Shown: in pieces, positions 1 to 5,996 of the stretch | Position numbering within the stretch: the first letter of the stretch is position 1 | Layout of the letters: the number at the start of each line of letters is the position of its first letter | IMG/VR virus record: IMGVR_UViG_2690316066_000017 | Span: 1-5,996 of that record | Direction: 5' to 3' (one strand) | From: a virus | Lineage: Duplodnaviria; Heunggongvirae; Uroviricota; Caudoviricetes | Length of the DNA stretch: 5,996 nucleotides | Program-made: the position numbers and the translations under genes | Notes under the pieces: generated by a model | Told to the model about the DNA's origin: nothing | The model's input: the letters and a program-made list of their open reading frames with translations, nothing else | The model's database searches: none

Positions 1-2
1 AG

Positions 3-548
3 TCCTGCATATCCCTGGAAGAAGCACCACCGGCAAAACAGCAGATTGTCTGTAGTCGCAGTTTTGGTGAACGAATCACAGACAAAGATGCCATGCACCA
101 GGCTGTTGTTCAGTATGCTGAGCGGGCCGCAGAGAAACTACGTGGGGAGCGTCAGTATTGCCGGCAGGTGACGACATTTGTACGGACATCCCCCTTTGCA
201 GTAAAAGAACCCTGTTACAGCAATGCCGCTGTGGAAAAGCTTTCATTGCCCACACAGGACAGCCGGGACATTATTGCCGCCGCATGCAGAGCCTTAAACC
301 ATGTCTGGCGTGAAGGGTACCGCTATATGAAGGCAGGAGTCATGCTGGCTGATTTCACACCATCGGGTATAGCGCAGCCGGGATTATTTGATGAAATCCA
401 GCCCCGTAAAAACAGTGAAAAGTTAATGAAAACACTCGATGAACTGAACCAGTCGGGAAAAGGGAAAGTGTGGTTTGCGGGGCGAGGAACCGCCCCTGAA
501 TGGCAAATGAAACAGGAAATGCTATCGCCTTCGTATACAACACAATAG
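3..548 (+). CDS. umuC: Y-family translesion DNA polymerase, UmuC/MucB/ImpB/SamB family, C-terminal part (5' end lies outside the window)
   Basis: The reading frame is open from position 3 with no stop before TAG at 546-548; the ORF-track start at 93 is only the first internal Met. The translation (...WFAGRGTAPEWQMKQEMLSPSYTTQ) matches the conserved C-terminal region of UmuC-type proteins as I recall them. No umuD-like gene is visible because the upstream region is outside the window. Confidence 0.85.
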   Translation, partial: SCISLEEAPPAKQQIVCSRSFGERITDKDAMHQAVVQYAERAAEKLRGERQYCRQVTTFVRTSPFAVKEPCYSNAAVEKLSLPTQDSRDIIAAACRALNHVWREGYRYMKAGVMLADFTPSGIAQPGLFDEIQPRKNSEKLMKTLDELNQSGKGKVWFAGRGTAPEWQMKQEMLSPSYTTQ

Positions 549-568
549 ACTGAGATCCCCATTGCTTC

Positions 569-586
569 ATTCTGATATATCAGAAT
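569..586. terminator. 18-bp perfect palindrome (attctgatatatcagaat) followed by a T6 run (589-594) between convergent umuC and stbB; possible weak intrinsic terminator for the + strand transcript
   Basis: Perfect dyad seen directly in the sequence: 7-bp AT-rich stem, 4-nt loop, then aaTTTTTT on the + strand. It overlaps the last codons and stop of stbB (580-582). Confidence 0.3.
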
Positions 587-972
587 AATTTTTTCATTTT
601 AAGACGCACATCATTCATTGCCTCCTGCACCGAATCAGTAGCAGAAGGAGGCATTTTTTCAGCAAATTGCGAAGCACCGAGTTCAGTCAACACAGCTCTG
701 ATATCGGCCTGAGAAGGCTTCCATCCAGTCGTCTGACTGAGTAAGGTTACAACCTGATCTGCTGAAAACTCCTCGCTCAAAATGGCAGTCAGCAATACAG
801 GCAGGCGAGGATCAAGTTGGTGTAACGCCATTCCAGAAATAAATGCATTCCGGAACAGCTCACCACGCTCAGAACGCGGAACGGACTCTATCGCTTCCAA
901 AGTTTGAAAGTCTGCAGCTTTTTCCGGATGCAGATAAAGTGTGTATTTTTTCCTTTTCCGTTCATCGTCCAC
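580..972 (-). CDS. stbB: StbB/ParR-like partition adaptor protein (DNA-binding partner of StbA)
   Basis: Sits immediately downstream of the ParM-like gene in the same orientation, the classic parM-parR order. It is a small protein with a basic N-terminus. The ORF track begins at a TTG at 1008, overlapping stbA by 32 nt; I prefer GTG at 972-970, which lies 4 nt after the stbA stop and is preceded by a strong SD (AAGAGGAG, 7-nt spacer). Stop is TGA at 580-582. Confidence 0.6.
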   Translation of the reverse strand: MDDERKRKKYTLYLHPEKAADFQTLEAIESVPRSERGELFRNAFISGMALHQLDPRLPVLLTAILSEEFSADQVVTLLSQTTGWKPSQADIRAVLTELGASQFAEKMPPSATDSVQEAMNDVRLKMKKLF

Positions 973-976
973 AATA

Positions 977-1948
977 TTACTCCTCTTTGAAAGCCGCGAT
1001 AGCTTCAACCAGTGCTGTCTGTGGCGACTCCATCATCACTACTTTTTGCCCAAGATGGTGCCATGCCGTTTTTATCGAATCATAGATCAACGGGGCCCCA
1101 CCACCGACAACATAAACACGATTCACATGATGGAAATCACCGAGCTCATTGACTACTTGCTCCCCCAAACTGGCAATAGCCCCCTCAATGGTATTAAGGA
1201 CCAGATCAGTTTTTGTTTCGTCATTTATAACCTGCCGAACAAAGTCCGGGTCATTACGACGTTTAATCAATTCATCTGCAACGAGGAAACTGGTATCACT
1301 GGATGCCATGCGCAATGCACTCATTGCAGCTTTCGTAACTGAAGATACACCAATGCCAGAATTACCATGAATGGCACTTACAGAGTCAAATTGACCAACG
1401 ATAACACCAACATCAAGCGTAGTGCCGCCAATATCAACTACCAGCGATTTTTCGAACTGACCAACTTTATCCACGACCAGACGAGAAAACACAGCTGGCA
1501 ATGATTCAGGCATCACATCAACGTGTTCAATGGTGAAAACATCGCCTTTATTAAGACGAATCGGCCCCATTAAATTCTCAATTTTACGCTGAATGTTGAG
1601 TTCATTTTTTTGACACTCTTTCGTATAGAACTCACTGATAGGCAAAGTCACAGTCAATGATACAGGCTGAGGCGCTAATCCACTATTCAGTAAAGCGTGA
1701 TGCACAGCTAACAGGTTAACATCCGTATATTGATACTCAATATGAGTCGTAAGAATAGATTGGTTGCTAACTTCATCATACGTGTATTTTTTACCATCCA
1801 GTTCATAGTTAAATGTCTGGCGAATTCCTAACCCGTCAACCTTCCATCCATGACGAAATGAGTTTTGCGACAACGACTTACAGATTTCCCCATTATCATT
1901 CCATGCCAACTTGATTGTTGTTGAACCATCATCGCAGTATACGTTCAT
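977..1948 (-). CDS. stbA: StbA/ParM-family actin-like segregation ATPase (type II plasmid partition)
   Basis: 323 aa. The N-terminus MNVYCDDGSTTIKLAW resembles the ParM phosphate-1 motif (DDGSTxxK), and downstream DIGGTTLD and VVGGGA motifs are typical of the actin/ParM fold. ATG at 1948-1946 is preceded by AAGGGG SD; stop is TAA at 979-977. Confidence 0.85.
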   Translation of the reverse strand: MNVYCDDGSTTIKLAWNDNGEICKSLSQNSFRHGWKVDGLGIRQTFNYELDGKKYTYDEVSNQSILTTHIEYQYTDVNLLAVHHALLNSGLAPQPVSLTVTLPISEFYTKECQKNELNIQRKIENLMGPIRLNKGDVFTIEHVDVMPESLPAVFSRLVVDKVGQFEKSLVVDIGGTTLDVGVIVGQFDSVSAIHGNSGIGVSSVTKAAMSALRMASSDTSFLVADELIKRRNDPDFVRQVINDETKTDLVLNTIEGAIASLGEQVVNELGDFHHVNRVYVVGGGAPLIYDSIKTAWHHLGQKVVMMESPQTALVEAIAAFKEE

Positions 1949-1961
1949 CTATAGCCCCTTA

Positions 1962-2019
1962 AATACTCAATCTGAGTAAATCATTGTTTCTGGTTGCAAT
2001 GTAATACTCAATTTGAGCA
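1962..2019. repeat. Two copies of a 15-bp palindromic element (AATACTCAATcTGAG at 1962-1976 and AATACTCAATtTGAG at 2003-2017), 41 bp apart, in the stbA leader
   Basis: Direct repeat with one mismatch, seen in the sequence. Each copy contains an inverted repeat (tactca-N3-tgagta; the second arm of copy 2 is tgagca). Operator- or centromere-like geometry upstream of stbA. Confidence 0.6.
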
Positions 2020-2076
2020 CTATCATAGTTATGAAATCACAAAACACAAGTATTATTTATTACATCACATGACACA

Positions 2077-2097
2077 CTTCATATTTCATACTTCATA
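2077..2097. repeat. Three tandem heptamers (CTTCATA TTTCATA CTTCATA); a related 9-mer CATACTTCA recurs at 2087-2095 and 2145-2153
   Basis: Counted directly in the sequence. The repeats flank the 2112-2136 dyad. Iteron-like, possible ParR/StbB binding (parC-like) or repressor sites. Confidence 0.5.
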
Positions 2098-2111
2098 AAT
2101 ATGAACACATA

Positions 2112-2140
2112 TTGACACCTCAGGTTACCGTGTCAAAATA
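2112..2140. promoter_or_regulatory. Inverted repeat TTGACAC-N11-GTGTCAA giving consensus -35 hexamers (TTGACA) on both strands; candidate promoter/operator for the parA-like gene (+) and/or stbAB (-)
   Basis: TTGACA at 2112-2117 (+) and its mirror at 2136-2131 (-). A weak -10-like caaaat at 2134-2139, with TG at 2131-2132, lies 16 bp downstream on the + strand. SD GAGG at 2168-2171 precedes the ATG at 2177. Confidence 0.35.
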
Positions 2141-2176
2141 TCATCATACTTCACACATCATATTTATGAGGTTGCA

Positions 2177-2416
2177 ATGATTACTGTAGTTGGTGGGAAC
2201 AAAGGTGGTTCAGGGAAAACTACCATTGCATCAAACCTGGCTATTGCTCTAGCAAATAAAGGAAGGGAAGTCTGCCTGTTAAACGGAGATCTACAACGAA
2301 CAGCCGCAAAACATCATGCGGAACGAGAAGCTGCAGGACTGTTACCAGCAATAACCCTTGTTGAGAAATTTGATATGCTGATATCAAAGCTGCTGTCATT
2401 GTTGATGTCTGCATAA
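2177..2416 (+). pseudogene. N-terminal fragment of a ParA/MinD-superfamily Walker-type ATPase (type I partition-like), truncated at the junction with P2-like DNA
   Basis: Begins MITVVGGNKGGSGKTT, a deviant Walker A motif (KGGxGKT) at the extreme N-terminus as in small ParA proteins. The ORF is only 79 aa, whereas ParA proteins are roughly 200 aa or more. Its 3' end overlaps the oppositely oriented R fragment, and composition shifts to GC-rich near 2405-2415. Confidence 0.55.
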
Positions 2417-2691
2417 AACGTGAAGCCCTTTTTCTGGCCTTCGTCGGTGGTCATGATGTCGGGCTGATTTTCCCGCAGCCACGCCAGCACCGGCACGATG
2501 AGCAGGTCAAAATCACCGGTAAAGTCGGTCACAATGACATTGAGCGTGTAACGCTTTTCAAATGACAGCGACGCCGCCAGTGTGGAGGCAATACTCCCGT
2601 TATCCACGAATATCCGCAGCATCTCGGGACTGGTTTTCAGCACCGTGACGGCATCAGTCAGCGCCCTGCGCAGGCTGTCGGGTTTGAGCAT
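2314..2691 (-). pseudogene. R: P2 gpR-like tail completion protein, N-terminal fragment; the ORF tail downstream of about 2405 is read-through into unrelated AT-rich DNA
   Basis: Occupies the position after lysC in the P2 late-gene order (K-lysA-lysB-lysC-R-S). Starts at ATG 2691-2689 with an AGGA SD. At 125 aa the ORF is shorter than the roughly 155 aa I recall for gpR, and its C-terminal codons overlap the parA-like fragment on the other strand. Confidence 0.5.
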
Positions 2692-2944
2692 CGTTTTCGT
2701 CCTGACAGTGTTTAATCATTTTTACCTGGCTGGCACAGCGCGCCAGCGCGTTCTCAAGCTGCCGGATATCGGCACTTAAATCGCCGTTCGTCTCCGGGGC
2801 GCTGCCCGGCATCGGGCAAAGACTCACTTTCGGGCAGGCGTTGGGGACAATCACTGGCGTCGGTGCAGGCGGGGCGCTGGTGCAACCGGCGCACAGCATC
2901 AGGCAGGTCAGCGCCGTACCAGCGGCGAAAATCTTCGTTTTCAT
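2654..2944 (-). CDS. lysC: Outer-membrane lipoprotein spanin (Rz1/LysC-like o-spanin)
   Basis: 96 aa. Signal peptide with lipobox (…LMLCAG|C) followed by a Pro-rich segment (TSAPPAPTPVIVP), typical of Rz1. Starts in the +1 frame inside lysB and runs past the lysB stop (overlapped spanin architecture). ATG at 2944-2942 has a GAGG SD. Confidence 0.7.
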   Translation of the reverse strand: MKTKIFAAGTALTCLMLCAGCTSAPPAPTPVIVPNACPKVSLCPMPGSAPETNGDLSADIRQLENALARCASQVKMIKHCQDENDAQTRQPAQGAD

Positions 2945-3224
2945 TCAGTAACCTCGTGATGGTTTTCTCGCGCTGTGCTTCACGCTTCGCCGCGTTCTCC
3001 AGTTCCTGACGCAGTGCCACCTGCGCCAGCTCGTTTTTGTCTGCTCTGGTGAGGGCAACATGAAGCTGATTTTTCAGCATGGTGATGGTCGTCTGCTGCC
3101 CGCTGGCGACGTTGTTCGCCCTGTCCAGCGAGGTGCGCAGGCTGGCGTTTTCATGCTTCGCCAGAAACAGACCGGCCACCGCCAGCGATAACAACACGAC
3201 CAGCACAATCATCAGCTTTGACAT
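2754..3224 (-). CDS. lysB: Inner-membrane spanin (Rz/LysB-like i-spanin)
   Basis: N-terminal transmembrane helix (MIVLVVLLSLAVAGLFLA), then a charged, coiled-coil-like periplasmic domain. Lies directly after lysA with an overlapping start. ATG at 3224 has a GAGGGG SD; an alternative ATG at 3212 overlaps the lysA stop as TGATG. Confidence 0.7.
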   Translation of the reverse strand: MSKLMIVLVVLLSLAVAGLFLAKHENASLRTSLDRANNVASGQQTTITMLKNQLHVALTRADKNELAQVALRQELENAAKREAQREKTITRLLNENEDFRRWYGADLPDAVRRLHQRPACTDASDCPQRLPESESLPDAGQRPGDERRFKCRYPAA

Positions 3225-3637
3225 GGTTCCCGCCCCTCAAAACGCTGACGACAGGCCGTACGTATCAGCCGGAAGAACACCGACGCCACGAGGTAAATCA
3301 GCGCAGTAAAAATCCACCCGGCAGCGACCAGCGAGATAAACGTCGCCACCATCACCACCAGAGCCGCCGCCCGTCTGCGCCACGGCACCGGCTGCAAAAA
3401 CAGCGACGTGACAATCTTCACGGCCAGCGATTCCGGCGGCAGCTCCCGCCCGTAGCGTTCAAGTACATACTCGGTGGCATACACGCCGACACCACCGGCA
3501 ACCACACAGATAACCGTCGCCAGAATCGCCCAGGCGGCGACAAAACTGACGGCCACGCTCTGCGGGTAAATCAGGGACAGTGCCAGCATCATCACCAGCG
3601 ACACGTTCAGCATCAGTGAAAGGGATAATTTCTTCAT
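3212..3637 (-). CDS. lysA: LysA-like polytopic membrane protein (lysis-timing accessory, P2 lysA position)
   Basis: 141 aa with about four hydrophobic transmembrane segments, located between the endolysin and the spanins exactly as P2 lysA. GGAG SD lies 8 nt upstream of ATG 3637. Confidence 0.7.
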   Translation of the reverse strand: MKKLSLSLMLNVSLVMMLALSLIYPQSVAVSFVAAWAILATVICVVAGGVGVYATEYVLERYGRELPPESLAVKIVTSLFLQPVPWRRRAAALVVMVATFISLVAAGWIFTALIYLVASVFFRLIRTACRQRFEGREPCQS

Positions 3638-3651
3638 GGTGTTTACTCCGT

Positions 3652-4149
3652 TTAAGCCGGTACGCCGCCAGCGGTACGCCAGACGGTGACCAGTTTTTCC
3701 AGTGAATGCTCACGCTGACCGTAACCGGCACCCGGCAGGGACGCCCAGATATTGCGACAGCGTGAAATGGCGCGCTCAATGCGTCCCGCCCGGATGTCAT
3801 CCAGTGCACCGCGTTCGCGGATCAACTGAATGGCGAGTCTGTCCTGTGACAACGGACTGAAATCCGGCAGGGCAAGCTGTTTGCGGTAGTGCGGCCAGAA
3901 CAGGTAAAGCTGCTGATAGCGACCGGAGGCCGTGGACTTTTCACCGCGACGGTTAAACACCTTCGCCGGTCGGCCATGCGCGAACGGGTGGTCACTGTAG
4001 TCGGTGAAAATTTCCGGCTTCCCGTCCAGTCCGGTGACTATCACGTCATAGCCCCGGTTTTTCGTCAGCGGATGATTTGCCGTCCCTTCGGACACCGCCA
4101 GCATGTCGAGAAAGGCGGCGATATTCTGATGCGTGTTAATTACCGGCAT
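3652..4149 (-). CDS. K: Endolysin, lambda R-type lytic transglycosylase family (P2 gpK-like)
   Basis: 165 aa. N-terminal FLDMLAVSEGT contains the conserved catalytic Glu of lambda-R-type transglycosylases, and C-terminal NIWASLPGAGYGQ is a conserved family block. The start ATG overlaps the holin stop (TAATG). Confidence 0.9.
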   Translation of the reverse strand: MPVINTHQNIAAFLDMLAVSEGTANHPLTKNRGYDVIVTGLDGKPEIFTDYSDHPFAHGRPAKVFNRRGEKSTASGRYQQLYLFWPHYRKQLALPDFSPLSQDRLAIQLIRERGALDDIRAGRIERAISRCRNIWASLPGAGYGQREHSLEKLVTVWRTAGGVPA

Positions 4150-4430
4150 TACGGTTTCCCCCTGCCCTTAAAGCGGCGCTGAATGGCAATCTCAATCACC
4201 TGATAACCGGCGATACCCAGCATGGAGCCGATGCCGCACACCGCAGGCAGTGACAGGTCAGGAAACTGCACCAGAACAACACCGGCAACCATCGAGACAA
4301 AACCACCGAGCAACATGCGCCCGATAAACAGACGCGGGGTGATGGGTTCACCACCGGCAAGCACCTTGCCGACAACAATCAGCACCCCAATCATAAAAAG
4401 CGACAGGACGCTTTTTTCTTCTGCTGTCAT
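4149..4430 (-). CDS. Y: Holin (class I, three transmembrane segments; P2 gpY-like)
   Basis: 93 aa with three hydrophobic segments and a basic C-terminal tail (QRRFKGRGKP). Immediately upstream of the endolysin and translationally coupled to it. GGGAG SD upstream of ATG 4430. Confidence 0.8.
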   Translation of the reverse strand: MTAEEKSVLSLFMIGVLIVVGKVLAGGEPITPRLFIGRMLLGGFVSMVAGVVLVQFPDLSLPAVCGIGSMLGIAGYQVIEIAIQRRFKGRGKP

Positions 4431-4433
4431 GCG

Positions 4434-4637
4434 TTACTCCCACAGATTGACAGTTTCAGCCACGGGCGCGGTCTGAACGTCGGGCAGTTCGACGGCGGTG
4501 CCGTGCGGCAGCACTGCACCCAGTTCAGCCAGTCCCGGATTTGCGGCGAGCACGGCTTCGACCACGCCCTCAGTGCGCCCGTAATACCGGACACAAATGG
4601 CGTCGAGCGTGTCGCCCTGTAGCGCAAAGGTCTTCAT
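4434..4637 (-). CDS. X: P2 gpX-like small tail protein (LysM-like)
   Basis: 67 aa from the internal ATG at 4637-4635 (MKTFALQGDTLDAICVRYYG...), which overlaps the L stop as TGATG. The 90-aa extension in the ORF track would overlap L by 69 nt and is not preferred. Confidence 0.75.
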   Translation of the reverse strand: MKTFALQGDTLDAICVRYYGRTEGVVEAVLAANPGLAELGAVLPHGTAVELPDVQTAPVAETVNLWE

Positions 4638-5146
4638 CAGATTTGACTCACGATGCAGCGCGGTTTGTCCTGGATACGCGCCACCGCCCAGCGCATATCC
4701 CGCCACAGCTCATCAATGGTGCTGTCAATGCTGTCAGCCTTCTTGTCACCTTTCGCACTGGCATCCACGCCGCGATAACGCTCATAAAGCGACGCGGTCG
4801 CCATCGCACACACGGCGCGCTCGTAGTAAAAAACTTTGATGCTTTCACCGTCGATATCGTCCGCCGGGACGTCCGCCAGACACGTAAAACCGGCGGCAAT
4901 TTTCTGTTCGCGGTACTCGTACAGCTCCGCATTTGTCTCCGCCATGCCTGACTTGATGGCCTCACGCAGACGGGCGGGGGCGACGGTCTGCTCAAGGCGC
5001 ATACGTTCCCGGACGCGCTTCGGGTCGATATCGGGAAAAAAGAACGTGTTTTTAATCACCGGCTCGTCGCCTGCCGGTTGCGGGATGACCACCGTACCCT
5101 CACCGGACACGGGAGCCTCCTTTCGCGGAATAATCAGCGTCATCAT
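4637..5146 (-). CDS. L: P2 gpL-like head completion protein
   Basis: 169 aa from the ATG at 5146-5144 (MMTLIIPRKEAP...), preceded by a GAGG SD. The ORF-track start at 5206 adds 20 residues with no SD. Position and size fit P2 gpL. Confidence 0.75.
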   Translation of the reverse strand: MMTLIIPRKEAPVSGEGTVVIPQPAGDEPVIKNTFFFPDIDPKRVRERMRLEQTVAPARLREAIKSGMAETNAELYEYREQKIAAGFTCLADVPADDIDGESIKVFYYERAVCAMATASLYERYRGVDASAKGDKKADSIDSTIDELWRDMRWAVARIQDKPRCIVSQI

Positions 5147-5245
5147 GACTACCTCAGAAAAGTCGGGCGGTGGACGCCGGTGCAGTGTCAGGTGATTCAC
5201 CCTCACTGACCGGCGTGCCGCCCTGGCGCGGGGCGCATTCGGTTG

Positions 5246-5428
5246 TTAACTGGCTTTCTTTTTCGGGCGTCCACGTTTTGCCGGTGTCACGCTCCGGGTC
5301 TTACGCGGGGCGCGGGTGGCCGCTTTGGGCTGCGGCTCCGGCTTCGGTTTCAGCTCCCGCTCCAGTCGTTCAATCTCTTTTTTGACGCCTGCCTGACAGT
5401 CGAGCTGTGTCGCACGTTGCAGGTGAGC
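5246..5428 (-). pseudogene. M: C-terminal fragment of a P2 gpM-like terminase small (endonuclease) subunit, truncated at its 5' side by the junction/ambiguous bases
   Basis: Only about 60 codons remain before the stop at 5246-5248, and the frame enters the N stretch at 5429-5438. Its position upstream of L matches P2 order (O-N-M-L). The C-terminus is very basic with an AT-hook-like KRGRPKKK. Identity as M is inferred from position and memory, not verified. Confidence 0.45.
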
Positions 5429-5438
5429 NNNCNNANNN
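5429..5438. other. Stretch of ambiguous bases (nnncnnannn) exactly at the boundary between P2-like DNA and the fimbrial usher fragment
   Basis: Seen directly in the sequence. GC-rich phage-type sequence lies to the left and AT-rich usher sequence to the right. Confidence 0.95.
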
Positions 5439-5439
5439 G

Positions 5440-5996
5440 CCACGGCCCAATGTTAATTCCCGGTTCCAAACTGGCCCAGAAATTATCTGACGTTGTTTTC
5501 TCATAATGTTGAAATTCTGAATGTCCTGCCTCTACCTGCCAATTTAGCAAAAAAGTTGATATTCCGTCTTCCCATATCAGGTCGGAAGCAACTCCTCTCA
5601 ATGGTGAACGAATTGCTACTTGAGGGATACTAAGCACTAATTTCTGCGCTTCAAACAGAAACTCTTCGGTTGCTTGAGGAATTACAGATAAATCTGCACA
5701 TTGTCTTTCATCTTTTTTTCCATAATGCGAGAGGAAAAGTTTAGGGTATTTCTCTGTCTTCACCCCATAACGCATTAACAACTCCTCACTTAAACAAGCC
5801 TTTAAATAAGGTTTTCCATTACTATGTTCGGCATGGAAAAATATATCCTCTGAACCCACAATAGTTCCATTTAGAAAAATATCGACTGGATAAATGCCGG
5901 GAAGTTGCCCTCCATTTTCAAAAAGAGTTAGGTCTACTCCCTCCCCTCTTCTCTTTAGCAAAGATGCATCGAATGAATATGTCTTTCCATCTGAAT
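5440..5996 (-). pseudogene. Fimbrial usher (PapC/FimD-family outer-membrane usher), N-terminal region; the 5' end lies beyond the window and the 3' end is truncated at about 5440
   Basis: The translation contains the usher N-terminal hallmarks (DLTLFENGGQLPGIYPVDIFLNGT ... LNWQVEAG ... GINIGPW). The reading frame stays open upstream of the ORF-track TTG at 5961 through to the window edge (...SDGKTYSFDAS-LKRRGEG...). Homology stops at the N stretch, after only about 220 codons of a protein that is normally about 800 aa. Confidence 0.75.

Follow-up and report, generated by a model that had tools for sequence, protein, structure and literature searches.

The repeat-dense spacer between parM and parA in a Caudoviricetes record is very probably parC1 of a pB171-type double partition locus

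The spacer between a minus-strand stbA gene and the divergent start of a parA-like gene raises the question of which proteins its many short repeats serve. It occupies 228 bp of the window, by which we mean the whole 5,996-nucleotide stretch of DNA that was analyzed, from a Caudoviricetes virus record. A sequence-only reading had described it as an AT-rich control region with two palindromic elements, three tandem heptamers with a related 9-mer, and a dyad, compatible with a parC-like centromere/operator on the model of R1 parMRC. All of these repeats are found both by reading the sequence and with a repeat finder, and the spacer has a GC content of 0.31 vs. 0.43 to 0.46 in the flanking genes. 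The spacer is very probably the already characterized parC1 of a pB171-type double partition locus, where it would serve both par1 and par2. This interpretation is based on protein identities, repeat anatomy, conservation, and co-occurrence, all of them read from sequence; within it, we infer the exact ParB unit, the positions of promoters P1 and P2, and the geometry of cross-repression. The parC1 region was known already, with the possible exception of an extra ParR box within parM that may be unreported. The genes and the spacer are as follows.

580 to 972, minus strand: parR (stbB), 130 aa with a GTG start, the centromere-binding ribbon-helix-helix protein of par1
977 to 1948, minus strand: parM (stbA), the actin-like partition ATPase of par1, with Pfam StbA_N and ParM C-terminal domains
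1949 to 2176, no strand: very probable parC1, the 228-bp centromere/operator spacer common to divergent parM-parR and parA(-parB)
2177 to 2376, plus strand: parA 5' fragment, about 66 of 214 codons, encoding a Walker-type Ib ATPase of par2

The proteins place the locus. ParR (StbB) is identical at 128 of 130 positions (98%, E 3e-79, by sequence comparison) to PDB 2JD3, which was deposited as "StbB protein" and is named pB171 ParR in PMC3074162; it also matches Pfam Plasmid_stab_B (E 7e-30), and parR homologues are annotated at 393 nt. With this identity and the divergent arrangement of two minus-strand open reading frames (977 to 1948 and 580 to 972) and one plus-strand frame starting at 2177, the earlier proposal of a centromere/operator belonging to a parMRC-type locus was right in kind, though incomplete. 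The window parM shares 99% identity with the parM genes of many E. coli plasmids, the segment from 1900 to 2388 matches 1037 PLSDB plasmids, nearly all at 95 to 99% identity, and the spacer alone has about 1025 PLSDB plasmid matches, mostly 92 to 99% identical. Only the first ~66 parA codons of par2 lie in the window, and its genes are seen whole in E. coli 55989p (locus L001), where parR-parM and parA (214 aa)-parB (91 aa) diverge from a 228-bp spacer and are followed by a parC2 intergenic stretch, a gene layout also present in 14 other fetched loci and in about 1000 enterobacterial plasmids in PLSDB. The intact ParA of L001 belongs to Walker ATPase families and its 91-aa ParB scores as RHH_1 above the Pfam cut-off; a PDB sequence search with ParB returned no relative of known structure. 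In the literature, pB171 ParB is likewise a ribbon-helix-helix (RHH) protein with two parC sites.

On the other side of parR, a umuC/impB-type gene for a Y-family DNA polymerase, of which the window has the 3' part (93 to 548, plus strand), is convergent on parR; almost every related plasmid fetched keeps this neighbor. The parR stop codon lies within a perfect 16-bp palindrome, TTCTGATATATCAGAA, at 570 to 585; the palindrome stands in the same place as a 3' ParR-type box of Enterobacter-type loci but has another sequence.

The plasmid match ends, and a P2-like phage match begins, at ~2371 to 2388, which makes the window a mosaic or scaffold. At this junction (~2376), parA breaks off after ~66 codons and runs into a truncated P2-like phage tail gene, so that parB and parC2 are absent; a phage lysis and tail module follows from 2375 to 5428, then an interrupted N run (5430 to 5438) and a fimbrial-usher-like open reading frame. 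The parA/phage junction is spanned by no PLSDB record and by none of 5426 complete E. coli genomes, and it is probably an assembly chimera or a scaffold join. If it were real, the heptad repeats described below would be orphan sites in this molecule.

Assigning the repeats relied on a comparative set of 21 parC1-type spacers and 13 other parM loci. The fetched loci comprised 15 divergent loci with ParM 75 to 99% identical (from Escherichia, Salmonella, Enterobacter, Mixta, Leclercia, Lelliottia, Citrobacter, and Hafnia), 4 loci with more distant ParM (57 to 67% identical), and 14 loci from a genome scan; 16 sequences entered the spacer alignment. A palindromic model of the ParR box, ACTCA-N3-TGAGT at 9/10 or better, was scanned across whole loci of 3 to 7.5 kb. 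Statistics on repeat pairs and inverted repeats used 500 dinucleotide shuffles, and those on heptad cores used 2000.

Closest to parM stand two 15-mers, AATACTCAATCTGAG (1962 to 1976) and AATACTCAATTTGAG (2003 to 2017), which agree at 14 of 15 positions, with starts separated by 41 bp. Pairs of 15-mers differing at no more than one position arose in 0.8% of the shuffles. Both had been called palindromic, which is accurate for the first (TACTCA-ATC-TGAGTA); the second pairs at only 5 of 6 positions per arm. Each contains the same 10-bp direct repeat.

1962 to 1977, no strand: ParR box 1 (proximal), with the 10-bp repeat AATACTCAAT at 1962 to 1971 and the palindromic core ACTCAATCTGAGT at 1965 to 1977
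2003 to 2018, no strand: ParR box 2 (distal), with the 10-bp repeat AATACTCAAT at 2003 to 2012 and the core ACTCAATTTGAGC at 2006 to 2018

In the 16-sequence alignment the boxes are conserved islands (TACTCAA..TGAG), while the ~26 bp between them vary freely, and their spacing is held at 39 to 41 bp in 21 of 21 spacers. Matches to the box model are almost only parM-linked: they fall upstream of parM, at +201 within it in most loci, and, in certain lineages, immediately beyond the 3' end of parR, the sole match elsewhere being a 9/10 site at +612 inside parM of L031. The number of boxes upstream of parM is one to four in every locus and two in pB171-type spacers, where they sit at about -70 and -29. 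Boxes precede parM where parAB is divergent, where a parAB of an unrelated family lies in tandem (L004, L005, L025, L026, L029 to L031, and L033), where parAB is not adjacent (L027, L028, L006, and L007), and in a chromosomal fragment (L032). Since they are kept in all of these parAB contexts, the boxes belong to ParMR. On this comparative evidence, the two 15-bp boxes with core ACTCA-N3-TGAGT, which contain the published two 10-bp repeats, are the predicted ParR (StbB) sites. The same ParMR clade thus also occurs in a tandem double-par form, with both operons in one orientation: an unrelated parA-parB of type Ib, with GCTGCAAGAT-type repeats, comes first, then two to four ParR boxes, and then parM-parR. 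Counting the divergent form, the clade has therefore been joined to two ParAB modules of different kinds, in two geometries.

In common with parC of R1/NR1, the region has its place upstream of parM, is predicted to bind an RHH ParR, and would also act as the operator of the parMR promoter, and the ParM proteins are homologous, at ~41% identity to R1-type ParM among PLSDB matches. In R1, parC is built of ten 11-bp iterons, five on each side of the promoter. The window instead has two 13- to 15-bp palindromic boxes 41 bp apart and a third in parM, and no 11-bp iteron family was found in it, with only two boxes upstream of parM, which bears out the earlier remark that these units are unlike those of R1. 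Published work gives the R1 parC repeats as 11 bp and has pB171 ParR bind two 10-bp direct repeats (PMC9426499). R1 parC also differs in being without a second partition system.

The dyad TTGACAC-N11-GTGTCAA (2112 to 2136) had been taken to place a consensus -35 hexamer on each strand. Its perfect 7-bp arms are there, but 32% of shuffles also contain a perfect inverted repeat whose arms reach 7 bp or more around a loop of 3 to 20 nt, so the dyad alone is unremarkable. The arms are kept in all E. coli/Salmonella-type copies; in Enterobacter, Citrobacter, Lelliottia, and Hafnia the right arm reads GTGACAG, GTGCCAG, ATGAGAG, or TTGAAAG, and the parA-strand -35, N16, and -10 are kept. A promoter scan found a single sigma-70-like site (10/12, with TG); 20 of 21 spacers retain its pattern, TTGAC[AT]-N16-NA[AGT]AAT, and do so solely on the parA strand. 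As the right arm varies while the parA-strand promoter pattern is kept, the dyad is best read as the -35 and extended -10 of P2 and not as a conserved symmetric operator. The dyad could in principle serve a third regulator as its operator, or form the core of a bidirectional promoter whose halves stand back to back with one -35 per strand, given that its arms are perfect, are retained throughout the E. coli/Salmonella type, and each read TTGACA on their own strand. We consider this unlikely: besides the shuffles and the drift of the right arm, the minus-strand TTGACA has no acceptable -10 at 16 to 18 nt (AATATG), lies ~180 bp from parM, and drew no minus-strand promoter site from the scan.

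2112 to 2139, plus strand: predicted P2 (parA promoter), with -35 TTGACA at 2112 to 2117, 16 nt, TG at 2131 to 2132, and -10 CAAAAT at 2134 to 2139
2022 to 2049, minus strand: candidate P1 (parM promoter), with -35 TTGTGT at 2049 to 2044, 16 nt, and -10 TATGAT at 2027 to 2022

We assign P1, the promoter for parM, to 2049 to 2022 with moderate confidence. Its pattern, ATCAT[AG]-N16-ACACAA, keeps a fixed spacing in 21 of 21 spacers, AAACACAAGTA in this region is invariant in the alignment, and the predicted start at ~2015 lies inside ParR box 2; the -35 matches only 3 of 6 positions, which makes this the weakest step of the best explanation. An alternative P1, TTGAGT-N17-AACAAT between the ParR boxes, has its -10 in an unconserved stretch and ranked below TTGTGT-N16-TATGAT. 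Three other candidate elements were set aside or not found. The IHF consensus WATCAANNNNTTR, at up to one mismatch, matches the spacer once (1977 to 1989, minus strand), in the unconserved stretch between the boxes, with 5 matches found in the window vs. 5.2 expected. An exact 10-mer, GGTTGCAATG, occurs at 1992 to 2001 and 2170 to 2179; the latter of these is the parA ribosome-binding site together with the ATG, the former is lost in L001 and in Enterobacter-type spacers, and the repeat is probably due to chance. No Rfam match at E of 1 or below was found for an RNA element in positions 1 to 2600 of the window.

The remaining repeats form arrays of 7-bp units. The heptamers CTTCATA TTTCATA CTTCATA at 2077 to 2097 and the 9-mer CATACTTCA (2145 to 2153, identical to 2087 to 2095) that were first noticed are real but under-count the set: on both strands the spacer holds 12 TCAYA cores, vs. 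3.8 +/- 1.7 in shuffles, none of 2000 of which reached 12, and vs. 1.1 per 228 bp in the rest of the plasmid part. Eight cores share one mod-7 register (2023 plus, 2030 minus, 2037 plus, 2065 plus, 2079 plus, 2086 plus, 2093 plus, and 2100 minus) and four share another (2144 plus, 2151 plus, 2158 plus, and 2165 minus), with autocorrelation peaks at lags 7 and 14. When three degenerate units (2043, 2071, and 2106) are included, the first register has 13 slots and the second has four. They fall into three clusters.

2022 to 2042, no strand: heptad cluster A, ATCATAG / TTATGAA (inverted) / ATCACAA, conserved in the alignment; putative ParB sites
2064 to 2112, no strand: heptad cluster B, seven 7-bp slots in a register shared with cluster A; putative ParB sites
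2143 to 2170, no strand: heptad cluster C, ATCATAC / TTCACAC / ATCATAT / TTATGAG (inverted); putative ParB sites

Cluster B, with clear cores at 2065, 2079, 2086, and 2093 (plus) and 2100 (minus) and degenerate units at 2071 to 2077 and 2106 to 2112, takes in the three heptamers of the earlier description. Cluster C takes in its 9-mer, sits between the P2 -10 and the parA Shine-Dalgarno, and contains TCATACTTCACA-ATCA-ATTTATGAGG (2144 to 2171), which with only two variable columns is the longest conserved block in the spacer. Across 281 heptad units the consensus is (C/A/T)(A/T)TCA(T/C)A, that is, a 7-bp period with a core of 5 to 6 bp. The pB171 papers (Ebersbach and Gerdes in 2001; Ringgaard et al. 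in 2007), by contrast, are said to describe the ParB repeats as 6-bp units. They reportedly count 17 ParB repeats in parC1.

Which protein these units serve is indicated by where they recur. Upstream arrays are seen in the window, where parA is cut at ~2376, and heptads at exact 7-bp spacing stand directly downstream of parB in 15 of 15 intact loci; the 13-mer TTATGAAATCACA of cluster A recurs in parC2 downstream of parB in the L001/E. coli type. No phased heptads were found upstream of parM in nine loci without pB171-type parAB (L025 to L033), which keep their ParR boxes. Because the heptads recur downstream of parB and are absent without pB171-type parAB, they are read as par2 sites, and we infer that the WTCAYA units are sites for the ribbon-helix-helix ParB and not for StbB. 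The comparison of repeats across upstream regions of stbA homologues, which the sequence-only reading had proposed as a check, thus found boxes in every lineage, heptads only with pB171-type parA-parB, and a dyad that is not conserved.

These distributions also weigh on the notion of a single R1-like parC, in which boxes, heptamers, and dyad would all be StbB/ParR sites and the parA neighbor would be unrelated. The region does lie directly upstream of parM, as in R1, and ParR, an RHH protein, recognizes direct repeats (PMC9426499), but heptads far from parM in 15 of 15 loci, their loss from L025 to L033 while boxes persist, and the lack of any sequence common to heptads and boxes make this very improbable. 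The sequence-only reading spoke of one system, with StbB/ParR binding, and left the three repeat sets unassigned; on the present evidence two partition systems share the region, with the two 15-bp boxes assigned to ParR and the heptamers tied to the second system, parA-parB.

The repeats overlap or flank both predicted promoters. Cluster B ends at the P2 -35 and cluster C spans from about +1 to the Shine-Dalgarno, a classic layout that would suit ParB repression of P2. The -10 and spacer of P1 coincide with cluster A. Ringgaard et al. in 2007 reportedly state in their abstract that ParB represses the non-cognate operon, and cluster A over the P1 -10 and spacer would account for such repression of parM-parR. 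The arrays also vary in a simple way: spacer lengths of 221, 228 to 230, 235 to 239, 243, and 250 bp differ largely by whole TTCATAC units, and arrays range from one fewer to three more units than 2064 to 2112 of the window (L003, L008 to L012, L014, L016, L017, and L021 to L024). This gain and loss of whole units suggests slippage-driven tuning of centromere and operator strength.

A test plasmid was reportedly stabilized, in work of Ebersbach and Gerdes from 2001, by each locus with parC1. That report tells against a control region with autoregulatory operators only and centromeres elsewhere (for example, in parC2 or the intragenic box), an idea that gains from repeats overlapping or flanking both predicted promoters and from further ParR-type boxes outside the spacer, but that has little probability given that pB171 par2 constructs are described as parC1+ parA parB parC2+ (PMC4270457) and that the upstream array is regarded as part of the centromere (PMC7602700, PMC2441792).

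Set beside pB171 parC1, the region has the same gene order and divergent arrangement, two 10-bp direct repeats adjoining parM, a spacer of ~200 bp, and short-repeat arrays for an RHH ParB that precede parA and, where relatives are intact, also follow parB. It differs at 2 of 130 ParR residues, in a spacer 92 to 99% identical to other family members, and in a par2 cut after ~66 parA codons. The heptad layout also resembles parS of pSM19035, in which 7 to 10 contiguous 5'-WATCACW-3' heptads, direct and inverted, lie over promoters, with one RHH dimer of Omega per heptad and a need for at least four contiguous units (PMC9499535). Both have contiguous 7-bp units of mixed orientation that overlap promoters and are paired with a small RHH protein and a type Ib ParA; in the window, clusters 2022 to 2042, 2064 to 2112, and 2143 to 2170 keep strict 7-bp registers flanking P2, and units such as AATCACA and CATCACA fit or nearly fit the pSM19035 consensus. 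ParB had no sequence match to Omega structures in the PDB, and the unit consensus here is WTCAYA, mostly TTCATA, and not 5'-WATCACW-3'. The host phylum also differs, and in the present family arrays stand at both ends of one operon, in a spacer common with a type II system.

Taken as parC1, the region would work through two complexes. For par1 (type II), ParR dimers would bind the two ACTCA-N3-TGAGT boxes and build a partition complex capping ParM filaments, and ParR would also repress P1, the parM-parR promoter with its start inside box 2. For par2 (type Ib), the small RHH ParB may bind contiguous 7-bp WTCAYA units cooperatively, in direct and inverted orientation, in three clusters on both sides of P2 and again in parC2. 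ParB on the heptad runs of parC1 and parC2 would then form the par2 centromere and act as a cargo adaptor stimulating nucleoid-bound ParA; the same complex would shut off P2 and probably P1 too, with cluster A over P1 providing cross-talk through ParB repression of parM-parR.

The box model also drew attention to a site within parM, outside 1949 to 2176.

~1735 to 1747, minus strand: candidate third ParR-type box, ACTCATATTGAGT, inside parM at codons T68 to Y72, +201 from the ATG

This site is an exact match to TACTCAANNTGAG, for which 0.07 matches are expected in the window, and it encodes T68-H-I-E-Y72. Among 18 parM genes (64 to 99% nucleotide identity, mean 73%) it is the most conserved 13-mer, ranking 1 to 2 of 963, and all top 11 windows overlap it. 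Degenerate codons of invariant residues are identical in all 12 representatives at only 10 of 182 positions, three of which are T68, I70, and E71; the third bases of these codons that the box specifies are fixed, and the third base of His69, in the N3 spacer, varies. Serratia fonticola (L030) alone has a recoded box, ACG CAT ATT GAA TAC, and its locus has four perfect boxes upstream. The box occurs in plasmids of Escherichia, Enterobacter, Citrobacter, Buttiauxella, Dryocola, Hafnia, and Providencia. Such conservation points to selection on the DNA, most simply for a third ParR site 230 bp from box 1. That the par1 centromere/operator of the ParMR clade extends beyond parC1, with a third ParR box in parM under DNA-level selection, is a tentative proposal that we regard as a serious possibility and not as the expected outcome. 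ParR bound at sites 230 bp apart might draw the 5' part of parM into the partition complex by looping or wrapping the DNA, or might act as an intragenic roadblock. A search of literature other than the primary pB171 papers found no report of an intragenic ParR site.

A further 9/10 ParR-type box, ACTCAAATTGAGG, lies immediately past the parR stop codon, +1359 to +1367 relative to the parM ATG, in loci of Enterobacter, Citrobacter, Hafnia, and Dryocola types (L002, L008 to L018, L022 to L024, and L027 to L029). It overlaps the end of the convergent umuC; about 0.15 such matches are expected per locus, and one chance match passed on by descent could account for it.

The pB171 par region is a textbook model of plasmid segregation, and recognition of parC1 in this window closes the finding as such. 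What is gained is a comparative assignment of each repeat set to a protein, putative in the case of ParB, and a picture of a ParB array that evolves through gain and loss of whole 7-bp units. ParR forms a 12-dimer helix in crystals, and if the box within parM is a true site, it could help explain how a protein that assembles in this way works with only two upstream boxes. A functional third box would change the picture of the par1 partition complex in ~1000 sequenced IncF/IncI-type plasmids.

What the first reader, a model, noticed from the sequence alone, without database searches (positions are those of the whole stretch)
2400..5440. Orphan 3-kb block of P2-type late genes (M'-L-X-Y-K-lysA-lysB-lysC-R') embedded in a plasmid-type maintenance/fimbrial context
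The block holds an apparently intact, tightly overlapped lysis cassette (holin, endolysin, LysA, i-/o-spanins) plus head completion L and tail X, but its flanking genes M and R are cut. No capsid, terminase large subunit, tail sheath/tube, integrase or repressor is in the window, so this cannot be a functional prophage on its own. By eye the block is clearly GC-richer than the plasmid-like DNA on its left and the usher fragment on its right. Either it is a degraded phage remnant whose lysis genes are still intact, or the contig is chimeric.
Basis: partly seen in the sequence, partly recalled or inferred. Interest (0 to 1): 0.7.

Follow-up and report, generated by a model that had tools for sequence, protein, structure and literature searches.

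The report
Chimeric contig, not a phage remnant
The 3-kb block of P2-type phage genes is real sequence, but it sits between plasmid genes almost certainly because unrelated pieces of one E. coli strain's chromosome and plasmid were wrongly joined in a draft assembly, so there is no orphan lysis cassette to explain.

Summary
Window 2376-5428 is a collinear P2-type late segment, M'-L-X-Y-K-lysA-lysB-lysC-R', at 58.7% GC. It lies between pAA-plasmid DNA (umuC'-stbB-parM-parA', 43.9% GC) and an agg3C usher fragment (39.8% GC).

The arrangement is an artefact.
- The window is an entire 5,996-bp draft contig, CDRY01000017.1.
- All three pieces match the closed genome of E. coli O111:H21 strain 15A at 100%, or with one mismatch. 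There the phage piece lies inside a complete P2-like prophage in the chromosome, and the two plasmid pieces lie on pDEC15A-1 in the opposite order, 4.3 kb apart.
- The left junction is a blunt 1-bp join inside two genes.
- The right junction is a 10-base patch, nnncnnannn. Its Ns fall exactly where the phage and plasmid continuations differ, and its two called bases fall where they agree.
- A sibling contig, CCBW01000004.1, shares the left junction. It then jumps from phage gene L into recF, and later from mnmE into yfiR.
- Neither junction occurs in 5,426 complete E. coli genomes, 72,556 plasmids, 50,697 phages, or the metagenome and species-representative genome collections.
- Four other independent assemblies carry the identical block inside a full prophage.

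Verdict: not a real feature, low interest.

The parts
1..548 (+). Segment A (1-2375, pAA-type plasmid): 3' end of umuC, C-terminal 181 aa. The contig starts in mid-gene.
   Evidence: Matches pDEC15A-1 79047 onward. Pfam IMS_C and DUF4113.
580..972 (-). Segment A: plasmid partition/stability gene (StbB-like, Plasmid_stab_B).
   Evidence: Annotation of pDEC15A-1. PF10784.
977..1948 (-). Segment A: parM, the actin-like plasmid segregation ATPase. Intact.
   Evidence: PF06406 and PF21523.
1949..2176 (.). Segment A: AT-rich divergent intergenic region between parM and the ParA-like gene. It holds short direct and inverted repeats and is presumably a promoter and centromere-like site (inferred).
   Evidence: GC 0.34-0.35. 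Repeats.
2177..2375 (+). Segment A: first 66 codons of a ParA-like AAA ATPase gene, which is 214 aa in the closed plasmid. It is cut at the junction. The called 79-aa ORF 2177-2416 is a fusion that reads on into antisense phage DNA.
2375..2376 (.). Left junction: a blunt join of plasmid to phage. Only one base (A2375) is shared. It lies inside two genes, with no IS end, no target-site duplication and no repeat.
   Evidence: Base-level alignment. Repeat scans.
2376..2691 (-). Segment B (P2-type): R' tail completion gene, N-terminal 105 of 155 aa.
2654..2944 (-). Segment B: lysC (Rz1-like o-spanin).
   Evidence: NF038368..
2754..3224 (-). Segment B: lysB (Rz-like i-spanin), a 156-aa variant with a 15-aa C-terminal extension.
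   Evidence: TIGR03495. Comparison with the 141-aa form.
3212..3637 (-). Segment B: lysA.
   Evidence: NF038378. PF28015.
3652..4149 (-). Segment B: endolysin K.
   Evidence: Annotated as glycoside hydrolase family 104 in identical sequence and as endolysin in phage vB_YpM_46. No Pfam or NCBIfam hit here.
4149..4430 (-). Segment B: holin Y.
   Evidence: PF04550, full length.
4434..4637 (-). Segment B: tail protein X.
   Evidence: PF05489.
4637..5146 (-). Segment B: head completion protein L.
   Evidence: PF05926..
5246..5428 (-). Segment B: M' terminase small (endonuclease) subunit, C-terminal 60 of 247 aa.
   Evidence: Coordinates from the identical 15A prophage.
5429..5438 (.). Right junction: the patch nnncnnannn. 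The 8 Ns are the positions where the phage continuation CAGCGCACCG and the plasmid continuation TTTCTGATAC differ. The called c and a are the 2 positions where they agree. This is the pattern expected from an overlay consensus of two unrelated sequences.
5439..5996 (-). Segment C (pAA-type plasmid): internal fragment of the AAF usher gene agg3C (PapC_N region). It is cut at both ends, by the junction and by the contig end.
   Evidence: 100% identical to pDEC15A-1 74210-74767. PF13954.

Best explanation
The window is a chimeric contig. Three pieces of DNA that are not neighbours in the cell were joined end to end. They are two pieces of a pAA-type aggregative-adherence plasmid and a 3,054-bp piece from the middle of the late operon of an ordinary, complete P2-like chromosomal prophage. 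The join arose either from a chimeric molecule in the sequencing library (blunt ligation of fragments) or from the assembly, scaffolding or polishing software.

The intact lysis cassette is simply a stretch of a normal prophage. M and R are cut because the fragment ends there, not because of decay. Nothing works as a unit here. In the real genome these genes do the ordinary P2 jobs: Y, K, LysA, LysB and LysC lyse the cell, L completes the head, and X, R and M act in tail assembly and packaging, all under late (Ogr-dependent) control within the full prophage.

Shown: the three-piece structure, the native contexts, the junction anatomy, and the mosaic sibling contig. Inferred: which step (library or software) made the joins.
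For: 1. The window equals the whole contig CDRY01000017.1 of GCA_001373235.1.
2. Segment B is 100.0% identical over 3,054 bp to E. coli O111:H21 15A chromosome 2923960-2927013. That stretch lies inside a complete P2-like prophage, ogr to int, between fieF and cpxP.
3. Segments A and C match that strain's plasmid pDEC15A-1: one true mismatch in 2,375 bp for A and 100% over 558 bp for C. On the plasmid, C (74210-74767) lies 4.3 kb upstream of A (79047-81421) in the same orientation, so the window's order A...C is permuted. The ParA-like gene and agg3C are intact there. Another pAA plasmid, NZ_CP023552.1, shows the same relative order, C upstream of A.
4. The left junction shares only 1 bp and lies inside two genes. 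The block has no flanking target-site duplication, inverted repeat or IS.
5. At the right junction, all 8 Ns fall at positions where the two native continuations differ, and both called bases fall where they agree. Only 0.7% of plasmid 10-mers would reproduce this pattern.
6. Contig CCBW01000004.1 of GCA_000939035.1 is identical to window 1-4938, including the same terminal base and the same left junction. It then jumps with a 2-bp overlap into the middle of recF. After 7,138 bp (recF'-dnaN-dnaA-rpmH-rnpA-yidC-mnmE') it jumps with a 1-bp overlap into yfiR-dgcN. None of 5,426 complete genomes has these loci contiguous.
7. No record spans either window junction among 5,426 complete E. coli genomes, 72,556 plasmids or 50,697 phages. 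No exact junction match was found in metagenome contigs or GTDB species-representative genomes. The only viral-collection hit, L012, is a sub-stretch of the CCBW contig.
8. The junction-spanning fusion ORFs occur on only these two contigs among about 15 billion proteins, and on none from Logan re-assemblies of raw runs.
9. Three other assemblies and one metagenome scaffold carry the block at 99.97-100% identity inside a full late operon that continues through both breakpoints.
10. Where P2-type blocks do occur on records filed as plasmids, the one examined (H16) holds an essentially whole prophage.
Against: - The left junction appears in two deposited assemblies and carries no ambiguous bases, which could be read as replication. 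I could not establish whether the two assemblies are independent. Their shared contig end and 100% identity over 4,938 bases suggest shared data or a shared pipeline.
- No reads could be inspected, so the artefact is inferred from comparative evidence.
- The one true mismatch to pDEC15A-1 (position 2000) means the source may be a close relative of strain 15A rather than 15A itself. The closed genome is therefore a proxy for the true structure.
Confidence: 0.93

Rival explanations
1. A real phage remnant on a plasmid. In this lineage, a 3-kb piece of the resident P2-like prophage was captured between a rearranged parA-like gene and agg3C on a pAA-derived plasmid by two illegitimate, homology-free recombination events. 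This left an expressible lysis cassette on the virulence plasmid.
For: - The left junction is clean and present in two database assemblies.
- All lysis ORFs are open.
- Both flanks come from the same plasmid type.
Against: - The block has 0 differences from the chromosomal prophage over 3,054 bp, so it shows no decay.
- The flank order is permuted relative to the closed plasmid of the near-identical strain, so extra rearrangements would be needed.
- The right junction carries the overlay-consensus N pattern.
- The only other contig with the left junction goes on to two further impossible-looking joins, L|recF and mnmE|yfiR.
- The arrangement is absent from every closed genome, plasmid, phage, metagenome and Logan resource searched.
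Confidence: 0.04
2. A real but transient recombinant molecule present in a subpopulation of the sequenced culture. For example, prophage DNA fragments could have joined to plasmid fragments after induction or DNA damage and then been captured by sequencing. This would be physically real DNA but not a heritable replicon.
For: - The blunt, homology-free joins of fragments of about 0.6 to 7 kb would also fit end-joining of broken DNA.
- The segments come from the chromosome and the plasmid of one strain.
Against: - E. coli lacks an efficient end-joining pathway (established knowledge).
- In-vitro ligation during library preparation gives the same product far more readily.
- The N overlay indicates that reads from both native contexts were piled onto the junction.
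- This reading cannot be told apart from a library chimera with the data available.
Confidence: 0.03

Closest known systems
Complete P2-like (Peduovirus-type) prophage of E. coli O111:H21 strain 15A, NZ_CP077477.1 about 2909949-2941987, between fieF and cpxP
   Same: Window 2375-5428 is 100.0% identical to 2923960-2927013 of this prophage, with the same gene order M-L-X-Y-K-lysA-lysB-lysC-R. The same sequence lies in full-prophage context in three other assemblies and one metagenome scaffold.
   Different: In the prophage the block continues on both sides, into S, V, W, J and so on, and into N, O, P, Q. In the window it stops abruptly inside R and M and abuts plasmid DNA.
Isolated P2-like phages (Peduovirus P2, P22H1 and P22H4, Yersinia phages vB_YpM_46 and HQ103, Salmonella phage STYP1)
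   Same: 97.7-98.1% nucleotide identity over the whole block in one aligned piece of equal length in query and record, with the same genes.
   Different: Those are complete 29-34 kb genomes. The window holds 3 kb. LysB here is the 156-aa variant.
pAA-type aggregative-adherence plasmids (pDEC15A-1 NZ_CP077478.1, 55989p NC_011752.1 and relatives)
   Same: Segments A (umuC-stbB-parM-parA-like) and C (agg3C) are 99.5-100% identical to these plasmids.
   Different: In pDEC15A-1 and in NZ_CP023552.1, C lies several kb upstream of A. No P2 DNA lies between the two segments in pDEC15A-1, where both cut genes are intact. The listed pAA plasmids match only the flanks.
Chimeric or misjoined contigs in draft genome assemblies (a known class of artefact; my own knowledge)
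   Same: - Each segment has an uninterrupted native context elsewhere.
- The junctions are blunt, lie inside genes and are unique to the deposited assembly or assemblies.
- There is an ambiguous consensus at one junction.
- A sibling contig is a mosaic of at least four loci.
   Different: The step that produced the joins (ligation chimera, scaffolder or polisher) could not be identified without reads or assembly metadata.
Genuine cryptic prophage remnants in E. coli (my own knowledge)
   Same: A remnant would also show a partial set of phage genes with truncated end genes.
   Different: As I understand them, genuine remnants recur at the same junctions in related closed genomes and have usually diverged or decayed. 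This block is identical to a resident intact prophage, and its junctions recur nowhere independent.

Membership tests
P2-type (Peduovirus) late-operon segment | High nucleotide identity and collinearity with P2-like phage genomes across M-L-X-Y-K-lysA-lysB-lysC-R. | tested here: met
   97.7-98.1% identity over 3,029 bases in one aligned piece to many P2-like phages. Annotation of the matching region.
P2-type (Peduovirus) late-operon segment | Family-specific protein signatures: GpR, LysC, LysB, LysA, holin family 2, tail X, GpL. | tested here: met
   PF06891, NF038368, TIGR03495, NF038378, PF04550, PF05489 and PF05926, all above their curated cut-offs. Endolysin K and the M' fragment had no HMM hit and rest on the annotation of identical sequence.
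Genuine prophage remnant or plasmid-borne phage fragment | Junctions with the host replicon are reproducible in independent assemblies or closed genomes. | tested here: not met
   0 of 5,426 complete E. coli genomes, 72,556 plasmids and 50,697 phages span either junction. No match in metagenome or GTDB contigs. The fusion ORFs occur only on two sibling contigs. The IMG/VR hit is the same contig.
Genuine prophage remnant or plasmid-borne phage fragment | The flanking host DNA is collinear with the uninterrupted replicon, apart from the insertion. | tested here: not met
   In pDEC15A-1 the right flank lies 4.3 kb upstream of the left flank, so the order is permuted. Both interrupted genes are intact there.
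Transposon- or IS-mediated, or site-specific, insertion | Target-site duplication, terminal inverted repeats, an att-like core, or an adjacent transposase or integrase. | tested here: not met
   No direct or inverted repeats at 2375 or 5428. 1-bp overlap at the left junction. No transposase or integrase ORF in the window.
Phage-plasmid (a single replicon that is both phage and plasmid) | A complete virion gene set plus plasmid replication and partition functions on one replicon. | tested here: not met
   Only 7 complete and 2 truncated late genes are present. There is no capsid, portal, large terminase, sheath or tube gene in the contig.
Chimeric (misjoined) contig | Each segment has an uninterrupted native context in the same or a near-identical genome. 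| tested here: met
   Strain 15A chromosome and pDEC15A-1. Four further assemblies for the phage block.
Chimeric (misjoined) contig | The junction shows signs of conflicting sequence data. | tested here: met
   At 5429-5438 the Ns fall exactly at the positions where the two native continuations differ. The chance rate is 0.7%. This applies to the right junction only; the left junction has no ambiguous bases.
Chimeric (misjoined) contig | Other contigs from the same source show unrelated loci joined. | tested here: met
   CCBW01000004.1 has the order yfiR|mnmE...recF|L...R|parA-like, with three non-native junctions in 12.7 kb.
Chimeric (misjoined) contig | No reads, or only clipped reads, span the junctions, or read depth is discontinuous across them. 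| not testable with these tools

The most novel reading that the evidence does not exclude
The left junction, and perhaps both junctions, are real. An O111:H21 enteroaggregative lineage would then carry a pAA-derived plasmid that captured a 3-kb, fully open P2 lysis cassette (holin, endolysin, LysA, spanins) by homology-free recombination. That would put a phage lysis module on a virulence plasmid, outside prophage control.
Probability: 0.03. Interest if true: 0.4.

Novelty: not a real feature. Interest (0 to 1): 0.05.

Why it matters
As biology it does not matter: the genes are an ordinary stretch of an ordinary P2-like prophage.

As data hygiene it has some value. The chimeric contig has spread into derived resources.
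- A fusion of ParA with antisense R carries a RefSeq protein accession, WP_283236559.1.
- A 6.5-kb piece of the sibling chimera is listed as a viral genome in IMG/VR.

Scans for phage remnants, phage-plasmid hybrids or plasmid-borne lysis genes will pick up such contigs as false positives. Two quick checks recognise them:
- Ask whether each segment has an uninterrupted native context in a closed genome of the strain.
- Ask whether the Ns at a junction coincide with the differences between the two native continuations.

Tried and rejected
1. Real insertion by a mobile element. I looked for target-site duplications, terminal inverted repeats and shared repeats at 2375 and 5428 and found none.
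2. Simple insertion of phage DNA into the plasmid. Rejected because the flanks are permuted, not adjacent, in pDEC15A-1.
3. Independent replication of the junction. The viral-contig hit L012 looked at first like a third instance. It proved to be 100% a sub-stretch of CCBW01000004.1.
4. Restriction-site or proximity-ligation (3C-type) origin. By eye, the junction sequences regenerate no restriction site, and the overlaps are only 1-2 bp, so sticky-end ligation is unlikely. This rests on inspection, not a formal test.
5. Mate-pair circularisation. The A-end to C-start topology fits a circle junction of a 7.2-kb plasmid fragment. The sibling contig's joins link loci on different replicons or far apart on the chromosome, so this is not a general explanation.
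6. Literature on the accessions and the strain. Searches for CDRY and CCBW accessions, DEC15A, O111 H21 and the IMG id returned nothing relevant. One search failed on a syntax error.
7. Whether the CDRY or CCBW assemblies also hold the block in its native prophage context. I tried through the 156-aa LysB. The variant is too common (214 index blocks) and the places returned came from other assemblies. They still showed the native context.
8. Whether lysB is a pseudogene, as RefSeq marks it in strain 15A. The HMM match is full length and the variant is widespread in complete prophages, so it is more likely a normal variant.

Full report
**1. What is in the window**

The ORF list, composition profile and direct reading show three compositional zones and a patch of ambiguous bases, nnncnnannn, at 5429-5438. 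BLAST against annotated collections splits the window into three independently matching pieces.
- Segment A, 1-2375, is pAA-type plasmid DNA: the umuC 3' end, a Plasmid_stab_B gene, parM, an AT-rich intergenic region, and the first 66 codons of a ParA-like ATPase gene.
- Segment B, 2375/2376-5428, is a P2-type late-operon piece.
- Segment C, 5439-5996, is an internal piece of the aggregative-adherence fimbrial usher gene agg3C.

GC is 0.439, 0.587 and 0.398 respectively. No record in any collection covers 80% or more of the window.

**2.

All genes of segment B are on the minus strand:
- R', N-terminal 105 of 155 aa
- lysC, lysB and lysA
- endolysin K, holin Y, tail protein X and head completion protein L
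- M', C-terminal 60 of 247 aa

This rests on the annotation of identical sequence in strain 15A, the annotation of a viable phage, and NCBIfam and Pfam hits above the curated cut-offs. The block is 97.7-98.1% identical, in one aligned piece of equal length in query and record, to isolated P2-like phages. The true end points are 2375/2376 and 5428, not 2400 and 5440.

**3. Where the pieces come from**

All three pieces find their best match in one closed genome, E. coli O111:H21 strain 15A.
- Segment B is 100.0% identical over 3,054 bp to chromosome positions 2923960-2927013. The next best genome is at 98.8%. That stretch lies in the middle of a complete P2-like prophage, from ogr to int, with capsid, terminase, portal, sheath, tube, baseplate, fibres, replication gene and repressor region, integrated between fieF and cpxP.
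- Segment C is 100% identical to plasmid pDEC15A-1 at 74210-74767. Other pAA plasmids are at 99.6%.
- Segment A matches pDEC15A-1 at 79047-81421 with a single true mismatch, at window position 2000.

On that plasmid, C lies 4.3 kb upstream of A in the same orientation. The ParA-like gene and agg3C are both intact, and no phage DNA lies between them. Another pAA plasmid, NZ_CP023552.1, shows the same relative order. The window is therefore not plasmid plus insertion. Its flanks are permuted.

**4. The junctions**

Left junction: plasmid identity ends and phage identity begins at the same base, A2375. It is a blunt join with 1 bp in common, inside the ParA-like gene and inside R. No direct or inverted repeats flank the block, and the window holds no transposase or integrase.

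Right junction: the ten positions 5429-5438 read NNNCNNANNN. The phage would continue CAGCGCACCG and the plasmid, read into the junction, is TTTCTGATAC. The two strings agree only at positions 4 and 7, exactly the two bases that are called, and they differ at all eight N positions. Only 0.7% of the 10-mers in the plasmid locus would reproduce this pattern against the phage continuation. This is what a consensus caller gives when sequence from two different native contexts is overlaid on one short stretch. A real junction read by spanning reads would not look like this.

**5. The window is a whole contig and has a mosaic sibling**

Looking up the two junction-spanning ORFs by exact sequence returned just two contigs.
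- CDRY01000017.1 of GCA_001373235.1 is 5,996 bp and identical to the window.
- CCBW01000004.1 of GCA_000939035.1 is 27,240 bp.

The second contig is 100% identical to window 1-4938, ends on the same terminal base and has the same left junction. At 4938, inside gene L, it switches with a 2-bp overlap into the middle of recF. After 7,138 bp of the chromosomal origin region (recF'-dnaN-dnaA-rpmH-rnpA-yidC-mnmE') it switches again, with a 1-bp overlap inside mnmE, into yfiR-dgcN. That locus is far away on the chromosome, and no complete genome has the two contiguous.

So the only other sequence that carries the window's left junction is a chain of at least four unrelated segments joined inside genes. 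That is not credible as biology. It shows that whatever produced these two assemblies makes such joins. The shared contig end and shared junction suggest common data or a common pipeline, so the two are not independent replicates.

**6. Absence elsewhere, and the native context elsewhere**
- The fusion proteins occur on only those two contigs among about 15 billion proteins, and not in Logan re-assemblies of raw runs.
- Exact junction patterns, with wildcards at the N positions for the right junction, gave no hit in metagenome contigs. The left junction gave none in GTDB species-representative genomes. The one viral-collection hit, L012, is a 6,535-bp sub-stretch of the CCBW contig.
- Three other assemblies carry the block at 100% identity: two drafts with AIHP and AIHQ accessions, which I believe belong to the DEC collection, and GCA_034663195.1. 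One metagenome scaffold carries it at 99.97%. In all four it lies inside a full late operon that runs straight through both of the window's breakpoints.
- Where P2-type DNA does occur on records filed as plasmids, the one I examined holds an essentially complete prophage, not a fragment.

**7. Interpretation**

Best explanation, about 0.93: a chimeric contig. The lysis cassette looks intact because it is a verbatim stretch of a normal prophage. M and R look cut because the fragment ends there.

I cannot tell from sequence alone which step made the joins. Two routes are possible:
- physical ligation chimeras in the library, which would fit the blunt, homology-free junctions and the fragment sizes of about 0.6 to 7 kb;
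- an assembly, scaffolding or polishing step, which would fit the overlay-consensus Ns.

Rivals:
- A real plasmid-borne remnant, about 0.04. It needs several homology-free rearrangements, zero divergence from the chromosomal copy, and a coincidental N pattern. It also has to disown its only replicate.
- A real but transient recombinant molecule in the culture, about 0.03. It cannot be distinguished from a library chimera here.

**8. Comparison with what is known, and verdict**

The block is a member of the P2-type late operon by identity, synteny and protein signatures. It fails the tests for a genuine remnant (reproducible junctions, collinear flanks), for a transposon-type insertion, and for a phage-plasmid. 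It meets three of the four tests for a chimeric contig. The fourth, read-level evidence, cannot be run here.

Novelty: not a real feature. Interest: low, 0.05. The practical value is as a warning, because products of this chimera already sit in RefSeq proteins and IMG/VR.

Noticed in passing
L003 1-12691 (CCBW01000004.1 14550-27240); junctions at L003 618, 7754-7755 and 10317: The sibling contig from assembly GCA_000939035.1 is a mosaic: dgcN-yfiR' | 'mnmE-yidC-rnpA-rpmH-dnaA-dnaN-recF' | phage L'-R' | plasmid parA'-parM-stbB-umuC'. Every junction lies inside a gene with a 1-2 bp overlap. That assembly probably holds more chimeric contigs.
   Followed up: yes
L012 (IMGVR_UViG_2657245634_000021, 6,535 bp): IMG/VR lists as a viral contig a stretch that is plasmid (umuC'-parM-parA'), 2.6 kb of P2 late genes, and chromosomal recF'-dnaN. 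It is a piece of the CCBW chimera, so the artefact has entered a viral reference collection.
   Followed up: yes
window 2177-2416 (+): The 79-aa ORF made of 66 codons of the ParA-like ATPase plus 13 codons of antisense phage R carries a RefSeq and UniRef identity, WP_283236559.1 'ParA family protein'. A chimeric fusion has been accessioned as a protein.
   Followed up: partly
window 2754-3224 (-): LysB is 156 aa. The usual stop after ...PDAGQ is missing, and 15 extra residues follow compared with the 141-aa form. RefSeq marks lysB as an incomplete pseudogene in strain 15A. The TIGR03495 match is full length, and this exact variant occurs in 214 index blocks, always within complete prophages in those read. 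It is probably a functional variant.
   Followed up: partly
window 1949-2176: The AT-rich (about 34-35% GC) divergent region between parM and the ParA-like gene holds about four copies of a 24-nt CATCAyA...TTCATAttT-like direct repeat and several inverted repeats (for example 2090-2104 with 2158-2172). It is presumably the partition site and promoter region. This was not analysed further.
   Followed up: partly
window 2000: This is the only true difference from pDEC15A-1 in segment A (T here, G in the closed plasmid). It falls in one copy of a 10-nt direct repeat, GGTTGCAATG (1992-2001 and 2170-2179). It could be a strain SNP or a consensus error. It means the source may be a close relative of strain 15A rather than 15A itself.
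   Followed up: no
L001 29000-32052 and 18548-19333 (strain 15A prophage, outside the window): The intact source prophage carries cargo genes between the portal and replication genes. One is a ParB_N-domain protein that matches the PADLOC PD-Lambda-5_A models (best E = 6e-29). It is followed by a 329-aa partner with no hit, then a Dcm-type cytosine methyltransferase. A 261-aa hypothetical protein with no hit lies between S and V. This looks like a likely anti-phage defence cargo locus.
   Followed up: partly
L002 8937-13437 (pDEC15A-1, outside the window): The source plasmid's fimbrial operon is agg3D-agg3C-agg3B with an agg5A major subunit (AAF/V type). It is flanked by IS3 fragments and a group II intron (ltrA). 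The strain is therefore an enteroaggregative E. coli with AAF/V.
   Followed up: no

Follow-up and report, generated by a model that had tools for sequence, protein, structure and literature searches.

A probable chimeric joint between plasmid partition genes and P2-like late genes in a 5996-bp Escherichia coli contig

The 5996-bp stretch of DNA analysed here (the window), which makes up the whole of contig CDRY01000017.1 of assembly GCA_001373235.1, contains an abrupt, element-free joint at 2375|2376, where a plasmid gene for a ParA-like ATPase and the P2 tail completion gene R, both truncated at their 3' ends when compared with homologues of 214 and 155 amino acids, are fused tail to tail. 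We consider that this joint is probably a chimeric join in a draft assembly, arising as an assembly or library artefact, and not a structure present in a living genome. In what follows, we describe the pieces from which the window is built, their native contexts and a second contig that carries the same joint, and weigh the chimeric reading against real recombination, mobile-element insertion and the existence of two naturally short genes.

Layout of the window and position of the joint

The features of the window are as follows, with strand given as + or − where one applies.

1..548, +, 3' part of umuC, last ~182 codons (annotated as umuC in NZ_CP117007 and pDEC15A-1)
580..972, −, plasmid stability protein StbB / Plasmid_stab_B, 130 aa (annotated relatives)
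977..1948, −, parM/stbA actin-like segregation ATPase, 323 aa (open reading frame list and annotated relatives)
1949..2176, intergenic region between the divergently oriented parM and parA-like genes, carrying iterated repeats, both direct and inverted (families D1 and D2; inverted repeats I1-I7)
2177..2375, +, 5' fragment of the gene for a plasmid ParA-like (MinD/ParA P-loop) ATPase, codons 1-66 of 214
2314..2375, −, foreign tail of the gpR' open reading frame: ~20 codons and a stop in antisense parA-like sequence
2369..2388, composite inverted repeat, arms of 8 bp separated by 4 nt (7 nt from the plasmid, 13 nt from P2)
2375..2376, joint with a 1-nt overlap at A2375 (base-by-base comparison and BLAST ranges)
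2376..2416, +, foreign tail of the ParA' open reading frame: 13 codons and a stop in antisense gpR sequence
2376..2691, −, 5' fragment of P2 tail completion gene R, codons 1 to ~105 of 155
2376..5428, −, P2-like late block: R', lysC/lysB, lysA, lysozyme K, holin Y, X, L and the 3' part of M
5429..5438, 'nnncnnannn' join, a superposition consensus of two native continuations
5439..5996, −, part of the AAF usher gene agg3C, internal to that gene and derived from the same plasmid (pDEC15A-1 match)

The three pieces differ in base composition, with GC contents of 43.9% (plasmid), 58.7% (P2) and 39.8% (agg3C). Position 1 of the window falls in the middle of umuC, and relatives continue collinearly upstream of this point in their native contexts, so that the contig starts in unique sequence and not at a repeat boundary; this start within unique umuC sequence is one of the reasons for favouring a chimeric contig. 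The same can be said of both ends, positions 1 and 5996 lying inside the unique genes umuC and agg3C, respectively, and not at repeats. Collapsed repeats at the ends of the pieces were also considered but found no support, as there is a single DEC15A plasmid (judged by accession numbering) and each query matched one place only per record.

Several features of the individual pieces deserve mention in their own right. Between umuC and the stbB-like gene, which converge, there is a 16-nt palindrome, ttctgatatatcagaa (window 560-600); it is native plasmid sequence and probably forms the stem of a bidirectional terminator. The intergenic region at 1949-2176 contains several iterated repeats of ~24 nt (2035-2165), a 15-nt direct repeat (1962/2003) and several inverted repeats, an arrangement that probably marks it as a candidate centromere or operator region. 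Within the P2 block, the open reading frames for lysB (Rz-like, 156 aa) and lysC (Rz1-like) overlap within 2654-3224, and lysC also overlaps the start of R. The full 156-aa lysB reading frame is open in the window; the identical DEC15A sequence is flagged by RefSeq as an incomplete pseudogene.

An earlier reading made from the sequence alone (the sequence-only reading) had drawn attention to two short open reading frames meeting head-on in this region, and the open reading frame list agrees with it in detail: the ParA-like frame on the + strand occupies 2177-2416 (79 codons), the R-like frame on the − strand occupies 2314-2691 (125 codons) and their 3' ends overlap on opposite strands at 2314-2416. 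The change from AT-rich to GC-rich sequence is likewise found about where it had been described, GC in 40-nt windows being 0.38-0.40 up to ~2415-2435 and 0.53-0.65 thereafter. The breakpoint itself, which had been equated with this change and placed at 2405-2415, must be moved 30-40 nt further left, as homology puts it at 2375|2376. The visible switch lags behind the breakpoint because the P2 piece opens with 41 nt (2376-2416) in which GC is only 39%.

Base-by-base comparison with the best parents shows that identity to the plasmid extends through A2375 and identity to P2 begins at A2375, leaving a single nucleotide common to both. In megablast searches, plasmid records match to ~2388 and P2 records from 2371/2375 onward, the overrun of the plasmid matches to 2388 reflecting extension across a weak 8-of-15 match. 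With each side ~100% identical to known sequence up to the same base, the joint is no chance pattern.

The effect on the two genes is clear from alignment of their products with full-length homologues, a check that had been proposed at the outset: neither the 214-aa nor the 155-aa protein aligns across the whole of the corresponding open reading frame, and the last homologous residue can be located on each side. ParA' comprises residues 1-66 of the 214-aa protein followed by 13 foreign codons. It retains a deviant Walker A motif (KGGSGKTT, residues 9-16, matching the pattern KGGxxGK[ST]) and is matched over residues 2-53 by the CbiA, AAA_31, ParA and MipZ profiles, but with only 66 of 214 residues it lacks the Walker B region and the C-terminal part and is thus not a complete ATPase fold. 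gpR' comprises residues 1-107 of the 155-aa DEC15A gpR followed by 18 foreign residues, although the match at residues 106-107 is coincidental, since homology at the DNA level stops inside codon 106. The Pfam profile PF06891 is matched by gpR' with E = 1.1e-38 (132.8 bits) over profile positions 1-107 of 133 only, short of a full-length domain. That the two reading frames are natural short genes, with no junction between them, is scarcely credible in the light of these alignments. The mere existence of two open reading frames speaks for such a reading and nothing more does, whereas the homologues are identical as far as residues 66 and 107 and completely different beyond, and at the DNA level the matches to the two parents break off at one and the same base.

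Native contexts of the three pieces

All three pieces match one closed genome, that of E. coli O111:H21 DEC15A, accessions NZ_CP077477/8, at ~100% identity. Window 1-2375 corresponds to pDEC15A-1 79047-81421 with a single mismatch (T in place of G at window 2000, in the parM / parA-like intergenic region), window 2376-5428 matches the DEC15A chromosomal P2-like prophage with no mismatches (the next best of 1657 matching genomes reaching 98.8%) and window 5439-5996 matches agg3C on pDEC15A-1, again with no mismatches. In DEC15A, the genes for the ParA-like protein (214 aa) and gpR (155 aa) are both intact and lie on different replicons, the plasmid and the chromosome, respectively. That both flanks are found intact in their native settings, at ~100% identity, in a closed genome of the same lineage argues for a chimeric contig. 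Deletion, one of the causes offered in the sequence-only reading, is excluded as an explanation, as one side comes from a plasmid of the pAA type and the other from a P2-like prophage in the chromosome.

The order of the pieces is also instructive. On native pDEC15A-1, the agg3C and umuC-parA pieces share a strand and the agg3C piece comes first, 4.3 kb upstream of the other, but in the window it follows the P2 block; the order is therefore not that of a simple insertion of P2 sequence into the plasmid, and this too argues for a chimera.

On the pAA-type IncF plasmids of enteroaggregative E. coli, such as 55989p and pDEC15A-1, the genes are arranged in the order umuDC - stbB - parM / parA-like - integrase - ccdAB. 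Window 1-2375 shares this gene order and is 99.7-100% identical to these plasmids, but differs from them in that the ParA-like gene ends after codon 66 and in that a downstream 91-aa open reading frame, the integrase gene and ccdAB are missing. Similarly, the P2 block resembles the late region of P2-like (Peduovirus) prophages in its gene order, R-lysCBA-K-Y-X-L-M, and in sequence (97-100% identity) but, unlike those prophages, is cut inside both R and M and lacks the remaining prophage genes (S, V, W, J ... and N, O, P, Q). Of the 24 contigs read that carry the exact ParM allele of the window, 22 have it in its native setting, and parM is followed by the 214-aa parA gene, the integrase gene and ccdAB in all five distinct places shown except the sister contig described below. 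This native parM-parA(214 aa) arrangement in contigs with the exact ParM allele also favours the chimeric reading.

Megablast searches with window 1950-2900 and with the whole window against 72,556 plasmids, 50,697 phages and 5,426 complete E. coli genomes identified no record spanning the joint, and exact scans of the genome and metagenome collections with a 36-mer that crosses it gave no match. In the viral collection, the 36-mer has a single match, a cut of the sister contig. Exact-protein look-ups of the two chimeric open reading frames led to one other contig only, CCBW01000004.1 (27,240 bp, assembly GCA_000939035.1). A similar look-up of intact gpL in the same assemblies was uninformative, as the exact gpL protein is too widespread (5268 blocks), and no paper describing either assembly was found in the literature on O111:H21 enteroaggregative E. 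coli. That none of the other collections searched contains the joint is a further reason for regarding it as a chimera.

Further joints in the window and in a sister contig

A second join is present in the window itself, at 5429-5438. Native P2 gene M continues after 5428 as CAGCGCACCG, native agg3C reads TTTCTGATAC before 5439 and the window has NNNCNNANNN. The called bases in 'nnncnnannn' are exactly the two positions at which native P2 and native agg3C agree, and in each case the letter is the right one. The string is thus a position-wise consensus of both native continuations, with no sequence that spans the join, and it looks like a short scaffold gap into which reads from two native loci run. 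With only the agreeing positions called, it is clear that both native continuations fed the consensus and that the pipeline joined pieces that are not adjacent. The presence of this demonstrably unsupported join in the same contig favours a chimeric origin for the joint at 2375|2376.

The sister contig, CCBW01000004.1, is 100% identical to window 1-4938, with the joint included, and ends at the very base at which the window starts. Beyond 4938 the two part company: CCBW01000004.1 leaves P2 inside gpL and continues into recF'-dnaN-dnaA-rpmH-rnpA-yidC-mnmE', 7138 bp that are 100% identical to the E. coli chromosome. The gpL'|recF' joint (4937-4939 of CCBW01000004.1) has a 2-nt overlap and creates a predicted 266-aa RecF-gpL fusion open reading frame. 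Further on, at 12070-12075, an mnmE'|dgcN joint with an overlap of at most 5 nt leads into dgcN/yfiR. In all, CCBW01000004.1 has three unrelated joints within 12.4 kb and is strung together from unlinked pieces 2.4-7.1 kb long, and it and the window contradict each other at position 4938. A contig so full of unrelated joints, and in conflict with the window, adds to the case for a chimera. That both assemblies have the same contig end, at a position that is not a repeat, suggests that data or a pipeline were shared.

Of the causes put forward when the region was first read from sequence alone, then, deletion falls away, misassembly is the best supported and illegitimate recombination is possible but less likely. 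The source strain belongs to the E. coli O111:H21 (DEC15A-like, enteroaggregative) lineage, which possesses an intact gene for the ParA-like protein on its pAA virulence plasmid and an intact gpR gene in a chromosomal P2-like prophage. If the joint is indeed chimeric, library construction or assembly and scaffolding would have strung together pieces of 2375 bp (plasmid), ~3 kb (P2) and 0.56 kb (agg3C) to give the 5996-bp contig. The truncation of the two genes, the overlap of their 3' tails and the 8-bp inverted repeat considered below would then be by-products of butting the pieces together. The clean joint at 2375|2376 would stem from the same process as the N-containing join, candidate sources being a chimeric molecule or read, or a gap-closing step in which neighbours in the scaffold are fused on the strength of a trivial overlap of their ends. 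A de Bruijn assembler cannot make a join with a 1-nt overlap from non-chimeric reads, so either a chimeric molecule or permissive gap closing has to be assumed, which counts against the chimeric reading.

The window shares a good deal with known draft-assembly misjoins of the inter-replicon kind that are flagged in quality control: the join is abrupt, native contexts are intact elsewhere and genes are truncated on both sides, and to these can be added a scaffold join containing Ns, assemblies that disagree and the lack of the joint in closed genomes. Unlike random chimeras, however, the joint contains no N and recurs in two assemblies, which is unusual unless read data or a pipeline were shared. 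This is the main point to be set against the chimeric reading: a clean, N-free joint is identical in two deposited assemblies and, were the libraries independent, it would be very improbable for an artefact to hit one base twice. A further point, taken up below, is that 7-nt matches near the joints are commoner than expected.

The alternative to be taken most seriously is that the joint is real and arose in the isolate by illegitimate recombination, that is, by homology-independent end joining in which a double-strand end within the plasmid's parA-like gene became joined to one within gpR of the P2-like prophage. We regard this as unlikely. According to this scheme, the P2 fragment could have been captured as filler during fusion of plasmid and chromosome at recF; both genes would be inactivated and the plasmid would keep its ParMR/StbAB partition system. 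The occurrence of the clean joint in both assemblies would point to a real event if the libraries are independent, and the overlaps at the three clean joints (1, 2 and at most 5 nt) are also consistent with end joining. Overlaps of such size are within the range for RecBCD/LigA-dependent alternative end joining in E. coli. The order in the sister contig, dnaN-recF' | P2 fragment | parA'-parM, can be read as an integrated plasmid with filler DNA, and parA-like, gpR and recF are all dispensable genes. The scheme requires, however, at least three to four independent non-homologous joints within 27 kb of one genome, truncation of mnmE included, and it has to contend with two assemblies that contradict each other at 4938, with an unsupported join in the same contig, with a closed genome of the lineage in which the arrangement is native and with a joint seen in no other genome, plasmid, phage or metagenome contig searched.

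Comparison with alternative (microhomology-poor) end joining or illegitimate recombination in E. coli leads to a similar balance. The blunt-like 1-nt overlap, the unrelated replicons and the lack of a recombinase site are what such a process would leave; the clustering of several joints in one contig, and a joined molecule known from assemblies alone, are not. The more specific proposal that a burst of end joining in one O111:H21 isolate fused the pAA plasmid, a fragment of the P2-like prophage and the dnaA-recF region is more doubtful still. Such a burst would mean that the plasmid had integrated and captured prophage DNA as filler, in effect 'shattering and re-ligation' on a small scale in a natural E. 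coli. Were the joint real, it would represent multi-fragment non-homologous joining of plasmid, prophage and chromosome in a wild pathogen, which is uncommon and would be moderately interesting for how virulence plasmids integrate.

Short repeats at the joints

The 8-bp inverted repeat that had been noticed near the joint, TTTGATAT-N4-ATATCAAA, is present at 2369-2376 / 2381-2388 and its arms are 100% complementary. It had been described as lying next to the compositional switch, a description that does not hold: the repeat straddles the joint, with 2369-2375 derived from the plasmid and 2376-2388 from P2. The left arm consists of plasmid bases 2369-2375 and the first base of P2 and the right arm is P2 sequence, so that the repeat exists in neither parent. 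The comparison with the parents shows that the joint itself created the repeat, which, being composite and in neither parent, cannot be a pre-existing recombination site or the end of an insertion sequence.

When joins between the same parents were simulated at random, 0.4% had a cross-source hairpin of 7 nt or more whose loop did not exceed 10 nt; under a looser definition, which counts every inverted match of 7 nt or more up to 30 nt from the join on either side, the figure is 3.4%. We consider the repeat to be probably coincidental and unexplained.

These observations bear directly on the possibility that a mobile element or a site-specific recombinase was responsible, the inverted repeat serving as a terminal repeat or recombination site, a reading to which we give very little weight. 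In its favour can be cited the perfect repeat at the joint and its low chance probability under the stricter definition (0.4%). Against this, the left arm exists in the plasmid parent only and the right arm in the P2 parent only, and the looser definition raises the chance to 3.4%. The window contains no transposase open reading frame and no insertion sequence end, as had been noted and as the open reading frame list and annotated relatives bear out; nor is there an integrase open reading frame, and base-by-base comparison with the parents identified no target-site duplication at 2375|2376. Site-specific prophage integration fares no better, as the joint falls within the R coding sequence, itself in the middle of the late block; the neighbouring genes in the native prophage are those for lysis and the tail, and neither an integrase gene nor an annotated att site is nearby. 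Mobile-element and site-specific-recombination readings are thus essentially excluded.

Microhomology in register with the joint is limited to 1 nt, compared with 2 nt and at most 5 nt at the joints in the sister contig, values that, with n=3, are indistinguishable from chance. Short matches that are out of register are also present. Near 2375|2376 (2345-2405), an inverted TTTGATA and a direct TTGTTGA are shared between the two sides, neither in register with the breakpoint, and near the gpL'|recF' joint (sister contig 4909-4968) there is a direct CCGCATT, likewise out of register. Matches of 7 nt near these two joints are commoner than in simulated random joins (about 3% each), an excess that hints at some sequence-dependent process.

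Two possible origins of this kind were examined and rejected. Template-switch schemes, in which a plasmid strand primes on P2 or the reverse, by way of the 7-nt inverted match or of imperfect homology at 2378-2388, were worked through by hand and predict either the opposite orientation or different bases at 2376-2377. An origin in restriction sites or proximity ligation was set aside as there is neither a GATC nor a complete EcoRV site at the joint.

Consequences for database records

If the joint is an artefact it is not a biological feature, and its value is that of a practical warning. The 79-aa ParA', the 125-aa gpR' and the 266-aa recF'-gpL fusion would then be false products, and these are on record in the protein collection searched. 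The joins would provide no evidence for recombination between prophage and plasmid, or for P2 genes on pAA plasmids. In addition, a cut of the sister contig is listed in IMG/VR as a 'viral' contig. This record, IMGVR_UViG_2657245634_000021, is a cut of CCBW01000004.1 made at gene boundaries, from the start of dnaN to the end of the contig; it contains dnaN, recF', P2 late genes and plasmid partition genes, and is a false provirus call.

Follow-up and report, generated by a model that had tools for sequence, protein, structure and literature searches.

The question raised by this locus was whether a fragment of a fimbrial usher gene and a fragment of a P2-like phage gene, which meet at a short stretch of ambiguous bases, had been brought together by recombination or by sequence assembly. 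The window, by which we mean the whole 5,996-bp stretch of DNA that was analysed, corresponded to the entire contig CDRY01000017.1 of the E. coli draft GCA_001373235.1, which was recognised by an exact protein look-up with the ORF at 2177-2416, and the retrieved locus was identical to it.

Native locations of the three parts of the window

One closed genome, that of E. coli O111:H21 strain 15A, gave the best match for each of the three parts of the window when 5,426 complete E. coli genomes and 72,556 plasmids (PLSDB) were searched with BLAST. The first part, segment A (1..2375, plus strand), was collinear with positions 79047-81421 of the pAA-type virulence plasmid pDEC15A-1 (NZ_CP077478.1), with a BLAST identity of 99.8% and a single mismatch, at position 2000. 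According to the annotation of strain 15A, it contains the 3' part of umuC (1-548, plus strand), a partition/stability gene (580-972, minus strand), parM (977-1948, minus strand) and the 5' end (66 codons) of a gene for a ParA-like AAA ATPase (2177-2375, plus strand). Segment B, 3,054 bp in length (2375..5428, minus strand), was 100% identical, with zero mismatches, to positions 2923960-2927013 of the chromosome (NZ_CP077477.1), where a P2-like prophage is located. It carries a block of P2-like late genes: gpR' (2375-2691; Pfam P2_Phage_GpR), lysC (2654-2944), lysB (2754-3224), lysA (3212-3637), the endolysin (3652-4149) and holin (4149-4430) genes, gpX (4434-4637), gpL (4637-5146) and the C-terminal 60 codons plus stop of gpM ('terminase endonuclease subunit', 5246-5428), here called gpM'. 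Segment C (5439..5996, minus strand) was 100% identical to positions 74210-74767 of pDEC15A-1 and represents an internal fragment of agg3C, approximately codons 25-211 of 849, which runs off the contig end; the corresponding 185-aa fragment matched Pfam PapC_N (E=1.2e-31). The GC content stepped at the two junctions, being about 35-45% before the first, about 60% between them and about 40% after the second.

At position 2000, an intergenic site with parM on one side and the ParA-like gene on the other, the window has a T and strain 15A a G, and this was the only difference over 2,933 plasmid-derived bases. It follows that the contig comes from a strain very closely related to DEC15A (O111:H21, AAF/V-type pAA plasmid). 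The lysB-like ORF (2754-3224, minus strand) is intact in the window and encodes 156 aa, whereas PGAP calls lysB a partial pseudogene with a later start in the 100%-identical prophage of strain 15A; the disagreement seems to lie in the choice of start site or in the annotation, and not in the sequence.

In the native plasmid, segments C and A have the same orientation and C lies upstream of A at a distance of 4.3 kb, while the window has the order A-phage-C, so that the plasmid segments are permuted (79047-81421 ... 74210-74767) and the phage piece is therefore not a simple insertion into collinear plasmid DNA. The contig ends at positions 1 and 5996 each interrupt a unique gene, umuC and agg3C respectively, and natively these two ends face each other across 4.3 kb (74768-79046). 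In strain 15A gpM and agg3C are both intact, the former on the chromosome and the latter on plasmid pDEC15A-1; the sequences flanking the junction under study are thus not neighbours in a closed genome of this lineage but belong to different replicons.

The ambiguous stretch between gpM' and agg3C

Identity with the P2-like prophage ended at 5428 and identity with the agg3C usher gene began at 5439, in exact agreement with the breakpoint proposed in the first-pass annotation. On the minus strand the usher frame ends in ...GINIGPW beside the ambiguous bases, and the gpM-like C-terminus (…AHLQRATQLDCQAGVKKEIERLERELKPK…) starts directly to the left of them. The two frames differ in codon phase and the usher frame enters the gpM DNA out of frame, which ruled out an in-frame fusion protein. 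Neither gene is complete: from a full-length gpM (about 247 aa, beside gpN and gpL) only the last 60 codons are present, 100% identical to the gene of WP_000203453.1 in strain 15A and giving no Pfam match in so short a fragment, and from a full PapC-family usher (PapC_N, beta-barrel and PapC_C, about 850 aa) PapC_N alone was found, because here the contig end and the join both truncate agg3C. From its sequence we assign 5439-5996 to agg3C, but the copy in the window would not be a functional gene.

In BLAST searches the junction was spanned in 0 of the 5,426 complete E. coli genomes, in none of the 72,556 plasmids and in none of 50,697 phage records; all 102 matching phage records stopped at 5428. 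A scan of genome_contigs and metagenome_contigs for the two 14-16-nt flanks separated by a spacer of 0-20 nt gave 0 matches, a weak negative, genome_contigs containing one genome per species. The right junction was unique to contig CDRY01000017.1 and was not reproduced in any independent assembly or record. Thus the earlier caution that a fimbrial/phage fusion stands or falls with this junction was well placed, since its flanks lie on different replicons in a closed genome and the junction itself was found nowhere else. We found no direct or inverted repeats and no mobile-element ends at the right junction, and the phage segment had neither collinear plasmid flanks nor a mobile element, att site or repeat of note at its ends. 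A contig break at a repeat boundary at 5428 was also considered and was rejected, the L/M region being single-copy in strain 15A.

The sequence of 5429-5438 is NNNCNNANNN. The first-pass annotation had described it as ten ambiguous bases; its coordinates and its pattern were correct, but the stretch consists of eight Ns and two called bases, a C at 5432 and an A at 5435, which split the Ns into runs of 3, 2 and 3. These eight Ns were the sole non-ACGT characters in the 5,996-bp window. In a three-way alignment, the native chromosome continues past 2927013 (NZ_CP077477.1) with CAGCGCACCG, and the plasmid sequence directly before 74210 (NZ_CP077478.1) is TTTCTGATAC. The strict consensus of CAGCGCACCG and TTTCTGATAC was exactly NNNCNNANNN: the two parents carry the same base at just two columns, 4 (C) and 7 (A), and the window has an N at all eight columns where they differ. 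The next two columns, 5439-5440 (GC), likewise match in both parents. When each parent was shifted from -5 to +5, only 1 of the 121 offset pairs, the collinear one (0,0), reproduced NNNCNNANNN, and random pairs of 10-mers drawn from the two loci gave it in 592 of 2,000,000 trials (3e-4; analytic value 3.9e-4). The three-way alignment and these two controls showed that the ten columns (5429..5438) are an overlay of two native, non-recombinant sequences. Both native continuations were therefore piled onto 5429-5438, and the earlier suggestion that the interspersed Ns reflect a low-confidence consensus at a misjoin, and not a sized gap, was borne out by the match of the ten columns to the consensus of the two sequences. 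An interrupted N-run of this kind can be decoded without reads, because called bases standing exactly where the parental continuations agree indicate that two sequences were overlaid, as opposed to a gap or a patch of low coverage.

It is highly improbable that the join is a correct scaffold-level link across a small unresolved gap, with the prophage piece and agg3C as true neighbours. The stretch does have exactly ten columns, a length that scaffolders and submission rules often set as the smallest gap, so that its total span would be compatible with a former 10-N spacer. However, no uninterrupted N-run of conventional length is present, the called C and A show each side continuing into its own native gene and not towards the other, and the closed relative puts the two loci on different replicons.

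A mixed population at a recombination junction was another reading offered by the first-pass annotation; such a population, either heteroplasmy or two co-cultured variants, would give ambiguous calls at a polymorphic site. Some consensus callers do emit Ns at mixed positions, but a mixture should blur all the differing columns past the breakpoint, whereas the ambiguity was confined to ten columns between flanks (3,054 and 558 bases) that were 100% identical to single sources; this reading did not survive the comparison and we regard it as extremely improbable.

The third possibility, a genuine joint produced within 5429-5438 by illegitimate recombination between the P2-like prophage and the pAA plasmid, and blurred by overhanging native reads, is in our opinion very unlikely. 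The N pattern proves the presence of both native continuations and not the absence of a recombinant, and a strict consensus called over a true breakpoint together with overhanging native reads could perhaps give the same pattern. Nevertheless, a true recombinant molecule would miss one of the continuations at each column; no single unambiguous junction sequence was present, 8 of the 10 columns being N and both called bases fitting either parent. Moreover, in the near-identical strain 15A both flanks are intact and lie on separate replicons, the joint was found in no other record, the permuted flanks would need an 88-kb deletion or a duplication besides the insertion, and the event would have occurred without a mobile element, a repeat or an in-frame product.

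The left junction and a related draft contig

The other end of the phage segment (2375..2376), where the plasmid ParA-like gene passes into the P2 gpR gene, was clean, with zero Ns and a 1-nt overlap (the A at 2375). This junction creates two chimeric ORFs, 2177-2416 on the plus strand and 2314-2691 on the minus strand, which were found in the gene index in two contigs only, CDRY01000017.1 and CCBW01000004.1. The first of these ORFs, 79 aa in length, gave CbiA/ParA Pfam matches, and this ParA'-gpR-antisense product holds a RefSeq accession as a 'ParA family protein' (WP_283236559.1). The left-junction 31-mer was absent from the genome and metagenome contig collections, again a weak negative, and the only repeat near the junction was a 21-nt pair with 71% complementarity, none of note.

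The presence of a clean left end with a 1-nt overlap in two assemblies that share a contig end is a point in favour of a genuine recombination joint, and some rearrangement in the clone could be real. The independence of the two drafts cannot be assumed, because the identical contig end is common to both, and the two may go back to one set of reads or to one clone. There is a slim chance that the clone carries a fragment of the P2 prophage recombined into the pAA plasmid, the joint at 2375 being real and only the right end having been mangled by the assembler. If this were true, prophage DNA would have been captured by an enteroaggregative adherence plasmid via homology-free end joining.

CCBW01000004.1 (27,240 bp, from the draft GCA_000939035.1) was base-identical to positions 1-4938 of the window and had the same contig end. 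At 4938/4939 of the reversed contig it exits the phage inside gpL and enters recF-dnaN-dnaA-rpmH-rnpA-yidC-mnmE, with a 2-nt overlap. This gpL/recF joint yields a 266-aa GPL-RecF chimeric ORF. About 7.1 kb further on, at approximately 12074, the contig passes from within mnmE directly to yfiR/dgcN; these loci are adjacent in 0 of the 5,426 complete E. coli genomes. The contig thus contains at least three joins of non-adjacent loci in 12.4 kb, each with an overlap of 1-2 nt, which makes chimeric joins a characteristic of these related assemblies. That the related contig leaves the phage at another place, towards recF, and then shows a further impossible adjacency weighs against a recombination joint in the window and favours artefactual chimeras.

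Repeat collapse in a de Bruijn graph was rejected as an origin of the clean joins, because overlaps of 1-2 nt are far below any k-mer length; overlaps this short would suggest that the molecules or reads were themselves chimeric, or that a joining or gap-closing step went wrong. The umuC end of the contig is at the identical base in the two deposited assemblies, which suggests that the two share reads, or that a repeat or IS boundary peculiar to the clone lies at this position. A literature search by accession and WGS prefix found no paper describing the GCA_001373235.1 and GCA_000939035.1 assemblies.

Origin of the junction and comparison with known arrangements

Judged from the sequence comparisons taken together, the gpM'/agg3C junction is very probably an assembly misjoin, and not a recombination joint or a biological feature. 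The assembly pipeline of GCA_001373235.1 would have made a false join, in which a sequence ending in gpM and another starting in agg3C were laid end over end, and a consensus would then have been called over ten columns fed by both native continuations, giving an N where they disagreed (eight columns) and a base where they agreed (5432 and 5435). Two pipeline steps appear to be the likeliest candidates. A fixed 10-N scaffold spacer may have been partly filled by read-based polishing or consensus calling, in which case the overhanging reads from the two sides would agree at columns 4 and 7 only and just those Ns would have been replaced. Alternatively, a small negative gap in the layout may have forced an overlap of 10-12 columns. 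As a probable side effect, the longest N-run would now be three, and a scaffold join could be accepted as unbroken sequence when submitted at contig level. Whichever pipeline step was responsible, there is no phage-fimbrial fusion gene and the adjacency of gpM' and agg3C has no biological meaning.

It follows that neither CDRY01000017.1 nor CCBW01000004.1 should be cited in support of phage-plasmid recombination or of a fimbrial/terminase fusion gene, or be relied on for synteny. Chimeric 'proteins' predicted from these contigs, such as WP_283236559.1, have already entered the protein databases.

The arrangement in the window has a certain likeness to phage-plasmid recombinants, since P2-like gpL/gpM DNA with 99.5% identity to positions 5000-5428 of the window occurs on large plasmids of Klebsiella and E. 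coli, so that phage DNA on a plasmid is not implausible in principle. However, those plasmids match the phage side only (query 1-429) and none of them enters agg3C, and in the near-identical strain 15A the same phage DNA is chromosomal. The plasmids carrying gpL/gpM DNA, from Klebsiella pneumoniae and E. coli, are 120-216 kb in size and unrelated to the gpM'/agg3C junction; they may be phage-plasmids or may bear plasmid-borne P2-like prophages.

On the fimbrial side, positions 5439-5996 correspond to agg3C of the AAF/III-V operon (agg3D-agg3C-agg3B-agg5A) of the enteroaggregative E. coli pAA plasmids, with PapC_N present. Unlike the operon in its AAF/V-type form (agg3DCB-agg5A), the window retains approximately codons 25-211 of 849 only, the rest having been lost to the contig end and to the misjoin.

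The window resembles a chimeric contig or a false scaffold join in a short-read draft, in which loci from different replicons are abutted and genes are cut in the middle of their ORFs. As in such contigs, the joint was free of repeats and mobile elements, the junction was assembly-specific (the left one also being present in the related contig), and the related contig contained further joins. It differs from the usual scaffold join, marked by uninterrupted Ns, in that two called bases, which mark parental agreement, interrupt the run; as none of the N-runs is longer than 3, the join entered the database within a record classed as a 'contig'. CDRY01000017.1 is an ordinary chimeric draft contig.
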